Source of the DNA: Rhodospirillaceae bacterium
Lineage (GTDB): Bacteria; Pseudomonadota; Alphaproteobacteria; CACIAM-22H2
Assembly (NCBI GenBank): GCA_022843945.1
Contig: JALHMR010000007.1
Span: forward strand, 116,546 to 180,545
Reading direction: 5' to 3'
DNA: 64,000 nucleotides
Both the position numbers and the translations under genes were made by a program. Positions 1 through 64,000 of this stretch are shown one piece after another. Within the stretch, counting starts at the first letter, position 1, and the number at the start of each line of letters is the position of its first letter. The notes beneath the pieces are model-generated. The model saw nothing but the letters and a program-made list of their open reading frames with translations. It ran no database searches and had not been told where the DNA came from.

Positions 1-1133
<1,133 letters not shown>

Positions 1134-1181
1134 GCATCCGAAACGAGCGGCACTCACCATCGTTGCCATATGGGGGAGAAA

Positions 1182-2852
1182 ATGGCTTTTTCAGCAGAAA
1201 CACTACCCCGAGCAATACGTACTCTTCTTGAGCAGAACAATTATGAGGTCTCCGGTCCTTTGCAAATTCACGGGGCAGAGGTGGATCTCATTGCGAAGCG
1301 TAAGGACGATCCTTTCGCAGCAAATCTGTATATCGAAGCAACCATCGAGCACGTCGACAACGACAAGTACGGCAAGGATGTAGGTAAGTTTGCACTGATC
1401 CACACGATTGAGCCGCAGGCAAATTGCCTGATTGTATCGTCGACGGGCTTTTCCTTGCCGGTTCAGGAGCGTGCGAGCAAGAGCCGTATCCAAACGCTGA
1501 CCTATGAACAGCTCTTCTCAAAGTTCCAGAGGTTCGATCCGTATGTGCAACATGCTTTGGGTGATACGTCGTTGGGACGCGACCTAAAGTCGCTGAGCGA
1601 TACATATGAAGAGCCGGATTTCGACGACAGCTTCGGCAGTGAGCCGGCCACCAAATTTCTCGATACGTGGCGAGATAGCGCAGACACCAATCGTTGGCTG
1701 ATTGTCGTTGGCGAATACGGAACGGGAAAGACCGCGCTTACTAAGACGTTGCAATATCGCTGGCTGCGTAAATTCAAGAATGAGCCAAAACTTCCCATTC
1801 CATTTCGAATCGAGCTTCGAGATTTTTCGCGGCAGTTCGATGCGAACGGCCTTTTGCATCATTTCTTGGATAAGAACCATCTAGGCCATCTTCCTATAGA
1901 ATTTGTGACGGCGCTGATCCGTGCGGGGAGGATTGTTCTGATCCTCGATGGATATGATGAGATGGCTCAATACATGCACGCGCGAGAGCGGCGCGCGTGT
2001 CTCGAAACTTTGGCTGAGCTGTCTTCTGGGGGCGCGAAGGGCATCCTTACGAGCCGCCCGAATTATTTTTCCGAGGTGGAGGAATATCAAGTTTTCGAGA
2101 TTTTGTATTCGAGCATTAACGAGGGCTCTTATCGTCTGCGGCGAGGCCTCTCTGAAGCGGTCGACCGAGAAAAGAAAATTGATGAGTTGATCGAATCGCA
2201 TTTTCTTCAGCGACACGAGCGTCAGTTAAAAGACCTGACTCCGGCACAAACCGAAGCTCTGATTTCTCGGAAGCTGGCCGCCGATGCTGATTTGCGAAAT
2301 GCAGATTTCTCCCGTGCGACGCTCGACGCCGTATCGCTGAGCGGCGCAAACCTGGAAGGCGCTAGTTTCGCCCATGCACTGTGTTTCGGTGTTGATCTAA
2401 CGGGCGCTCTGTTGAAGGAAGCAAACTTTAAAGGCCTGGATGCGACATCTAGTATCATTGTTGCTCGCGATGAAGCATCGGAGGATGGGTTAAAAACAGA
2501 GCTTGAGGGCAATGAGGCATTGGGCTTTTTGAGTTACGCGGGCGCTATAACCGATGCCGTCCCTCGCTATTTCATCCTTCGAAACCAACCGGACTTCCCC
2601 ATTGTGGAAAAAATCTGCCGCAAATGTAGCGAGGGCTTAAGGCAGCGGCGAGGCTTGGAACAGCGAGGGGCCGCCCGCGCAAATCCAGATTTTGCTCGGA
2701 AATTTGTTCACTATGCCGAATCTAGGAGTTTGTTGGAGACACCCAAGGGCAGACCAGACCTTATTGAGGCGACGCCGCTTGGACGGGAGGTATTTAAGAA
2801 GTTCGTTGAACTAAAAGAGGTTGGGCCTGAGATAGGCGATTTCTTTGTCTAA
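1182..2852 (+). CDS. STAND/NACHT-type P-loop NTPase with N-terminal Mrr/PD-(D/E)xK-like domain and C-terminal pentapeptide repeats; candidate antiphage NLR-like protein
   Basis: The gene is sharply AT-richer than its flanks. Walker A is VVGEYGTGKTALT and Walker B is the NACHT-type RIVLILDGYDEM, followed by a TSR sensor-1-like motif (GILTSRPNYF). The N-terminus (EVDLIAKRKD...LYIEATIE) is restriction-endonuclease-like. Residues about 370-420 are pentapeptide repeats (ADLRNADFSRATLDAVSLSGANLEGASFAHALCFGVDLTGALLKEANFKG). A GGGGGAG RBS precedes the second ATG at 1182; the alternative start is 1170. Confidence 0.7.
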   Translation: MAFSAETLPRAIRTLLEQNNYEVSGPLQIHGAEVDLIAKRKDDPFAANLYIEATIEHVDNDKYGKDVGKFALIHTIEPQANCLIVSSTGFSLPVQERASKSRIQTLTYEQLFSKFQRFDPYVQHALGDTSLGRDLKSLSDTYEEPDFDDSFGSEPATKFLDTWRDSADTNRWLIVVGEYGTGKTALTKTLQYRWLRKFKNEPKLPIPFRIELRDFSRQFDANGLLHHFLDKNHLGHLPIEFVTALIRAGRIVLILDGYDEMAQYMHARERRACLETLAELSSGGAKGILTSRPNYFSEVEEYQVFEILYSSINEGSYRLRRGLSEAVDREKKIDELIESHFLQRHERQLKDLTPAQTEALISRKLAADADLRNADFSRATLDAVSLSGANLEGASFAHALCFGVDLTGALLKEANFKGLDATSSIIVARDEASEDGLKTELEGNEALGFLSYAGAITDAVPRYFILRNQPDFPIVEKICRKCSEGLRQRRGLEQRGAARANPDFARKFVHYAESRSLLETPKGRPDLIEATPLGREVFKKFVELKEVGPEIGDFFV

Positions 2853-3010
2853 GTCCTTCGTCCTCACCTCCCTTGCGAATCGTCCTTCGGGCTGATGTAC
2901 ATCACGTCGAAGGGGCCCATGCCATTGATCCGCAGCACGGTCTCGACCTCCACCCGCGCGTAATGCGGCTTGCCGGCGGGCAGGTGGACGAAGCTGCCGG
3001 CGGCGAAGGA

Positions 3011-3184
3011 TTAGAGGGTGCCGTCCTTGCCAAACGTCTCGACGTGGAAATCGATGGCCGATGCCGTATTAGCCGAAGCCTCGTCGTAAGTGTCGCTCTG
3101 GGCCACCACGACGCCGCCTATGCCGAGTGGATAGGCGACATAGCCATCCGCGTGCTTCTCGACGATGATCTCGATGCTTGTCAT
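3011..3184 (-). CDS. HicB-like antitoxin-domain small ORF (possible remnant or pseudogene)
   Basis: MTSIEIIVEKHADGYVAYPLGIGGVVVAQSDTYDEASANTASAIDFHVETFG resembles the HicB/UPF0150 N-domain. It starts 7 nt downstream of the antidote gene's stop. The same frame continues past a TAA into a cupin-motif-like fragment. Confidence 0.35.
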   Translation of the reverse strand: MTSIEIIVEKHADGYVAYPLGIGGVVVAQSDTYDEASANTASAIDFHVETFGKDGTL

Positions 3185-3191
3185 CGGCCAG

Positions 3192-3497
3192 CTACTCCGC
3201 CGCTGTCGCGGTGGCGTGCAGGCGTAGACCGAGGGCGCGAACAACCTTCAGCACCGTGCTGAATTCCGGATTGCCGTCGGGCGACAGGGCCTTGTAGAGA
3301 CTTTCGCGGCCTAGACCGGCCTCGCGGGCGAGCTGGGTCATGCCCTTGGCGCGGGCGATGTTACCGAGCGCGGCGGCGATGACGCGTGGGTCCCCGTCTT
3401 CCAGCGCCGCCTCCAAATAGGCGGCAATGTCCTCGCCGGTCTTGAGGAGGGCGGCGGTGTCGTAACGGGTGGTGCGAACCTTCTTTCGGCGGGCCAT
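3192..3497 (-). CDS. Type II toxin-antitoxin antidote protein (XRE-like HTH, 'addiction module antidote')
   Basis: 101 aa (MARRKKVRTTRYDTAALLKTGEDIAAYLEAALEDGDPRVIAAALGNIARAKGMTQLAREAGLGRESLYKAL) lying 9 nt downstream of the killer gene. An AGGAGT RBS is present. Confidence 0.8.
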   Translation of the reverse strand: MARRKKVRTTRYDTAALLKTGEDIAAYLEAALEDGDPRVIAAALGNIARAKGMTQLAREAGLGRESLYKALSPDGNPEFSTVLKVVRALGLRLHATATAAE

Positions 3498-3506
3498 TGG
3501 GTACTC

Positions 3507-3797
3507 CTAGAGATCGCGGGCGAGTGCTTGCGCCCGTTTGATGTCGCGGTCCTGCGTCTTCTTGTCGCCGCCCGCCAGCAGGATCACCAGCTCGCGGCCC
3601 TTCTGGGCGAAATACACCCGGTAGCCGGGACCATAGTCGACCCTTAGCTCGCTCACGCCGCCGCCGACCGGCTTGACGTCGCCGAACAGTCCGAGCGCCA
3701 GCCGGTCGAGCCTCAACTCGATCCGGGCCCGGGCCCGGCGATCGCGCAGGGTTTCAATCCACTTGGCGAACGGCGGGGTCTGCCGAACCTCTATCAC
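3507..3797 (-). CDS. Type II toxin-antitoxin killer protein (RelE/ParE superfamily, HigB-like)
   Basis: 96 aa (MIEVRQTPPFAKWIETLRDRRARARIELRLDRLALGLFGDVKPVGGGVSELRVDYGPGYRVYFAQKGRELVILLAGGDKKTQDRDIKRA), a typical killer-protein sequence, placed upstream of its antidote. Confidence 0.8.
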   Translation of the reverse strand: MIEVRQTPPFAKWIETLRDRRARARIELRLDRLALGLFGDVKPVGGGVSELRVDYGPGYRVYFAQKGRELVILLAGGDKKTQDRDIKRAQALARDL

Positions 3798-3870
3798 CGG
3801 ATAAAATGTATCCTATAAAATACGGCATGACAACCGGTGTCCCCCGATAAGATGATTTTGGAAGTGACAG
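3798..3870. promoter_or_regulatory. AT-rich divergent promoter/operator region between the RelE-like killer (minus) and higA (plus), with the inverted repeat GGATAaaatgTATCC
   Basis: A 73-bp AT-rich spacer separates the two divergent genes. It contains a 5-bp inverted repeat with a 5-nt spacer, then TATAAAATAC. An RBS (GGAAGTGACAG) precedes the higA ATG. Confidence 0.35.
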
Positions 3871-4179
3871 ATGCGTAAAATCGCACCGCGACAGATGCCG
3901 AAACCCGTTCACCCCGGCGCTATCCTCAAGGACGAGCTGGCCGCGCGCGGCGTCACCGCCAGCCGGCTGGCGCTTGATCTCGGCGTGCCGTCCGGGCGGA
4001 TCGCCGCGATCCTCAACGGCAAGCGCGCCCTGACCCCGGACACGGCGCTGCGCCTCGGGCGCTACTTCGCCATGCCGGCGCGCTTCTGGGTCGATCTGCA
4101 GGCGCAGTACGATCTCGCGGTGGCCGAGCAGAAATACGGCAAGCAGATTGCCGCCCAGGTGCGCAAGGTGGCGGCGTAG
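3871..4179 (+). CDS. higA: HigA-family antitoxin (XRE HTH), orphan with no cognate HigB upstream
   Basis: 102 aa (MRKIAPRQMPKPVHPGAILKDELAARGVTASRLALDLGVPSGRIAAILNGKRALTPDTALRLGRYFAMPARFWVDLQAQYDLAVAEQ), a classic HigA antidote sequence. Confidence 0.8.
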   Translation: MRKIAPRQMPKPVHPGAILKDELAARGVTASRLALDLGVPSGRIAAILNGKRALTPDTALRLGRYFAMPARFWVDLQAQYDLAVAEQKYGKQIAAQVRKVAA

Positions 4180-4311
4180 CCGGGCCGCGCGGGTACTCTG
4201 CCATGGATATCGCACCGATCAAGACCCGGCGGATCTGGCGCCTGCACCAGGGGCTGCGCATTCCCGCCGAGTCCTTGATCAGGGGCGGGCGGGATCGGGC
4301 CGCCTGACCGG

Positions 4312-4653
4312 CTAACGCGGCTTCTTCTTCGGCCGGGGCAGCGCGCGCTGCTTGCGCACCTTTCTGGGCGTCGTGCCGCCGCCATCCATCACCGCCTGCA
4401 CGTGCTCGAAGCCAAGCAGCAGGAAGGCGAACTCGGCGTTCATCGCCGTGTTCAGCTCCGGGCTGTCGCGGCCGGCATCCTTGGCGGCGATCAGCAGCAT
4501 CAGCCGGTTGGTGTGGATCAGCAGGTCGCCGAGCCGGGCGACCGCGGCCCCCGCCACGATCGCCGCTTCGAGGCGCTTCTTGAGCGCGGCGAGATCGAAC
4601 TTGTAGCGGCCGTAGCGGACGTGGTTGAGGGTGATGGTGAAGGAGGCGGGCAT
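4312..4653 (-). CDS. Hypothetical protein with a lysine/arginine-rich C-terminal tail
   Basis: The ORF is 4312..4692; the likely start is the internal Met at MPASFTITLNHVRYG. It ends in ...TPRKVRKQRALPRPKKKPR and I recognise no family. Confidence 0.45.
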   Translation of the reverse strand: MPASFTITLNHVRYGRYKFDLAALKKRLEAAIVAGAAVARLGDLLIHTNRLMLLIAAKDAGRDSPELNTAMNAEFAFLLLGFEHVQAVMDGGGTTPRKVRKQRALPRPKKKPR

Positions 4654-4778
4654 AAGAGCCCGATTGTCACCCCGGCGGAAGCCGGGGTCCATTCCTCATG
4701 TGGCACCATGGACCCCGGATCGCGCAACGTCAGAACGTTGCTTGTCCGGGGTGACGGGTAAAAGTTTGCGGCGCCAGC

Positions 4779-5234
4779 CTAGTTACAGCCCTCGATCGTC
4801 TCGATGCGCACGTGCGTCGTGCCCTGTTCCTCGAAGCCGAGCTGGCGCGCCGCGCCCTGGCTGACGTCGAGCACGCGGCCGCGGATATAGGGGCCGCGGT
4901 CGTTGACCAGCAGCTCGATGTGGCGGCCGTTCTGCAGATTGGTCACCTTGATGCGGGTGCCCAGCTTCAAGACCCGGTGCGCGGCGGTCGGGCCGTTCAT
5001 GTCGAAGATCGCGCCGCTGGCCGTCTGCCGGCCGTGATGCGTGCGGCCGTAGAAGGAGGCGATGCCTTCCTGGTAGTGGACATAGCGCGGGCAGGGTGGG
5101 GGCAGCGGCGCCGCCTCGGGCGGCGGCGGCGGGGGTGGCGGCGGCACTACCGCGGTCTGGCAGGCGGAGAGGGCCGCGGCGGTGAGCAGCGCCGCGGCAA
5201 TACTGGCGAGTGGTCGTCGTGTTCCTCGGCGCAT
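4779..5234 (-). CDS. rlpA: Septal ring lytic transglycosylase RlpA-family lipoprotein (DPBB domain)
   Basis: It has a lipoprotein signal (LLTAAALSAC), a poly-Pro linker and the DPBB motif block (GIASFYGRTHHGRQTASGAIFD...GRHIELLVNDRGPYIRGRVLDVS). Confidence 0.85.
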   Translation of the reverse strand: MRRGTRRPLASIAAALLTAAALSACQTAVVPPPPPPPPPEAAPLPPPCPRYVHYQEGIASFYGRTHHGRQTASGAIFDMNGPTAAHRVLKLGTRIKVTNLQNGRHIELLVNDRGPYIRGRVLDVSQGAARQLGFEEQGTTHVRIETIEGCN

Positions 5235-5291
5235 GCCGCATTATGAAACGGCGAATCCACGCCAGGCAAACGGTGGATTTTTTGTGACGGG

Positions 5292-6296
5292 CTACTCCGC
5301 TTTTGCGCCCGAGGCCTTGGTGATCGGCACCCAGATGTCGATCTCGTCCGACACGTACTTGGCGAACCTGGCCGGGGTGTAGCCGCGCATCGCCGGGGTG
5401 CCCATGTCCTCCAGCCGCTTGTTGATCACCGGGTCGCCCAGGGCCTCGTCGATGGCCTGGGCCATGCGGTTGGTGACGGTCGAGGGCAGGCCGGCGGGGC
5501 CGAAGATGCCGTACCAGGAATAGGCGCGGTAATCCTTGAGGCCGACCTCGGCCGCCGTGGGGATGTCCGGGATGATCGACGAGCGCTCGTCGGTCGCCAC
5601 GAACAGGGTCCGCAGCTCGCCCTTCAGATGATACTCCTTCATCAGGCTCGGGATGTCCGAGTTGAACTGCACCTCGCCGGCGACCATGGCGAGGAAGACC
5701 TGGCCCGCCCCGCGATAGGGCACGTGCGTCGCCTCGGTGCCGGTGCGCTGCAGGAAGTTGGCGCTGGCGATATGGCCGGTCGAGCCGACGCCGGAGCTGC
5801 CGTAGGAAAACTTGTTGGGGTTGGCCTTCAGCAGCGCGACCCACTCGGCCGTGTCCTTCGGGTCGATCCCCTTGCGGGTGACGCTGTGGCAGATCGGGAT
5901 GAAGTTGGTCGGGGCGATCGCGGTCAGGTCCTTGACCGGGTCGTAGGGCAGGTTGGCGTAGAGGCCCTTGGCGACGCCCGTGGAGGAGAGCGTGGCGAGC
6001 ACGAAGAGGTAGCCGTCGGGCGGCGACTTGGCGACGTAGTCGGTGCCGGTGGTGCTGCCCGCTCCCGGCCGGTTCTCGATGACCACCGCCTGCCCCAGGA
6101 TCTGCGAGATCTTGGGCCCGAGCAGGCGCATGGTGATGTCGGTGCCGCCGCCGGTGCCGAAGGGCACGACCATGCGGATCGGCTTGGCCGAGGGCCAGGC
6201 GCCGACCGCCTGGGCGCGCACGATGGTCGGGGCGAAGACAGTTGTCGCCGCGGCCGAAGCGAGGAAGCGGCGGCGGGTGGTGATCAGCTTGGGCAT
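5292..6296 (-). CDS. Bug/TctC-family tripartite tricarboxylate transporter substrate-binding protein
   Basis: A Tat-like signal (RRRFLASAAA) and Bug-family motifs (VENRPGAGSTTGTDYVAKSPPDGY, SSGVGSTGHI) are present. No tctAB genes are adjacent. Confidence 0.85.
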   Translation of the reverse strand: MPKLITTRRRFLASAAATTVFAPTIVRAQAVGAWPSAKPIRMVVPFGTGGGTDITMRLLGPKISQILGQAVVIENRPGAGSTTGTDYVAKSPPDGYLFVLATLSSTGVAKGLYANLPYDPVKDLTAIAPTNFIPICHSVTRKGIDPKDTAEWVALLKANPNKFSYGSSGVGSTGHIASANFLQRTGTEATHVPYRGAGQVFLAMVAGEVQFNSDIPSLMKEYHLKGELRTLFVATDERSSIIPDIPTAAEVGLKDYRAYSWYGIFGPAGLPSTVTNRMAQAIDEALGDPVINKRLEDMGTPAMRGYTPARFAKYVSDEIDIWVPITKASGAKAE

Positions 6297-6315
6297 CGGA
6301 ATCTCCCCTGTCGAA

Positions 6316-7089
6316 TCAGAACGAGCCGCCGTTAACGGGCAGCATCTGGCCGGTGATGAACTTGGCGCGGGACGAGGCGAAGAAGAGCGTGGCGTCGGCG
6401 ATGTCCTGAGCCTCGCCCAGCCGCCCCAGCGCGATACCCTGGAGCAGGCTCTTCTGGCGTTCGGCGCCGAGCGCGTCCCAGTCCTTCTGCTTCTCGATCT
6501 CGGTCAGCACCAGGCCGGGCGCCACGGTGTTGACCGTGATGCCGTACGGCCCAAGCTCGACCGCGAGCTGGCGGGTGAGGCCGAGCACCGCGTGCTTGGC
6601 GCTGGCGTAGGCCTGGATGCGGGTGCGCGACGGCCGGAAGGCGGCGCCCGAGCTGATATTGATGATGCGTCCGCGCCCCGCGGCTTTCATCTGGGGCGCC
6701 GCGGCGCGCACCGTGGCGAAGCTGGCGTCGACGTTGAGCGCGAAGATCGCATCCCAATCGGCGTCGCTGACCTCTTCCACCGGCTTGTGGCGCTGGCCCA
6801 GCATGCCGCCGGCGTTGTTGACCAGGACGTCGATGGCCCGGCCGCTGTCGCGCTCGATCGTGTGGATCCACTCGGCGCAGGCCCGGCGGTCGGTGAGGTC
6901 GGCAACCTGCGTGACGATACGCGCGCCTCTGGCGGTTTCAGCCAGGGCCTGGACCTGAATGTCGGTGGCGTAGACCAGGGCGCCGGCCGCGGCGAAGCTG
7001 CGGGCGATGGCCCGGCCGAAGCCGATGGCTGCCCCGGAGACGGCCACGACACGATCCTGGAATTCGCCATCGTGGAGCTTGGGGGTCAT
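6316..7089 (-). CDS. SDR-family oxidoreductase (3-oxoacyl-ACP reductase-like)
   Basis: The ORF is 6316..8136; the in-frame Met is at MTPKLHDGEFQDRVVAVSGAAIGFGRAIA. SDR motifs NNAG and YASAKHAV and an NAD-binding Gly motif are present. Confidence 0.85.
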   Translation of the reverse strand: MTPKLHDGEFQDRVVAVSGAAIGFGRAIARSFAAAGALVYATDIQVQALAETARGARIVTQVADLTDRRACAEWIHTIERDSGRAIDVLVNNAGGMLGQRHKPVEEVSDADWDAIFALNVDASFATVRAAAPQMKAAGRGRIINISSGAAFRPSRTRIQAYASAKHAVLGLTRQLAVELGPYGITVNTVAPGLVLTEIEKQKDWDALGAERQKSLLQGIALGRLGEAQDIADATLFFASSRAKFITGQMLPVNGGSF

Positions 7090-7173
7090 CGGCTTTGCAA
7101 GCCTGCGATGCAGACCGGGAGGGTGCCGAAGTAGAACCCGTCTGCTAGGCTTCGTCAAACAAGGTTGGGTTGT

Positions 7174-8208
7174 ATGACTGAAGCGGTCGTCATCTGGGGA
7201 GCGGGCGCCATCGGCGGCGTTATCGGAGCATGCCTTCGGCGGGCCGGCCACGAGGTGCTGTTCGTCGACGTCGTGCCCGAGCATGTCGCGGCGATCCGCG
7301 CCGGCGGCTTGCGCGTCGAGGGTCCGGTGGCCGAGTTCAGCGTCGGCGGCGAGGCCTGCCTGCCGCATCAGATGAGCGGCAAGCACAAGCTCATCCTGCT
7401 GGCGGTCAAGGCGCATCACACCGAGGCGGCGACGCAGGCCCTCAAGCCCTTCCTCGCCGAGGACGGCGCCGTGGTCTCCTGCCAGAACGGGCTCAACGAG
7501 CTGGTCATCCAGGAGATCGTCGGCCCCCGGCGGACCATCGGCTGCTTCGTCAATTTCTACGCCGACTATCTCGAGCCGGGGCGGCTGCACTACGCCAAGC
7601 GCGGCGCGGTCGTGGTCGGCGAGCTCGACGGGCGGAAGAGCGAACGCATCGTCGCGATTCACAAGCTGATGCAGGCCTTCGACGGCGACGCGCTTCTCAG
7701 CGACAACATCTTCGGCTTCCTCTGGGGCAAGGCGGGCTACGGCGCCATTCTCAAGGCCTCGGCGCTGACCAACGACACGATGGCCGAATTCATCGGCGAT
7801 CCCGGGCGCCGCGATCTGATCGTCGCCCTGGTGCAGGAGATCCTGGCCGTGGCCGAGGCGGAGAAGGTCAAGCCGCTCGGCGGTTTCGCCGGCTACGATC
7901 CCGAGGCTTTCATGCGCCGCGACAAGGCCGCCATCGCGGCGTCGATGGCCGCCATGGCGGAGTTCAACCGCGGCTCGGCCAAGGCGCGTAGCGGCATCTG
8001 GCGGGATCTTGCGGTGCGCAAGCGGCCGACCGACGTGGCGGCGCAGCTTGCGCCGGTGCGCGAAGCCGCGCGACGCCATCGCCTGGCCACGCCGGTCGCC
8101 GACCGGCTGGTGGCGCTGATCACCGACATAGAGCAAGGTCGGGCCGAAATCGGTCCAGCCTTGGCCGACGAGCTGGCTCTCGCTGTCCCGGAAAGGACCT
8201 CCGCATGA
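7174..8208 (+). CDS. 2-dehydropantoate 2-reductase family (PanE/ApbA-like) oxidoreductase
   Basis: A Rossmann motif (VVIWGAGAIGGVIGACL) is present and the overall length is PanE-like. Confidence 0.75.
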   Translation: MTEAVVIWGAGAIGGVIGACLRRAGHEVLFVDVVPEHVAAIRAGGLRVEGPVAEFSVGGEACLPHQMSGKHKLILLAVKAHHTEAATQALKPFLAEDGAVVSCQNGLNELVIQEIVGPRRTIGCFVNFYADYLEPGRLHYAKRGAVVVGELDGRKSERIVAIHKLMQAFDGDALLSDNIFGFLWGKAGYGAILKASALTNDTMAEFIGDPGRRDLIVALVQEILAVAEAEKVKPLGGFAGYDPEAFMRRDKAAIAASMAAMAEFNRGSAKARSGIWRDLAVRKRPTDVAAQLAPVREAARRHRLATPVADRLVALITDIEQGRAEIGPALADELALAVPERTSA

Positions 8209-9131
8209 ACGAGATGAGCAAGAAGCATCCCGACGGCGAGCCCTGGCAGTGGCCGGAGAAAACCTGGCGGCGTATCGTCGGTCGCGCCCGAGCGGGGCGC
8301 TCCCTGCGCCCCACCCATTGGCCGAACAACGCGCCGGCCGCCGTGTCGCTGTCCTTCGACGCCGACCACGACACCATTCCGCTGCGCGATGCTGACGAAA
8401 GCCCGATGCGCATCAGCCAGGGTCAGTACGGCAACCGCCAGGGCACGCCGCGCATCCGCCGGCTGATGGAGAAGCACGGCGTCAAGGTGTCGTTCTTCTA
8501 TCCCGCCGTGTCGGCGCTGCTCTATCCCGACGAGGCGCGCGCCGTGGCCCAGGACGGGCACGAGATCGGCATCCATTCGTGGATCCACGAGCGCAATACC
8601 ATCCTGCCCTACGAGGTCGAGCGCGACCTCAGCTTGCGCGCGCGCGACACACTGGAGAAAGTGACCGGCCAGCGCCCGGTCGGCATGCGCACAGCGAGCT
8701 GGGATTTCTCGCCGCGCACCCTCGACATCGTGCGGGAGATGGGCCTGCTCTACGATTCCTCGCTGATGGCCGACGACGACCCGTACGAGTTGATCTCCGA
8801 CGGCACCCCTACAGGAATCGTAGAACTCCCGCCGGAATGGATCCGCGATGACGCCGTCTATTTCAACATGCACCGCTTCAGCGGCCTGCGTCCCTACACG
8901 CCACCGTCGAGCGTGCTGGAGGTGTTCCTCGGCGAGCTCGACGGCGCGATCGAGGAAGGCGGGCTGTTCCTGCTCACCATGCACCCGCACCATATCGGCC
9001 ATCGCAGCCGCATGAAGCTGCTCGAGCGCGTGATCGAGCACGCCAAGGCGAAGAAGTGCTGGTTCGCCACCCATGCCGAGGTGGCCCAGTGGTGTAAGGA
9101 TAACGCCGCGACCGGGCCGCTAGGGCGGTAG
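8205..9131 (+). CDS. Polysaccharide deacetylase family protein (PuuE/chitooligosaccharide deacetylase-like)
   Basis: Motifs include LSFDADHDT, HSWIHE and MHPHHIGHRSRMKLLERVIEH. Its start overlaps the upstream stop by 4 nt. Confidence 0.75.
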   Translation: MNEMSKKHPDGEPWQWPEKTWRRIVGRARAGRSLRPTHWPNNAPAAVSLSFDADHDTIPLRDADESPMRISQGQYGNRQGTPRIRRLMEKHGVKVSFFYPAVSALLYPDEARAVAQDGHEIGIHSWIHERNTILPYEVERDLSLRARDTLEKVTGQRPVGMRTASWDFSPRTLDIVREMGLLYDSSLMADDDPYELISDGTPTGIVELPPEWIRDDAVYFNMHRFSGLRPYTPPSSVLEVFLGELDGAIEEGGLFLLTMHPHHIGHRSRMKLLERVIEHAKAKKCWFATHAEVAQWCKDNAATGPLGR

Positions 9132-9860
9132 GATTGCCGCCAGTTCGGCCGGACCGAGGATGCGGTAGCTGCCCGGCGCCAGGTCGTCGGGCAGCGTCAG
9201 CCGACCGATGCTCTCGCGATGCAGGCCCACCACGCGGTTGCGCACCGCGGCGAACATGCGGCGCACCTGATGATAGCGGCCTTCGGTGATCGTCACGGTG
9301 GCTGTGGTCGGCGACAGGGTTTCCATCGTCGCCGGCAGCAGCGGCTTGTCCTCGCCCTCCAGCATCAGCGTGCCCGAGGCGAAGGCCGCGGCTTCGCCGC
9401 CATGCATCGGCCATTTGAGGGTCACGTGGTAGCGCTTGGGCACGTGGTTCTTGGGCGAGATGATGCGGTGCAGGAGCATGCCGTCATCGGTCAGCAGCAG
9501 CAGGCCCGAGGTTTCCTTGTCCAGCCGGCCGATGGTCGACAGCGCCGGCTCGCGCACCTGCCAGCGCGGCGGAAACAGGCCGAAGACGAGGGGGCCGGCT
9601 TCCTTGCGCGAACAGGTCACGCCCAGCGGCTTGTTCAGCATCAGCGTCAGCCCTGGCGGCGGATCGAGCGGCTCGCCGTCGACCGTCATCCGGCCGGGCA
9701 GGTCGGGCGTGATGGCCAGGCGCTGATCGGCATCCTCGACGACATTTCCGTCGAGCGTGACGAGGCCGTCACGCACCATCTGCTGAACGGCCTTGCGCGC
9801 GCCGTAGCCGAGATTGGCCAGCAGCCGGTCCAGCCGGAGGGTGGTGGGGAGCGCGCTCAC
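9120..9860 (-). CDS. rsuA: RsuA-family rRNA pseudouridine synthase
   Basis: An S4 domain is followed by the catalytic motif GRLDKETSGLLLLTDDG, then YHQVRRMFAAV. Confidence 0.8.
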   Translation of the reverse strand: MSALPTTLRLDRLLANLGYGARKAVQQMVRDGLVTLDGNVVEDADQRLAITPDLPGRMTVDGEPLDPPPGLTLMLNKPLGVTCSRKEAGPLVFGLFPPRWQVREPALSTIGRLDKETSGLLLLTDDGMLLHRIISPKNHVPKRYHVTLKWPMHGGEAAAFASGTLMLEGEDKPLLPATMETLSPTTATVTITEGRYHQVRRMFAAVRNRVVGLHRESIGRLTLPDDLAPGSYRILGPAELAAILPP

Positions 9861-10774
9861 TTGACGGCCTCGTAGATCTTGTAGCCGCCGGCTTCGGCTT
9901 TCAGCTTGATCTGCTTGAACAGGGTTTTCATCACCCCTTCATAGGGCAGATGGCGATTGGCTGTCAGCCAGCAGGTTCCGCCCGCACGCAGGGCTTCGGC
10001 GGCGCGCCGGATGAAATCCTGGCCGAGAGCCTTGTCCTCGGCGCCGCCGTCGTGAAAAGGCGGGTTCATGATCACGAAGTCGAGGCCGTTCGGCGCCAGG
10101 CCGGCATCACGAAGGTCGGCCCAGCGGAGTTCGGCGCGCGGATCGTCGATGTTGCGGCGCGCGGCCTCGATCGCCCGGCGGTCGTTGTCGATCAGCGTCA
10201 GGCGGCGGATCGCCGGCGAGGCCAGCGCGGTGCGCGACAGGACGCCGATGCCGCACCCAAAGTCGGCGCCGTTCCCCGCCAGGGCAGGAAGATGCTGCAG
10301 GAGGAGGGCGCTGCCGGGATCGATCCGGTCCCAGCTGAAGACCCCGGGCTGCGACCACAGGCCGATCTCCGGGACGAGGCGCTGCGCGCCCGCGGCGATA
10401 GCCTCCTCCAGCCCGCTCAGCGCCTTGGGTCTTGGCGTGGTGCATATCCGGTAGTGACGCCGCGCCGTGTCGTCGACCGTGCAGCCGAAGGCGGTCAGTT
10501 CCCGCGCGATCCGCGTGCCGCCCTTGTCCCGGGGCGCCATGACGGTCAGCGGCGCGCCAGGTTCCAGGGCGCGCAAGGCGAGAGCGATGGCATAGCGCCG
10601 CTCCGCCGTCCCCGGGGGCGCCAGCATCGTCATGCCGGCGAGCGTCGCTTCGCCATGCTGCTCCAGCGCGGCCGCTCCGGGCATCAGCGGCGAGAATTGC
10701 AGCGCGGGCGTCGGCGACGGCATGAAGGCCGCCGGCATCGTGCCGTAGACGCCGAGATTTTCCGTTTCGCTCAT
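9857..10774 (-). CDS. Class I SAM-dependent rRNA (guanine-N2) methyltransferase, RsmC-like
   Basis: Carries the NPPFH catalytic motif and a GCGIGVLS SAM-binding motif. Overlaps rsuA by 4 nt. Confidence 0.7.
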   Translation of the reverse strand: MSETENLGVYGTMPAAFMPSPTPALQFSPLMPGAAALEQHGEATLAGMTMLAPPGTAERRYAIALALRALEPGAPLTVMAPRDKGGTRIARELTAFGCTVDDTARRHYRICTTPRPKALSGLEEAIAAGAQRLVPEIGLWSQPGVFSWDRIDPGSALLLQHLPALAGNGADFGCGIGVLSRTALASPAIRRLTLIDNDRRAIEAARRNIDDPRAELRWADLRDAGLAPNGLDFVIMNPPFHDGGAEDKALGQDFIRRAAEALRAGGTCWLTANRHLPYEGVMKTLFKQIKLKAEAGGYKIYEAVK

Positions 10775-10939
10775 GACCCTCGATTTCGCGCCGCGCTGGA
10801 ACTCTGTTAGCTTAATCGAGCTTCGTTGCTGGTGCCGGGAAATCGTTCGCTCTCCAGCGCCGCCCCCTCATTCTCGCCGCTGCTTCTGTTTTCCCATGAC
10901 CCGCTTCGACCAGTTCTCCGGGATTCGTCCCCGGTCGCC

Positions 10940-11836
10940 ATGACGGGGTTGTTCGGCATTGCATCCCGTCGTGGCGCCTATATCGCGCTCGCCTGCCTGT
11001 CGCTGATGTGGGGCCTGAACTGGGCGGCGATGAAGTTCGGGCTGCAATACGCCGATCCGATCATCTTCAACATCGAGCGCACCTGGGTGGCGATCGCCAC
11101 GCTGTTCGGCGTGCTGCTGCTAACGGGCAGGCGTTTCTGGCCCGAGTCCTGGCTCGCCGTCTGTGTCACGGGCTTCTGCCAGACCACGGTCAATTTCGGC
11201 GCTACCGCGATGGCCCTGGCCTCCGGCGGGGCCGGGCGCACGGCCGTGCTGGTGTTCACCATGCCGTTCTGGACCTTGCTGATCGCCTGGCCGGTCCTCG
11301 GCGAGCGGGTGCGCGGCAGCCAGTGGCTGGCCGTGGGCTGCGCGCTCGCCGGGCTGCTGCTCATCGTCGAGCCGTGGGACTGGCAGGGCGACATAGCGCC
11401 GAAACTCTGGGCGACGATTTCGGGATTCGGCTGGGCCGGCGGCACCGTGGCCCAGGCTTACTTCCAGCGCCGCCGCCGGCTGGAAGGCCTCACCTTGATG
11501 ACCTGGCAGATGGTCGTGGGCATCCTGCCGATCACTCTCATTCCGCTTTTCGTGTCGCTGCCGCCGGCCGAGTGGAACACCACCTATCTCGCCTCGATCC
11601 TCTACGCGGGCGTCGTCGCCAGCGGTATCGGCTTCGTCTTGTGGACCGGCATTCTCGCCTGGCTGCCGGCCGGTACCGCGGCCCTCAACATGCTGGTCAT
11701 CCCGGTGATCGCCCTCGTCTCGTCGATGCTGATCTTCGGTGAACGGCTCGATGCGTTGGAATGGGCGGGGATTGCAGCGATCGGCGTGGGTCTCGCCATC
11801 ATCTCGATACGCGCCTGGCGAGCGGCATACCACTGA
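10940..11836 (+). CDS. DMT/EamA-family transporter
   Basis: The ORF is 10826..11836; the internal Met at MTGLFGIASRRGAYIALACLSLMWG is the likely start. About 10 transmembrane helices in duplicated EamA topology. Confidence 0.8.
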   Translation: MTGLFGIASRRGAYIALACLSLMWGLNWAAMKFGLQYADPIIFNIERTWVAIATLFGVLLLTGRRFWPESWLAVCVTGFCQTTVNFGATAMALASGGAGRTAVLVFTMPFWTLLIAWPVLGERVRGSQWLAVGCALAGLLLIVEPWDWQGDIAPKLWATISGFGWAGGTVAQAYFQRRRRLEGLTLMTWQMVVGILPITLIPLFVSLPPAEWNTTYLASILYAGVVASGIGFVLWTGILAWLPAGTAALNMLVIPVIALVSSMLIFGERLDALEWAGIAAIGVGLAIISIRAWRAAYH

Positions 11837-11990
11837 TGCTGCAGTGCCACTTAAAATGCTGCGTTGCAGCGTATTTTCCTGCGACAGCCGCGGTTGCGCG
11901 GCGCGAACCGCGGGCCTAGCATCGTTCCTATCCAAGCGGCAAAGAGAGCCAAAGCGCTCCGTGCCGCAACGCCTACAGAGGGGGACACCC

Positions 11991-13067
11991 GTGTCCAAAC
12001 CGTACAACATTCTTATTCTGGGCGCGTCTTACGGCTCGCTCCTGGCCACCAAGCTTCTCTTCGGCGGACATACGATCCGCCTGGTGTGTCTGCCCGCGGA
12101 GGCTGACGCCATCAACGCCGACGGCGCGCGCGTGCGCCTGCCGGTGCGCGGCCGCCAGGATCTCGTCGAGATCCACACCAAGACGCTGCCGGGCAAGCTC
12201 TCGGCGAGCGGCGCCAACATGGTCAATCCGGGCGACTACGACCTGATCGGTCTCGCCATGCAGGAGCCGCAATATCGTTCGCCGGGTGTGCGCGAGCTGC
12301 TCGAAGCCGTGGCCAAGAGCCGCGTGCCCTGCATGTCGATCATGAACATGCCGCCGCTGCCCTACATGAAGCGCATTCCCGGCCTCGACGCCGACAAGCT
12401 GCGCCACGCCTATACCGACGCGACCGTGTGGGACAGCTTCGATCCCAAGCGACTGACCTTGTGCAGCCCCGATCCGCAGGCTTTCCGTCCGCCGGAAGAC
12501 AAGGTCAACGTGCTGCAGGTCACCCTGCCGACCAATTTCAAGGTCGCGCGCTTCGACGAGGACGGCCCGACCGCCATCCTGCGCGATCTGCAGAACGACG
12601 TCGAAGCCATTCGCTACGACGCGGGTGACGGCAACAAGATCGAGTTGCCGGTGAAACTCAAGCTTCATGATTCGGTGTTCGTGCCGCTCGCCAAGTGGAG
12701 CATGCTGATGACCGGCAACTACCGCTGCGTCACCAAGCAGGGCGCGCGCCCCATCCGCGACGCCGTGCACAGCGACCTCGAGGCCTCGCGCACCATGTAC
12801 AACTGGGTGCGCGACCTGTGCATCGGTCTCGGTGCGGCGCCCGAGGACCTCGTGCCGTTCGAGAAATACGCCGCGGCGGCGCAAGGCCTGGCGCGGCCGT
12901 CCTCGGCGGCGCGGGCACTCTTCGCCGGCGCTCCGAACATCGAGCGTGTCGATCGTCTGGTGCAGGGCATCGCCGCGCAAAAGGGCCTGCGCTCCGCCGT
13001 GCTCGACGAGACGGTGGCGCTGGTCGATGCCCAGCTCCAGGTCAATCGCAGCAAGGCGGCCGCATAG
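11991..13067 (+). CDS. NAD(P)-binding Rossmann-fold protein of unknown function
   Basis: A GTG at 11991 is preceded by a GAGGGGGA RBS. The N-terminus reads ILILGASYGSLLATKLL. The upstream Met-initiated part of ORF 11739 overlaps the DMT gene and looks non-coding. Confidence 0.55.
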   Translation: MSKPYNILILGASYGSLLATKLLFGGHTIRLVCLPAEADAINADGARVRLPVRGRQDLVEIHTKTLPGKLSASGANMVNPGDYDLIGLAMQEPQYRSPGVRELLEAVAKSRVPCMSIMNMPPLPYMKRIPGLDADKLRHAYTDATVWDSFDPKRLTLCSPDPQAFRPPEDKVNVLQVTLPTNFKVARFDEDGPTAILRDLQNDVEAIRYDAGDGNKIELPVKLKLHDSVFVPLAKWSMLMTGNYRCVTKQGARPIRDAVHSDLEASRTMYNWVRDLCIGLGAAPEDLVPFEKYAAAAQGLARPSSAARALFAGAPNIERVDRLVQGIAAQKGLRSAVLDETVALVDAQLQVNRSKAAA

Positions 13068-13077
13068 CGGCGGCCGC

Positions 13078-13200
13078 CTAGCGCTTCTTCGCGACGCGCC
13101 GCTTCGCTTTTTTGATCGGCTTGCCTTTCGGCCACGGCTGGTAGACGTAGCCAGCCGTGGTCGCGCAGGTCGCCTTTCCGGGCAGCGACTTCTTCTTCAT
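13078..13200 (-). CDS. Small (40 aa) lysine-rich ORF translationally coupled to the amidohydrolase (ATGA overlap)
   Basis: MKKKSLPGKATCATTAGYVYQPWPKGKPIKKAKRRVAKKR, which is below the ORF-track length cutoff. Its ATG overlaps the TGA of the upstream gene. Confidence 0.3.
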   Translation of the reverse strand: MKKKSLPGKATCATTAGYVYQPWPKGKPIKKAKRRVAKKR

Positions 13201-14222
13201 TTGGCCTTCTTCTTGAGCAGCTTGTCGAGCCGCGGGAAGACGCGGCGCGCGTTGCCCTCGTAGATCTTCTGCTTGTCGGCGGCGCTGAGCGTCGAGCCCT
13301 CGATGTAGCGCTTGGTGTCGTCGTAGTAGAAGCCGGTCTCGGGATCGACGCCGCGCACCGCCCCCACCATCTCCGAGGCGAAGAGCACGTTCTCCACCGG
13401 GATCACCTTGGTCAGCAGGTCGATGCCCGGCTGGTGATAGACGCAGGTGTCGAAGAACACGTTCTTCAGCAGGTAGTCCTTGAGCAGCGGCTTCTTCATG
13501 TCCTGCGCCAGGCCGCGGTAGCGGCCCCAGTGATAGGGCACGCCGCCGCCGCCATGCGGGATGATGAACTTGAGCGTCGGGAAGTCCTTGAACAGATCGG
13601 CGGTCAGGAACTGCATGAACGCGGTGGTGTCGCCGTTGATGTAATGGGCGCCGGTGGCGTGGAAGTTCGGGTTGCAGGACGTGCTGACATGGACCATGGC
13701 CGGCACCTCGAGCTCGACCATCTTCTCGTAGATCGGATACCAGTAGCGGTCGGTCAGCGGCGGATCGGTCCAGTAGCCGCCCGAGGGATCGGGGTTGAGG
13801 TTGCAGCCGATGAAGCCCAGCTCGTTGACGCAGCGCTCGAGTTCGCGGATCGAGTTCGACGGCGGCACGCCAGGGCTCTGCGGCAGCTGGCAGACGGCGA
13901 CGAAGTTCTCAGGGAAGATCTGGCAGACCCGGTAGATCAGGTCGTTGCAATGGTGCGACCAGTGTTCGCTGGTCGTCGCCGTGCCGACATGGTGCGCCAT
14001 GCCCGAGGCGCGCGGTGAGAAGATCGTCAGGTCGGTGCCGCGCTCGCGCTGGATCTTGAGCTGCGCGCCCTCGATGCTGGTGCGGATCTCGTCGTCGGTG
14101 ATGCGCAGGTCGCCCTTTTCGGGCACGTGCGCCTTGTCCTTGAGGGCGGCGATCTGGGCGTCGCGCCAGTCCTGCAGCTTCTTGGGGGCGGTCGTATAGT
14201 GGCCGTGGCAGTCGATGATCAT
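13197..14222 (-). CDS. Amidohydrolase-2 family protein (ACMSD/LigW-like metal-dependent decarboxylase/hydrolase)
   Basis: An N-terminal metal motif MIIDCHGHY with a GAGGAAAA RBS 9 nt upstream; the alternative start is 14258. The family fold runs through ...HVSTSC...HGGGG. Confidence 0.8.
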   Translation of the reverse strand: MIIDCHGHYTTAPKKLQDWRDAQIAALKDKAHVPEKGDLRITDDEIRTSIEGAQLKIQRERGTDLTIFSPRASGMAHHVGTATTSEHWSHHCNDLIYRVCQIFPENFVAVCQLPQSPGVPPSNSIRELERCVNELGFIGCNLNPDPSGGYWTDPPLTDRYWYPIYEKMVELEVPAMVHVSTSCNPNFHATGAHYINGDTTAFMQFLTADLFKDFPTLKFIIPHGGGGVPYHWGRYRGLAQDMKKPLLKDYLLKNVFFDTCVYHQPGIDLLTKVIPVENVLFASEMVGAVRGVDPETGFYYDDTKRYIEGSTLSAADKQKIYEGNARRVFPRLDKLLKKKAK

Positions 14223-14297
14223 CGCGTTTTCCTCGGGGGTGCTGTCTTCGGCCTGCATGCTAGAGCGGCGGCGGGCGCTCCGCTATAGTCCCGGCGC

Positions 14298-16373
<2,076 letters not shown>

Positions 16374-16378
16374 AGCCG

Positions 16379-16777
16379 ATGCGCGGTCTGGCCCCTCCGG
16401 ACCCGGCAGTCTGGCAGTCGCGGGCCGACTGGTTCTGGCGGGCCCACGACGTCAATGCCGGGCCGCAGCCGCTCGATCTCGATCCCCAGGCCACGGTCCT
16501 GCTTGCCGAGCTCGAGGTCGCCTATTGCGCGGGCGCCTGGGCGGCGGTGGTCATCCTCGCCTGGACGCTGGTCGAGGCCACCTTGCGCCGCACCGAAACC
16601 GGCGAGCGCGAGCCGCCGCCCGATGTCGACTGGTTGCGCGAGCAGCGCAACGGCCTGGTGCATATCGGCAGCGCCGCTGAGGTCCCCGACGAGACCGGGA
16701 TGGAGGCGCTCGCCCAGGGCGCCCTGCGGGTCGCCTTCAAGACTCTCTATGCCGCGGCGTGGGGCGCTTCGCGATGA
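16379..16777 (+). CDS. Hypothetical protein
   Basis: A 132-aa in-frame ORF ([24 protein letters not shown]...) fills the gap between pccA and acyP with coding-like codon bias. I recognise no family. Confidence 0.45.
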
Positions 16778-17055
16778 GCGAGGTCGCCGTGCGGGTGATG
16801 ATCCGCGGCCGCGTCCAGGGCGTCTGGTATCGCGGCTGGACCGTCGACCAGGCGACCGCCAGGGCCTTGCGCGGCTGGGTGCGCAACCGCCGTGACGGCG
16901 CGGTCGAGGCGCTGTTCATCGGCCCGCAGGCCAAGGTGGAAGCGATGATTGCCGCCTGCGAGCAGGGGCCGCCGGCGGCGCGCGTCACCCATGTCGAGCG
17001 CTTCGCGGCCGAGGATGGCGGCGAGGCCGGCTTCGCGCAGCTTGCCACGGAGTAG
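16774..17055 (+). CDS. acyP: Acylphosphatase
   Basis: [18 protein letters not shown]...[13 protein letters not shown] is the classic acylphosphatase signature. The start overlaps the upstream stop. Confidence 0.8.
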
Positions 17056-17057
17056 GG

Positions 17058-17816
17058 ATGGACGCTGCCTTCGCCGTCGCCGATGTCGGGCTCTGGGACT
17101 TCGCGCTGGTCGCGGTCATCGCCTTCTGCATGTCGGTGATCGGCGGCCTGTCGGGCTACGGCATCGGCCTCATCCTGCCGGCCTTCCTGGCGCCGGTGGT
17201 CGGCGTGGTCGCCACCATCCCGGTGATGTCGGTGGCCATGATCTTCGCCAATGCCAGCCGCGTCTGGGTCTACCGCCATGCCATGTCGTGGCGCTACGTC
17301 GCGCTGCTGCTGGCCGTCTCGCTGCCCATGGCCCTGATCGGCTCGATCGTCTACACGCATCTCTCCGCCGACACGATCGCCACGGCGCTGGGTGTGTTCA
17401 TGATCATTTCTGTCCCCTTGCGCCGGAAGCTGCAGCGCGGCGGCTTCACCCTGGGGCCCCGCGGCCTGGCCGGCGTGGGCGCGGTCTACGGCCTGCTGGC
17501 CGGCGGCATGAGCGGCAGCGGCCTGTTTATGGCGGCCGGGCTGATGGCGGCGGGCGTCCACGGTGCCGCGCTGATCGCCACCGACGCGGCGGTGTCCACC
17601 GCGATCAACCTGCTCAAGGTCGGCGTGTTCGGCGGCTATTCGATGTACACCGCTGACCTGGTCATCGCCGGCATCGTCATCGGCCTGTGCACCGTCCCCG
17701 GCGCCTTCGTGGCCCGGCGCATCATGGACCGCCTGCCGATCCAGGTGCATATCTGGATCATGGAGGTGCTGATCGTCTGCGGCGGCGCCTCTTTCCTGTG
17801 GAAGGCACTGCGCTAG
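17058..17816 (+). CDS. TauE/SafE-family sulfite/anion exporter
   Basis: Eight transmembrane helices with [14 protein letters not shown] and GGMSGSG motifs. Confidence 0.8.
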
Positions 17817-18499
17817 AGGCGGAACGCCTCTTCGAAAGTGTCGCGCAGGACCGCATCGACCTCCGGCATCGTGGCGGTGATCCCGAGATCGAGCAGCGAG
17901 GTGACCCCGTAGCGCGGCTCCGAGATGCCGCAGGGCACGATGCCGGCGAAGTGCGACAGGTCGCAATCCACGTTCAGCGCCACGCCGTGATAGGCGATCC
18001 AGTGGCGCACGCGCACGCCCAAGGCGGCGATCTTGTCCTCGCGCCGCCCGCCCTGCGGATGCGGGCCGCGATCGACCCAGATCCCGACCCGTCCCGGCCG
18101 TCGCTCGCCGGTGATGTTGAAGCGGGCGAGGGTGAGGATCATCCACTGCTCGAGCCGGGCGACATAGGCGCGCACATCCGCACCCCGCCGGCGCAGGTCG
18201 ACCATCACGTAACCGATGCGCTGGCCCGGCCCGTGATAGGTGTGCTGGCCGCCGCGGCCGGTGTCATAGACCGGAAAACGCCCGGGATCGCGCAACCCGT
18301 CCGGCTGGGACGAGGTGCCGGCCGTATAGAGGGGCGGGTGTTCCAGGAGCCAGACCAGTTCCGGCGCCTGGCCCGCTCGGATGGCCGCCACCCGGGCTTC
18401 CATCTCCGCCACGGCCTGCGGGTAAGCCACGGGCGTATCGGAAAACCGCCACGCGAGGGCACCCAAGTCTTTGGCAGGAAATGCGCTTTCTGGGCTCAT
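17813..18499 (-). CDS. lipB: Lipoyl(octanoyl) transferase
   Basis: The ORF is 17813..18574; the likely start is the internal Met at [21 protein letters not shown]. LipB motifs [12 protein letters not shown] and [10 protein letters not shown] are present. Confidence 0.85.
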
Positions 18500-18606
18500 C
18501 AGGGCTATCCGGGGAGCGGGCTGCCCTTGCAACCCTACCCCCGATTTGCTATGTCCCCCGCTCTGCGAAGGCAAGGCTGCGGCTCCGGTCCGCGGCTTTT
18601 CCCCCA

Positions 18607-18692
18607 GGCGGTCGTGGCGGAATGGTAGACGCGCTAGCTTGAGGTGCTAGTGGGAGAAATCCCGTGGAAGTTCGACTCTTCTCGACCGCACC
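18607..18692 (+). tRNA. tRNA-Leu (anticodon GAG), type II with long variable arm, CCA encoded
   Basis: GCGGTCGTGGCGGAATGGTAGACGCGCTAGCTTGAGGTGCTAGTGGGAGAAATCCCGTGGAAGTTCGACTCTTCTCGACCGCACCA. The acceptor GCGGTCG/CGACCGC and the anticodon stem CTAGC/GCTAG (loop TTGAGGT) both pair. Confidence 0.85.
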
Positions 18693-18752
18693 AACTTATC
18701 TTGCCGGACGGTAACCGGGTTTGAAAGCACCGATGATGAAGGCGGGGCGTCG

Positions 18753-21047
18753 ATGACGGACCAACCGTTGCGTGACGCGGCGCTCGAGTATCATCGCCAG
18801 TCACCGCCGGGCAAGCTGGCGGTCGTCGCCACCAAGCCCCTCAACAACCAGCGCGACCTCTCCCTGGCCTATTCGCCGGGTGTGGCCGCCGCCTGCGAGG
18901 CGATCGCCGCCAACCCAGCCGATGCCGCGCTCTACACCGCCCGCGGCAACCTCGTCGCCGTCATCACCAACGGCACCGCCGTGCTCGGCCTGGGCTCGAT
19001 CGGCCCGCTCGCCGCCAAGCCGGTGATGGAAGGCAAGGCGGTGCTCTTCAAGAAATTCGCCGGTATCGACGTCTTCGATATCGAGGTCGACTGCAAGGAC
19101 GTCGACCGCTTCGTCGACGTGGTTGCCGCGCTCGAGCCGACCTTCGGCGGCATCAACCTCGAGGACATCAAGGCGCCGGAGTGTTTCGAGATCGAGCGCC
19201 GCCTGCGCGAGCGTCTCAAGATCCCGGTCTTCCATGACGACCAGCACGGCACCGCGATCATCGTTGCCGCCGCCATCGTCAACGGGCTGAAGGTGGTCGG
19301 CAAGGAGATCGGCCAGGTCAAGCTGGTCGTCTCGGGAGCGGGGGCCGCGGCACTCGCCTGCCTCGACCTGCTCGTCGACCTCGGCATCAAGCACGACAAT
19401 ATCTGGGTCACCGACATCGAGGGCGTGGTCTACAAGGGCCGCAAGGCGCTGATGGACCCGCGCAAGGAGCGTTACGCCCGCGACACCAACGCCCGCAAGC
19501 TAGCCGAGGTCATCGCCGATGCGGACGTGTTCCTCGGCCTGTCGGCGCCCGGCGTGCTCAAGAAGGACATGGTGGCCAAGATGGCCAAGGCGCCGCTCAT
19601 CCTGGCGCTGGCCAACCCGACGCCAGAGATCCTGCCGGAGGAAGTCAAACAGGTGCGGCCGGACGCGGTGATCGCCACCGGCCGCTCGGACTATCCCAAC
19701 CAGGTCAACAACGTCCTCTGCTTCCCCTTCATCTTCCGCGGGGCGCTCGATGTCGGCGCCACGACGATCAACGAGGCGATGAAGATCGCCTGCGTCAAGG
19801 CGCTCGCGCATCTTGCTCAAGCTGAACCGTCGGACATCGTGGTCCAGGCCTATGGGGGCCAGCCGCCGGCCTTTGGCCCAGAGAATCTGATCCCGCGGCC
19901 CTTCGATCCGCGCCTCATCACCGAACTGGCGCCCGCCGTTGCCAAGGCCGCCATGGACTCCGGCGTGGCCACACGACCGATCAGCGACTTCCGCGCTTAT
20001 CGTCAGAGACTGGGTGATCTGGTCTTCCGCTCCGGCATCACCATGAAGCCGGTCTTCGACCGCGCCAAGCAGGACCCGCGCCGCGTGGTCTATTGCGAGG
20101 GCGAGGAAGAGCGCGTGCTGCAGGCCGTGCAGACGGTGGTCGACGAGGGCATCGCCAAGCCGATCCTTATCGGCCGGCAGGACGTGGTCGCCAGGCGCAT
20201 CCAGCAGCTCGGCCTGCGCCTGCGCCAGGACAAGGACTTCGAGCTGGTCAATCCCGAGAGTGATCCGCGCTATCCCGAATACTGGCGCCTGCTGCATTCG
20301 CTGATGGAGCGGCGCGGCGTGACCCCGGAGCTGGCGCGCGAGCTGACCCGCACGCGCACCACGGTGATCGGCTCGCTGATGCTGCGCCGGGGCGAGGCGG
20401 AGGCCATGCTCTGCGGCACCTCGGGTGCCTACCCGCAGCACCTGCGCAACATCGTCGACATCGTCGGCGCCGATCCCAGCGTGCACGTGCCGGCGGCGCT
20501 GACCATGCTCATCCTCTCGAAGGGCGTCTTCTTCCTCGTCGACACCCACGTCACCCAGGACCCGACGGCCGAGCAGCTGGCCGAGACGACGATCCTTGCC
20601 GCGCGCGAGGTCCGGCGCTTCGGCATCGAGCCCAAGATCGCACTACTCTCTCATTCCAACTTCGGCAGCCGCGACGTGGCCTCGGCCGCCAAGATGCGCG
20701 ACGCGCTGGTCATGCTGCGCAAGCTGGCGCCCGAACTGGAGGTCGACGGCGAGATGCACGGCGATGCCGCCATCAGCGAATCAATCCGCAACCGCATCTT
20801 TCCCAGCTCGCGGCTCAAGGGCACAGCGAACCTGCTGGTCATGCCCACGCTTGACGCCGCCAACATCGCCTTCAACCTGCTCAAGCAGCTCGGTGACGGC
20901 GTCTCGGTCGGGCCGATGCTCCTTGGCCTCGCCCGGCCAGCCCATATCCTCACCTCGTCGGTGACCGTGCGCGGCATCGTCAATATGAGCGCGCTCGCCG
21001 TGGTCGATGCCCAGGTCCATGCCGCGGCGCAGCCCCCGGCCGGGTAA
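18753..21047 (+). CDS. maeB: NADP-dependent malic enzyme (malic enzyme + phosphotransacetylase-like domain)
   Basis: 764 aa. The malic-enzyme N-domain ([22 protein letters not shown]) is followed by a PTA-like C-domain. Confidence 0.9.
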
Positions 21048-21057
21048 GGGCGAGACG

Positions 21058-21447
21058 GTGGCGGCGACGTACGGCATCGCCGACCTCGCGCGCGAGTTCG
21101 ATGTCACGACGCGCACCCTGCGCTTCTACGAGGACGAGGGCCTGATCGCGCCCGAGCGCCAGGGCCAGAAGCGCATCTTCTCCGCGCGCGACCGCGTGCG
21201 CCTCAAGCTCATCCTGCGCGGCAAGCGGCTCGGCTTCTCCATCGGAGAGATCCGCGAAATCATCAATCTCTACGACGCGCCGCCGGGCGAGGTCGGGCAG
21301 ATCCGCTTCTTCCTCGACAAGATCCGTGAGCGGCGTGCCGCCCTGGAGCGCCAGCGCGACGATATCGCCGCCACGCTCGATGAGCTGGCCGATGTCGAGG
21401 CCCGCTGTACCACCCAGCTGCGCGACCTCGGTAAGCGCCACAGTTGA
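21058..21447 (+). CDS. liuR: MerR-family transcriptional regulator, putative LiuR
   Basis: The MerR HTH is IADLAREFDVTTRTLRFYEDEGLI and a GTG start lies just after the maeB stop. It sits directly upstream of the liu operon. Confidence 0.7.
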   Translation: MAATYGIADLAREFDVTTRTLRFYEDEGLIAPERQGQKRIFSARDRVRLKLILRGKRLGFSIGEIREIINLYDAPPGEVGQIRFFLDKIRERRAALERQRDDIAATLDELADVEARCTTQLRDLGKRHS

Positions 21448-21465
21448 CGTTTACGTAAACGTAAA
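21445..21465. promoter_or_regulatory. Perfect 16-bp palindrome ACGTTTACGTAAACGT overlapping the liuR stop, candidate LiuR operator for the downstream operon
   Basis: Read directly as TTGACGTTTACGTAAACGTAAAG in the 46-bp gap before the first thioesterase gene. It is an AT-rich island in GC-rich DNA. Confidence 0.45.
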
Positions 21466-21493
21466 GTATAGTCCGGATATCCTGGAGAGAGGA

Positions 21494-21919
21494 ATGCCGA
21501 TGGCCGAGGCGCCGGTCACCTATCGCGGCACGGTTTATCCGTGGCAGTGCGACCATATCGGGCACATGAACGTCATGTGGTACGTCGGCAAGTTCGACGA
21601 GGCCACCTGGAACCTGTTCACCGAGATCGGCCTGACGCCCTCCTATCTGCGCGAAGGAAAGAGCGGCATGGCCGCCGTGCAGCAGAACATCACCTACAAG
21701 CGCGAGCTGATGCCCGGCGACACCGTCATGGTGCGCACGCGGCTGCTCGAGGTGCGCGAGAAGGTCCTGCGCTACGTTCACGAGATGAGCCTCGTCGAGG
21801 GCGGCGAGCCGGTGGCGCTGTGCGAGCTCACCGTCGTGCACATGGATCGTGCGGCCCACAAATCCTCCGCCCTGCCGCCGGTCGTGGCCGAGCGCGCCCG
21901 CGCGCTGCTGGCCGCCTGA
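21494..21919 (+). CDS. Acyl-CoA thioesterase (4HBT/YbgC-like hotdog fold)
   Basis: MPMAEAPVTYRGTVYPWQCDHIGHMNVMWY is the 4HBT signature. A GGAGAGAGGA RBS is present. Confidence 0.75.
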   Translation: MPMAEAPVTYRGTVYPWQCDHIGHMNVMWYVGKFDEATWNLFTEIGLTPSYLREGKSGMAAVQQNITYKRELMPGDTVMVRTRLLEVREKVLRYVHEMSLVEGGEPVALCELTVVHMDRAAHKSSALPPVVAERARALLAA

Positions 21920-21926
21920 GGTCGCC

Positions 21927-22400
21927 ATGTCGCGCTTCACCCCGAAGAACCCGGATTTCGCCGCGCGCGTGCGCGACAGCTTCGACCGCCAGGGCGCCAT
22001 GGCGCATATCGGCGCCGAGATGACGCGCGTCGATCCCGGCGCCGTCGATATCGCCGTGACCTATCGTCCCGAGCTTGGCCAGCAGCACGGCTACTTCCAT
22101 GGCGGCATCGTCGGCATGATCGCGGATTCCGCCGGCGGTTATGCGGCCTTCAGTCTGATGCCGGCCGACGCGTCCGTTCTGACCGTCGAGTACAAGATCA
22201 ACCTGCTGGCGCCGTCGGACGGGACGCGCCTGGTCGCCAAGGGACGCGTCACCAAGCCCGGCCGCACGCTGAGCGTCTGCCATGTCGATGTCTTCGTCGA
22301 GCGTGACGGGCATGAGCATCTCTGCGCCACGCTCTTACAGACGCTGATGACCATGACCGGCAAGTCCGATGGCCTCGCTTCTGATAAAAAGAAATCGTGA
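21927..22400 (+). CDS. PaaI-family thioesterase (hotdog fold)
   Basis: The internal Met MSRFTPKNPDFAA is the likely start. The PaaI-type motif is HGYFHGGIVGMIADSAGG. Confidence 0.75.
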   Translation: MSRFTPKNPDFAARVRDSFDRQGAMAHIGAEMTRVDPGAVDIAVTYRPELGQQHGYFHGGIVGMIADSAGGYAAFSLMPADASVLTVEYKINLLAPSDGTRLVAKGRVTKPGRTLSVCHVDVFVERDGHEHLCATLLQTLMTMTGKSDGLASDKKKS

Positions 22401-23308
22401 CTCTGTCGCCTGCCGAGACGCGGCTGGCCTATGGCCTGCTGCTCCTCACGCCATTGCTGTTTTCCGCCAACGCGCTGACGGCGCGCTGGGTGGGGGATTC
22501 ATTGCCCCCCGTAGCCCTGGCTTTCTGGCGCTGGGCGCTGACCCTGGTCCTCCTATTCCCCTACGCAGGACGGGCCTTCTTCGCCGGCTGGCGCGAACTT
22601 CTGGCCGAGTGGCGCGTGCTCCTGTTGCTCGGTTTCCTGGGCATGGGGGTGTGCGGCGCTCCGGTCTACATGGGCGCCCGGACCACGACGGCCACCAATA
22701 TCGGCCTGATCTACGCCATAACGCCGATCTTCATCGTCGTCATTTCCTGGCTTGGCTGGCGGGAGACGGTGACGCGGCGGCAGGTCTTGGGCATCGTTCT
22801 GGCCTTGGCCGGGGTGCTGGCGATCATCGCCCGCGGCGATCCGCGTGTCCTCCTCACCCTCGATTTCGTGCCGGGCGATATCTTCATCCTCGTCGCCATG
22901 ATGGCCTGGGCACTCTACTCGGTCATCCTCAAGCATCGGCCGAGCCGCCAGCCCATGGCGGCGCGCTTCATCGGCATCGTCATCGCCGGCGTTCTGGTGA
23001 TGCTGCCGTTCTACGGCATCGAACTGGCGCTGGGCGAGCGCATGCCGCTCGACGGGCGCACGGTCGCCGTCGTGCTGATCCTGTCGCTGGTTTCGGGCAT
23101 CGGTGCGTTCCTGGCCTACGGCAAGCTGGTCGCCATGGTCGGCCCGCAGCGCACCGGCCTGCTTCTCTATATCGGCCCGGTCTACATCGCGGTCCTCGCT
23201 TGGCTGCTGCTGGGCGAGCGGCTCGAGGTCTTCCACTTCGCCGGTACGGCGCTGATCCTTGGAGGTATCGCGCTGGCCACGGTGGCGCCAAGGGCGGCCC
23301 GGGGCTAG
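22397..23308 (+). CDS. DMT/EamA-family transporter
   Basis: Ten transmembrane helices. A GTG start overlaps the previous stop. Confidence 0.8.
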
Positions 23309-23354
23309 AGTTTCCGGCCGCGCCAAGAATAGAAGAACCCAGGGAGGCAACGGC

Positions 23355-24527
<1,173 letters not shown>

Positions 24528-24537
24528 GGAGAAGCCG

Positions 24538-24957
24538 ATGCTGCCCGAGGTCAACGACCTTTCGGTGCTGATGGCGGCGGTGGCAGCGTTCGCATTGGGC
24601 GGCGTCTGGTACTCGCCGCCGTTCTTCGGGCCCGCCTGGATGCGCGCCAACGGCTACTCGGCCGAGAAGATGGCCGAGATGCGCAAGGCCCGGCCACCGG
24701 CGCGCAGCCTGGCCATCACCTTCGTCAGCCAGTTCGTCATGGCCGTGGTTCTCGCCTACCTGATGCGCTGGACCGAGATCACCGGCGTCAAGCCCGGCGT
24801 GATGTTCGGCCTGCTGATCTGGGCCGGTTTCGCCGCAACCGTGGCGCTCATCGCCAATGTCTTTTCCGACCGGCCGTTCCAGGCCTTCATCATCGAATCC
24901 GGTTACCAGCTCTGCAGCATCACGCTGATGGCCGCCATCATCGGCGGCTGGCGCTAG
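24538..24957 (+). CDS. DUF1761-like small membrane protein
   Basis: 139 aa with four transmembrane segments, embedded in the operon. Confidence 0.55.
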   Translation: MLPEVNDLSVLMAAVAAFALGGVWYSPPFFGPAWMRANGYSAEKMAEMRKARPPARSLAITFVSQFVMAVVLAYLMRWTEITGVKPGVMFGLLIWAGFAATVALIANVFSDRPFQAFIIESGYQLCSITLMAAIIGGWR

Positions 24958-24969
24958 AGGAGACCCCGC

Positions 24970-25473
24970 ATGACTGCTTGGCACATCGCTCAGCTCAACG
25001 TTGCCCGCGCCGTGGCGCCGCTCGACAGCCCGGAGCTCGTGGACTTCATGGCGGCGCTCGACGGCGTCAACGCCCTGGCCGAGGCCTCGCCCGGCTTCGT
25101 CTGGCGCCTGAAGAGCGACAGCGGCAACGCCACGGACATCCAGGTCGAGGACGATCCCAAGTTCATCGTCAACATGTCGGTCTGGGACTCGGTCGAGGCG
25201 CTGTTCGAGTTCGTCTACCGCTCCGCCCATACCAGGGTCATGGTGCGGCGGCGCGAATGGTTCGAGAAGCCGGTGGAGGCCTTCCAGGTCCTGTGGTGGG
25301 TGCCGGCCGGCCACAACCCGACGATCGAGGAGGCGATGGCGCGGCTCCAGCATCTGCGCCAGCGCGGCGCTACGGCCTACGCCTTCACCTTCAAGGAACG
25401 CTATCCGGTCCCGTATGTGGGCGGAACGCCGACCGATATGAAACCAGAACCCTATTGCGTGGGCTGGGCCTGA
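24970..25473 (+). CDS. DUF3291-like protein
   Basis: 167 aa ([30 protein letters not shown]...), tightly packed in the operon. Confidence 0.55.
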
Positions 25474-25477
25474 TCGC

Positions 25478-26617
25478 ATGCAGTTCACCGAAACGCAGAC
25501 CATGATCCGCGAGGCCGCGCGCGAGTTCGCGCAAGGCAGCCTGGCGCCCAACGCCGCCGAGTGGGACCGCAACTCGACCTTTCCCAAGGAGGCGCTGGCC
25601 GAGATGGGCAAGCTCGGCTTCATGGGCATGCAGGTGCCCGAGGAATGGGGCGGGGCGGGGGTCGATCACGTCGCCTATGCCCTGGCCGTGGAGGAGATCG
25701 CGGCCGGCGACGCCTCGACCTCGACCATCATGAGCGTGCACAACTCGGTCGTCTGCATGCCGTTGCTGAAGTACGGCACGCAGGAGCAGAAGGAGAAGTT
25801 CCTGCGCCCGCTGGCCAAGGGCGAGCTGCTCGGCTGTTTCTGCCTGACCGAGCCGCAGGCCGGCTCCGACGCTTCCTCGCTCAAGACCAGGGCGAAGCGC
25901 GACGGCAACCACTGGGTGCTCAACGGCACCAAGCAGTTCATCACCTCGGGCAGCACGGCCGACCTCGCCATCGTCTTCGCGGTCACCGATCCGGCCAAGG
26001 GCAAGAAGGGCATCTCGGCCTTTCTCGTGCCCACGAAGAAGGTCGAGGGCTGGAAGGTGGCGCGGGTCGAGGAGAAGCTCGGCCTGCACGCCTCCGATAC
26101 CTGCCAGATCGTCATGGACGACATGCGCCTGACTCCCGACCTGATGCTCGGCGAGGAAGGCCAGGGCTACCGCATCGCGCTGGGCAATCTCGAGGGTGGG
26201 CGCATCGGCATCGCCGCGCAGGCCGTGGGCATGGCGCGCGCGGCCTACGAAGCGGCGGTCGCCTATGCCAAGGACCGCGAGAGCTTCGGCAAGAAGATCA
26301 TCGAGCACCAGGCCATCGCCTTCAAGCTGGCGGACATGGCGACCCAGATCGAGGCGGCGCGCCTGCTGGTGCTCAACGCCGCGGCCAAGCGCGACGCCGG
26401 CGAGCCCTGCCTGACCGAGGCGGCGATGGCCAAGCTCTTCGCCTCGGAGATGGCGGAGAAAGTGTGCTCCGACGCCATCCAGATCCATGGCGGCTACGGC
26501 TACCTCAACGACTTCCCGGTGGAGCGCATCTATCGCGACGCGCGCATCACCCAGATCTACGAAGGCACCTCCGACATCCAGCGGCTGGTGATCAGCCGCG
26601 CCATCGCCGGAGGCTGA
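25478..26617 (+). CDS. Acyl-CoA dehydrogenase (short/branched-chain type)
   Basis: 379 aa ACAD with catalytic-region motifs ([46 protein letters not shown]). Confidence 0.85.
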
Positions 26618-26618
26618 C

Positions 26619-27221
26619 GTGGCGGCGCCCATCGACTTCTACTTCGACTTCTCCAGCCCTTACGGCTATTTCGCCTCGCTCAAGATCGACGAGATCGCCA
26701 GGCGCCACGAGCGCGCCGTCACCTGGCGGCCCTACCTGCTGGGCGCGGTGTTCAAGATCACCAAGATGCAGCCGCTGCTCGACTACCCGATCAAGGGCGA
26801 CTACATGAAGCGCGACTGGCAGCGCACCGCCCGCCTGCAGAACGCCAGATGGAAGATGCCGGAGATGTTCCCCTTCGCGGCGATCAATGCCAGCCGCGTG
26901 GTCTACTGGCTGAACGACAAGGATCCGGCGCTCGGCCGCAAGTTCGCGCAGGCCGCCTATCACCAGGCCTTCGGCGAGGGCCGCGACATCGTCTCGGTCA
27001 ACGCCGTGGCCGCCGTCGCCGAGGGGCTGGGCGTGCCGCAGGGCGACACCCTGGCGGCGATCAACGATCCGGCAGTCAAGGAGCGCCTGCGCAAAGAGGT
27101 GGACGCCGGCATCGAGCGCGGCGTCTTCGGCTCGCCCTTCGTCATCGTCGACGGCGAGCCGTTCTGGGGGGCCGACCGGCTCGACCAGGTCGATGGCTGG
27201 CTGGCCACGGGCGGCTGGTGA
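26619..27221 (+). CDS. 2-hydroxychromene-2-carboxylate isomerase / DsbA-like thioredoxin-fold protein
   Basis: PIDFYFDFSSPYGYF at the N-terminus and GVFGSPFVIVDGEPFWGADRL at the C-terminus mark the HCCA-isomerase family. Confidence 0.75.
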   Translation: MAAPIDFYFDFSSPYGYFASLKIDEIARRHERAVTWRPYLLGAVFKITKMQPLLDYPIKGDYMKRDWQRTARLQNARWKMPEMFPFAAINASRVVYWLNDKDPALGRKFAQAAYHQAFGEGRDIVSVNAVAAVAEGLGVPQGDTLAAINDPAVKERLRKEVDAGIERGVFGSPFVIVDGEPFWGADRLDQVDGWLATGGW

Positions 27222-27225
27222 TCCG

Positions 27226-27630
27226 ATGGCCCTGACCAAGACGCACAAGCAGCTGGTCGACGAGGCGATGGCCGTGATCGAGACCGTGCCGGTCGCCGAG
27301 GCGATCAGGCTGCACACCGATCCCAACACCGTCTTCGTCGACATCCGCGATCCGCGCGAGCTCGAGCGCGAGGGCATGATCCCGGGCGCCGTCCATGTGA
27401 CGCGCGGCATGCTCGAATTCTGGATCGACCCGACCAGCCCGTATTACCGGGAGGTCTTCGGCTCCGGTAAGCGCTTCCTCTTCTACTGTCAGTCGGCCTG
27501 GCGCTCGGCGCTGGCCACCCATACCGTGCAGGGGATGGGCCTCAAGCCGGTGGCCCAGCTCGAAGGCGGGCTCAAGGCCTGGAAAGAGGCGGGTGGGCCG
27601 ATCGCCACTTACGCGCCCAAGGCAAAATGA
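27226..27630 (+). CDS. Rhodanese-domain protein
   Basis: The active-site loop is YCQSAWRS. The start is the internal Met MALTKTHKQ. Confidence 0.7.
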
Positions 27631-29234
27631 CCGTGTTCAAATCCGCCATCGACACACAGGACGAAGGCTTCCGCGCCAATGCCGAGGCGATGCAGGCGCT
27701 GGTGGCGGACCTGCGCACCAAGCTCGGCGCCATCAAGCAGGGCGGTGGCCAGGCGGCGAGCGACAAACACACCGCGCGCGGAAAGCTGCTGCCGCGCGAG
27801 CGCATCCGCCTGCTGCTCGATGTGGGTTCTCCTTTTCTCGAGCTGTCGCAGTTCGCCGCCTACGGCATGTATGGCGGCGATATCTCGGCGGCCGGCATCA
27901 TCACGGGTATCGGCCGTATCGAGGGCCGCGAATGCGTGGTCGTGTGCAACGACGCCACGGTCAAGGGCGGCACCTACTTCCCGATGACCGTGAAGAAGCA
28001 TGTGCGCGCCCAGGAGATCGCCCGGCAGAACAACCTGCCGTGCGTCTACCTGGTGGATTCGGGCGGCGCCAACCTGCCCAATCAGGACGACGTCTTCCCC
28101 GACCGTGACCATTTCGGCCGCATCTTCTACAACCAGGCCACGATGTCGGCGGCCGGCATCCCGCAGATCGCCGTGGTCATGGGCTCGTGCACGGCGGGCG
28201 GTGCCTATGTCCCGGCGATGTCGGACGAGGCGATCATCGTCAAGAACCAGGGCACGATCTTTCTCGCCGGCCCGCCGCTGGTGAAGGCGGCGACGGGCGA
28301 GGTGGTATCAGCCGAGGAGCTGGGCGGGGCCGACGTGCACGCCCGCGTCTCCGGCGTGGTCGACCACTACGCCCTCAACGATGCGCACGCGCTGGCCCTG
28401 GCCCGGCGCATCGTGGCCCGTACCAACCGCACCAAGACTGTCTCGCTCGACGTCGCGCCGCCAGTCGAGCCGCGCTATGACGCCTCCGAGATCTACGGCG
28501 TGGTGCCGACCGACGTGCGCAAGCCCTACGACGTGCGCGAGATCATTGCCCGTGTCGTCGACGGCAGCGAACTGGATGAGTTCAAGCCGCTCTATGGCAC
28601 CACCCTGGTCACCGGCTTTGCCCGCATCTGGGGCTACCCGGTGGGCATCGTCGCCAATAACGGCATCCTGTTCTCTGAGTCGGCGCTCAAGGGCGCGCAT
28701 TTCATCGAGCTCTGCGCCCAGCGCAACATCCCCCTGGTCTTTCTGCAGAACATCTCCGGCTTCATGGTCGGCAAGAAATACGAATCCGGCGGCATCGCCC
28801 GCGACGGCGCCAAGATGGTCACTGCCGTGTCCTGTGCCAACGTGCCGAAGTTCACGGTGATCATCGGCGGCAGCTTCGGCGCCGGCAATTACGGCATGTG
28901 CGGTCGCGCCTTCAACCCGCGCTTCCTGTGGATGTGGCCCAATGCCCGCATCTCGGTGATGGGCGGCGAGCAGGCGGCGAGCGTGCTGGCCACCGTGCGC
29001 CGCGACAATATCGAAGCCTCGGGCAAGTCCTGGTCCAAGGAGGACGAGGAGAAGTTCAAGCAGCCGCTGCGCGACCAGTACGAAACACAAGGCCATCCCT
29101 ATTACGCCTCGGCCCGGCTGTGGGACGACGGCATCATCGATCCGGCCGAGACGCGCATGGTGCTCGGCCTCGGCCTGTCGACCTCGCTCAACGCGCCGAT
29201 CGAGCCGACGAGGTTCGGCGTGTTCCGGATGTAG
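27627..29234 (+). CDS. mccB: Methylcrotonyl-CoA carboxylase beta subunit (carboxyltransferase)
   Basis: 535 aa with the MCC-beta N-terminus ([22 protein letters not shown]), the [10 protein letters not shown] motif and carboxyltransferase domains. Confidence 0.9.
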
Positions 29235-29236
29235 CC

Positions 29237-30025
29237 ATGGCCATCATCGAAACCGAGATCGACGGGCGCGGGGCGCTGACCGTCTGGCTCAACCGGCCGG
29301 AGGTGCACAACGCCTTCGATGACACTCTGATCGCCACCCTCACGGAGACTCTGCGCAAGGCCGAGGCCGACTCACAGACGCGCGTGGTGGTTCTGGCGGG
29401 GCGGGGGCCGAGCTTCTCGGCTGGGGCCGATCTCGGTTGGATGAAGCGCATGGCCACCTATACGGAAGCCGAGAACCGGCGCGACGCCGAAGCTCTGGCC
29501 GAGCTGCTGCGCACCCTCAATTTCATGCCCAAGCCGACGATCGCCGCCGTGCAGGGCAACGCCTATGGCGGCGGGGTGGGGCTCGTCGCCTGCTGCGACA
29601 TCGTGGTGGCTTACGAGCAGGCCAACTTCGCCCTGACCGAGGTCAAGCTCGGCCTCATCCCGGCGACCATCGGGCCTTACGTGGTCTCCGCCATCGGCGA
29701 ACGCCAAGCGCGCCGCCTGTTCCTCACCGGCGAAGCCTTCAGCGCCCTTGAAGCGCACCGCCTGGGCCTGGTCCACCGGCTGTGCACGCGGCTGCGCGAT
29801 GATCTGGTCATCACTGTGTCGCAGATCATCGACGCGCTGGTCGCCGCCGGACCTGGCGCGCAGGCGGCGGCCAAGGCGCTGATCTGGCGGGTCGGCCGCG
29901 GCCCGGTGGACGCCGAGATGATCGCCGACACGGCGCGGCGCATCGCCGAGATCCGCGTCACGCCGGAGGGCCGCGAAGGCATCGGCGCCTTTCTCGAGAA
30001 GCGCAAACCCAAGTGGCGAGGGTGA
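29237..30025 (+). CDS. liuC: Methylglutaconyl-CoA hydratase (enoyl-CoA hydratase/isomerase family)
   Basis: The internal Met MAIIETEIDG is the start. The crotonase fold shows in AVQGNAYGGGVGLVACCD. Confidence 0.85.
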   Translation: MAIIETEIDGRGALTVWLNRPEVHNAFDDTLIATLTETLRKAEADSQTRVVVLAGRGPSFSAGADLGWMKRMATYTEAENRRDAEALAELLRTLNFMPKPTIAAVQGNAYGGGVGLVACCDIVVAYEQANFALTEVKLGLIPATIGPYVVSAIGERQARRLFLTGEAFSALEAHRLGLVHRLCTRLRDDLVITVSQIIDALVAAGPGAQAAAKALIWRVGRGPVDAEMIADTARRIAEIRVTPEGREGIGAFLEKRKPKWRG

Positions 30026-30032
30026 GGCGCGG

Positions 30033-32036
30033 ATGATCGCCAAGCTGCTCATCGCCAATCGTGGCGAGATCGCCTGCCGGGTGATACGCACGGCTCGGCG
30101 GCTCGGCATCCGCACGGTTGCCGTCTACTCGGATGCCGACGCCAGGGCACGTCACGTGGCGATGGCCGACGAGGCCTTTCGCATCGGCCCGGCGCCGGCC
30201 CGCGACAGCTACCTCAAGGTCGATGCCATCCTCGAGGCTGCGAAGAAGAGCGGCGCCGATGCCATCCACCCCGGCTACGGCTTCCTCTCGGAGAACGCCG
30301 AGTTCGCCGAGGCCTGCGCCAGGGCGGGCGTCATCTTCGTCGGCCCGCCGCCCTCGGCCATCCGCGCCATGGGCGGCAAGAGTGCCGCCAAGGCCCTCAT
30401 GGAGAAGGCCGGCGTGCCGGTGGTGCCGGGCTATCACGGGAAGGACCAGGGTATCGCGCTCTTCGCCGAGGCGGCGCGCAAGATCGGCTATCCGGTGCTG
30501 GTGAAGGCCTCGGCCGGCGGTGGCGGCAAGGGCATGCGTATCGTCGAGACGGAGATGGCCCTGCACGATGCGATCGAAAGCGCGCGGCGCGAGGCGAAGT
30601 CGAGTTTCGGCGACGACACGCTGCTGATCGAGAAATACCTGACCCAGCCGCGGCATATCGAGATCCAGGTCTTCGCCGACAGCCACGACAACGCCGTCTA
30701 TCTCTTCGAGCGCGACTGCTCGGTGCAGCGCCGCCACCAGAAGGTGATCGAGGAAGCGCCGGCTCCCGGCATGACCGTCGCGCGCCGCAAGGCGATGGGC
30801 GAGGCGGCGGTGAAGGCCGCCCGCGCCGTCGGCTATCGCGGGGCGGGCACGGTCGAGTTCATCGCGGCGCCTGACGGCGCCTTCTACTTTATGGAGATGA
30901 ATACCCGCCTCCAGGTCGAGCACCCGGTGACCGAGATGATCACCGGGCAGGACCTGGTGGAATGGCAGCTCATCGTGGCCAATGGTGGCGCCCTGCCCAA
31001 GAAGCAGAACGAGCTGCGCATCGACGGCCATGCCTTCGAGGTGCGGCTCTATGCCGAGGATCCGATACGCGATTTCCTGCCAGCGACCGGCACGCTGCAT
31101 CACCTGCTCTTTCCGGAGGAAGGCTCGCATGTGCGTGTCGATACCGGCATCCGGGCCGGCGACGCGGTCAGCATCCATTACGACCCGATGATCGCCAAGC
31201 TGATCGTCTGGGATAGCGACCGCGAGGCGGCGCGGCGGAGGCTCGTGGCGGCGCTGGCCGAGACCGAGATCGCCGGCCTGGTGACCAACCGGGCGTTCCT
31301 GGCGGCGCTGGCCGCGCATCCGGCCTTCGCCGCCGGCGAGGTCGATACCGGATTCATCGCCCGTCATCGCGCGGCGCTGATACCGGCGGCGGTGCGGGTA
31401 CCCGACGAAGGGCTGGCGCTGGCGGTGCTTGGCTTCATGCTGCAGCGCCAGGCCGAGGCGGCGGCGGCGGGTCAGCGCGCTTCTGATCCTTACAGCCCCT
31501 GGCACCAGGCGAGCGGCTGGCGGCTCAACGACGACGCGCATCATGTGCTGCGCTTGCGCGATCCCGTCGCTGGCGAGATCGCCGTCACGGCGCATTTCCG
31601 GCCGGATGGTTTCCTCATCGACCTGCCCGGCGGATCGCTCACGGTCCGCGGCACGCTGCGCCATGGCGTGATCGAGGCGGACCTTGGCGAGGGCAAGGCC
31701 AGGGCGGCTTTCCTGCGCCGTGGCGACGAGCTCACCGTCATCGCCGACGGGCGCAACCATACGCTTGGCCTCGTCAATCCGCTGGCCGAGGCGGGCGACA
31801 GCGCCGCCGACGCGGGCCGCCTGACGGCACCGATGCCCGGCAAGATCGTGGCACTGCGCGTCATCAATGGCGCGTCGGTCAAGCGCGGCGCGCCCCTGCT
31901 CGTGCTCGAGGCGATGAAGATGGAGCACACCATCGCCGCCCCGGCCGACGGTATCGTGGAGCGCCTGCGTTACAAGGTCGGCGACCAGGTCGATGAAGGA
32001 GCCGAACTGGTCGTGTTCAAGCCGGCGAAGATCTGA
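30033..32036 (+). CDS. mccA: Methylcrotonyl-CoA carboxylase alpha subunit (biotin carboxylase + BCCP)
   Basis: [34 protein letters not shown] and a C-terminal EAMKMEH biotinyl motif. Confidence 0.9.
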
Positions 32037-32037
32037 G

Positions 32038-32949
32038 ATGGCCTATCCCAAATCCGTGCGCATGGTCGAGGTCGGCCCGCGCGACGGCCTGCAGAACGAG
32101 GCCAAGACCGTGCCGACCGCGGTCAAGGTTCAGCTCATCGAATCGCTGGCCGATGCGGGCCTGACCGCCATCGAAGCCGGCGCCTTCGTTTCGCCGAAGT
32201 GGGTGCCGCAGATGGCCGACACCGCTTCCGTGCTCGCCGGGATCAAGCGCCGGCCAGGCATTCGCTACCCGGTGCTTGTTCCCAACATGAAGGGCTTCGA
32301 GGCGGCCGTGGCGTCCGGCTGCGACGAGATCGCCATCTTCGGCGCGGCGTCGGAGACGTTCTCCCAGAAGAACATCAACTGTTCCATCGCCGAGAGCCTG
32401 GAACGTTTCACGCCGGTGGTGGAAGCGGCGAAGAAAGCCGGCATCCGGGTGCGCGGCTATATCTCCTGCGTGCTCGGCTGTCCCTACGAGGGTGACGTCC
32501 CGCCGGCGGCGGTCGCCACCGTCGCGGCGAAGCTCCTGGCGATGGGCTGCTACGAGATTTCCTTGGGCGATACTATCGGTGTTGGCACGCCGGCAAAGGC
32601 AGTGGCAATGATCGAGGCCGTAGCCGAAGTCGTGCCCCGCGAACAGCTCGCGGTGCATTTCCACGATACTTATGGACAAGCCCTGGCGAACATCCTGGCC
32701 TGTCTGCAGCACGGGATTTCGGTGGTGGATTCCTCGGTGGCGGGACTCGGCGGCTGCCCCTATGCCCGTGGCGCGTCCGGTAACGTGGCCTCCGAGGACG
32801 TGCTTTACCTATTGAATGGGTTAGGTATTTCGACCGGGGTGAATTTAGACAAACTTGCTGACTCCGGGGGGTTAATTTGCGATTATCTCGGCCGTTCGCC
32901 GGCCTCCAAGGTCGCGCAGGCGCTTCTTGGGCGGCGAAAGCAGTCCTGA
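32038..32949 (+). CDS. hmgL: Hydroxymethylglutaryl-CoA lyase
   Basis: [15 protein letters not shown] at the N-terminus and the [20 protein letters not shown] motif. The ATG overlaps the mccA stop. Confidence 0.9.
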
Positions 32950-33084
32950 CCAGTCCGGCCGATAGACCGGATGTGAGAAGCGGGGCGCGAGCCGGACTAA
33001 AGGCGGTGAACGAGGGGTATACGAGGGGGTAGGGCGTCTTCCTGACGCCCGATTTGGAGCGCGGCACGGCGCGGCGGCACCTGC

Positions 33085-33612
33085 ATGGGCTACAACCTAT
33101 CGAAACTGCGCGTCCTGATCGTCGACGACAGCAAGAACATGCGTATGCTGGTCAAGACGATCCTGAGCGCGCTTGGCGTCCAGGTCGTGCGCGAGGCGCC
33201 CGATGGCCAGGCCGCCATCAACGAACTGCGCTCCGGGCCGATCGACATTGCCATCGTCGACTGGGTCATGGAGCCGATGGACGGCCTCGAATTCGTGCGC
33301 CAGGTGCGCACCGGCGAGGACAGCCCGAGCCCCTTCCTGCCGATCATCATGATGACCGGCCACACCGAGAAACATCGCATCGTCAAGGCGCGTGACTCCG
33401 GTGTCACCGAGTTCCTGGCCAAACCGATCACGGCCAAGACACTGCTTGTGCGACTGACCAACATCATTGAGCATCCGCGACCCTTCGTCCGCGCCAAGGG
33501 CTATTTCGGTCCCGACCGGCGGCGACGGAGCGAGGATTACGGCGGGCCCGAGCGGCGCGGCACGAGCAAGGAAGGCGCCGCGGTGAAGGATGCCAAGCCG
33601 GTTCAGGCATAA
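33085..33612 (+). CDS. CheY-like single-domain response regulator with an Arg-rich C-terminal tail
   Basis: REC motifs LIVDDS...D(phosphoacceptor)...K, followed by ...FGPDRRRRSEDYGGPERRG. Confidence 0.8.
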   Translation: MGYNLSKLRVLIVDDSKNMRMLVKTILSALGVQVVREAPDGQAAINELRSGPIDIAIVDWVMEPMDGLEFVRQVRTGEDSPSPFLPIIMMTGHTEKHRIVKARDSGVTEFLAKPITAKTLLVRLTNIIEHPRPFVRAKGYFGPDRRRRSEDYGGPERRGTSKEGAAVKDAKPVQA

Positions 33613-33633
33613 CCGGCGTTTGGAGACAAGGCG

Positions 33634-34122
33634 ATGACCGAAGAGACAAAAGTACAGATCATCAACCCGCCGAACCGGCTCAAGTCCGTGGTCGACGATG
33701 GCCGTTCGACGAAAGGCGTCGACCCGAACCTGCTCGCCAAGGCCGAGAAGGCCATGGAGGACATGAAGCCGCAGGTCGAGGCGCATATGCGCAGCGAAGT
33801 GGCGAAGCTGGCGGAATTGATGGGCAAGGTGGCGGCGAGCGCCGGCCAGGACCGTGCGCTGCTCAGCGAGATGTACCGCGCGGCCTTCGAGCTCAAGGGG
33901 CAGGGGACGAGCGCCGGCTACGGCATGCTCACCCGCTTCGGCGATTCACTGTGCCGCTATATCGAGGCGCAGCAGAATATGGGCGCCAAGGAAGTGTCGA
34001 TCGTCAAAGCCCATGTCGATTCCATCTCGGCGATCATGGGCCGCAGCATCAAGGGCGATACGAATCCTATCGGTCTCGCCATCGCCGCCGAGCTTGAGAA
34101 GGTCGTCGGCCGCCCGATGTGA
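33634..34122 (+). CDS. Hypothetical helical protein, possibly Hpt-like
   Basis: 162 aa. The segment AAFELKGQGTSAGYGMLTRFG resembles the Hpt xHxLKGxxxxxG core but has Phe in place of His. Confidence 0.45.
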   Translation: MTEETKVQIINPPNRLKSVVDDGRSTKGVDPNLLAKAEKAMEDMKPQVEAHMRSEVAKLAELMGKVAASAGQDRALLSEMYRAAFELKGQGTSAGYGMLTRFGDSLCRYIEAQQNMGAKEVSIVKAHVDSISAIMGRSIKGDTNPIGLAIAAELEKVVGRPM

Positions 34123-34200
34123 TCCGTCGCGTTTGCGCTAGATTGGGGCGGCGGTATCACCGCCGCCCTTTGTGTTTATCCCTTCTGAGTAACCAAAGCC

Positions 34201-34641
34201 GTGGCTGCCATCGTTCATATCCTCAAGCTCTGCGTCGGTGTCTCGGAGCCGGATGAGCTCGCCGCCTGGCAGAAGAAGCGTTGGAACGACGCCAAGAAGG
34301 CGGGGCGCAAGCCCGAGTGCCGGCACATCACCCGCAACACGCCCAAGCGCGCCGCCGAGATCGTCGAAGGCGGCTCACTCTACTGGGTGATCAAGGGCGT
34401 GATCCGCGTGCGCCAGCGCATCATCGACGTGAAGCCCGTCGTCCACGAGGGCGAGCCGCGTTGCAAGCTGGTGCTCGACCGTAAGCTGGTGCGCGTCATG
34501 CCGCGGCCAATGCGCGCCTTCCAGGGTTGGCGCTACCTCGAAGCCACCAGTGCGCCGCCGGATCTCGACCAGCTCGGCAAGGGGGCGGCGAACATGCCGC
34601 CCAAGATGGTCGAGGAGTTGCGCGAGCTCGGATTGCTCTGA
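34201..34641 (+). CDS. DUF1489-like conserved protein
   Basis: 146 aa (MAAIVHILKLCVGVSEPDELAAWQKKRW...). Confidence 0.55.
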   Translation: MAAIVHILKLCVGVSEPDELAAWQKKRWNDAKKAGRKPECRHITRNTPKRAAEIVEGGSLYWVIKGVIRVRQRIIDVKPVVHEGEPRCKLVLDRKLVRVMPRPMRAFQGWRYLEATSAPPDLDQLGKGAANMPPKMVEELRELGLL

Positions 34642-35054
34642 TGCTTCGCCGCCTCGTTCCGGTCCTCGCCTTGCTTCTCGCCGCCTGCAGCGGGGACGGC
34701 GAACCGGACGAGCCGGCGCTGCGCGAGGCGATCGAGCGCATACACAACGAGTGGGTCGCGGAGCGCCGCAAGGACCAGAAGACCCAGGTCCCGGATCTCT
34801 ATCGCCGCCTGCCCAATGTCAATCTCGCCTTCGAGGCGAACCTGGCGCTGCGCGTCACCTCGGTGCGCAAGGTTTCGTGCAAGCGCACGGGCGACGAGCG
34901 CCTGGGGCACAACTGCCGCGTCGTGGTCGGGGCCTCGCTTGCCGGACGTCCGCCGGTTCTCCAGAACCTCGACGGCCGTTTCGTACGCGGCGTCAACGGC
35001 TGGCATGTCCGCGATCTCACCGTGCTCGACGTGTCGAGCCCGGGCGGCGGCTAA
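34641..35054 (+). CDS. Hypothetical lipoprotein
   Basis: Lipobox LLLAACSG. The ATGA start overlaps the upstream stop. The start is the internal Met of ORF 34527. Confidence 0.5.
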   Translation: MLRRLVPVLALLLAACSGDGEPDEPALREAIERIHNEWVAERRKDQKTQVPDLYRRLPNVNLAFEANLALRVTSVRKVSCKRTGDERLGHNCRVVVGASLAGRPPVLQNLDGRFVRGVNGWHVRDLTVLDVSSPGGG

Positions 35055-35929
35055 ACGGCGAACTCGTTCTGCTTGTAGCCCTGAAGGTAGAGCAGCGCGG
35101 TCAGGTCACCATGCCGGATGGTGGCATCCGCGGCCGCAGCCAGAACCGGTTTCGCGCGGAACGCGACGCCCATTCCGGCGGCCTGAACCATGTCGAGATC
35201 GTTGGCCCCGTCGCCGACGGCCATCGTCTCCGCGGTCTCCAGGCCGCGGGCCTTGCTCAGGCGTTCGAGGATGGCGCGCTTGCCGGCACGATCGAAGATC
35301 GGCTCGCGCACCCGGCCGGTCAGGCGGCCGGCCTCGACGCCAAGATGATTGGCCTCGGCCTGGTCGGCACCCAGCAGGTCCCGCACGCGGTCGACGAAGA
35401 TCGAAAAGCCGCCGGAGACGATGGCGGTGTAGGCGCCGTGCGCGCGCATCGTGGCGATCAGCGCCTTGGCGCCGGGCATGAGCCTGAGCCCGGCATAGAC
35501 CGCTTCGAGCGTCGCGGCGTCGTGCCCGGTCAGCATGGCAACGCGCTCGCGCAGGGCGCCGGCGAAATCGAGCTCGCCGGCCATGGCGCGGCGCGTGATG
35601 TCGGCGATCCTGGGGCCGATGCCGGCCCGCGCCGCGATATCGTCGAGGAATTCGTTTTCGACCAGCGTCGATTCCATGTCGGCGACGAGCAGCCGCTTGC
35701 GGCGGTGCGCGCCGGGCACAACGGCGACGTCGACCGGAGCTTCGCCGAGAGCATGCCGGGCTGTTTCTCCGGCCGCCTTGGGGTCGCCCGCTATGGCAAA
35801 CTCGCAGGCGATGCCGGGGGCGAGCCAGACGACGGGCCCGCCCGCGACAGCCGCGCGCACGGCCGACACGATGCTATCGTGAAGGTCGGCACGCGCCGGA
35901 TCGGCAATCAGGACGAGAACGTGGCTCAT
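35051..35929 (-). CDS. serB: Phosphoserine phosphatase
   Basis: HAD motifs (LLVADMESTLVENEFLD and ...MAVGDGANDLDM). Confidence 0.85.
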   Translation of the reverse strand: MSHVLVLIADPARADLHDSIVSAVRAAVAGGPVVWLAPGIACEFAIAGDPKAAGETARHALGEAPVDVAVVPGAHRRKRLLVADMESTLVENEFLDDIAARAGIGPRIADITRRAMAGELDFAGALRERVAMLTGHDAATLEAVYAGLRLMPGAKALIATMRAHGAYTAIVSGGFSIFVDRVRDLLGADQAEANHLGVEAGRLTGRVREPIFDRAGKRAILERLSKARGLETAETMAVGDGANDLDMVQAAGMGVAFRAKPVLAAAADATIRHGDLTALLYLQGYKQNEFAV

Positions 35930-35961
35930 CGGACCCGTAAGGCAAAAGGCGGCGCATCATC

Positions 35962-36927
35962 GTGAAGGCCATCGAGCTTGGCAAGCCGCCTTCCGTTGTC
36001 GTCATCGGTGGCCCGACGGCCAGCGGCAAGTCGACGCTCGCCCTGCGCCTGGCCGAGACCTTCGACGGCACGGTGATCAACGGCGATGCCATCCAGGTCT
36101 ATCGCGAGCTGTCCGTGCTCACGGCGCGCCCGACCGCCGCGGAAACCCGCCGCGCGCCGCACCGGCTCTATGGCGTCCTTTCGGCTCATCAGCGCTGCAG
36201 CGCCGCGCGCTGGCGCACCATGGCCCTGGCGGCGATCGCCGCGGCGCACGGAAAAGGGCGCCTGCCGATCGTGGTCGGCGGCACCGGACTCTACCTCCGT
36301 GCCCTGATGGAGGGTTTGTCGCCGGTACCACCGGTTCCGCCGGAAGTGCGTGAGAAGGCGCGGGCCCGGCATGCGGAGCTCGGATCCGCCGCGTTTCATG
36401 CCGAGCTGGCCAGCCTCGACCCTGTGATGGCCAGGCGTCTCAACCCCGGTGACAGCCAACGCGTGATCCGCGCCTGGGAGGTGATCACCGCGACCGGCCG
36501 CTCGCTCGCCCTCTTCCAGAAGATCCGGCCGGCCAAGGCGGCGTTTGGTTTTGTCCCCCTCGTGATCCTGCCGCCGCGCGAGACCCTGATCGCGGCCTGC
36601 GACGCCCGCGCGGTGCGCATGCTCGAGGAGGGCGCTCTCGAGGAGGTCAAAGCCCTGCTGGCAATGAACCTCGATCCCAGCCTGCCGGCGATGAAGGCGG
36701 TGGGGGTGCGCGAGCTTGGCGGGCATCTGGCCGGCAAGGCCTCCCGGCCCGCGGCGCTGGCGGCCCTGCAGCAGGCGACGCGGCAGTACGCCAAGCGGCA
36801 GATCACCTGGTTCCGGCACCAGATGCCGGGGGCCCAGACCTGGCCAGAGCAATTTTCGGAAAGTCTCGAACGGGTAATCTTTCCATTTATTAGAAAAGCT
36901 GTTGACCGTCCTACCTCCGGCGGGTAG
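35962..36927 (+). CDS. miaA: tRNA dimethylallyltransferase
   Basis: P-loop VVVIGGPTASGKSTLA and motifs VINGDAIQVYREL and VGGTGLY. Confidence 0.85.
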   Translation: MKAIELGKPPSVVVIGGPTASGKSTLALRLAETFDGTVINGDAIQVYRELSVLTARPTAAETRRAPHRLYGVLSAHQRCSAARWRTMALAAIAAAHGKGRLPIVVGGTGLYLRALMEGLSPVPPVPPEVREKARARHAELGSAAFHAELASLDPVMARRLNPGDSQRVIRAWEVITATGRSLALFQKIRPAKAAFGFVPLVILPPRETLIAACDARAVRMLEEGALEEVKALLAMNLDPSLPAMKAVGVRELGGHLAGKASRPAALAALQQATRQYAKRQITWFRHQMPGAQTWPEQFSESLERVIFPFIRKAVDRPTSGG

Positions 36928-36996
36928 TTTACGGCCTCTTTTGGCCCAGCCGCTCCGGTTGTTCCGGAAACGGTATTTTTTTCAAAGGCTTGTGCT

Positions 36997-38831
<1,835 letters not shown>

Positions 38832-38835
<4 letters not shown>

Positions 38836-39389
38836 GCGCCGCCGCCTCCCGCGGCTCGAAGCCATCCAAAGCGAAAGAAGCAATCGTGAGCACCGTCGAA
38901 CGCCATACCATCGCCGTCCTGGTCGACAACGAGCCGGGCATCCTGGCCCGCGTCGTCGGCCTGTTCTCGGGCCGGGGCTACAACATCGAAAGCCTGACGG
39001 TGTCGGAGACGGATGCGCGCGAGCACCTGTCGCGCATCACCATCGTGACCCGCGGTACGCCGATGATCATCGAGCAGATCAAGGCGCAGCTCGACCGCCT
39101 CGTTCCCGTGCACAAGGTCAACGACCTGACGGTCGGCGGGCCACATGTCGAGCGCGAGCTGGCACTGATCAAGGTGCGGGGCACCGGCGAGAAGCGCGTG
39201 GAATCGCTGCGCATTGCTGACATCTTCCGGGCCCGCGCCATCGACTCGACCATCGATTCCTTCATCTTCGAGATGACCGGCTCGCTCGACAAGATCGACG
39301 CCTTCATCAAGCTCATGGAGCCCCTCGGGCTCATCGAAGTGTCGCGCACCGGCGTCGTCGCCATTGCGCGAGGCAATCAAGGGCTGTAA
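38832..39389 (+). CDS. ilvH: Acetolactate synthase small (regulatory) subunit
   Basis: ACT domain HTIAVLVDNEPGILARVVGLFSGRGYNIESLTV. The start overlaps the ilvI stop. A downstream GTG is an alternative start. Confidence 0.85.
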
Positions 39390-39422
39390 TTCAGCCCATC
39401 CGCAGATCCTGAACTCCCGTAA

Positions 39423-40457
<1,035 letters not shown>

Positions 40458-40483
40458 GGCGGTCGACGCCGCCTATGGTTAAG

Positions 40484-40520
40484 GCCCGCCGGGTTTCCCG
40501 GCGGGCTTCTGTCTTTGCCG
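40484..40520 (+). terminator. Rho-independent terminator after ilvC
   Basis: GCCCGCCGGG-TTTC-CCGGCGGGC hairpin followed by TTCTGTCTTTG. Confidence 0.5.
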
Positions 40521-40579
40521 GGTAGCGCGCCGCCACCCGCTCGGCTATCGTTTGATCAATAAGCCAGCGGGAGGAAAAT

Positions 40580-41548
40580 ATGACTCGTCGTTTCGCTCTG
40601 GCGGCCGTCGCGGCCGGTGTCGCTCTGTGGGCGGCCAGCGCCGCGGCCCAGACCTATCCCAACCGCCCGGTCCGCGTCATCGCGCCGTTTCCCGCCGGCG
40701 GTCTGGCCGACGTGCTGGCCCGCGCGGTCGGCGACGAAATGACCAAGACGCTGGGCCAGCCGGTGGTGGTCGAGAACCGGGCCGGGGCCGGGGGCAATGT
40801 CGGGGCGGAGGTCGTCGCCAACTCGCCGCCCGACGGCTACACGCTGATGCTGGCGTCGGCCGGCATCCTCAGCGCCAACGAGTTCCTCTATGCCAAGATG
40901 GCGTTCGATCCGGCGACGGCCTTCGCGCCGGTCACCCTGGTCGCAGACATGCCGGTTCTGCTCGTGGTCCATCCCAAGACGGGCGTGAGCAACGTGCGCG
41001 AGTTTGTCACCAAGGTGAAAGCCGAGCCGGGCAAGCTGAACTTCGGCTCGCCGGGCAATGGCACCACCGGCCATCTCTGTCAGGCCGGCTTCCTCCACGC
41101 CGCCACGGTACGGATCACCCATATCCCTTATCGGGGTGCGGCTCCCGCCGTGCAGGACCTGCTCGGCGGCCAGATCGATGGGCTGTTCGAGAACCCGCCG
41201 ATCATCATGGAGCACATCAAGGCCGGCTCCATACGGCCGCTCGGCGTGGCCGCGAAGCAGCGCCTGGCCGTGCTGCCCGACGTGCCCACCATGGCCGAAG
41301 CCGGCAGCCCCTACGAGTGCTCGTCCTGGTTCGGTCTGGTGGCTCCGGCCAAGACCCCACCGGAGATCCTGGCCCGGCTGAACAAGGAGGCCGTCGCGGC
41401 CGTCCGGGCGCCGTCGACCCAGCAGCGCTTTGCCACGTCCGGCGCGCGCCTGGTCGGCGACACGCCGCAGGAGTTCCAGGCCTTCATCGCGGCCGAGCGC
41501 CAGCGCTGGGGCACCATGATCAGGGCCGCCGGCATCAAGATCGACTAG
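40580..41548 (+). CDS. Bug/TctC-family substrate-binding protein, orphan
   Basis: A signal peptide and Bug motifs VENRAGAGGNVGAEVVANSPPDGY and SPGNGTTGHL. Confidence 0.85.
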   Translation: MTRRFALAAVAAGVALWAASAAAQTYPNRPVRVIAPFPAGGLADVLARAVGDEMTKTLGQPVVVENRAGAGGNVGAEVVANSPPDGYTLMLASAGILSANEFLYAKMAFDPATAFAPVTLVADMPVLLVVHPKTGVSNVREFVTKVKAEPGKLNFGSPGNGTTGHLCQAGFLHAATVRITHIPYRGAAPAVQDLLGGQIDGLFENPPIIMEHIKAGSIRPLGVAAKQRLAVLPDVPTMAEAGSPYECSSWFGLVAPAKTPPEILARLNKEAVAAVRAPSTQQRFATSGARLVGDTPQEFQAFIAAERQRWGTMIRAAGIKID

Positions 41549-41890
41549 CGCCGGGCGTCCGCGGCTTGATCGCGGGTCGCGATCGGCCGAGCCGACACTG
41601 ATTATTATTGAATTATTTCAGAGGCTTGCTGACCAACAAGCGAGGCCGGTGGCAGTCCAGTAGTGCTTAACCGTTGAAAAGACGCCGAGTCGGGAAGTAG
41701 AAACGCTTCGTTAACCATATCCGGCTAAATTCTTAACATCGTTCACAGCGGGCGAATACGGCATGGACGGATGGCAAATTGCTATTAGGGTGGCGTTACT
41801 TAGGCCGTAATCGGGCCTTGCTTCGGGAGGGGGCAAGGCACGAAACGCCGGGAGCGTCCGAGCTGTCGCCGTTCGTCCTATGAGGACACC
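41549..41890 (+). promoter_or_regulatory. Long AT-rich 5' leader of leuA with a 15-codon uORF and hairpins (possible attenuator)
   Basis: A 340-bp non-coding gap that is unusually AT-rich. It contains the uORF ATGGACGGATGGCAAATTGCTATTAGGGTGGCGTTACTTAGGCCGTAA (MDGWQIAIRVALLRP) and a GCCTTGC...GCAAGGC hairpin. Confidence 0.3.
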
Positions 41891-43483
41891 ATGACCCGCA
41901 CCACCTCCACCGATCAGGTCCGGATCTTCGATACGACTCTGCGCGATGGCGAGCAGTCGCCCGGCTGCTCGATGAATCTCGAAGAGAAGCTGCGTGTCGC
42001 CAGGACGCTCGAGGAGATGGGCGTCGACGTGATCGAGGCCGGCTTCCCCATCGCCTCGAACGGCGACTTCGATTCCGTGCGCGAAGTGGCGCGGACCGTG
42101 AGTAACTCGACCGTCTGCGGCCTGGCCCGCGCCGGCCGCAAGGACATCGACCGCGCCTGGGAGGCGCTGCAGCACGCCAAGCGCCCGCGCATCCACACCT
42201 TCATCTCCACCAGCCCGCTGCACATGAAGTTCAAGCTGCAGATGGATCCGACGGACGTGCACCAGGCGGTGATCGATTCGGTCAGCCAGGCGCGCAATCT
42301 CTGCGACGACGTCGAGTGGAGCCCGGAAGACGGCAGCCGCACCGAGCACGATTTCCTCTGCCGCTGCGTCGAGAGCGCCATCAAGGCCGGCGCCAGCACC
42401 ATCAACATCCCCGACACGGTCGGCTATGCCGTGCCGGCGGAGTTCGGCGCGCTGATCGCCATGCTGATGAACCGCGTGCCCAACATCGATCAGGCCGTGA
42501 TTTCCGTGCATTGCCATAACGATCTGGGCCTCGCGGTCGCCAATTCTCTGGCCGCCGTGGCCAATGGTGCGCGCCAGGTCGAGTGCACGATCAACGGCAT
42601 CGGCGAGCGAGCCGGCAACGCGGCGCTGGAGGAGATCGTCATGGCGCTGCGCACGCGCCACGACCTGCTGCCCTACAAGACCGGCGTCAAGACCGAGCAC
42701 ATCATGAAGGCCTCGCGGCTCATCTCCGCGATCACCGGCTTTGCCGTGCAGCCGAACAAGGCCATCGTCGGCGCCAACGCCTTCGCGCACGAGTCCGGCA
42801 TCCATCAGGACGGCGTGCTGAAGAACGCCGCCACCTACGAGATCATGACGCCTGAGGCCGTCGGCCTCAACCGCTCGACCCTGGTCATGGGCAAGCATTC
42901 GGGCCGCCATGCCTTCAAGGAGAAGCTGCGCGAGCTCGGCTACACGCTGGGCGACAACGCGCTCGAGGACGCCTTCAGGCGCTTCAAGGATCTCGCCGAC
43001 CGCAAGAAGGACGTCTTCGACGAGGACCTGATGGCCCTGGTGGACGATGCGGTGGGCAGCGAGAACGACCGGGTGAAGTTCATCGCCCTGCAGGTGGTCG
43101 CCGGCTCCAAGGGGCCGCAGATCGCCGACCTCGAGCTCGGGATCGACGGCGTGATCAAGGACGTCCAGGCCCGGGGCAACGGCCCGGTCGACGCCACCTT
43201 CAACGCCATCAAGAAGCTGGTGCCCCACACCGCCAAGCTGCAGCTCTACCAGGTCCATGCCGTGACCGCCGGGACCGATGCCCAGGCCGAGGTCAGCGTC
43301 CGGCTGGAGGAAGACGGCAAGACGGTCAACGGCAGCGGGGCCGACCCGGACACCCTGGTCGCCTCGGCCCGGGCCTACGTCAACGCTCTCAATCGGCTGT
43401 CGACCAAGCGCCAGCGCACGGCGCCACAGGGTCCGGCCGCGGAATCGCTGAAAAACGTGGCAAAAGGGGCGGTGTCGGCATAG
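41891..43483 (+). CDS. leuA: 2-isopropylmalate synthase
   Basis: [15 protein letters not shown] and [16 protein letters not shown] motifs plus the C-terminal LeuA regulatory domain. Confidence 0.9.
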
Positions 43484-43577
43484 TTTCGCGCCGGTTGCAC
43501 AGGTTAGAATCGGGGCCTTCGCTGCCCGAGTCGGAACGGCGAAGGAGGGTCGCGGGCGAGCGGCCGCGAAGGGCTAG

Positions 43578-44675
<1,098 letters not shown>

Positions 44676-44722
44676 TGTTGCCGGACTGAAAGGGGCGGCA
44701 CCATGGACGAGCGGAAGGGGAA

Positions 44723-45601
44723 ATGAAGCGGCCGGGGCCAGTGCTTCGCCTGGCGGCACCCCTGCGCGTCCTCGCGCAGCGCTTCACCTTTTTGGGCCTC
44801 GTGGCCCTCTCGGTGGGCCTGATGGTCTTCGGCAAGGCCGAGGCGCCGCTGGTCGAGCGTGCCCGCATGACGGTGACCGATGCGCTGGTGCCGATCCTCG
44901 ACGCGGTCTCGCGTCCCGTGGCGACCGCGGCGGAGATGGTCACCCGCATGAACGAGATCATCGACGTTCACGCCGAGAATAACCGCCTGCGCGAGGAGAA
45001 CGAGCGTCTGCTGCGCTGGCAGTCGGTGGCCACCAAGCTGGAGGTCGAGAACCGCAGCCTGCGCGAGGTCGCCAAAGTGACGACCGAGGAGCCGGTCAGC
45101 TTCGTCACCGCTCGCGTGGTGGCCGACGCCGGCGGCACGTTCGTGCGCTCGGTCCTCGTCATGGCCGGGACGAGGGACGGCGTGGCCAAGGGCCAGAGCG
45201 CGGTGACGGCCGACGGACTGGTGGGCCGTGTCGGCGAGGTCGGCGAGCGTTCGGCGCGTGTCCTGCTCCTCACCGACCTCAACAGCCAGGTGCCGGTGAT
45301 CATCGAATCGAGCCGTGAACGCGCGATCCTGGCGGGGGACAACTCGGACAAACCCCGGCTCACCCATCTGCCGGTCACCGCCCGGCCACAGGTCGGCGAT
45401 CGCGTCATGACGTCCGGTCATGGCGGCGTTTTCCCGCCGGGCCTGCCGGTCGGCATCATCGTCGCCGTGAATGAGGGCGTGGCCCGCATCAAGCCGTTCG
45501 TCGAGTTCCATCGCCTCGACCATGTCCGGCTCATCGATTTCGGACTGTCGGGGACATTGCCGGTCGGGGCTCCGCCGCCGGCGCCGCGCCGCGGCCGCTA
45601 A
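44723..45601 (+). CDS. mreC: Rod shape-determining protein MreC
   Basis: An N-terminal transmembrane segment, a coiled coil (ENNRLREENERL) and a beta-domain. Confidence 0.85.
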   Translation: MKRPGPVLRLAAPLRVLAQRFTFLGLVALSVGLMVFGKAEAPLVERARMTVTDALVPILDAVSRPVATAAEMVTRMNEIIDVHAENNRLREENERLLRWQSVATKLEVENRSLREVAKVTTEEPVSFVTARVVADAGGTFVRSVLVMAGTRDGVAKGQSAVTADGLVGRVGEVGERSARVLLLTDLNSQVPVIIESSRERAILAGDNSDKPRLTHLPVTARPQVGDRVMTSGHGGVFPPGLPVGIIVAVNEGVARIKPFVEFHRLDHVRLIDFGLSGTLPVGAPPPAPRRGR

Positions 45602-45606
45602 CCGCC

Positions 45607-46125
45607 ATGATGCCATCGCTGTTCATGCAGCGTCTCGACGGCTGGACCCGGGCGTCCATGCCGATGACGTTGACCTTGGTCATGGTCGTACTCAACGTGG
45701 TCCCCTTGCGCCTGCCCGACTACGCGCCCCTGGCGCCGGGTTTCGTGCTGATGGCCGCGTTCTACTGGACCGTCCATCGGCCCGACCTGATGCGGCCCTG
45801 GGCGATGTTCGCGATCGGTCTGCTTGACGACGTGCTGTCGGGCACGCCGCTCGGCGTGAACGCCCTCATCCTCTTGTTCGTCCACTGGATGATCATGAGC
45901 CAGCACAAGGCATTCCGCGGCCAGTCGTTTGTCGTGGTCTGGCTCGGCTTCGCCATGGTCGCCCTCGGCGCCAAGCTGCTGCTGGCGGTCATCGTACCGC
46001 TGGTCGGCTACGGCCTGCTCGATCCTCTGGTGCTGCTCGTCCAGTACGCCCTCACCGTGGCGCTCTATCCGCCGATCGCTTTCGTCATGGGGCGGGCGCA
46101 GCGCGCCCTGCTGCCCGCGCCATGA
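45607..46125 (+). CDS. mreD: Rod shape-determining protein MreD
   Basis: A small polytopic membrane protein in the canonical position. Confidence 0.75.
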   Translation: MMPSLFMQRLDGWTRASMPMTLTLVMVVLNVVPLRLPDYAPLAPGFVLMAAFYWTVHRPDLMRPWAMFAIGLLDDVLSGTPLGVNALILLFVHWMIMSQHKAFRGQSFVVVWLGFAMVALGAKLLLAVIVPLVGYGLLDPLVLLVQYALTVALYPPIAFVMGRAQRALLPAP

Positions 46126-48032
46126 GCTCGGCCATGAAACGCGAGAACAGCCTGGCCCGGCTGTTCACCCGGCGCGCCGTCATGCTGACTGGCGGACAGC
46201 TGACGCTGTTCGGAGCGCTGGTCGGGCGCATGTACTACCTGCAAGTCATCGAAAGCGACCGCTACAAGATGCTGGCGGAGGACAACCGCATCAATCTGCG
46301 GCTGTTGCCGCCGCCGCGCGGACGGATCGTCGATCGCTACGGCGTGATGATCGCCGAGAATCAGCTCAACTACCGCATCGTCGTGGTGCCGGAACAGACG
46401 GGCAGCGTCGGGGCCACCCTCGACGCGCTCAACGAGATTGTGCCGATCGATGAGGTCGCGCGGCGGCGTATCTTCCGCGAGGTGGCGCGCAAGCGCAAAT
46501 TCCTGCCGGTGACGGTGAAGGAGAACCTGACCTGGGACGAGGTCAGCCGGGTCGCCGTCAACGCGCCCGACCTGCCGGGGGTGATGATCGATGTCGGCTC
46601 GAGCCGCCACTACCCGCACGGCGAGCAGCTCGCCCACGTCGTCGGCTATGTGGCGCCGCCATCGGAAGCGGATCTCACCGGCGATCCGCTGCTCGAGCTC
46701 CCGGATTTCCGCATCGGCCGTAACGGCGTCGAGCGCGTCTATGACCTGGCCCTGCGCGGCAAGGCGGGATCGAGCCAGATCGAGGTCAATGCGCTGGGCC
46801 GGCCGATCCGCGAGCTCGAGCGGGCCGAGGGCGAGCCGGGTAACGACCTGGTCCTGACCCTCGACCTTCACCTGCAGAATTTCACCGTTGAGCGGCTGGC
46901 CAAGCATGAGAGCGCCGCGGCCGTGCTCATGGACGTCCACAACGGCGAGGTCCTGACCCTCGCCTCGGTGCCGAGCTTCGACCCGAACGAGTTCAACAAG
47001 GGCATCAGCGGCCCGCTGTGGCGCTCGCTGCTTGGCAATACGAGGACACCGCTGATCAACAAATCCGTCGCCGGCCAGTACGCGCCCGGCTCGACGTTCA
47101 AGATGATCGTTGCCATGGCGGCGCTCGAGGCCGGGCTGGTGACGCCGGAGCATCGCGTCAGCTGTCCGGGCCATATGTCGCTGGGCGACAGCAAGTTTCA
47201 TTGCTGGAAGTCCAAGGGTGGGCATGGCGGCCTCGACATGGTCGAAGGGCTCAAACAGTCCTGCGACGTCTATTTCTACGAACTGTCGCGCCGGCTCGGC
47301 GTCGACCGTATCGCCGAGATGGCCAAGCGCTTCGGGCTTGGCGCCATCACCTCGATCGACCTGCCCGGCGAGAAGGCCGGCCTGATGCCGACCCGCGCCT
47401 GGAAGCTTGGCGCCACCGGTGTCGCCTGGCAGCAGGGCGAGAACCTGGTGGCGGCCATCGGCCAGGGCTTCGTCCTGACCACTCCCTTGCAGCTCGCCGT
47501 GATGACCTCGCGGCTGGTCAATGGCGGCTACGCCGTGACCCCGCACCTGACGCGCGATGCGGTCTCCGGGCGCAAGGTGGGCCAGCGGGCCCAGCAGCAA
47601 TTCCCCTCGCTGGGCGTGTCCCAGCAGACCCTGGCGGTCATGGGGCGAGCCATGCGCGGCGTGGTCAACGATCCGCGCGGCACCGCTTTCCGCTCCCGCA
47701 TCACCGACGTCACAATGGCCATGGGTGGCAAGACCGGGACCTCGCAAGTGCGGCGCATCACGGAGGAAGAGCGCCGCGTTGGCCTGCGCAAGCCCGACCA
47801 GGTGCCCTGGAAGGAACGCGATCACGCGCTGTTCGTCGGTTACGCGCCGGTGGACAACCCGCGTTATGCCGTGGCGGTCATCGTCGAGCATGGTGGCGGC
47901 GGCTCGACCGTCGCGGCCCCGATCGCCAAGGAGATCCTGCTCGAGGCGCAGAAGCGCCTGCAGGAGAAGCCGCAAACCCCGATGCGCTATGCCGGCGGCG
48001 CGGCCTCCGATCCGAAGGCGAGCACGCCCTAG
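46122..48032 (+). CDS. mrdA: Penicillin-binding protein 2 (peptidoglycan D,D-transpeptidase)
   Basis: A PBP dimerisation domain and a transpeptidase domain with STFK, SCD(SxN) and KTG motifs. Confidence 0.9.
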   Translation: MSSAMKRENSLARLFTRRAVMLTGGQLTLFGALVGRMYYLQVIESDRYKMLAEDNRINLRLLPPPRGRIVDRYGVMIAENQLNYRIVVVPEQTGSVGATLDALNEIVPIDEVARRRIFREVARKRKFLPVTVKENLTWDEVSRVAVNAPDLPGVMIDVGSSRHYPHGEQLAHVVGYVAPPSEADLTGDPLLELPDFRIGRNGVERVYDLALRGKAGSSQIEVNALGRPIRELERAEGEPGNDLVLTLDLHLQNFTVERLAKHESAAAVLMDVHNGEVLTLASVPSFDPNEFNKGISGPLWRSLLGNTRTPLINKSVAGQYAPGSTFKMIVAMAALEAGLVTPEHRVSCPGHMSLGDSKFHCWKSKGGHGGLDMVEGLKQSCDVYFYELSRRLGVDRIAEMAKRFGLGAITSIDLPGEKAGLMPTRAWKLGATGVAWQQGENLVAAIGQGFVLTTPLQLAVMTSRLVNGGYAVTPHLTRDAVSGRKVGQRAQQQFPSLGVSQQTLAVMGRAMRGVVNDPRGTAFRSRITDVTMAMGGKTGTSQVRRITEEERRVGLRKPDQVPWKERDHALFVGYAPVDNPRYAVAVIVEHGGGGSTVAAPIAKEILLEAQKRLQEKPQTPMRYAGGAASDPKASTP

Positions 48033-48151
48033 CGGCTTGAAAGCGCTGGAAGTTCGGTGGCATAGCTGAGCTGCGAAAGCCGCGTGTGGCGGCTATCGAC
48101 AAAGCCATCCCCCTTTGCTACAAGGCGCCCCTCTCAAGCGGCGCCCTTATG

Positions 48152-48227
<76 letters not shown>

Positions 48228-48247
48228 TCCACGCCGTTAGAGAGCAA

Positions 48248-48283
48248 CCGGGTCGCGACAGTGTCGCGGCCCGGTTTTTATTT
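48248..48283. terminator. Strong Rho-independent terminator between tRNA-Lys and the convergent cytochrome gene; bidirectional use is a guess
   Basis: CCGGGTCGCGAC-AGT-GTCGCGGCCCGG followed by TTTTTATTT. Confidence 0.55.
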
Positions 48284-48310
48284 GCGCGGAGGCGCCGAGC
48301 GACCGGACTC

Positions 48311-49912
48311 TCAGTTCGCGACCGGCGCCTTGCGGGCCTTCGGGCGGTTGTGCTCGCGCTCCCAGGCATCGGCCCGCTCGAGGTACTTCTTGAAGCCCTC
48401 GCCGTGCTCGATCAGCTCGGCTTTGAGCTCCGCCGGCAGCGGTTTGGGATCGTTGTAGTCGTCGACCGGCATCTTGCCGGTGCGCACCTCATCCAGCACG
48501 GCGTCGATGGCGCTTGCCGCATGGTACGGCGTCTGCAGGAGGGTGAGCTTGTTCATCTTGCGATGCCCCTCCGGCTGGTGGCAGACCGTGCAGTCGGCGT
48601 TGCGGAAGGCGATGGCCATCTTGCGATAGCTGGCGTCGAGCTCGTCGAGGTTGGGATTGTCGCCGCTGTACATGCCGGAGAACAGGGTCACCTCGGGTTG
48701 CGCCACGTCCTTGTCGTCACGCCACATCCAGTTGCCCATGAACATCGAGCGCGGCACGTGGGCGTAAGGGCCGCGGCGATCCTCGGAGCCGACATCGGCG
48801 CGATACGAGAAGACGACCTTGCCCTGGGGGTCGATGCGGAAGCGCATCTCGTTGGACTGCTCGTAGGCCAGCCACTTCTTCTCGTTGTGCCAGAACGGGT
48901 AGGGGTAGTGGCCGGGCGGCAGGCCGTTGCGGAAATAGGCCTCGATGCCGATGGTGGTCAGCCCGTCCGGCGCCTTCTGGACGCGAAACTTGCCGGTATA
49001 CATGTAGAGCGACATGTACAGGTCCTGATAGATGTCGCCCCGGAAGACGGAGGTCTTCTTGTCCTTCAGCCAGAAGCGGCTGGGCTGCTGGCCGCCGAAG
49101 AGGATGTGGTAATCGCGGAAGCTGGCCTCGGCGCCCTGGCCGATATTCTTGCGGCAGGAATCATGCGCGGCGACGTCGGCTGGCGAGGCCATCGGGCAGG
49201 CCTTGGCCAGCGAGGCGGCGAGCTCGGCGGCGTACTTGCTGTGGTCGAACTGGGCCTGGGAAAATACAGGGCTGGGCACCAGGGCGATCAGCAGCGCGGC
49301 GCCAACGCCGGCGCGGGCCGCTGACGGCAGGCCGTCGCGCCAGCGGCGGGGCAGCATGGAGCGCAGCACGCCGTCATTGCGCATCATCGAGTGGTAGACG
49401 ATCGCCGCCAGGGCATGCATGACAATCAGGGTCAGGAGGCCGTAGGCGGCCACCTGCTTCCAGCCATAGATCGTCATGGCCAGCTTGCGGTCGTAATAGA
49501 CCGCGCTCGGCATCTCCAGCGCCTCCACGCCCTCGAAGCCGAAGAGGTAGAGGGGCAGGCCCTTGGCGTCGAGATACAGGTAGCCGAGCACCGGCACGGT
49601 AAGTAGCAGCAGGTAGAGCGCCGCGTGCGCCGCTTTGGCGCCGAGCCGCAGGAGCAGGGGGACGCCCGTCTCGGGACGGGGCAGGCGTGCTTTGAAGAGA
49701 CGCCAGAGGAGACGCAGGACCACCACGACGAAGACCGTCGTGCCCAGCGTCTTATGCAGCGCAATCGAGCCTTTGACGATGCCGGGGAACAGGGCGAGGA
49801 CGAAGAGGGCCAGTACCAGGAAGACCGTGATCCAGTGAAAGGCGATGCTGACCGAATCGTAGGTGTTGCCGGCCGCTGTCTGCGTCTGCATGCTTCCCCT
49901 CCCATAACTCAC
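48311..49912 (-). CDS. Cytochrome b561-family membrane domain with a ~350-aa C-terminal extension carrying a single CxxCH heme-c motif
   Basis: The N-terminal 180 aa have four transmembrane helices with b561 His ligands (FHWITV, HKTLG, AHAALY, MHALAAIVYH). A fifth transmembrane segment follows, then a soluble domain with ...NADCTVCHQPEGH... near the C-terminus. Confidence 0.75.
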   Translation of the reverse strand: MSYGRGSMQTQTAAGNTYDSVSIAFHWITVFLVLALFVLALFPGIVKGSIALHKTLGTTVFVVVVLRLLWRLFKARLPRPETGVPLLLRLGAKAAHAALYLLLLTVPVLGYLYLDAKGLPLYLFGFEGVEALEMPSAVYYDRKLAMTIYGWKQVAAYGLLTLIVMHALAAIVYHSMMRNDGVLRSMLPRRWRDGLPSAARAGVGAALLIALVPSPVFSQAQFDHSKYAAELAASLAKACPMASPADVAAHDSCRKNIGQGAEASFRDYHILFGGQQPSRFWLKDKKTSVFRGDIYQDLYMSLYMYTGKFRVQKAPDGLTTIGIEAYFRNGLPPGHYPYPFWHNEKKWLAYEQSNEMRFRIDPQGKVVFSYRADVGSEDRRGPYAHVPRSMFMGNWMWRDDKDVAQPEVTLFSGMYSGDNPNLDELDASYRKMAIAFRNADCTVCHQPEGHRKMNKLTLLQTPYHAASAIDAVLDEVRTGKMPVDDYNDPKPLPAELKAELIEHGEGFKKYLERADAWEREHNRPKARKAPVAN

Positions 49913-50093
49913 GGTAACGCGCGATGCTGCGGGGCGCTGACCTGTGTATGCGTGATGGAGTTCGGCTGTGGCCCCAAATCACCCGCCGTCGCAAGAGTCG
50001 CGCAGATAAGAATTGTAAGCAATGGCTTTGTTCGACGGCGCGCGGGGTCTTGTCGGCGTGGCGCGAGGCGGATCGCTGCGCTACGCTGCACCC

Positions 50094-50585
50094 ATGTCGG
50101 GCAAGCCCGAGATCCATCAGCTTTCCAACCGCGCGCTTCTGCCGCTGCTGGTCTATCGCGGCGTGCTGGCGCTTGACGGCGACGCCGCTTCGGCGTGCGA
50201 AAACCTTTTCGAGAAGCACGGCTGGGGCAACGGCTGGCGCAACGGCATCTTCGGCTACGACCATTTCCACGCCACGGCCCACGAGGTGCTGGGCATCGTG
50301 CGCGGCCGGGTGCGCGTGCGCTTCGGTGGCGATGGCGGCCTGGAAGCAGAGGTTTCGGCCGGCGACGTGGTGGTCATCCCGGCCGGCGTCGCGCATCGCA
50401 ATCTCGGTGCCAGCCGCGATCTCCTGGTGATCGGCGCCTATCCCGGCGGCACGCATCCTGACCGCAACACCGGCACGCCGGACGCGCGCGCGATCGACAC
50501 CGTGATGCGCGTGCCGCAGCCGGCGCAGGACCCGGTCTGCGGGGCCGGTGGCCCGCTGCTCGACGCCTGGAGCGCGGCGCGCTAA
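50094..50585 (+). CDS. Cupin-domain protein
   Basis: The likely start is the internal Met (MSGKPEIHQ). Cupin motifs GYDHFHATAHEVLGIVRGRVRVRFGG...VVVIPAGVAHRN. Confidence 0.7.
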   Translation: MSGKPEIHQLSNRALLPLLVYRGVLALDGDAASACENLFEKHGWGNGWRNGIFGYDHFHATAHEVLGIVRGRVRVRFGGDGGLEAEVSAGDVVVIPAGVAHRNLGASRDLLVIGAYPGGTHPDRNTGTPDARAIDTVMRVPQPAQDPVCGAGGPLLDAWSAAR

Positions 50586-51442
50586 CCCAGTTCCAGGCTG
50601 CTGATACCGAAGATGCCGCGCCGGGCCACGACGGGTGCGGGGCCCATATACATGCGCGCCGTGTCGAACACCGGCGTGAGGCTGAAATTCTCGTAGAGAC
50701 GGCGCGCCGCGGCATTGGGCTCCGGTGCGTCGATGTAGACCGGGCCGCCCACCGCCTGCTCCGCGAGCTTGAGGAACAGCGCTTCGGCCGCCGATTCGTC
50801 GTCGGCGAAAAGCGGGCCGATCCTGTGGCCCTCGCGGCACGGTCGGATGACGCCGTAGCCGGCGAGCGCGCCGTCGCGCTGGAGGGCCACTGCCGAGGTG
50901 CCGGGCCGGGTGGCCCACAGCCGCAGGAAAGCGGGGCGGGGGGCGGGGAAATGCTTGCGGTCGTAAGCCTCGAGGGCGGCGGGCGAGACGCCGGCCAGGG
51001 GCAGCAGCGTGCCGGCGTGGCGGTTGATCTTGGGCAGCGAGCCGAGACGGCCGCCGTAGCGCTGGTTGCGCCAGGCGAGCGCGAATCCGGACTTCTGGTA
51101 GTTGGCCTGCTGCGCCACCACGCCGTCGAGGCCGACCACCGAGCCGTTGGCGCGCATCAGGCCGGCGCGCCAGGTCTTGAGTCCGTAACCGCGGCCGCGG
51201 AACTCCTTCTTCACGATGTAGAAGCCGAGGAAGGCGAAGTCGCCGGGATAGGTGACGACCGAGATGCAGCTCACCGGCTCGCCGTTGCGCTCGCCGACCA
51301 GGAAGCCGTCGGGGTCGGGCGCCAGGAAGCAGGGCGCGTCGTGCAGACCCGGGTTCCAGCCCTCCTCCGCCGCCCAGTCGAGCGCCAGCGCCAGGTCGTC
51401 CGGCCCCATGGTGCGCAGGCTCAGGTCTTCCGGCGCGTTCAT
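50582..51442 (-). CDS. GNAT-family N-acetyltransferase (tandem GNAT domains)
   Basis: The start is the internal Met MNAPEDLSL with a GAGGGGA RBS. Acetyl-CoA-binding motif FRGRGYGLKTW. The upstream part of ORF 50582..51790 looks non-coding. Confidence 0.75.
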   Translation of the reverse strand: MNAPEDLSLRTMGPDDLALALDWAAEEGWNPGLHDAPCFLAPDPDGFLVGERNGEPVSCISVVTYPGDFAFLGFYIVKKEFRGRGYGLKTWRAGLMRANGSVVGLDGVVAQQANYQKSGFALAWRNQRYGGRLGSLPKINRHAGTLLPLAGVSPAALEAYDRKHFPAPRPAFLRLWATRPGTSAVALQRDGALAGYGVIRPCREGHRIGPLFADDESAAEALFLKLAEQAVGGPVYIDAPEPNAAARRLYENFSLTPVFDTARMYMGPAPVVARRGIFGISSLELG

Positions 51443-51509
51443 TCCCCTCGTCCCCCTTATCCGCCTGCGACCGTAGCCGGGCCTTGCGATGGTCGCAAGG
51501 CGCAGAACC

Positions 51510-53117
<1,608 letters not shown>

Positions 53118-53120
53118 CGC

Positions 53121-54989
<1,869 letters not shown>

Positions 54990-55138
54990 GGGAGGCGGCG
55001 TGATAGCACAGACGGGGCGCGGAAGCGACTGCCGGAGTTGGCGTCTAACTATCTGGAAAAACAACTCGATTTTCGTCCTGCGTGCAAAGCCGGACGGCCT
55101 GCCTATACTGGCCCGCGCCATCAAGTCGGGGGAGCGTG

Positions 55139-55792
55139 ATGATGCGAGTCGGGGGACGGGTGCTGCGTGCATGCGTGGTGGGAGCGGCCCTGCTGGCCAG
55201 CGCCTGCACCCATCTTCAGGCGACCATCGATGACCTGCAGCCGCCCCCGGCGCCGGCGCGCGCCGAGGCGCCGCTTCCCGGTACGTATCGCGTGTCCACG
55301 CCCGGCATAGCCGAGCGCAGCATGGTTCTCGTCGGCGAACTAAGGGCGGTCGGTGCCACGCGGGAAGGAACGAAATTCACCGTCACGATCCCCTACGGGG
55401 ATACGCTGCGCAAATCCTTGGAGGCTGGCGTCCGCAGCACGGTCGAAGCGGTGCAGCCAGAGGCTGGCGAGAATGCGGCGCTGATCGAGATCCGGCTGCT
55501 CTCGGCCGGCGGCAGCATCAACTACAGCGGCAACCTGAGCAGCTACAGGCAGAGCGCCTCGGCTTACATGAACTTTGACGTCGAGATCGTCTTGCGCGAC
55601 CGCCTGGGCCGGGAGACGAAAAAGGCCGTCGGGGTGAATACGCCCGGCTACTACTCCTCGTCTTTCTCGGGCGCCTATTTTGCAATCCGCGGTGCGGCGA
55701 AGGATGCAACGGAGAAGGCCATCGCGGCGCTGACGGCCAAGGTGATGGAAGAAGTTGCAGTCCTGTCGCAGAGGACCGTCGAGCTGCGCTAG
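55139..55792 (+). CDS. Hypothetical lipoprotein
   Basis: Lipobox LLASAC at the internal Met MMRVGGRVLRACVVGAALLASAC. Confidence 0.5.
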   Translation: MMRVGGRVLRACVVGAALLASACTHLQATIDDLQPPPAPARAEAPLPGTYRVSTPGIAERSMVLVGELRAVGATREGTKFTVTIPYGDTLRKSLEAGVRSTVEAVQPEAGENAALIEIRLLSAGGSINYSGNLSSYRQSASAYMNFDVEIVLRDRLGRETKKAVGVNTPGYYSSSFSGAYFAIRGAAKDATEKAIAALTAKVMEEVAVLSQRTVELR

Positions 55793-56235
55793 CGCGAGCG
55801 CCGGCCGACAGCCGATGCGAGCGCGTCAAGGATCGGCCGCTGTCCCTTGAGGATCTTGGCGTGGGCAGTCTCGAGGTCGAACCAGCCGGCGCGGTCGATT
55901 TCGGGGAAGGCGGCCCGCCGGCCCGATCGCGGCGGCCATTCCATCTCGAACAGGTTGCTTTTGAGCGCCGCCGGGTCAGCCCCGCCTTCGGCCGCCCAGG
56001 CGTGGACGATCTTGCCGCCTGGCTGCTTGAAGGCGCCCAGCGCGTGGAACGGTCCCGCGACCTCGAATCCCGTCTCCTCGCCGAACTCGCGACGGGCGGC
56101 GGCCAGCGGCTCCTCGTCCGCTTCGACCGCTCCCTTGGGAATCGTCCAGGCGCCGTCGTCCTTCTTCTTCCAGAAGGGCCCGCCGGGATGAACGAGGAAA
56201 AGCTCGATCCCTCCCTTGGCGGATCGATAGAGCAA
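55789..56235 (-). CDS. NUDIX hydrolase (copy 1)
   Basis: The Nudix box region reads GAVEADEEPLAAARREFGEETGF. Confidence 0.8.
   Translation of the reverse strand: MLYRSAKGGIELFLVHPGGPFWKKKDDGAWTIPKGAVEADEEPLAAARREFGEETGFEVAGPFHALGAFKQPGGKIVHAWAAEGGADPAALKSNLFEMEWPPRSGRRAAFPEIDRAGWFDLETAHAKILKGQRPILDALASAVGRRSR
55795..56215. repeat. Direct repeat copy A (~0.42 kb, near-identical at the nucleotide level to 59724..60170)
   Basis: Shared stretches such as GACCGCTCCCTTGGGAATCGTCCAGGCGCCGTCGTCCTT and GGCGGCCATTCCATCTCGAACAGGTTGCT. The encoded NUDIX proteins are about 85-90 % identical. Confidence 0.7.
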
Positions 56236-56309
56236 GATACCGGCGCTGATTACTCCGCTTGCTCATGGCAACTCATTACCGCAAAAAAGGCCGGGGACAG
56301 AGCGTCAAT

Positions 56310-56531
56310 ATGAACAGGGAAAGCGCCCGGCTCGGCGCCTGGCCCGCGATCAAGCGGCGCCCCACGGCGCGCGAGACCTATAGCCGCAGCGGCAAGTTTT
56401 TCATCGTCGATGCGGTCAACTATGGGCTGGTCATCGTGCGCCCCCAGACCTCACCGCCGGAGGTCGAGATCCGCTTTGTCGGCCTGGACAACGCAGTGCG
56501 TCACACACGGACCCTGCGCGCTTCCGTCTAG
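56310..56531 (+). CDS. Small hypothetical protein (73 aa)
   Basis: MNRESARLGAWPAIKRRPTARETYSRSGKFFIVDAVNYGLVIVRPQTSPPEVEIRFVGLDNAVRHTRTLRASV. Third-position GC bias is coding-like but I find no recognised family. Confidence 0.3.
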   Translation: MNRESARLGAWPAIKRRPTARETYSRSGKFFIVDAVNYGLVIVRPQTSPPEVEIRFVGLDNAVRHTRTLRASV

Positions 56532-56718
56532 GTCGTCGTCGACAGGCTGGCGAGCAGCGCGGTTACGATCGCGCGTGAGAGGCGGCGTGACAGCCTGACG
56601 GGCGGCGGTGCGACCGCAGGAATAGGCAGTCTGGCCTACTTTTGGCGCCTGGCCGCTCGCTATCCCGCTGCGCCGGATTTGGAGTGTTGACTCCCCGAAG
56701 GCGGATGTTCCACACTTA

Positions 56719-56751
56719 ATTGTCCGACAAATAATAGTCAGTTGTCCGACA
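56719..56751. promoter_or_regulatory. Two copies of the palindromic box TTGTCCGACAA, 11 bp apart, upstream of the TRAP operon (GntR/FadR-type operator shape)
   Basis: aaTTGTCCGACAAataatagtcagTTGTCCGACAAtac lies 35 bp upstream of the dctP RBS, in a non-coding gap. Confidence 0.45.
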
Positions 56752-56785
56752 ATACGTGTCACGGCATCCTCCCAGGGAGAAAACG

Positions 56786-57763
56786 ATGATTTACCGAATT
56801 GCTTTTAGCCTGGTTGCCGCCGCTCTCGGCCTCGCACTGGCCGCCGGCGCCCAGGCCCAGCAGACGCTGCGCATGAGCATCTCCATCCAGCAGAACTCGC
56901 ATTACGGCGTGGCGGTGGACGCCATGGCGCGGGAGATCGAGAGGCGCACCGCCGGGCGCTACAAGATGCAGAACTTCTATGCCAGCGCGCTGGGCGCCGA
57001 GCGCGAGGCGATCGAGGGCGTTCAGCTCGGCACCATCGACCTGACCATGACCTCGACCGGCCCGATCCCCAACTTCGTGCCGGAAGTGTCGATCCTCGAC
57101 ATCCCCTTCCTGTTCCGCGACTACGCCCATGCCCGCGCCGTGCTCGACGGTCCCATCGGCACCGAGATGCTCGGCAAGTTCGACTCCAAGGGCATGAAGG
57201 CGCTCACCTGGGCGGAGAACGGCTTCCGCCACATGACCAACAACAAGCGGCCGGTCCATGCGCCGGCCGACCTCAGCGGCCTGAAGCTGCGCACCATGGA
57301 GAACCCGGTGCATATCCAGGCTTACAAGGGCTTCGGCATCATCCCGACGCCGATGGCGATCAGCGAGGTCTTCACCGCCCTCCAGCAGGGCACGGTCGAC
57401 GGCCAGGAGAACCCGATCTCCTCGATCCAGGGCCAGAAGTTCGACCAGGTGCAGAAGCACCTCTCGCTGACCGGCCACGTCTATTCGCCGGCGGTCATCC
57501 TGATGAACAAGGGCAAGTGGGATGCGCTGCCGGCGGCCGACAAGACAGCCTTCGTCGAAGCCTCCAAGGTGGCGGTCCAGGCCAACCGGGCACGCATCGA
57601 GTCCGACGAGGCGGGCGGCGTGGCCTACTTCCGCTCCAAGGGCATGGAGGTGGTGGAGAACGTCGATCGCGCCAAGTTCCAGGCAGCCCTGGCGCCGGTG
57701 TTCGTCGAGTTCAGCAAGAAGTTCGGCGAAGCGAACATCGCCCGTATCCGCGACTATAAGTAA
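56786..57763 (+). CDS. dctP: TRAP transporter substrate-binding protein DctP family
   Basis: A GGGAGAAAAC RBS and signal peptide. The DctP fold shows in ...MTSTGPIPNFVPEVSILDIPFLF. Confidence 0.85.
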   Translation: MIYRIAFSLVAAALGLALAAGAQAQQTLRMSISIQQNSHYGVAVDAMAREIERRTAGRYKMQNFYASALGAEREAIEGVQLGTIDLTMTSTGPIPNFVPEVSILDIPFLFRDYAHARAVLDGPIGTEMLGKFDSKGMKALTWAENGFRHMTNNKRPVHAPADLSGLKLRTMENPVHIQAYKGFGIIPTPMAISEVFTALQQGTVDGQENPISSIQGQKFDQVQKHLSLTGHVYSPAVILMNKGKWDALPAADKTAFVEASKVAVQANRARIESDEAGGVAYFRSKGMEVVENVDRAKFQAALAPVFVEFSKKFGEANIARIRDYK

Positions 57764-57879
57764 GCAACGAGGCCCGGGTGAGCGCCGACGGTCTCCTCCC
57801 ACCGGCGCCGCACCCCGCCATCGGGGGCGCCCGGCCCGCCTCGGCGCGGGCCGGCGCCTTTTCCTCTATCCTGGCACCC

Positions 57880-58374
57880 ATGAAGGCTACTCTGCTGGCC
57901 GTCGAGCGGCGGACCACCGACCTGGCAATGCGGGCGTCCTGTGCCATGCTGGTCGTCGCGGCCTGCATTGGCATGTACCAGATCATCACGCGGTTCGTGC
58001 TGCATCAGCCGGCCGAGTGGTCCGAGGTCTCGGTGCGGCTGGCGCTGATCTGGATGGTGTTCCTCGGCATTCCCATGGCTTTTCGCGAAGGCGCCATGGT
58101 CTGCGTCGACTTGCTCTACCGGAAGGGCGGCGCGCGCCTGCGCCGCGTGCTCGATACGCTGATCCTGGTCACCAGCCTGACGCTGGTGCTGGTGATCATC
58201 TGGTTCGGTACGGAATATGCCTGGCGGACCCGCTTTCAGACCATTCCGGGGATGGAATCGTTCACCATCATCTGGGGCTACGCGGCGATGCCGGTGGGGG
58301 CGGTCTTCTCGATTCTCTCGATCATCGCCCAGTGGCTGCAGCCCCGCCGCCACGATCTTGAGACGGCGCAATGA
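57880..58374 (+). CDS. dctQ: TRAP transporter small permease DctQ family
   Basis: Four transmembrane helices. The likely start is the internal Met MKATLLAVERR of ORF 57778. Confidence 0.7.
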   Translation: MKATLLAVERRTTDLAMRASCAMLVVAACIGMYQIITRFVLHQPAEWSEVSVRLALIWMVFLGIPMAFREGAMVCVDLLYRKGGARLRRVLDTLILVTSLTLVLVIIWFGTEYAWRTRFQTIPGMESFTIIWGYAAMPVGAVFSILSIIAQWLQPRRHDLETAQ

Positions 58375-58412
58375 CCGCCGGCTGCGCAACCTTGAAGTAG
58401 GACAGGGCTGCC

Positions 58413-59723
58413 ATGGCGACCGCAATGCTCGTGACCATGTGCCTGTGCTTCGCGCTATCGATTTCGGTCGCGGTGTCGATCGGGCTCTCGGCGCTGCTCG
58501 GCGCCTGGCTGTCGAACGTCAACATGCTGATCTCCGTCAAGGAGATGTACGCTTCGATCAACAAGTTCCCGCTGGCCGCCATTCCCTTCTTCATCCTCGC
58601 GGGTAACCTGATGGAGACCGGCGGCATCTCCAAGCGCCTGGTGGATTTCGCCAAGTCGGTGGTGGGCGGCGTGCAGGGCGGGCTGGCGGCGACCTGCGTG
58701 TTGACCTGCATGATCTTCGCCGCGGTGTCCGGCTCGAGCGTCGCCACCACCTTCGCCATCGGCGCCATCTTGATTCCGGCGCTGATTCAGCACGGCTATC
58801 CCCGCAACTACGCGGCGGCGCTGCAGGCGACTTCGGCCGAACTCGGCGTCGTCATACCGCCGTCGATTCCGATGATCATCTTCGGCGTCTCGGCCGAAGT
58901 GTCGATCGGCGAACTGTTCATCGCCGGGTTCGGCCCGGGCATCCTGATCGGTGTGGCGCTGATGATCTTCGTCATCATCTACGCCCGCTTGAAGGGCTAT
59001 GGCAAACGCGACCACGAAGGGCGGCTGCCTCTCCTCACCGCCACCCGCCAGGCTGGGTTTGCCCTGCTCATGCCCGTCATCATTCTCGGCGGCATCTATG
59101 GCGGCATCTTCACCCCCACCGAGGCGTCGGTGATGGCGGTGTTCTATGCCTTGATCGTCGGCATGGTCCTCCACCAGGAGCTGAGCTGGGCCGCCCTGGG
59201 CCCGATCCTGCGAAAATCGGCGGTGTCGTCGGCGGTGATCCTGTTCATCATCGCCAATGCCGGCCTGTTCAGCTACCTGATCACCCGGGCCGGCGTGCCC
59301 GATCAGATCGGCTCTTACCTGCGCGAAGTGCTCGACAGCCCGGCGGTATTCCTTCTCGGCGTGAACGTGGCCTTGTTCATCATCGGCATGTTCATCGAGA
59401 CCTCGGCGTCGATCATCGTCCTGGCACCGATGCTCGTACCGGTGGCCATCAGCTTCGGGATCGACCCCGTGCATTTCGGCCTGATCATGGTGGTCAACCT
59501 GGCTCTGGGCATGATAACGCCGCCGTTCGGGGTCAACCTGTTCGCCGCGTGCACGGTCGCCCGCATCACGCTCGACGAGATCGTGCCCCGCCTGCTGCCT
59601 TTCGTCCTGGTCGTGCTCGGCTGCCTGATGATCATCACCTACGTGCCGTCGATCTCGCTGACCCTGCGCGACTGGGCGTATCCGATGTCGGCGCAAAACG
59701 CCCCGGCGGCGCAGCCGCGCTAG
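58413..59723 (+). CDS. dctM: TRAP transporter large permease DctM family
   Basis: 436 aa with 12 or more transmembrane helices and the DctM family pattern. Confidence 0.85.
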   Translation: MATAMLVTMCLCFALSISVAVSIGLSALLGAWLSNVNMLISVKEMYASINKFPLAAIPFFILAGNLMETGGISKRLVDFAKSVVGGVQGGLAATCVLTCMIFAAVSGSSVATTFAIGAILIPALIQHGYPRNYAAALQATSAELGVVIPPSIPMIIFGVSAEVSIGELFIAGFGPGILIGVALMIFVIIYARLKGYGKRDHEGRLPLLTATRQAGFALLMPVIILGGIYGGIFTPTEASVMAVFYALIVGMVLHQELSWAALGPILRKSAVSSAVILFIIANAGLFSYLITRAGVPDQIGSYLREVLDSPAVFLLGVNVALFIIGMFIETSASIIVLAPMLVPVAISFGIDPVHFGLIMVVNLALGMITPPFGVNLFAACTVARITLDEIVPRLLPFVLVVLGCLMIITYVPSISLTLRDWAYPMSAQNAPAAQPR

Positions 59724-60178
59724 GCGAGCGCGGCCAGCAGCGCGGTCACGATCGGGCGCTGTCCTTTCAGGATCTTGATCAGGGCGGTATCGGCGTCGAA
59801 CCAGCCGGCCCGGTCGATTTCCGGGAATGCCGCGCGGCGGCCCGACCGCGGCGGCCATTCCATCTCGAACAGGTTGCTCTTGAGCGCCGCCGGATCGGCG
59901 TCGCCTTCGGCAGCCCAGGCGTGGACGATCTTGCCGCCGGGCTGCCTGAAGGCGCCCAGCGCGCGGAACGGCCCCTCAACCCCAAATCCCGTCTCCTCGC
60001 CGAATTCGCGAAGCGCGGCGGCCAGCGGCTCCTCGTCCGCTTCGACCGCTCCCTTGGGAATCGTCCAGGCGCCGTCGTCCTTGTTCTTCCAGAACGGCCC
60101 GCCGGGATGGACGAGGAACACCTCGGGGCCGTTGCCGCCGCGGCGATGGAGGAGGATGCCTGCGCTTTGCTTGGCCAT
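59720..60178 (-). CDS. NUDIX hydrolase (copy 2)
   Basis: Start at the internal Met MAKQSAGILLHRRG. Nudix box GAVEADEEPLAAALREFGEETGF. Confidence 0.8.
   Translation of the reverse strand: MAKQSAGILLHRRGGNGPEVFLVHPGGPFWKNKDDGAWTIPKGAVEADEEPLAAALREFGEETGFGVEGPFRALGAFRQPGGKIVHAWAAEGDADPAALKSNLFEMEWPPRSGRRAAFPEIDRAGWFDADTALIKILKGQRPIVTALLAALA
59724..60170. repeat. Direct repeat copy B (pairs with 55795..56215)
   Basis: See copy A. Both copies share orientation and flank dctPQM. Confidence 0.7.
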
Positions 60179-60245
60179 GGTCTGCGATCTTAGCGTTGCA
60201 TCGTCGTCAGGCCGATGGGCGATAAAAGGGGGGAGGAGACGTCCC

Positions 60246-60989
60246 ATCGAGTCGCTGACACCCGCCGCTCTCGCATACTGCGCCATTGTTCTCGTACTCT
60301 CCTACGGCCTGCGCGGCACCGCGGGCTTCGGCAGCGTGGTGGCCATGCCGCTGCTCGCCCTGGTCATCCCGATGAAGATCCTGGTGCCGGCCTGGACGCT
60401 GATGGGCATCGCCTCGTCGCTGACTGTGCTCGGCCGCGACCGGGCGCATATCGTGGTCAGGGACCTGGGCCGCATCCTGCCGGCCTGCATCCTGGGCATC
60501 GGCCTCGGACTCTATGTCTTTGCCACGCTCGACACCGACACCTTGGCGCGGGGATTGGGCATCGCCATCATCCTCTACGGGATGTATTCGCTGTGGAGCG
60601 GCGGCAAGGCCGACCCCGCGCAGCCACGCTCACCGCGCCTCGTCGGTCCGATATCGGGCATCCTCGGCGGCATCACCGGGGCCACCTTCGGCACCATGGC
60701 CAGCCTGTTCTTTGCGGTCTATCTCGACGCGCTGCGTGTCACCAAGGTCCAGTTCCGCGCCACCATGTCGGCGCTGCTGCTCACCCTCGGCACCGTCCGG
60801 GGCCTCGGTTACTACGCGGTGGGAGAGTTCAGCCTCGAGGCCCTGATCCTGTTCGCCGCCGGCCTGCCGCTGATGCTGCTTGGCATGTACCTGGGCGACC
60901 GCATCCACGCCCGGATCAGCGAAAGCGTGTTCCGGCGCCTGGTCAGCGCCATCCTGATCGTCAGCGGCATCGCCCTTCTTATTCGCTGA
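60246..60989 (+). CDS. TauE/SafE-family exporter (second paralog); start codon unresolved
   Basis: LTPAALAYCAIVLVLSYGLRGTAGFGSVVAMPLLAL and the rest of the TauE topology. No in-frame ATG, GTG or TTG lies upstream of the first transmembrane helix in my reading. Confidence 0.65.
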   Translation: MESLTPAALAYCAIVLVLSYGLRGTAGFGSVVAMPLLALVIPMKILVPAWTLMGIASSLTVLGRDRAHIVVRDLGRILPACILGIGLGLYVFATLDTDTLARGLGIAIILYGMYSLWSGGKADPAQPRSPRLVGPISGILGGITGATFGTMASLFFAVYLDALRVTKVQFRATMSALLLTLGTVRGLGYYAVGEFSLEALILFAAGLPLMLLGMYLGDRIHARISESVFRRLVSAILIVSGIALLIR

Positions 60990-61176
60990 GCGCGCGCCGG
61001 GTGACCGGGATCACAGCCGGCCGCCAGCGGGCGGGCTAAGTCACGAATCCGGCACCCTTTCTTCCGCGTGCCCTGTCGGCTATCGTCCCGCTGGCACGGC
61101 ATGGCGGCGGGCAAGGGCGCCGGTCCATGTAACCACGCAATTTGGGGGCCTGCTGCCGATGGCGGCGGGTGCGTCG

Positions 61177-63843
61177 ATGGAAACCAGCCTGCATCGCTTT
61201 GTCATCAATCACTCCAAGAAGGAGACCGGCTTTCTTATTGCCCTGACGCTGCTCTCGCTGCCCATCTACTACATCACCCTCGACATCCCGAAGAACGTCT
61301 TCAACCAGGGCATCCTGGGCAAGGGCATCACCTTCCCCACGACCGTGTTCGGCGTGTCGATGGATCAGGTTGGCTACCTGTTCTGGCTATGCTTCCTGTT
61401 CTTCTGCTCGGTGATGGTGAACGGCGCCATCAAGCAGTACATCAACACCTACAAGGGCCGCCTGGGCGAGCGCCTGCTGCGCCGCCTGCGCTATGAGCTG
61501 GTGTCGCGCATCATGCGCTTCCCGCTGCCCCATTTCCGCAAGGTGTCGTCCGGCGAGCTGATCCCGATGATCACCGCCGAGGTCGAGCCGCTGGGCGGCT
61601 ACATGGGCGATGCCTTCGCCCAGCCGCTGATCCAGGCCGGCACGCTGGCGACCATCGCCACCTTCCTGTTCATCCAGAACTGGATGATGGGCATCGCGGC
61701 GATCGTCTTCTTCCCGCTGCAGGGCTACATCATCCCGAAAATGCAGCGCAAGGTGAACCAGCTCGGCAAGGAGCGGGTGCGCGCCATGCGCAAGGTCTCC
61801 GAGCGCATCGGCGAGGCGGTGGCCGGCGCGCACGAGATCCATGCCAACGGCACGGCGAATTACGAGCGCGCCGATTTCTCCGACCGGCTGGGCCGCGTCT
61901 TCAGCATCCGCTTCCAGATCTACATCCGCAAGGGCCAGGTCAAGTTCCTCAACAACTTCCTCAACCAGATGGCGCCGCTGCTCTTCTACTCGCTCGGCGG
62001 CTACCTGGTGATCCAGGGCGAGCTGACGGCGGGCGCGCTGGCCGCGGCGCTGACCGCGCACAAGGACATGTCGGCGCCGTGGAAGGAGCTGCTCGACTAC
62101 TACCAGCAGACGGCGGACTCGAAGATCAAGTACGAGCAGGTCACCGAGCAGTTCCGGCCGGAGAACATGTTCGACGAGGCGCTGCAGGTGCCGCTCAGTG
62201 AGGCGCCCAAGCGCCTGCGAGGCGATATCGTGGCCAACAACCTGGTGGTGGTCGACGAGAGCGCCACGCGGCTGCTCGACGGCATCACCGCGGCGATCAA
62301 GGCGGGGGAGAAGGTCGCCGTGGTCGGCCGGGTCGGCGGCGGCAAGGAAGCGCTGGCCATGGCGCTGGCCCGGCTCTACCTGCCGAGCGGCGGCAAGCTG
62401 ACCTACGGCGGCGCCGACGGTCTGACGCTGTCCGAGCCGATGCTGGGGGCCCGCCTGGGCTACGTGGCGCAGAACTCGTACCTGTTCTCGTCCAGTGTGC
62501 GCGACAACATCCTCTATGGGCTGCGCCAGCGGCCGATCGCGCCCAAGCAGCGCGAGCCGGCGGCCGAAGCCGAGCGCCAGAAGTTCCTGGCCGAGACCAG
62601 GCGCGCCGGCAATCTCGATCTCGACGGCGAGGCCGACTGGACCGACCTGGCAGCGGCCGAGATCAAGGATCCGTCGGCGCTCTCGTCGCGCATCGTCGAG
62701 GTGCTGATGGCCGTCGACCTCGAAGAGGACGTTTTCCAGCTCGGCCTGCGCGGCACGATCGATCCCAAGGCGCACCCGACCATCGCCGGGCGCATCCTCG
62801 AGGCCCGCAAGGGGCTGCAGCAGCGGCTCGACGACAAGGCGACCGAAGCGGGGATGAGAGGCCTGATCGAGCCGTTCCATCCCGAGCGCTACAACACCAA
62901 CGCGACCCTGGCGGAGAACCTGCTGTTCGGCACGCCCATCCAGCCGGCCTTCGAGGTCGACAGGCTGGCGACCAACTATGCCGTGCTCAAGGTGCTCGAC
63001 CAGGTCGGGCTGGCCGAGAAGCTGGTCGCCGCCGGGCGCGAAGTGGCCGCGGAAATGATCGAAATCTTCGCCGACCTGCCGCCGGATCACGAATTCTTCG
63101 AGCAGTTCGGTTTCATCTCCTCCGACGACCTGCCGGAGTTCCAGGCGATCCTGTCGCGCATCTCGCGCCCCGATACGCCGATGCTGCCCGAGGACCGCGC
63201 CCGGCTGATGACCCTGCCGTTCAAGCTGATTCAGACCCGCCACCGTCTCGACGTGCTGACCCCCGAGCTGAAGGACAAGGTTCTGGAGGCTCGCCAGGCG
63301 CTGCGCGCCAGCGAGGATCCGGTGGTCAAGGTCGGCGTCGAGTTCTTCGATCCCGACACCTACAACGCCGCGGCGACCATCCAGGACAACATCCTGTTCG
63401 GCAAGCTGGCCTACGGCCAGGCCAAGGCCAGCCAGCGCGTCGGCAAGGTGATCGAGGCGATCCTTAACGATCTCAACCTGCGCTCGACCGTGGTCGAGGT
63501 CGGGCTGGAATTCGCGGTCGGCGTCGGCGGCGCCAGGCTTGCGCCGCCGCAGCGGGCGAAGGTGGCGCTGGCCCGCGCGCTGCTCAAGCGGCCGGATGTG
63601 CTGATCGTCAACGAGGCGACGGCGATCCTCGACGCCCAGAGCCAGGCGCGCACGCTCGACGGCGTGCTCAAGGAATCCGACGGGCGCACCCTGATCTGGG
63701 TGTTGCACAATCCGACACATGCCAGCCGCTTCGACCGGGTGCTGGTGATCGGCGAGGGCCGGGTTATCGAGTCCGGGTCGGTCGGCGATCTGCAGAAGGA
63801 CGGCAGCGTGTTCGCCGAGCTGATGACCGCGGCGGCGGCGTAA
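61177..63843 (+). CDS. ABC exporter-like protein (type-I TMD + NBD) with degenerate Walker A/signature/Walker B and a ~300-aa insertion holding three Q-loop-like repeats
   Basis: The TMD is about 330 aa. Walker A is GRVGGGKEA (Glu where Ser/Thr is expected). The signature reads VGVGGARLAPPQRAKVALARALL (no LSGGQ) and Walker B is VLIVNEAT. Three repeats are YVAQNSYLFSSSVRDNILYG, IEPFHPERYNTNATLAENLLFG and VEFFDPDTYNAAATIQDNILFG. Confidence 0.8.
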   Translation: METSLHRFVINHSKKETGFLIALTLLSLPIYYITLDIPKNVFNQGILGKGITFPTTVFGVSMDQVGYLFWLCFLFFCSVMVNGAIKQYINTYKGRLGERLLRRLRYELVSRIMRFPLPHFRKVSSGELIPMITAEVEPLGGYMGDAFAQPLIQAGTLATIATFLFIQNWMMGIAAIVFFPLQGYIIPKMQRKVNQLGKERVRAMRKVSERIGEAVAGAHEIHANGTANYERADFSDRLGRVFSIRFQIYIRKGQVKFLNNFLNQMAPLLFYSLGGYLVIQGELTAGALAAALTAHKDMSAPWKELLDYYQQTADSKIKYEQVTEQFRPENMFDEALQVPLSEAPKRLRGDIVANNLVVVDESATRLLDGITAAIKAGEKVAVVGRVGGGKEALAMALARLYLPSGGKLTYGGADGLTLSEPMLGARLGYVAQNSYLFSSSVRDNILYGLRQRPIAPKQREPAAEAERQKFLAETRRAGNLDLDGEADWTDLAAAEIKDPSALSSRIVEVLMAVDLEEDVFQLGLRGTIDPKAHPTIAGRILEARKGLQQRLDDKATEAGMRGLIEPFHPERYNTNATLAENLLFGTPIQPAFEVDRLATNYAVLKVLDQVGLAEKLVAAGREVAAEMIEIFADLPPDHEFFEQFGFISSDDLPEFQAILSRISRPDTPMLPEDRARLMTLPFKLIQTRHRLDVLTPELKDKVLEARQALRASEDPVVKVGVEFFDPDTYNAAATIQDNILFGKLAYGQAKASQRVGKVIEAILNDLNLRSTVVEVGLEFAVGVGGARLAPPQRAKVALARALLKRPDVLIVNEATAILDAQSQARTLDGVLKESDGRTLIWVLHNPTHASRFDRVLVIGEGRVIESGSVGDLQKDGSVFAELMTAAAA

Positions 63844-63866
63844 AGCAGGGTGAGGGGAGACTGACG

Positions 63867-64000
63867 ATGTCGATCAAGGAAGAAGTCGAGGTCCTGCGCA
63901 ACATCCCGCTTTTCGCCAAGCTCGAATCGGCGAAGCTGAAGCTGCTGGCCTTCACCAGCGAGCGCCTGACCTTCGATACCGGGCAGCCGCTGTTCCAGCA
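63867..64000 (+). CDS. Cyclic nucleotide-binding domain protein (Crp/Fnr-like), partial at the 3' end
   Basis: MSIKEEVEVLRNIPLFAKLESAKLKLLAFTSERLTFDTGQPLFQ is a cNMP-binding N-terminus, with a GAGGGGAG RBS. Confidence 0.6.
   Translation, partial: MSIKEEVEVLRNIPLFAKLESAKLKLLAFTSERLTFDTGQPLFQ

Follow-up and report, generated by a model that had tools for sequence, protein, structure and literature searches.

The 64,000-nucleotide stretch of DNA analysed here (hereafter, the window) carries, directly after the propionyl-CoA carboxylase gene pccB, a gene of foreign composition, and the question raised by this locus is whether that gene encodes a naturally compact NLR-like antiphage protein, as proposed in an earlier note on this DNA, or is a product of another history. 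With the integration of composition, synteny, homology and structural modelling, our results indicate that it is probably a recently acquired and internally deleted copy of a mobile, single-gene family of bNACHT-type NLR-like proteins.

The open reading frame spans 1170..2852 on the forward strand and encodes 560 aa, or 556 aa when translation begins at the alternative ATG at 1182, in agreement with the single ORF previously described. The second start matches the family N-terminus and is preceded by GGGGGAGAAA, a purine-rich Shine-Dalgarno-like run at 1172-1181 within the forward-strand spacer that separates pccB from the foreign gene (1134..1181, GC 0.56); 1182..2852 (+) is given here as the coding sequence of the internally deleted REase-NACHT-pentapeptide-CTD protein. 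The NCBI call (P0001) begins at 1260, i.e., 26 codons past 1182 and at the 31st codon of the 1170 ORF, and this start falls within the REase domain. The GC and GC3 values of the gene are 0.512 and 0.542, against host values of 0.67 and 0.91 (pccB, 0.655/0.917; pccA, 0.686/0.912; remainder of the window, GC 0.672). It constitutes the sole 1-kb bin below 0.635 GC within the 64 kb, and composition returns to host level directly past the stop codon (2853-3010, 0.65). The drop in GC noted earlier is thus real, and the 48 % quoted for it corresponds to the minimum (0.487, lowest 300-nt segment) rather than to the mean. A promoter scan found no sigma-70-like site on the forward strand upstream of the gene, so its expression probably occurs by read-through from pccB.

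At the upstream boundary, all 374 residues encoded by the 3' part of pccB (9..1133, +; carboxyltransferase, beta subunit, Pfam Carboxyl_trans E=9.6e-154) match relatives up to the C-terminus, and the foreign segment starts directly after the intact stop codon. The usual neighbour of pccB, pccA (14298..16373, +), is displaced 13.2 kb downstream. A tblastn comparison with 80 related loci showed that, among the nearest relatives, most leave 0-0.4 kb between pccB and pccA (L004 and L005 leave 3.2-3.3 kb); wherever a locus holds both genes, the distance does not exceed ~5.3 kb. None of the 80 has a family member less than 10 kb from pccB, and a pccB scan of genome contigs yielded no relative closer than 85% protein identity. 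Hence, the nearest relatives have pccB adjacent to pccA without this insert, as the horizontal acquisition proposed for the gene predicts, and the difference in GC3 (0.54 vs 0.91) likewise supports its foreign origin. Boundary repeats, an integrase or a tRNA at the insertion were looked for and none was present at the site: 1134-2852 has no meaningful repeats, direct or inverted, on its flanks, the pccB-pccA interval holds no mobility gene, and the tRNAs of the window are distant, at 18.6 and 48.2 kb.

Downstream, the stop codon of the foreign gene is abutted by a possible cupin C-terminal remnant of host-like GC (2864..3007, reverse strand; recognized from its translation, with only a weak Cupin_2 match, E=0.1), followed by a short HicB-like ORF, possibly an antitoxin remnant (3011..3184, -; HicB_lk_antitox E=0.027, sub-threshold). 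Next to these lie a type II toxin-antitoxin pair (3192..3797, -), composed of a Gp49/HigB-like toxin (3507-3797; 29.5 bits vs a cutoff of 23.9) and a HI1420-type HTH antidote (3192-3497; dnstrm_HI1420, 111.5 vs 27), and an XRE-family HTH protein resembling HigA, for which no partner toxin is evident (3871..4179, +; Pfam HTH_3, 27.4 bits). The toxin-antitoxin genes invoked as defence-island context are therefore present, but they form a small patch of toxin-antitoxin genes and gene fragments rather than an island, and the 13-kb interval otherwise holds ordinary host-GC genes.

The NTPase was correctly assigned to the STAND/NACHT group. Its nucleotide-binding domain (NBD; 1695..2285, +, with the Pfam-matched part at 1695-2087) scored 47.9 bits against a cutoff of 26.7 with Pfam NACHT (PF05729) at residues 176-306 of the 560-aa ORF, and other STAND/AAA models remained below cutoff, except for NPHP3_N (25.3 vs 24.8) over 31 residues at the P-loop. 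All three motifs reported earlier are intact, namely Walker A (GEYGTGKT, 1710-1733, +), Walker B (VLILDGYDEM, 1935-1964, +) and sensor-1 (ILTSRPNYF, with TSRP, 2043-2069, +); the retained NBD ends with its last strand and helix, ERQLKDLTPAQTEALISRKLAAD (2217-2285, +). The residues D256-G-Y-D-E260 are invariant across the family and carry the NACHT-specific Walker B signature D[GAS]hDE as defined by Kibby et al. (bioRxiv 10.1101/2022.07.19.500537). The AlphaFold2 (AF2) model of the protein is confident (mean pLDDT 89), and in Foldseek searches Avs4, NLRP3, NOD2, NLRP9 and NLRC4 outranked proteasome, ORC and Clp ATPases, with the alignments to NOD2, NLRC4 and NLRP3 covering the NBD portion only (~220-300 columns).

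The size of the protein, conversely, sets it apart from all its relatives. From 369 homolog matches, the best 119 measure 834-972 aa (median 857), and P0001 alone is short. The family, of ~855 aa, is widespread, with 55-65% identity across phyla, and displays the architecture REase - NACHT (NBD-HD1-WHD-HD2) - pentapeptide beta-helix - probable winged-helix C-terminal domain. The window protein aligns with family positions 1-372 and ~670-855: BLASTP placed its residues 7-392 on positions 5-399 of the full-length member P0002 and residues 378-559 on positions 672-849, and a MAFFT alignment of 120 sequences showed a single 297-column gap in the window protein, after residue 372. The junction lies at 2283..2288 (+), with the breakpoint at 2285/2286 (…GCC GCC GAT / GCT GAT TTG…, …LAAD/ADLRN…). 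Since every relative is of ~855 aa and these 297 conserved columns are missing here, the compactness that had been regarded as an unusual design is the outcome of an in-frame internal deletion. Tblastn of six family mid-segments against the window gave noise only (E>=0.07), so the missing segment was not recovered and a rearrangement or split gene within the window was rejected.

The deletion removed HD1 with SLSGKPVIISYLL, WHD with GWRFSHNSLREFL, HD2 and ~6-7 pentapeptide repeats, including residues that are invariant in the family (P0002 numbering: G399/K400/P401 and F528/S529/H530/N531/R534/E535). The motif FSHNSLREF fits the WHD histidine motif of NACHT proteins, described as "highly conserved and defining" (Kibby et al., bioRxiv 10.1101/2022.07.19.500537). 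In the AF2 model of full-length P0002, a helical domain, a winged helix and a second helical bundle occupy positions 372-624, ahead of the beta-helix, and this model matched NOD2 (1.7e-11), NLRC4 (1e-9), NLRP3, NLRP9, NAIP5 and Avs4 over 700-800 columns. A complete NACHT module is recognized by a GxP-type motif in a helical domain and by a WHD histidine contacting ADP (equivalent to NLRC4 H443); the full-length relatives have both and in the window protein both are deleted, so the ~855-aa family is NACHT but the NACHT module of the window copy is incomplete. With WHD and HD1 absent, a defining part of the STAND/NACHT switch is lost, and the window protein is probably impaired.

Outside the gap, the copy shows no decay. 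The retained 556 residues contain neither frameshifts nor stop codons, deviate at 3 of the 157 columns that are highly conserved (the family median is 4), and have a mean identity to family members of 0.533 (0.530 for a typical member), which implies that the deletion is either recent or tolerated. This unrelaxed constraint is also compatible with continued selection for some function, a comparison of low power if the deletion is recent.

The N-terminal domain (residues 1-130; 1182..1571, +) bears on what the family might do. Its model resembled AF1548 (1y88, E=1.2e-4, TMt 0.50), NucS/EndoMS (2vld, 5gke) and SfsA (4dap) by Foldseek, which together with the Mrr_cat matches of relatives upholds the nuclease-like fold suggested earlier, with a non-canonical residue at the lysine position; a profile of the domain against PDB sequences gave no useful match. 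Residues D35 (1284-1286), E52 (1335-1337), T54 (1341-1343), K62, D66 and K69 are family-invariant, the first three lying in GAEVDLIAK (1272-1298) and YIEATIE (1329-1349). From the D...(D/E/Q)xK triad, D35 and E52 are therefore retained, and the canonical lysine position of PD-(D/E)xK is occupied by an invariant threonine (E52-A-T54); judging from their positions in the sequence, the nearby invariant K62 and K69 might stand in for this lysine. Because the canonical lysine is absent and some members match a Pfam model of inactive REases, the proposed effector activity is uncertain. The ~855-aa family may not be an antiphage nuclease system, its REase fold being catalytically inactive and serving as an adaptor or DNA-binding module; the output would then be a different one, or the family would act in some other conflict or in regulation. 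We consider this unlikely. In its favor, besides the threonine, NA-iREase1 (PF22722, "NACHT-associated inactive REase") matches 5/21 family N-domains and is the only model to match the window domain, weakly (E=0.13; no Mrr_cat match at E<=1). In addition, the iREase+NACHT+Pentapeptide cores in Table S1 of Kibby et al. carry separate effectors (caspase, TIR, calcineurin), and defence models did not recognize these proteins: the best match in PADLOC-DB 2.0 was PDC-S60 (E=4.3e-5), over the P-loop region only, with no significant full-length match to a defence-protein model, and the NCBIfam defence models did not recognize the window protein either, full-length relatives faring no better with either collection. 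Against it, the catalytic Mrr_cat model (PF04471) matches 16 of the 21 N-domains and more strongly (best E=3.5e-9), P0004 exceeding its threshold (26.3 bits vs 21); moreover, D35, E52, K62, D66 and K69 are invariant, and the family has no other effector domain.

Beyond the junction, the remaining pentapeptide-repeat beta-helix (2286..2450, +) comprises 10-11 pentads (ADLRN ADFSR ATLDA VSLSG ANLEG ASFAH ALCFG VDLTG ALLKE ANFKG), compared with ~16-18 in full-length relatives, in line with the count of at least ten consecutive repeats after the NTPase given previously. It scored 37.1 bits with Pfam Pentapeptide (PF00805; cutoff 20.2), matched PDB pentapeptide proteins by sequence (E~4e-9) and resembled Alr1298 in Foldseek. 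The C-terminal domain (CTD) of ~120 aa (2481..2849, +; RQRRGLEQRGAA … TxxGR), with pLDDT >90, is probably a MarR-like winged helix: matches to winged-helix models were all sub-threshold but consistent (DUF6293_C in 7/22, HTH_45 in 5/22 and S19e in 3/22), and its profile retrieved from the PDB only the MarR-type regulators 5cyv and 3fm5 (E~0.08). The CRKC pair pointed out in this region (2616-2627) is present but not conserved, the first Cys occurring in 32/119 sequences and the second position being Leu in 102/119.

These data allow the readings of the short protein itself to be weighed. It could be an intact, naturally compact bNACHT/Avs-like antiphage protein in which nuclease, NACHT and pentapeptide sensor cooperate, an improbable reading on our assessment. 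The open reading frame, the intact Walker A, Walker B and sensor-1, the family-typical levels of conserved residues, the confident AF2 model and the adjacent toxin-antitoxin genes would all suit such a protein; nevertheless, it lacks HD1, WHD and HD2, which are invariant in all the ~855-aa relatives, and WHD is among the features that define STAND/NACHT modules. Furthermore, neither of two large searches yielded a second short member: the best 150 matches of an exhaustive phmmer search, run over 1.84e9 representatives, included no further short variant, and family members matched in two stretches, P0001 alone being collinear. A natural compact subfamily, as might be read from phmmer matches of ~480-540 aa, was rejected; P0177, the one ~530-aa match examined, covers the family from position ~305 onwards, including the region absent from the window copy, which identifies it as an N-terminally cut, contig-truncated fragment.

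Very unlikely, in our view, is that the shortened protein has a new role, either as a nucleotide-binding decoy or dominant-negative partner of related NLR-like proteins, or as a DNA-binding, gyrase-type DNA mimic whose pentapeptide helix and winged helix would operate without STAND switching. Its domains are retained without decay, the CTD resembles a winged helix, and the repeat region is weakly similar (NCBIfam, PDB) to MfpA and Qnr, which act as DNA mimics; however, the surroundings of the locus showed no further NACHT gene, our searches returned no precedent, and a unique singleton allele is more simply a recent lesion. Also very unlikely is a functional "mini-NLR", in which the REase-fold effector and a bare NBD would be wired to a short pentapeptide/winged-helix sensor for ligand-triggered defence or another regulated activity with no HD1-WHD-HD2 lever; if true, it would mean that a STAND switch can work without a winged-helix domain. 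Finally, an assembly or sequencing artefact hiding a full-length ~855-aa gene is very unlikely: only one assembly is available, P0001 is a singleton cluster from one contig and a repeat region could in principle confuse assemblers, but the junction is in frame, its left breakpoint lies in unique NBD sequence, GC is uniform across it (0.508 vs 0.519), and no long direct repeats involve 1170-2852, the pentapeptide repeats not being repeated at the DNA level.

The internally deleted copy thus remains the preferred reading, and by analogy with bNACHT proteins, Avs and animal NLRs a mechanism can be proposed. In full-length members, the repeat/C-terminal module would sense a phage-derived ligand, which would release the closed, ADP-locked WHD/NBD state and allow the NACHT module to oligomerise; the N-terminal nuclease-fold domains, brought together, might then act on DNA and stop infection. 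In the window copy, the in-frame loss of ~297 residues has brought the eleventh-from-last pentapeptide repeat immediately behind the NBD, and the remnant of REase, NBD, short beta-helix and CTD probably still folds and binds nucleotide. With the autoinhibition and transduction lever lost, along with much of the oligomerisation surface, the copy most likely no longer works as a defence switch and would therefore be harmless to keep.

Among other hosts, full-length members are always stand-alone genes, and in other high-GC genomes they are again low in GC (0.41 vs 0.67, 0.51 vs 0.61 and 0.51 vs 0.71). Their context is defence-like: as at the window copy, toxin-antitoxin cassettes neighbour the members at loci L090 and L091, and possibly L089; the member at L081 adjoins the last part of a prophage tail module, together with metacaspase/WD40 genes, and that at L083 a T6SS effector island. 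Carriage of the family by phages or plasmids was rejected, as phage sequences gave no family match and plasmids only distant NACHT proteins (22-29% identity). At L086/L087, an otherwise intact 855-codon gene contains one in-frame stop codon; a natural two-gene form (a 579-aa NACHT protein plus a 247-aa Pp/CTD protein) was rejected, given that the translation shows a single in-frame stop. That copy is knocked out by the stop codon, so in-place inactivation recurs in the family; taken with the window deletion, this agrees with the view that genes of this sort impose a cost and are frequently lost. The locus is one example of the turnover of a mobile NLR-like candidate immune gene, which entered a variable pccB-pccA hotspot next to toxin-antitoxin cassettes and was most likely disabled afterwards by an in-frame deletion. 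It also suggests that, in genome scans, family length should be checked before a compact architecture is called new, since compactness here equals a deletion of ~0.9 kb. The more useful lead is the full-length family, a bNACHT clade that is widespread and well conserved. Its presumptive sensor consists of the pentapeptide beta-helix together with the winged-helix C-terminus, its REase-fold domain has a non-canonical active site, and the window allele, which lacks WHD, could be used as a natural control for it.

Regarding known systems, the tripartite effector/NACHT/sensor architecture is found at the family level, and the window copy keeps the end modules with the central one truncated. The best PDB match of the window model is Avs4 (AVAST type 4; 8dgf; E=1.9e-6, 360 columns), a likeness at the fold level only, shared in the Mrr-like nuclease N-terminus and STAND NTPase. 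Avs4, however, is of 1541-1579 aa with a TPR-like sensor, its NCBIfam model scores 11 bits here against a cutoff of 1500, and the NTPase of the present family is NACHT-clade by Pfam and Walker B signature. The TPR-like sensor for phage terminase or portal that marks Avs/AVAST proteins is absent, no Avs model matched, and the sensor consists of pentapeptide repeats plus a winged helix.

With the animal NLRs NOD2, NLRC4, NLRP3 and NAIP5, the full-length model superposes over NBD-HD1-WHD-HD2 plus repeats, and the family carries the FxHxSxxEF-type WHD His motif; it differs in its identity of only 11-14%, in a pentapeptide beta-helix instead of LRR and in a nuclease fold instead of CARD/PYD/BIR, and the window copy keeps the NBD only. 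The repeats form the right-handed quadrilateral beta-helix of A(D/N)(L/F)xx pentads known from MfpA, Qnr, Alr1298 and HetL, but here as a ~55-90-residue module of an NLR-like protein and not as a stand-alone DNA mimic; scores with NCBIfam pentapeptide-protein models were all far below cutoffs.

The bNACHT proteins offer the closest parallels in layout. REase and Pp domains are catalogued among them, and REase-bearing bNACHT25 is listed as phage-protective (Kibby et al., 10.1101/2022.07.19.500537), the only paper retrieved in our literature search with both "bNACHT" and "pentapeptide"; the domains named there for the tested proteins include no pentapeptide repeat. The family shares with REase-bearing bNACHT25/bNACHT32 (clade 6) the REase-fold N-terminus, the NACHT with D[GAS]hDE, the C-terminal repeat region, the WHD histidine (in full-length members), the single-gene form and a patchy, HGT-like distribution. 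A close relationship to bNACHT25 was nonetheless rejected in favor of a remote one (20% identity over 257 aa; hhalign probability 68%, P-loop region only). The family also has pentapeptides and a winged helix rather than NCH1 and a REase without the canonical Lys, and the window copy lacks HD1-WHD-HD2. The Corallococcus protein WP_147454831.1 ("REase+NACHT", clade 7) resembles P0002, by coordinates only, in its REase at 4-116 and NACHT from 183. Clade 11 (Kibby et al., Table S1) has the same order of REase fold, NACHT and pentapeptide, in an iREase-NACHT-Pentapeptide-beta-propeller core whose REase is annotated as inactive (NA-iREase1), the model that weakly matches this family; it differs in that its proteins have additional effectors at the N-terminus (caspase, TIR, calcineurin) and sensors made of long WD40/beta-propellers, both absent here, where the protein ends in a small winged-helix-like domain. 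As pentapeptide and REase domains are already among bacterial NACHT architectures, the layout is not unusual, contrary to the novelty once attached to the pentapeptide sensor, and the window gene most likely encodes a damaged version of a candidate antiphage protein whose kind is already catalogued, and not a novel compact design.

The low-GC gene that follows pccB lies in an ORF of 560 aa (1170..2852, + strand), within which GGGGGAGAAA precedes a second ATG at 1182; since every relative has its N-terminus at the position of this second ATG, the protein, as read from the sequence, probably starts there and comprises 556 aa. The identical protein called by NCBI (P0001, 530 aa) begins at 1260, which lies 26 codons downstream of the ATG at 1182 and is codon 31 of the 1170 ORF. 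By starting at a Leu codon inside the gene, this public annotation (MQIHGAEV…) loses the initial helix and strand of the REase-fold domain (window 1182-1259). The GC and GC3 values of the gene are 0.512 and 0.542, versus 0.655 and 0.917 for pccB, 0.686 and 0.912 for pccA, and a GC of 0.672 for the remaining window; it constitutes the sole 1-kb bin below 0.635 GC in the 64 kb, the foreign composition being confined to 1134-2852 and the GC returning to a host-like level directly after the stop codon. The 48% GC proposed in the earlier note corresponds to the local minimum, the mean being 51%. All motifs quoted there are present, and the Pfam matches to NACHT (47.9 bits against a cutoff of 26.7) and to Pentapeptide (37.1 bits against 20.2) are significant. 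The horizontal origin, which the GC3 contrast supports, and the domain assignments were borne out.

Among 5.8 billion protein clusters searched, 369 relatives were retrieved, the best 119 of which display lengths of 834-972 aa (median 857) and identities of 55-65%, and come from Myxococcota, Geobacter, Actinomycetota, Burkholderia, Azospirillum, Cyanobacteria, Verrucomicrobia and many metagenomes; in this set of best relatives, the short form is represented by the window protein alone. By BLASTP, its residues 7-392 correspond to residues 5-399 of the full-length reference P0002, and residues 378-559 to 672-849, while an alignment of 120 sequences opens a single gap, 297 family columns long, behind window residue 372. 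The junction reads …RKLAAD/ADLRNADF…, encoded by …GCC GCC GAT/GCT GAT TTG… at 2283-2288, and the missing segment was not found elsewhere within the window. Exhaustive searching of 1.84 billion representatives with phmmer gave 79 clusters at E<=1e-30, in which the query is matched in two stretches by family members and P0001 alone is collinear with it. Matches of ~530 aa hinted at a possible compact subfamily; the one examined, P0177, is an N-terminally cut fragment still holding the region absent from the window protein. The compact size and unusual layout previously attributed to this protein are therefore artefacts of the deletion.

Regarding the N-terminal domain, the window copy matches NA-iREase1 at E=0.13 only, which is weak; among 21 family N-domains, 16 match Mrr_cat (best E=3.5e-9), with the relative P0004 above its threshold, and 5 match PF22722, "NACHT-associated inactive REase 1". 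For the model of the window protein, Foldseek retrieved the REase-fold proteins AF1548, NucS/EndoMS and SfsA. Within the family D35 and E52 are invariant, as are K62, D66 and K69, and the canonical Lys position is occupied by an invariant Thr (E-A-T), in agreement with the putative nuclease residues having been described as non-canonical. The window copy harbors 10-11 pentads versus ~16-18 in full-length members. The C-terminal ~120 aa yielded sub-threshold matches only, consistently to winged-helix proteins (DUF6293_C, HTH_45, S19e and MarR-type regulators); the cysteines of the CRKC pair highlighted earlier in this region are not conserved in the family.

The deleted segment includes some of the most conserved positions of the family, among them SLSGKPVIISYLL, with the invariant G399-K-P401 of P0002, and GWRFSHNSLREFL, with the invariant F528, S529, H530, N531, R534 and E535. 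An AF2 model of full-length P0002 (pLDDT 83.7) places a helical domain after the NBD (372-416), a winged helix (428-547, with strands at 515-528 and then a helix after the FSHN motif), a second helical bundle (560-624) and a beta-helix from 634. Since Foldseek aligned this model over 700-800 columns to NOD2 (1.7e-11), NLRC4 (1e-9), NLRP3, NLRP9, NAIP5 and Avs4, the predicted structure indicates that the family is truly an NLR-like NACHT protein. The window protein, modelled confidently (pLDDT 89.2), retains a complete NBD, with Walker A, the DGYDE Walker B, the TSRP sensor-1 and the last strand and helix, and lacks HD1, WHD, HD2 and ~6-7 pentads; its model matches NLRs over the NBD only (~220-300 columns for NOD2, NLRC4 and NLRP3). 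According to Kibby et al. (bioRxiv 10.1101/2022.07.19.500537), a C-terminal wHTH/WHD extension unifies STAND modules, and the WHD histidine (NLRC4 H443) is highly conserved and defining; when it is mutated, NACHT proteins of humans and bacteria alike become hyperactive.

In view of its architecture, fold and context, the most plausible mechanism for the family is that of characterised bNACHT, Avs and NLR proteins: the pentapeptide beta-helix and winged helix would serve as sensor, a bound ligand would release the NBD-WHD from its ADP-locked state, and oligomerisation would follow, with activation of the REase-fold domains at the N-terminus as the outcome. PADLOC and NCBIfam defence models did not recognise the family. 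As both the lever and a large part of the oligomer interface are missing from the window allele, switching is most likely lost or severely impaired. Counting against such a loss, the retained parts show no relaxed constraint, with deviations at 3 of 157 conserved columns (family median 4) and an identity of 0.533 versus 0.530 in the family; such a pattern is what a recent deletion would leave, and the GC3, having hardly ameliorated, is in keeping with a recent event. Some room is left for a retained or altered function, and a functional WHD-less mini-NLR we consider highly improbable.

The surrounding interval was compared among related loci, the pccB of the nearest relatives being 79-85% identical; no closer genome was found among the related genomes searched. 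The pccB-pccA gap spans 13.2 kb in the window (1134-14297), and in most nearest relatives both genes are adjacent or at most 0.4 kb apart, with 3.2-3.3 kb in two loci (L004 and L005) and ~5.3 kb as the widest gap among related loci with both genes. Genes have been gained repeatedly at this intergenic position in Alpha-, Beta- and Gammaproteobacteria. No family member was found within 10 kb of pccB in any relative compared, nor was any integrase, tRNA or flanking repeat marking the insertion at 1134-2852. No promoter-like site was found before the window gene, which may thus be read through from pccB. Downstream lie a possible cupin C-terminal remnant (2864-3007, - strand; …GSFVHLPAGKPHYARVEVE…; Pfam E=0.1, below threshold) and a short HicB-like ORF (3011-3184, - strand; Pfam E=0.027, below threshold), which look like a patchwork of gene remnants from successive insertions and deletions. 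The cupin-like fragment is in the same frame as the HicB-like ORF, directly after its stop codon, and adjoins the NACHT stop codon. These remnants are followed by a Gp49/HI1420 toxin-antitoxin pair and, divergent from it, a HigA-like XRE-family HTH gene without a partner toxin (3871-4179, + strand), so that the toxin-antitoxin neighbours mentioned in the earlier note are indeed present; the spacer between them (3805-3856) contains promoter-like hexamers on both strands. From position ~4.8 kb onwards, up to pccA, the interval carries ordinary genes of host GC (RlpA-like, TctC, SDR, pseudouridine synthase, methyltransferase, EamA transporter and amidohydrolase). ORFs of 126, 393 and 442 aa (4312-4692, -; 7893-9074, -; 11739-13067, +) have no Pfam match at E<=0.01-0.1, and the latter two, which in this high-GC DNA coincide in part with long ORFs of the opposite strand, may not be real genes.

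Full-length relatives are also low in GC versus their hosts (0.41 vs 0.67, 0.51 vs 0.61 and 0.51 vs 0.71), and apparently the family either spreads from a donor pool of lower GC or disappears before it can ameliorate. In three loci (L081, L083 and L085; genes at 8001-~10570) the GC of the family gene stays at 0.41-0.51, a range that includes the window copy (0.51), at any host GC of 0.61-0.71. These relatives are always stand-alone genes, with neighbours including toxin-antitoxin cassettes, the end of a P2-like prophage tail module together with metacaspase/WD40 genes, and a T6SS effector island; no close relative was found on sequenced phages or plasmids. In Azospirillum doebereinerae CP173190.1 (L081:1-18580) and in L082, the full-length gene (GC 0.41, genome 0.67) stands directly after the tail module (sheath, tube, tape measure, gpU, gpX and gpD) and is followed by DUF6232, metacaspase and caspase-WD40 genes, a dense conflict-system neighbourhood. 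Two metagenome contigs (L086:143-2710, ERZ27315212 k141_5439279; and L087, SRR14689443) carry an 855-codon ORF broken by a single in-frame stop (…MPLL*TAWRS…); translation as one ORF with one stop codon rules out the two-gene form annotated (579 aa and 247 aa). This constitutes a second, independent in-place inactivation in the family, seen in two samples.

Bacterial NACHT architectures with REase effectors and pentapeptide repeats have been catalogued by Kibby et al., whose Table S1 lists a clade 7 Corallococcus "REase+NACHT" entry, with domain coordinates, as listed, the same as those of the family, and clade 11 "iREase+NACHT+Pentapeptide+beta-propeller" cores. The REase-bearing bNACHT25 (clade 6), listed there as protective against T2, T4, T6, lambda and MS2, is remote from the family (20% identity), with an hhalign match limited to the P-loop. 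The family thus forms a candidate antiphage clade of an already known kind, with the window gene as a degenerate member.

Follow-up and report, generated by a model that had tools for sequence, protein, structure and literature searches.

A TRAP transporter operon between two chimeric NUDIX genes suggests entry by homologous recombination

Campbell-type integration is the single crossover of circular DNA, as with non-replicating plasmids or plasmid–chromosome cointegrates. It leaves the insert between two direct copies of the homologous segment, which are reciprocal chimeras of resident and incoming sequence, involves no site-specific recombinase gene and is reversible by recombination between the repeats. 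RecA-dependent unequal exchange between rrn operons or IS copies that flank a selectable gene leads to duplication, amplification or deletion. Integrase-mediated genomic islands are bounded by short direct repeats (att sites), often at tRNA 3′ ends. A further route, homology-facilitated illegitimate recombination during natural transformation, has been discussed in PMC6382021. Here, we analyzed a 64,000-nucleotide stretch of DNA from a Rhodospirillaceae bacterium (hereafter the window), in which two minus-strand NUDIX genes, A and B, bracket a complete plus-strand dctPQM operon (Table 1). Comparison with single-copy relatives that lack the operon suggests that dctPQM entered by homologous recombination inside a NUDIX gene. 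As the route, we consider it reasonably probable that a NUDIX'-dctMQP module was gained via a single homologous crossover of the Campbell type in the conserved NUDIX core.

The original prediction described a near-identical NUDIX repeat of about 450 bp. The genes do form a same-orientation direct repeat, with a spacing of 3,919 nt, but the ungapped match covers 387 nt at 88.6% identity and the synonymous divergence (dS) is 0.35 (dN/dS 0.16). Across the 432 coding nt that can be aligned, identity is 84.0%, and it reaches 91% in the best 330 nt, so that the range of 84–88.6% lies above the 75% that had been named as a lower limit. The match is far above chance (blastn E about 1e-145; BLASTP 83% identity, E 2e-86), and the homology ends within the coding sequence at both ends, the flanks being unrelated. 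As with rrn or IS copies, direct repeats surround a potentially selectable transporter operon, although here they are 387 nt long and 11% diverged in contrast to the kilobase-long, near-identical repeats of those systems. Since the repeats are direct and have a 68-nt perfect block in common, which is presumably longer than the minimal processing segment that E. coli RecA is reported to need, RecA-dependent exchange between them could in principle delete the 3,919 bp, undoing the event, or amplify the operon; given a divergence of 11–16%, this should be rare.

Table 1 Features of the NUDIX–TRAP locus, in positions of the window
Feature	Position	Strand	Description
ABC-F ATPase gene, resident left flank	53121..54989	-	Pfam ABC_tran, ABC_tran_Xtn, ABC_tran_CTD; NCBIfam ABC-F models
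Putative lipoprotein gene (ORFan), resident flank	55142..55792	+	N-terminal signal-like stretch with Cys
NUDIX copy A	55789..56235	-	148 codons from TTG; Pfam NUDIX (PF00293) E 5.9e-14
Deletion junction in A tail	55807..55817		Two-register comparison with L088
Direct-repeat copy 1	55820..56206		387 nt, 88.6% identity to copy 2
Perfect block common to both copies	56096..56163 = 60015-60082		68 nt, longest exact run; encodes NUDIX-box region
DNA upstream of A	56236..56330		Unrelated to resident TauE–NUDIX spacer
PhoD-like phosphatase gene remnant, 5′-truncated	56331..56531	+	Last 65 codons + stop
Near-palindrome TTGTCCGACAA x2, candidate repressor operator	56720..56752	+	Starts 56720 and 56742, 22 nt apart
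dctP, TRAP solute-binding protein, signal peptide	56786..57763	+	Pfam DctP E 9e-91; TIGR00787 above cut-off
dctQ, TRAP small membrane subunit	57778..58374	+	Pfam DctQ E 1.5e-26
dctM, TRAP large membrane subunit	58413..59723	+	Pfam DctM E 3.7e-117; TIGR00786 above cut-off
NUDIX copy B	59720..60178	-	152 aa, intact, canonical MAKQSAGILL start; Pfam PF00293 E 2.9e-13
Direct-repeat copy 2	59739..60125		Ungapped partner of copy 1
TauE/SafE-family membrane protein gene, resident right flank	60216..60989	+	Pfam TauE E 6e-27

The encoded proteins resemble small NUDIX hydrolases ('predicted NUDIX family NTP pyrophosphohydrolase' in JGI names) in their single-domain size of ~150–160 aa, in the complete NUDIX box (GAVEADEEPLAAALREFGEETGF) and in the conserved HPGGPFW motif. 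Homologues that are ~60–69% identical are found across many phyla, and the nearest structure is 1SJY from Deinococcus radiodurans. Copy A differs from these hydrolases in that the conserved MxKQSAGI start is out of frame and the C-terminus is fused. Its ancestral ATG, at 56264–56266, now overlaps an in-frame TGA. At the other end, the last ~5 codons derive from DNA downstream of the lipoprotein gene, and ~983 nt, comprising a 309-aa gene and the NUDIX tail, are missing at the junction compared with L088. Hence, A is damaged at both ends.

The bracketing of a complete dctPQM by NUDIX paralogs holds as first described, with Pfam matches for all three subunits and a direct repeat on either side. 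The operon has the three subunits of DctPQM-type TRAP transporters in the canonical order P-Q-M, DctP carrying a signal peptide, and differs from them in that no cognate regulator or catabolic genes adjoin it. It would be sufficient by itself for the uptake of an organic acid. The closest solved structures to DctP are 4PDH and 4P9K (also 4PAK), at E ~1e-140; these EFI structural genomics entries were reportedly crystallised with D-erythronate or pantoate. The operator-like region noted earlier is a real motif: TTGTCCGACAA lies twice within 35–65 nt upstream of dctP, and these are the only two matches in the 64 kb. Its core, TGTCCGACA, is also present at -83 of dctP in L089, the closest JGI dctP relative. 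The operon is probably under the control of a repressor whose gene lies elsewhere and which acts at the two candidate sites; these may be of the GntR type. The small open reading frame at 56259–56531, also noted earlier, is not a gene but what is left of a PhoD-like phosphatase, its 65 C-terminal residues (47% identity to residues 366–430 of a 431-aa PhoD + PhoD_N protein; phmmer, 1.84 billion representatives), and no other part of the phoD-like gene is found within the window. With A on one side and the dctP promoter on the other, the remnant is what a broken or trimmed piece of foreign DNA would be expected to leave, and it looks like a scar from breakage or trimming of the insert. Base composition does not separately point to a foreign source, given that GC3 of the TRAP genes (0.86–0.91) hardly differs from that of the flanks (0.88–0.95).

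Relatives with one NUDIX copy had been suggested for comparison; they exist, and they carry no TRAP operon at the site. In L082, which has 93–95% nucleotide identity to both flanks (95% up to position 55020), the order is ABC transporter, TauE, one NUDIX and then directly ABC-F, whereas L085, L086 and L088 combined give TauE, one NUDIX, the 309-aa gene, the lipoprotein gene and ABC-F. The TauE gene adjoins a single NUDIX by synteny in L082, L085, L086 and the contig of P0003. The lipoprotein gene is present in L088 (95% nucleotide identity) and missing from L082, and is lineage-restricted, with only its own cluster found among 5.8 billion proteins. NUDIX–TRAP adjacency is rare: TRAP genes or a second NUDIX within 10 kb of a NUDIX homologue were found in none of 80 other species, and there was no NUDIX near dctP at 80 related dctP loci. 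In the window, the 3′ ends of dctM and B are convergent and overlap by 4 nt, and in L084 a NUDIX gene overlaps dctM (DctM 95% identical in protein) convergently by the same 4 nt, with a different, non-TauE gene upstream. A B protein that is identical or 99% identical stands next to dctM in two other assemblies. As in integrase-mediated islands, an accessory operon with direct repeats lies in a conserved core neighbourhood (mreB, mreC, PBP2-type transpeptidase, prfC, ABC-F) and relatives have empty sites. In contrast to such islands, no integrase, transposase or tRNA was found near the locus, and the repeats are of whole-gene length, diverged and chimeric instead of short exact att cores.

Both NUDIX genes are chimeras. 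In B, the 5′ half is resident-type and the 3′ half and tail are module-type: identity to L082 is 95–97% in the DNA upstream and across the first ~300 columns of the alignment, followed by 83–87% and then no homology, and the tail and downstream DNA have 78–98% identity to L084. In A, the 5′ end is non-resident and the 3′ half is nearer the resident type: its first ~60 nt and upstream DNA have only 40–65% identity to B and L082, and on its 3′ side it borders directly on the resident lipoprotein/ABC-F flank. Had the resident NUDIX been duplicated, in tandem or segmentally, before dctPQM inserted between the copies, as first proposed, the shared orientation and the identity of 84–89% in nucleotides and 83% in protein would fit. 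That reading appears already contradicted by the chimeric structure, since the copies do not both come from the resident gene. We regard it as very unlikely, given that the homology is confined to the coding region, that neither the 3′ tail of B nor the 5′ end of A with its upstream DNA is resident-type, that at a dS of 0.35 each half has a different nearest relative, and that the dctM–NUDIX junction pre-exists in L084. The reciprocal chimerism of A and B argues that the incoming DNA brought along a NUDIX homologue and recombined by a single crossover.

Site patterns locate the switch. At B positions 1–190, B groups with L082 at 27 sites against 2, although most informative sites there sit in a hypervariable loop; at positions 191–390, A groups with L082 at 15 against 6 (9 against 1 at 285–390; Fisher p = 2e-6). 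In the 3′ half, dS to L082 is 0.40 for A and 0.76 for B, and dS to L084 is 0.51 for B and 0.75 for A. The pattern switches between B positions 96–165 and ~195, at or adjoining the perfect block, and the crossover zone would lie at or just 3′ (in gene orientation) of that block. The 3′ half of A is nearer to L082 than that of B, yet below the orthologue level (dS 0.40 against ~0.18 for the 5′ half of B), and a patch at B positions 215–282 has the opposite pattern (5 against 1). This suggests that the history may include further exchanges, or that L082, whose NUDIX shows numerous private sites and, at 161 aa, differs in its tail, is itself mosaic. The 5′ end of A has no close relative among the sampled sequences. 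A common donor gene for this end and the L084-like tail of B would predict a lean towards L084, but the first 96 nt of A have only about 7/25 derived sites in common with L084, and over codons 21–64 A is more distant from L084 than B is (dS 0.56 against 0.32), which counts against the single-crossover reading.

The same site pattern would result if a two-copy NUDIX–TRAP–NUDIX arrangement were ancestral to the group and the single-copy relatives were independent repeat-mediated losses with chimeric single genes, because deletion between A and B would yield a gene with the 5′ part of B and the 3′ part of A between TauE and the lipoprotein flank. Direct repeats readily lose the DNA between them, and an A–B dS of 0.35–0.48 permits an old origin. 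We nevertheless find this history unlikely: losses must have occurred independently at least twice (L082; L085/L088), against one gain, the arrangement is seen in none of the 80 other species, and L082, with no lipoprotein gene and another NUDIX tail, is not a simple A-by-B pop-out. In addition, L084 has the module-type tail and dctM junction beside a non-TauE upstream gene, and the truncated phoD still requires an earlier insertion.

For the single crossover, the ancestral chromosome would have carried one NUDIX gene, with TauE on one side and the lipoprotein and ABC-F genes on the other. The module would have come from a related bacterium or from another place in the same genome. On it, NUDIX' and dctM would have been convergent, the remaining dctPQM genes would have come with a promoter and operator of their own, and a portion of a phoD-like gene would have lain upstream. 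One reciprocal homologous crossover between the resident NUDIX and NUDIX', within the highly conserved NUDIX-box region, would have inserted the operon and left two direct, reciprocally chimeric copies: B with resident 5′ and module 3′ sequence, and A with module 5′ and resident 3′ sequence. The incoming DNA may have been a circle of ~3.9 kb, or a larger circular replicon that later lost its backbone except for the truncated phoD fragment. B would have been kept intact and presumably provides the NUDIX function, and the redundant A would be decaying, with an out-of-frame start codon and a C-terminus that a subsequent deletion of ~1 kb has fused. Unlike textbook Campbell-type integration, this would be a natural event, inferred from comparative data, in a 0.4-kb gene diverged by about 11–16% instead of identical cloned DNA; the truncated phoD is the only remnant, and neither a circular form nor a vector backbone nor a donor genome was seen.

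A linear fragment could also have entered by homology-facilitated illegitimate recombination, or in several steps, with NUDIX' as anchor and the phoD end joined illegitimately, the second NUDIX copy arising through the sister chromosome or a separate event. The locus shares with that route its one homologous anchor, NUDIX being the sole region of homology between module and target, and an opposite foreign end in a broken gene (phoD), which is typical of an illegitimate joint; a divergence of >10% is within the range in which such events are discussed (PMC6382021). We judge it improbable all the same, given that events of this kind normally replace or delete recipient DNA and do not duplicate the anchor, whereas here the anchor is duplicated and recipient DNA is neither replaced nor deleted. 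A recipient-derived second copy also predicts a resident-type A 5′ end and spacer, and neither is resident-type; moreover, more events are needed than one reciprocal crossover.

An assembly artefact, with two strains or loci wrongly joined through common NUDIX sequence, deserves consideration because the window is part of a 181-kb metagenomic contig, the link from A to dctP (55918–58531) is covered by that contig only, and the 68-nt exact block might entangle the paths of a de Bruijn graph. Joining sequences wrongly at a repeat, however, swaps flanks and does not create two copies with unique DNA between them, and the alternative resolution needs a free circle of 3.9 kb. Both junctions are reproduced independently, the left one in L087 (99.9%) and the right one, of B with dctM, in two independent assemblies (L001 and L083, 97–98% identity). 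We regard an artefact as extremely unlikely.

Parsimony over short metagenomic contigs points to gain of the operon rather than loss. Read as entry by homologous recombination inside a NUDIX gene, the TRAP locus would be a tidy yet ordinary case of gene acquisition.

Two NUDIX genes in the same orientation, copies A and B, stand on either side of a complete dctPQM operon in the window, as the original prediction had it. Both open reading frames score above the curated PF00293 cut-off of 21.1 bits, the NUDIX box (Gx5Ex7REUxEExGU), read from the translations, is complete in both (GAVEADEEPLAAALREFGEETGF in B and GAVEADEEPLAAARREFGEETGF in A), and the copies form a direct repeat of 3,919 nt start to start. 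The nucleotide match is far beyond chance (blastn, E ~1e-145) and the proteins are 83% identical (BLASTP, E 2e-86), but the earlier description of the copies as near-identical was overstated: without gaps, the repeat covers 387 nt, of which 88.6% are identical; the 432 alignable coding nt agree at 84.0%, the best 330 nt at 91%, and no perfect run exceeds 68 nt. Homology both starts and stops within the coding sequence, with no relation between the flanking DNA of the two copies. Differences at codon positions 1, 2 and 3 number 14, 17 and 38, so that third positions dominate, with a dS of 0.35 and a dN/dS of 0.16. By these measures A and B are best described as diverged homologues under selective constraint, not as a fresh duplication. 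The group to which the NUDIX protein belongs is small and broadly conserved, with 60-69% protein identity across phyla and an almost invariant core of ~70 nt; the closest structure to the NUDIX protein is 1SJY.

Coordinates of the NUDIX pair and the TRAP operon in the window
Feature	Position	Strand	Evidence
NUDIX copy A	55789-56235	-	ORF; Pfam PF00293 E 5.9e-14, 52.7 bits
dctP	56786-57763	+	PF03480 E 9e-91; TIGR00787 above cut-off
dctQ	57778-58374	+	PF04290 E 1.5e-26
dctM	58413-59723	+	PF06808 E 3.7e-117; TIGR00786 above cut-off
NUDIX copy B	59720-60178	-	ORF; Pfam PF00293 E 2.9e-13, 50.4 bits

The ancestry of the two copies was assessed through windowed identities, three-way informative sites and synonymous distances. 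B and its upstream spacer match L082, a relative's contig with one NUDIX gene, at 95-97% through approximately the first 190 coding nt and then at 83-87%, after which there is no homology; the tail of B and the DNA beyond it match L084 at 78-98%. L084 carries the NUDIX-dctM junction in another context, with a 154-aa NUDIX gene convergent with dctM, the same 4-nt overlap as in B, an unrelated upstream gene, and a DctM with 95% protein identity to that of the window. The first ~60 nt of A and its upstream DNA reach no more than 40-65% identity with B or L082, and its 3' side adjoins the lipoprotein/ABC-F flank of the resident, ancestral single-NUDIX locus. At B positions 1-190, 27 informative sites group B with L082 and 2 group A with it, and at positions 191-390 the counts are 15 for A and 6 for B (moderate support for the A 3' half), with 9 for A and 1 for B at positions 285-390 and a patch at positions 215-282 in which the pattern is reversed. 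This site-pattern switch (Fisher p = 2e-6) has its best breakpoint between positions 96 and 165, the pattern having turned by ~195, and the breakpoint zone lies at or beside the 68-nt identical block, which encodes the NUDIX box. Synonymous distances in the 3' half run the same way (A-L082 0.40 versus B-L082 0.76; B-L084 0.51 versus A-L084 0.75). These patterns argue that A and B are reciprocal chimeras of resident and incoming alleles. Two points weaken the single-crossover model set out below. No close relative of the 5' end of A has been sampled, nor does this end clearly resemble L084; and the 3' half of A is nearer to L082 than that of B, yet below orthologue level, which with the reversed patch points to further exchanges, or to L082 being itself a mosaic. 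The original prediction had proposed a segmental duplication of the resident NUDIX gene followed by insertion of dctPQM, which the chimeric ends contradict, each copy having one non-resident end; with homology restricted to the coding sequence and the dS between the copies, we regard it as very unlikely.

Relatives with a single NUDIX copy, whose comparison had been proposed, were found via a protein database and subsequent contig look-ups. The JGI metagenome contig L082 is 93% identical to the window over 59759-62360 and 95% identical over 53821-55020, and its gene order is ABC transporter, TauE, one NUDIX gene (161 aa) and then ABC-F directly, the TRAP operon and the lipoprotein gene being absent from this locus. 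A second set of contigs, L085/L086 and L088 (overlap identity 95.6%), has TauE, one NUDIX gene (160 aa), a convergent 309-aa gene, the lipoprotein gene and ABC-F. Hence, a single-NUDIX empty site is present in both, and from these loci the outer flanks of the A/B pair are the two flanks of one NUDIX gene. Three other, independent contigs that belong to the window's lineage (L001, L083 and L087; 97-99.9% identity) show the dctM-B-TauE arrangement on one side and ABC-F-lipoprotein-A on the other, and the occupied state is common to all three assemblies on the sides covered. The stretch 55918-58531 is covered by one contig only, which would suit an assembly artefact; however, a false join at the repeat cannot yield two copies with unique DNA between them, and both outer junctions recur in independent contigs, making an artefact very unlikely.

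Searching with B, we found no NUDIX homologue above 69% identity among the species representatives in the genome collection, and no TRAP genes, second NUDIX gene nearby or shared synteny in the 80 loci fetched. Nor was there a NUDIX gene near the related dctP in 80 JGI loci (dctP at most 81% identical), and the two closest longer dctP contigs (L169 and L170) end inside dctM, with unrelated genes upstream. The neighbours of the insert are core genes (mreB, mreC, PBP2-type transpeptidase, prfC and ABC-F), and the cell-shape cluster of the first three, at 43635-48032, identifies the region as core chromosome.

Campbell-type integration leaves two direct, reciprocally chimeric copies and has an empty single-copy site in relatives, and the A/B locus matches it in both respects. 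We therefore favour, as somewhat probable, one reciprocal homologous crossover of a circular DNA into the resident NUDIX gene, followed by decay of A. The circle would have carried NUDIX' (a homologue of the resident gene), dctMQP, a promoter and part of phoD, either as a molecule of ~3.9 kb or as a larger replicon trimmed later to the phoD stump. One reciprocal crossover between the resident NUDIX and NUDIX' would yield the insert, two direct, reciprocally chimeric copies and unchanged outer flanks without any integrase, transposase or att-like feature, and the redundant copy A would have decayed afterwards. That the operon was gained and not lost is proposed on grounds of parsimony. An ancestral two-copy state, from which the relatives lost the operon by independent pop-out deletions, predicts the same chimeric pattern, but it requires two losses, leaves the different tail and missing lipoprotein gene of L082 unexplained and, given the phoD stump, still calls for an earlier insertion; we consider it unlikely. 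Comparably unlikely is integration of a linear fragment by an anchor and an illegitimate joint, or a multi-step history: the broken phoD end fits such a joint, whereas the duplication of the anchor and the non-resident 5' end of A do not.

Composition lends the crossover model no independent support: the GC3 of the TRAP genes (0.86-0.91) is not distinctive against the flanks (0.88-0.95), and the slightly lower total GC in 56.2-59.6 kb stems from codon positions 1 and 2 and from intergenic DNA. Other origins of the insert were rejected. Plasmid matches were only generic TRAP operons at no more than 75% identity and without a NUDIX link. An island borne by an integrase or transposase was discarded, with no recombinase Pfam domains in the ORFs scanned in 43.6-64 kb, no Rfam match in 54.9-60.4 kb and no terminal inverted repeats.

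After the single crossover that we favour, the two copies would have fared differently. Copy B has a canonical start and a natural L084-type tail. Copy A appears damaged at both ends. As read from the window's contig alone, a frameshift interrupts the start usual for the family (MSKRSN..SAGILLY): the ancestral ATG (56264-56266) has lost the reading frame, with an in-frame TGA ahead of the ORF, and translation could first begin at a TTG (56235) that lacks a well-spaced Shine-Dalgarno sequence. The rest of the reading frame is open, with a dN/dS against B of 0.16, and copy A may be a pseudogene. At the other end, its last ~5 codons match DNA that lies beyond the lipoprotein gene in L088, and the junction at 55807-55817 marks a ~983-nt deletion relative to L088 in which both the 309-aa gene and the tail that the NUDIX gene originally had were lost. 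The small ORF predicted between the copies is present (56259-56531), but it is not a gene in its own right: it has no family match in Pfam or NCBIfam, phmmer aligns its residues 25-90 at 47% identity with the C-terminal 65 residues of PhoD-like phosphatases 431-450 aa long, and the rest of such a gene is found nowhere else in the 64-kb window. It is a 5'-truncated phosphatase gene remnant between the upstream DNA of A and the dctP promoter, and it is the sole candidate remnant of the donor molecule.

The segment between NUDIX and ABC-F occurs in three states: it is empty in L082, L088 has the 309-aa and lipoprotein genes, and the window has only the second of these. The 309-aa gene (L088 1115-2044; also L085 1005-1325), deleted in the window, is convergent with the single NUDIX gene with a 32-nt overlap and has no match in Pfam or NCBIfam. 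The lipoprotein gene is an ORFan, whose cluster led to L088, and its nucleotide identity between window 55189-55807 and L088 451-1069 is 95%; because this exceeds that of the adjacent ABC-F (87%) and NUDIX/TauE (81-82%), it suggests that the lipoprotein gene alone was recently exchanged between lineages. The 161-aa NUDIX variants (L082 and the database proteins P0003, P0007 and P0009) have a common C-terminal tail, ..EALLQRLSGAA.GQETT, the DNA of which (L082 2603-2672) is noticeably AT-richer than the remaining gene. Exchange seems to have recurred at the NUDIX 3' end.

All three DctPQM components, the solute-binding protein and the small and large membrane subunits, are present and adjacent. 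Among solved structures of the DctP family, DctP matches 4PDH and 4P9K/4PAK (E ~1e-140). These were reportedly crystallised with D-erythronate or pantoate, so the predicted transporter could plausibly take up a small hydroxy or sugar acid. Just upstream of dctP, the near-palindrome TTGTCCGACAA occurs twice, 22 nt apart, with no other match in the 64 kb. The operator-like region proposed earlier holds as a real motif pair, the core of which also lies upstream of the closest JGI dctP relative (L089), but its count alone is weak evidence, because 14 of 100 shuffles also gave at least two matches at one mismatch. The pair looks like a candidate operator for a regulator encoded elsewhere. No structured RNA or riboswitch was found in the 550-nt spacer. 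The gene upstream of dctP in L089 (118-324) ends with a RadC/JAMM-like motif (HNHPSGDPSPS), and the upstream neighbours of this dctP TRAP subfamily differ in each contig examined (L089, L169 and L170).

Elsewhere in the window, an 894-aa ABC exporter-like protein (61159-63843) is matched by MsbA-type models at residues ~70-477 and ~737-891 separately, and its gene has an internal 69-nt repeat (62867-62935 and 63338-63406; 72% identity) encoding two ..NxxAT(L/I)xxN(L/I)LFG.. motifs; together these suggest that its nucleotide-binding domain is partly duplicated or expanded. Repeats of 51 nt (53602-53652 and 54448-54498) and 32 nt (53530-53561 and 54376-54407) in the ABC-F gene, 84-86% identical and 846 nt apart, are its two nucleotide-binding domains, an ordinary internal domain duplication. 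Very long antisense ORFs run against prfC/ABC-F (51873-55139, +), dctM (58455-59858, -) and the ABC exporter (61387-63720, -); they are not genes and are typical of ~67% GC DNA with GC3 >0.9.

As direct repeats with a 68-nt perfect block, A and B could still recombine, by a RecA-dependent 3,919-bp deletion that would leave one chimeric NUDIX gene, or by unequal exchange that would amplify the unit. Recombination becomes less efficient as sequences diverge, in a roughly log-linear manner up to about 15% divergence (PMC6382021), and the repeats are 11-16% diverged, so the locus should be fairly stable. A bolder reading, in which NUDIX'-dctMQP is a recombinase-free mobile cassette that uses the widely conserved NUDIX gene as a portable homology arm for RecA-only integration and excision across bacteria, is a long shot; if it were true, L084 would be another landing site and not the original home.

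Homologous recombination that adds DNA and leaves a redundant copy to decay is a known type of event, and this well-resolved natural instance opens no new mechanism and settles no open question. A caution for annotation is that paralogous genes repeated in direct orientation on either side of an operon may have an origin other than duplication. The occupied, empty and donor-like states can all be recovered from public metagenomes, and the aftermath of insertion is visible in one intact chimeric copy and one that appears to be decaying. The locus would be a clean case from nature in which a core chromosomal neighbourhood gained an accessory uptake operon without dedicated mobile-element machinery, with a shared housekeeping-type gene as the recombination site.

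Follow-up and report, generated by a model that had tools for sequence, protein, structure and literature searches.

A type-I ABC exporter-fold protein with a deviant nucleotide site, a triplicated NBD insert and a cyclic-nucleotide-binding partner in Alphaproteobacteria

What controls an ABC exporter-fold protein whose nucleotide-binding domain (NBD) departs from consensus on both faces of the ATPase site? The question is raised by an open reading frame on the forward strand of a 64-kb stretch of DNA (64,000 nucleotides; the window) from a Rhodospirillaceae bacterium, which a first-pass annotation read as a non-hydrolytic ABC module, perhaps the regulatory half of a heterodimer. The frame runs from an ATG at 61177 to a stop at 63843 and encodes 888 residues, one fewer than first counted. 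Gene callers pick a second in-frame ATG at 61159, which gives 894 residues; the N-termini of homologues (consensus MExSxYRF...) back the start at 61177. The protein belongs to a family that we define here by two features, an ABC protein with a triplicated unit in its NBD and a gene for a cNMP-binding (CNB) protein located downstream or fused to it, and this locus has both.

By Pfam, AlphaFold 2 (AF2) and Foldseek alike, a six-helix ABC_membrane transmembrane domain (TMD) is followed by an NBD in one chain, the arrangement of the type-I exporter fold, in agreement with the exporter-like TMD first proposed for this protein. Pfam ABC_membrane (PF00664) matches residues 63-293 (E 9e-21) and ABC_tran (PF00005; E 2.4e-15) matches in two separate stretches, 367-473 and about 730-885. 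The AF2 prediction, which the first-pass annotation had suggested, is a confident exporter fold with a mean pLDDT of 85.7 and values mostly above 90 in the NBD insert, and its top Foldseek matches are MsbA, TmrAB, TM287/288 and Pgp. In this model neither the TMD nor the RecA-like scaffold of the NBD is disrupted, and both are confidently folded. The best NCBIfam match is MsbA (TIGR02203), at 206.6 bits against a curated cutoff of 602, and the protein scores below the curated cutoff for all 25 named exporter families listed. We found no published description of the family in the literature and no curated family.

None of the canonical Walker A (GxxGxGK[S/T]), signature (LSGGQ) and Walker B (hhhhD-E) patterns is present. 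In HMMER alignments to BSEP/Pgp, GRVGGGKEA is found opposite GPSGAGKST, GGARLAPPQRA opposite GGGQMSGGQKQ and the Walker B region (VLIVNEAT, nt 63598-63621) opposite LLLDMAT; the motifs initially quoted were all found at their positions (Table 1), and these alignments confirm their assignment. The substitution of Glu for the Walker A Ser/Thr is likewise real; the description of that Ser/Thr as catalytic is not correct, its role being the coordination of Mg2+. The A-loop position lacks an aromatic residue, and Lys390, Gln432 of the Q-loop, Glu813 and His844 of the H-loop are retained.

Table 1. Features of the exporter-fold gene and its downstream partner, in window coordinates
Feature	Position	Strand	Basis
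ABC gene: type-I exporter-fold protein with pseudo-NBD, 888 aa (894 aa from 61159)	61177..63843	+	
TMD, six long helices, residues 1-330	61177..62166	+	Pfam ABC_membrane E 9e-21; AF2 helices; conservation 0.77/0.58
Deviant Walker A GRVGGGKEA, Lys-Glu for Lys-Ser/Thr	62326..62352	+	HMMER alignment, direct read
Repeat unit A, residues 424-535: Q-loop strand, ...RDNILYG, unit-A-specific stretch of ~39 aa, helix IVEVLMAVDLEEDVFQLGL	62446..62781	+	hhalign, AF2
Repeat unit B, residues 536-700: helix ILEARKGL, strand IEPF, YNTNATLAENLLFGTP, helix VLKVLDQVGL, helical extension	62782..63276	+	hhalign
Repeat unit C, residues 701-783: helix VLEARQAL, strand VEFF, YNAAATIQDNILFGK, helix IEAILNDLNL...VGLEF	63277..63525	+	
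Degenerate signature GGARLAPPQRA, LAPPQ for LSGGQ	63526..63558	+	HMMER alignment, direct read
Deviant Walker B VLIVNE (Asn for Asp, Glu retained), then D-loop AILD	63598..63633	+	
H-loop VLHNP, His present	63700..63714	+	
Shine-Dalgarno-like GAGGGGAG, within the 24-nt gap from ABC stop to CNB start	63852..63859	+	direct read
CNB partner gene, 5' part, cut by the window end: single-domain cNMP-binding protein, 151 aa (full length in L001)	63868..64000	+	

The NBD is split by a folded insertion of about 270-320 residues. The first-pass annotation had described a triplicated Q-loop/helical-subdomain insert of ~300 residues; its three modules, LGYVAQNSYLFSSSVRDNILYG, IEPFHPERYNTNATLAENLLFGTP and VEFFDPDTYNAAATIQDNILFGKL, are present where it put them, and hhalign and AF2 bear the description out. 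At the level of family profiles, the insert is a tandem triplication (units A, B and C) of the segment that extends from the Q-loop strand to the pre-signature helices. Profile-profile alignment by hhalign matches B to C at 99.0% (E 2.5e-18, 79 columns), A to C at 95.4% (E 1.9e-8) and A to B at 87.7% (E 3.4e-6), AF2 predicts the same strand-loop-short helix element three times, and unit C runs on without a break into the signature and the C-terminal NBD half. The repeat is visible only with family profiles, self-BLAST of the protein having returned no internal repeat. A Pfam search of the insert, unit B included, gave no match, and a Foldseek search of the PDB with an insert-only AF2 model (pLDDT 82) found nothing at E<=1e-3 (best 0.77). 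Between Walker A and the signature, the family-defining motifs are YNxNA[TS]xxENLLFG in unit B and xxDNILFG[KR] in unit C, both of which are found in this protein.

How far the triplicated insert extends, a check proposed at the outset, can now be stated: among species representatives, ABC proteins with the insert occur at no fewer than 577 (>=577) species-level loci, and the insert alone as query retrieves 829 clusters at 50% identity (E<=1e-3). The family is mainly alphaproteobacterial, and Azospirillum, Thalassobaculum, Nisaea, Sneathiella, Inquilinus and Bosea are cultivable genera that possess it. In more than 100 full-length homologues (50-83% identity), all of matching length, the insert occupies an identical position, which rules out an assembly duplication as its source. 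The broader idea that the gene is an artefact or is decaying as a pseudogene has nothing to recommend it except the unusual length and motifs; against it stand these homologues and clusters, the intact frame, the near-invariant repeat cores and the confident AF2 fold, and we regard its probability as negligible. Some NBD-only matches of ~520-570 residues were also found, of which L083 is a genuine split TMD and NBD gene pair and P0150 a piece of a protein of 1198 residues.

Motifs were counted in 57 sequences of the close subfamily and in 50 distant representatives of the wider insert-bearing family. Within the close subfamily, Walker A is GxxGGG[KR][ED] in 57/57, with Arg in place of Lys in 15/57, Walker B has Asn in 56/57 and N[ED] in 56/57, and the D-loop Asp is found in 55/57; by these counts purifying selection acts on the deviant site itself in this group. 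The Q-loop Gln is present in 17/57 close and 3/50 distant relatives, the H-loop His in 32/57 and 4/50, and the signature Gly-Gly in 2-6/57 and 2-3/50; SGG occurs in the signature of no member in either set. Distant representatives have the Walker A Lys in 20/50 and S/T in 14/50, the Walker B Asp in 17/50 and the catalytic Glu in 19/50, and at one locus (L085) the ABC_tran match is absent altogether. Conservation is 0.84/0.65 in unit B, 0.82/0.58 in unit C and 0.77/0.58 in the TMD, and is lowest in the RecA-core halves (0.65-0.60/0.45-0.38). As judged from the alignments, the cores of units B (near-invariant, 0.84) and C are the most conserved cytosolic elements, and the TMD, helix residues and intracellular loops included, is the best-conserved large region of the family. 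Drift of the catalytic residues, with conservation highest in units B and C and in the TMD, is the pattern of a pseudo-ATPase, and this comparative evidence supports a pseudo-ATPase assignment for the NBD of the family. The first-pass view of a non-hydrolytic ABC module thus gains support, since the deviations are family-wide and Lys, Glu and His appear dispensable in the wider family.

Alternatively, the protein could still be an ATP-driven exporter, with the Walker A Glu taking over direct Mg2+ coordination from Ser/Thr and the Walker B Asp, and with no more than a modulating role for the CNB protein. Strong conservation of the P-loop glycines, K/R, the following E/D, N-[E/D] and the D-loop Asp in the close subfamily is consistent with this proposal, as are the Lys, Q-loop Gln, catalytic Glu and H-loop His retained here and the GSGKST and LILDEA of the distant member P0219. 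We nevertheless consider it decidedly unlikely, given the signature without SGG, the missing A-loop aromatic and the frequency with which close relatives replace Lys by Arg or do without Gln or His. Moreover, the wider family, with the same insert and CNB partner, has mostly lost Lys, Glu and His, to the point that L085 has no ABC_tran match, and K-E/N covariation, the sign of a compensated site, is not seen. Finally, in model ABC transporters hydrolysis is lost when the Walker B Asp is changed to Asn, and likewise when the signature Gly or Ser is replaced. The possibility that Glu in Walker A and Asn in Walker B compensate each other by a charge swap was rejected separately, distant members being found to pair K-S with N and K-E with D. 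The conserved deviant site, together with the retained Lys390, Gln432, Glu813 and His844, makes a non-canonical functional nucleotide or phosphate site possible.

The cNMP-binding protein that the first-pass annotation noted beside the ABC gene is confirmed, its gene starting at 63868; treated there as incidental, it is the key finding here. It matches Pfam cNMP_binding (PF00027; E 1.4e-19), and its phosphate-binding cassette, GEIAILCDVPRTAT, has the G-E...R-[ST]-A pattern of that domain. Over 82 orthologues, the G, E, P-R and A of the cassette GE.AIL...PR.A are >=90% conserved and the cassette Arg is kept. The match to TIGR03896 ('cyc_nuc_ocin') is weak, 44.5 bits against a cutoff of 161. A gene for a CNB protein of ~150 residues lies directly downstream of the ABC gene at 86/86 loci examined (82 plus L083-L086), and ABC proteins of about 1030-1085 residues or longer, known from several lineages, are, in 7/7 cases, fusions of TMD, NBD and a C-terminal CNB domain. 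The CNB gene is the invariant partner of the ABC protein across the 86 loci examined. Class III cyclase genes directly follow the CNB gene at 5 loci, and three fusion proteins have a degenerate GGDEF domain (SDTMF, DLCRF for GGDEF) appended to the CNB; a diguanylate-cyclase output through these fusions was rejected because the motif is degenerate. CNB-like domains can take other ligands, as does HetC of Nostoc, whose N-terminal cNMP domain binds ppGpp (PMC10986499).

A CNB domain takes in a ligand, and besides it only the ABC protein is conserved, which would make the ABC protein the logical effector. Since a small cyclic-nucleotide sensor is always encoded beside it or fused to it, control is probably exerted by a second messenger and not by ATP hydrolysis. 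The reading toward which we lean, with somewhat better than even confidence, is that the two proteins form a two-component module, a cNMP-controlled and hydrolysis-independent membrane effector with an ABC fold.

The other half of the original interpretation, a degenerate regulatory half of a heterodimeric exporter with its consensus-site partner encoded elsewhere in the genome, fares less well and we find it highly improbable. Each site of a heterodimer combines Walker A/B from one subunit with the signature from the other; since all of these are degenerate in one chain here, pairing with a canonical partner would leave both composite sites short of full consensus. The proposed search for a partner half-transporter with a consensus site turned up no further ABC exporter within the 64 kb of the window and none conserved within +/-4 kb across 82 loci. 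The precedent in its favour is that well-studied degenerate type-I sites all occur in heterodimers or pseudo-heterodimers with a consensus site, where the degenerate site has a structural or regulatory rather than a catalytic role (PMC7756269). Non-consensus Walker B, signature and H-loop residues are indeed shared with TM287/288, TmrAB, BmrCD and the eukaryotic CFTR, SUR, MRP1 and TAP. However, all of these proteins keep a consensus site, whereas the present family is encoded by a single gene with deviant motifs on both faces and no conserved ABC partner; its relatives lose even the P-loop Lys, and the heterodimeric degenerate-site exporters lack the insert.

In most genomes the ABC-CNB module is flanked by two glycosyltransferases, a GT28C-like enzyme at 68/82 loci and a GT4 enzyme at 65/82; the glycosyltransferases, Methyltransf_17 and cyclase of other loci are absent from this 64-kb window. 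Such tight conserved linkage, the loss of the ATPase site and the GGDEF fusions of some lineages would also suit a protein that translocates nothing, either a dimeric membrane scaffold or, as the first-pass annotation had also suggested, a sensor, here of a membrane or periplasmic cue, or a regulator of the adjacent glycosyltransferases, and that signals through or sequesters the CNB protein. This we judge rather unlikely: the GGDEF domains, being degenerate, look like extra ligand inputs rather than outputs, CNB is an input domain with no conserved output domain besides the ABC protein, and the conservation of TMD helix residues and intracellular loops exceeds the needs of an anchor.

For the cNMP-controlled effector, we envisage a homodimer of the ABC protein with the CNB protein docked on its expanded helical subdomain. 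Binding of cNMP, rather than ATP hydrolysis, would set the association or geometry of the two pseudo-NBDs, and their state would be relayed by the coupling helices to the conformation of the TMD, which may act as an energy-independent gated pathway. The likely cargo would be a lipid-linked or glycan molecule made by the flanking glycosyltransferases of most genomes; this suggestion leans on neighbours that are not in the window. In its most specific form, which we put forward tentatively as possible but short of probable, the protein would be a cyclic-nucleotide-gated, ATP-independent translocator in which the cNMP-bound CNB protein on the triplicated subdomain replaces ATP in closing the pseudo-NBD dimer and opens the TMD; it would serve as a channel, a facilitator or a flippase whose cargo may be a glycolipid or a lipid-linked glycan.

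Among known systems, the type-I ABCB-like homodimers MsbA, HepA, ChvA/NdvA and PglK share the TMD-NBD order and fold, and MsbA-like exporters provide the best NCBIfam, PDB and Foldseek matches. Lipid-linked or glycan molecules are the substrates of several of these homodimers, in keeping with the glycosyltransferases found near most family members. The protein differs from MsbA-like exporters in scoring far under the curated cutoffs (MsbA, 207 against 602 bits), in its non-canonical Walker A, Walker B and signature, in an NBD split by the triplication and in its obligate CNB partner. CFTR and SUR, in which an exporter fold serves as a gated channel or channel regulator and not as an ATP pump, offer a parallel to the role proposed here, and the cyclic-nucleotide control of CFTR is a working analogy for the mechanism, with no homology beyond the ABC fold. 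Control of CFTR is indirect, PKA phosphorylating its R domain, and CFTR still requires ATP binding and hydrolysis at one site, whereas CNB would be a direct partner in the present family. PelD-type proteins are degenerate-GGDEF second-messenger receptors in exopolysaccharide machines, and may be likened to those members that have a degenerate GGDEF after the CNB, the module being usually beside polysaccharide-type glycosyltransferases; the ABC protein of this locus lacks such a domain, and the likeness extends, as an analogy, only to the control of glycan export by a second messenger. In HetC and the bacteriocin-type systems of TIGR03896 a cNMP-type domain, fused or separate, is coupled to a type-I exporter, as in this family. 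Unlike it, they carry a peptidase domain or move peptide cargo, and their NBDs lack the insert. In HetC the CNB is N-terminal and the ATPase catalytic residue is essential (PMC10986499).

ATP-driven dimerisation of the NBDs is the defining feature of ABC exporters, and this family would differ, both faces of its site having decayed, a triplicated helical subdomain having been gained and a cyclic-nucleotide sensor having become an obligate partner. If the gated-translocator reading is true, this would be the first family of ABC exporters to have given up both nucleotide sites in exchange for a second messenger. It would show an exporter scaffold re-wired to another ligand and provide a natural test of what an exporter TMD can do without hydrolysis. 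For cNMP signalling in Alphaproteobacteria, where few effectors are known, the family would supply a direct membrane effector, and it may connect second-messenger signalling with glycan or glycolipid export.

The exporter-like protein, an 888-residue product whose start is favoured by the N-termini of homologues over the in-frame ATG at 61159 chosen by gene callers (894 aa), has an intact exporter fold. NCBIfam and PDB searches return only generic type-I exporters (MsbA, HepA, TAP, BSEP, Pgp, BmrA and TM287/288), each match interrupted by a gap of ~270-320 residues between two aligned blocks. The protein shares the fold of these transporters but not their defining ATPase motifs, and falls far under every curated family cutoff. 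The motifs quoted in the first-pass annotation lie exactly where it placed them, GRVGGGKEA being aligned opposite GPSGAGKST of BSEP, GGARLAPPQRA opposite GGGQMSGGQKQ, and VLIVNEAT opposite LLLDMAT.

Table. Coordinates of features in the window, in the exporter-like protein and at compared loci
Feature	Position	Strand	Remarks
Exporter-like protein ORF	61177 (ATG) to 63843 (stop)	+	888 aa
ABC_membrane	residues 63-293		Pfam
ABC_tran, split	residues 367-473 and about 730-885		Pfam
Unit A	residues 420-536		
Unit B	residues 536-700		
Unit C	residues 700-803		
Strand-loop-helix elements	residues 427-449, 564-587, 721-744		AF2
CNB gene	start 63868	+	first 133 nt within window
TauE/SafE-family permease	60345-60989	+	PF01925, E 5.8e-26
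NUDIX hydrolases, paralogous pair	55789-56235, 59720-60286	-	
DctP-like	56756-57763		TRAP operon
DctQ-like	57778-58374		TRAP operon
DctM-like	58413-59723		TRAP operon
ABC-F type protein	53121-55172	-	
Glycosyltransferase pair	L040 1307-3807; L085 1-3675	-	examples
Methyltransf_17	L032 7212-7712; L083 4537-5040		examples
Class III cyclase (Guanylate_cyc)	L086 7124-8299		N-terminal domain ~200 aa, type unassigned

The degenerate ATPase motifs reported on first reading recur family-wide. Among 57 close relatives, the Walker A Lys is Lys in 42 and Arg in 15, the adjacent Ser/Thr is never present (Glu in 43, Asp in 14), and the Walker B Asp is likewise always lost (Asn in 56). The Q-loop Gln is kept in 17, the signature Gly-Gly in 2-6 (L-[S/A/T]-x-x-Q), the catalytic Glu in 41 (Asp in 14) and the H-loop His in 32, and the A-loop aromatic residue is absent throughout. 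In 50 distant representatives (28-49% identity) the canonical residue is found at the Walker A Lys in 20, the Walker A Ser/Thr in 14, the Walker B Asp in 17, the Q-loop in 3, the signature in 2-3, the catalytic Glu in 19 and the H-loop in 4. In some distant members a P-loop can no longer be recognised, and one of these (P0178) has lost its ABC_tran score while retaining the insert, the CNB gene and the glycosyltransferase neighbours. Judged by sequence, the catalytic site is decayed on the Walker A/B face and the signature face alike, within one and the same chain.

The best-conserved regions of the family are the TMD and the cores of repeat units B and C, and the least conserved are both RecA-core halves, the reverse of the pattern of a working ATPase and thus the signature of a putative pseudo-enzyme in which selection would act on the surfaces of the TMD and of the added repeats. 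The deviant [K/R][E/D]...N[E/D] configuration is strongly conserved within the protein's own subfamily, so a non-canonical phosphate/metal site or a self-occupied P-loop is possible; a non-canonical but active ATPase is improbable. A simple compensating charge swap is unsupported by the distant-member comparison. Elsewhere in the window an ABC-F type soluble protein, unrelated to this finding, carries two canonical NBDs (GRNGAGKST/LLLDEPTNHLD and GSNGNGKST/LVLDEPTNHLD), an internal contrast showing canonical motifs kept elsewhere in the genome.

Self-BLAST finds no internal repeat in the protein. With profiles of 106 sequences over whole units, unit B matches unit C at 99.0% probability (E 2.5e-18, 79 columns), unit A matches C at 95.4% (E 1.9e-8, 71 columns, skipping a 39-residue stretch specific to unit A), and A matches B at 87.7% (E 3.4e-6, 64 columns); family profiles of 57 sequences align modules B and C at 97.5%. 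Each unit runs from a helix (iLeARxaL in B and C) through a β-strand and an 11-residue loop, which bears the short helix xxDN(I/L)LFG, to a helix with a '(v)GL' turn, the equivalent in a canonical NBD starting with the Q-loop strand and stopping immediately ahead of the signature. An AF2 model from the 57-sequence alignment (mean pLDDT 85.7, pTM 0.78) folds the insert confidently, mostly above 90, with the strand-loop-helix element in triplicate. From these profile matches and the thrice-predicted element, the insert is, as modelled, a folded array in which the N-terminal portion of the helical subdomain occurs three times in tandem, which bears out the three tandem Q-loop-like modules first proposed.

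A word-indexed search recovers more than 100 homologues that are full-length (~880 aa) and 50-83% identical, and a scan in which each species is represented by a single genome finds the family at 577 loci at least, essentially all in Alphaproteobacteria, which bears on the earlier question of how the triplicated insert is distributed. Cultured carriers include Azospirillum, Thalassobaculum, Nisaea, Sneathiella, Inquilinus and Oceanibacterium, and MAG carriers include Tagaea, Stellaceae and Geminicoccaceae. A search with the insert alone (residues 455-720) reaches E<=1e-3 for 829 clusters (50% identity) and E<=1e-10 for 565; the insert almost always has a constant position in proteins of ~870-930 aa. 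The full-length homologues and the 829 clusters speak against an artefact, whose probability we consider negligible. At L083 (1370-4030), the TMD (339 aa) and the insert-bearing NBD (543 aa) are apparently split into adjoining genes separated by 9 nt, with CNB and Methyltransf_17 after them; many ~520-570-aa representatives from the insert search may be of the same type.

The cNMP-binding neighbour is confirmed, and the adjacency is kept: the gene for CNB, the small cNMP-binding protein, immediately follows the exporter gene on the same strand at 82/82 loci, typically 12-70 nt away, and is also seen at four further divergent loci. In the window the gap is 24 nt and contains the Shine-Dalgarno sequence GAGGGGAG. 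On L001, a contig with an identical exporter-like protein, CNB is complete, its 151 aa made up solely of one cNMP_binding domain (E 1.4e-19). CNB is conserved at least as well as its partner, and its phosphate-binding cassette (G-E, A-I-L, P-R, A) is >=90% conserved. All seven scanned proteins of ~1030-1085 aa or longer are TMD-NBD(insert)-CNB fusions, and cultured Bosea psychrotolerans carries one. Three further fusion proteins, from other metagenomes (P0208, P0243 and P0277), add a GGDEF domain after CNB, with a degenerate motif (SDTMF, DLCRF) that suggests a c-di-GMP or GTP receptor rather than a cyclase, recalling PelD-type receptors. A class III adenylate/guanylate cyclase gene directly follows CNB at five loci (L063, L077, L081, L082 and L086), its start overlapping the CNB stop at L086. 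Invariant adjacency, gene fusion and the co-operonic cyclase make a strong case that the two proteins would act as one cNMP-responsive unit.

Upstream of the pair, a divergent and highly conserved GT28-C-type glycosyltransferase gene (~400 aa, 62-80% identity across genera) is found at 68/82 loci, adjoined in 65/82 by a GT4 gene, likewise divergent from the pair and closest to EpsE-type EPS enzymes, under cutoff. Methyltransf_17 (PF12692, E 3.7e-51; ~162 aa) directly follows CNB at ~56/82 loci, with other families in the same slot at L084 (Methyltransf_11/23-type) and L086 (Methyltransf_21); at L086 the genes after the cyclase encode Methyltransf_21 and a CDP-alcohol phosphatidyltransferase, a hint of some connection to lipid head groups. 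The 64-kb window contains no glycosyltransferase pair, small methyltransferase or CDP-alcohol phosphatidyltransferase, the adjoining glycosyltransferases are also absent from the closest relatives of the locus (L003 and L004), and on L001 the next called gene past CNB is on the opposite strand. Upstream lie instead a TauE-family permease, a NUDIX gene and a TRAP transporter. The permease gene, on the same strand 170-190 nt upstream, is outside the conserved module, since it is seen beside the exporter gene only in L001 and not in the other 81 loci. The two NUDIX genes share a 300-nt direct repeat (55820-56119 and 59739-60038, 87% identity) and flank the complete TRAP operon, an arrangement that resembles the footprint of a duplication or insertion a short way upstream of the locus; this may explain the missing glycosyltransferase pair.

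Known degenerate sites (TM287/288, TmrAB, CFTR, SUR and MRP1) always coexist with a consensus site (review PMC7756269), and none of these proteins has the insert. The partner half-transporter envisaged by the first-pass annotation did not emerge, no second ABC exporter being found in the window or conserved across the compared loci, and a degenerate half of a heterodimer is very unlikely; without a conserved partner, the simplest reading of the protein is a homodimer whose two sites are equivalent and dead. Since CNB is an input domain and the exporter-like protein the only other invariant component, the latter is probably the effector, and the extra units, the most conserved cytosolic elements and fused beside CNB in some lineages, are a likely docking platform for it. 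Hydrolysis-independent control by cNMP-bound CNB is, as a general model, slightly favoured. The arrangement of the pseudo-NBDs would be set by cNMP-CNB rather than by ATP hydrolysis, and would in turn set the TMD conformation and gate an energy-independent pathway, its cargo plausibly a product, lipid-linked or glycan, of the glycosyltransferases encoded nearby. A cNMP-gated translocator specifically is a more tentative proposal, for which CFTR, an exporter fold turned gated pathway, offers an analogy; work on LmrA reportedly provides a precedent, through ion-motive-force coupling, for ATP-independent activity of exporter TMDs. A sensor or scaffold that transports nothing is rather unlikely.

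Among known exporters associated with CNB domains, HetC, whose N-terminal domain binds ppGpp, has an essential ATPase residue (PMC10986499). TIGR03896 'cyc_nuc_ocin' proteins match only weakly; both systems keep active ATPases and differ in architecture from the pair described here. Neither the insert nor the family is modelled in Pfam or NCBIfam, source annotations of the homologues are generic, and full-text literature searches found no published description. The family is widespread, unnamed and experimentally tractable.
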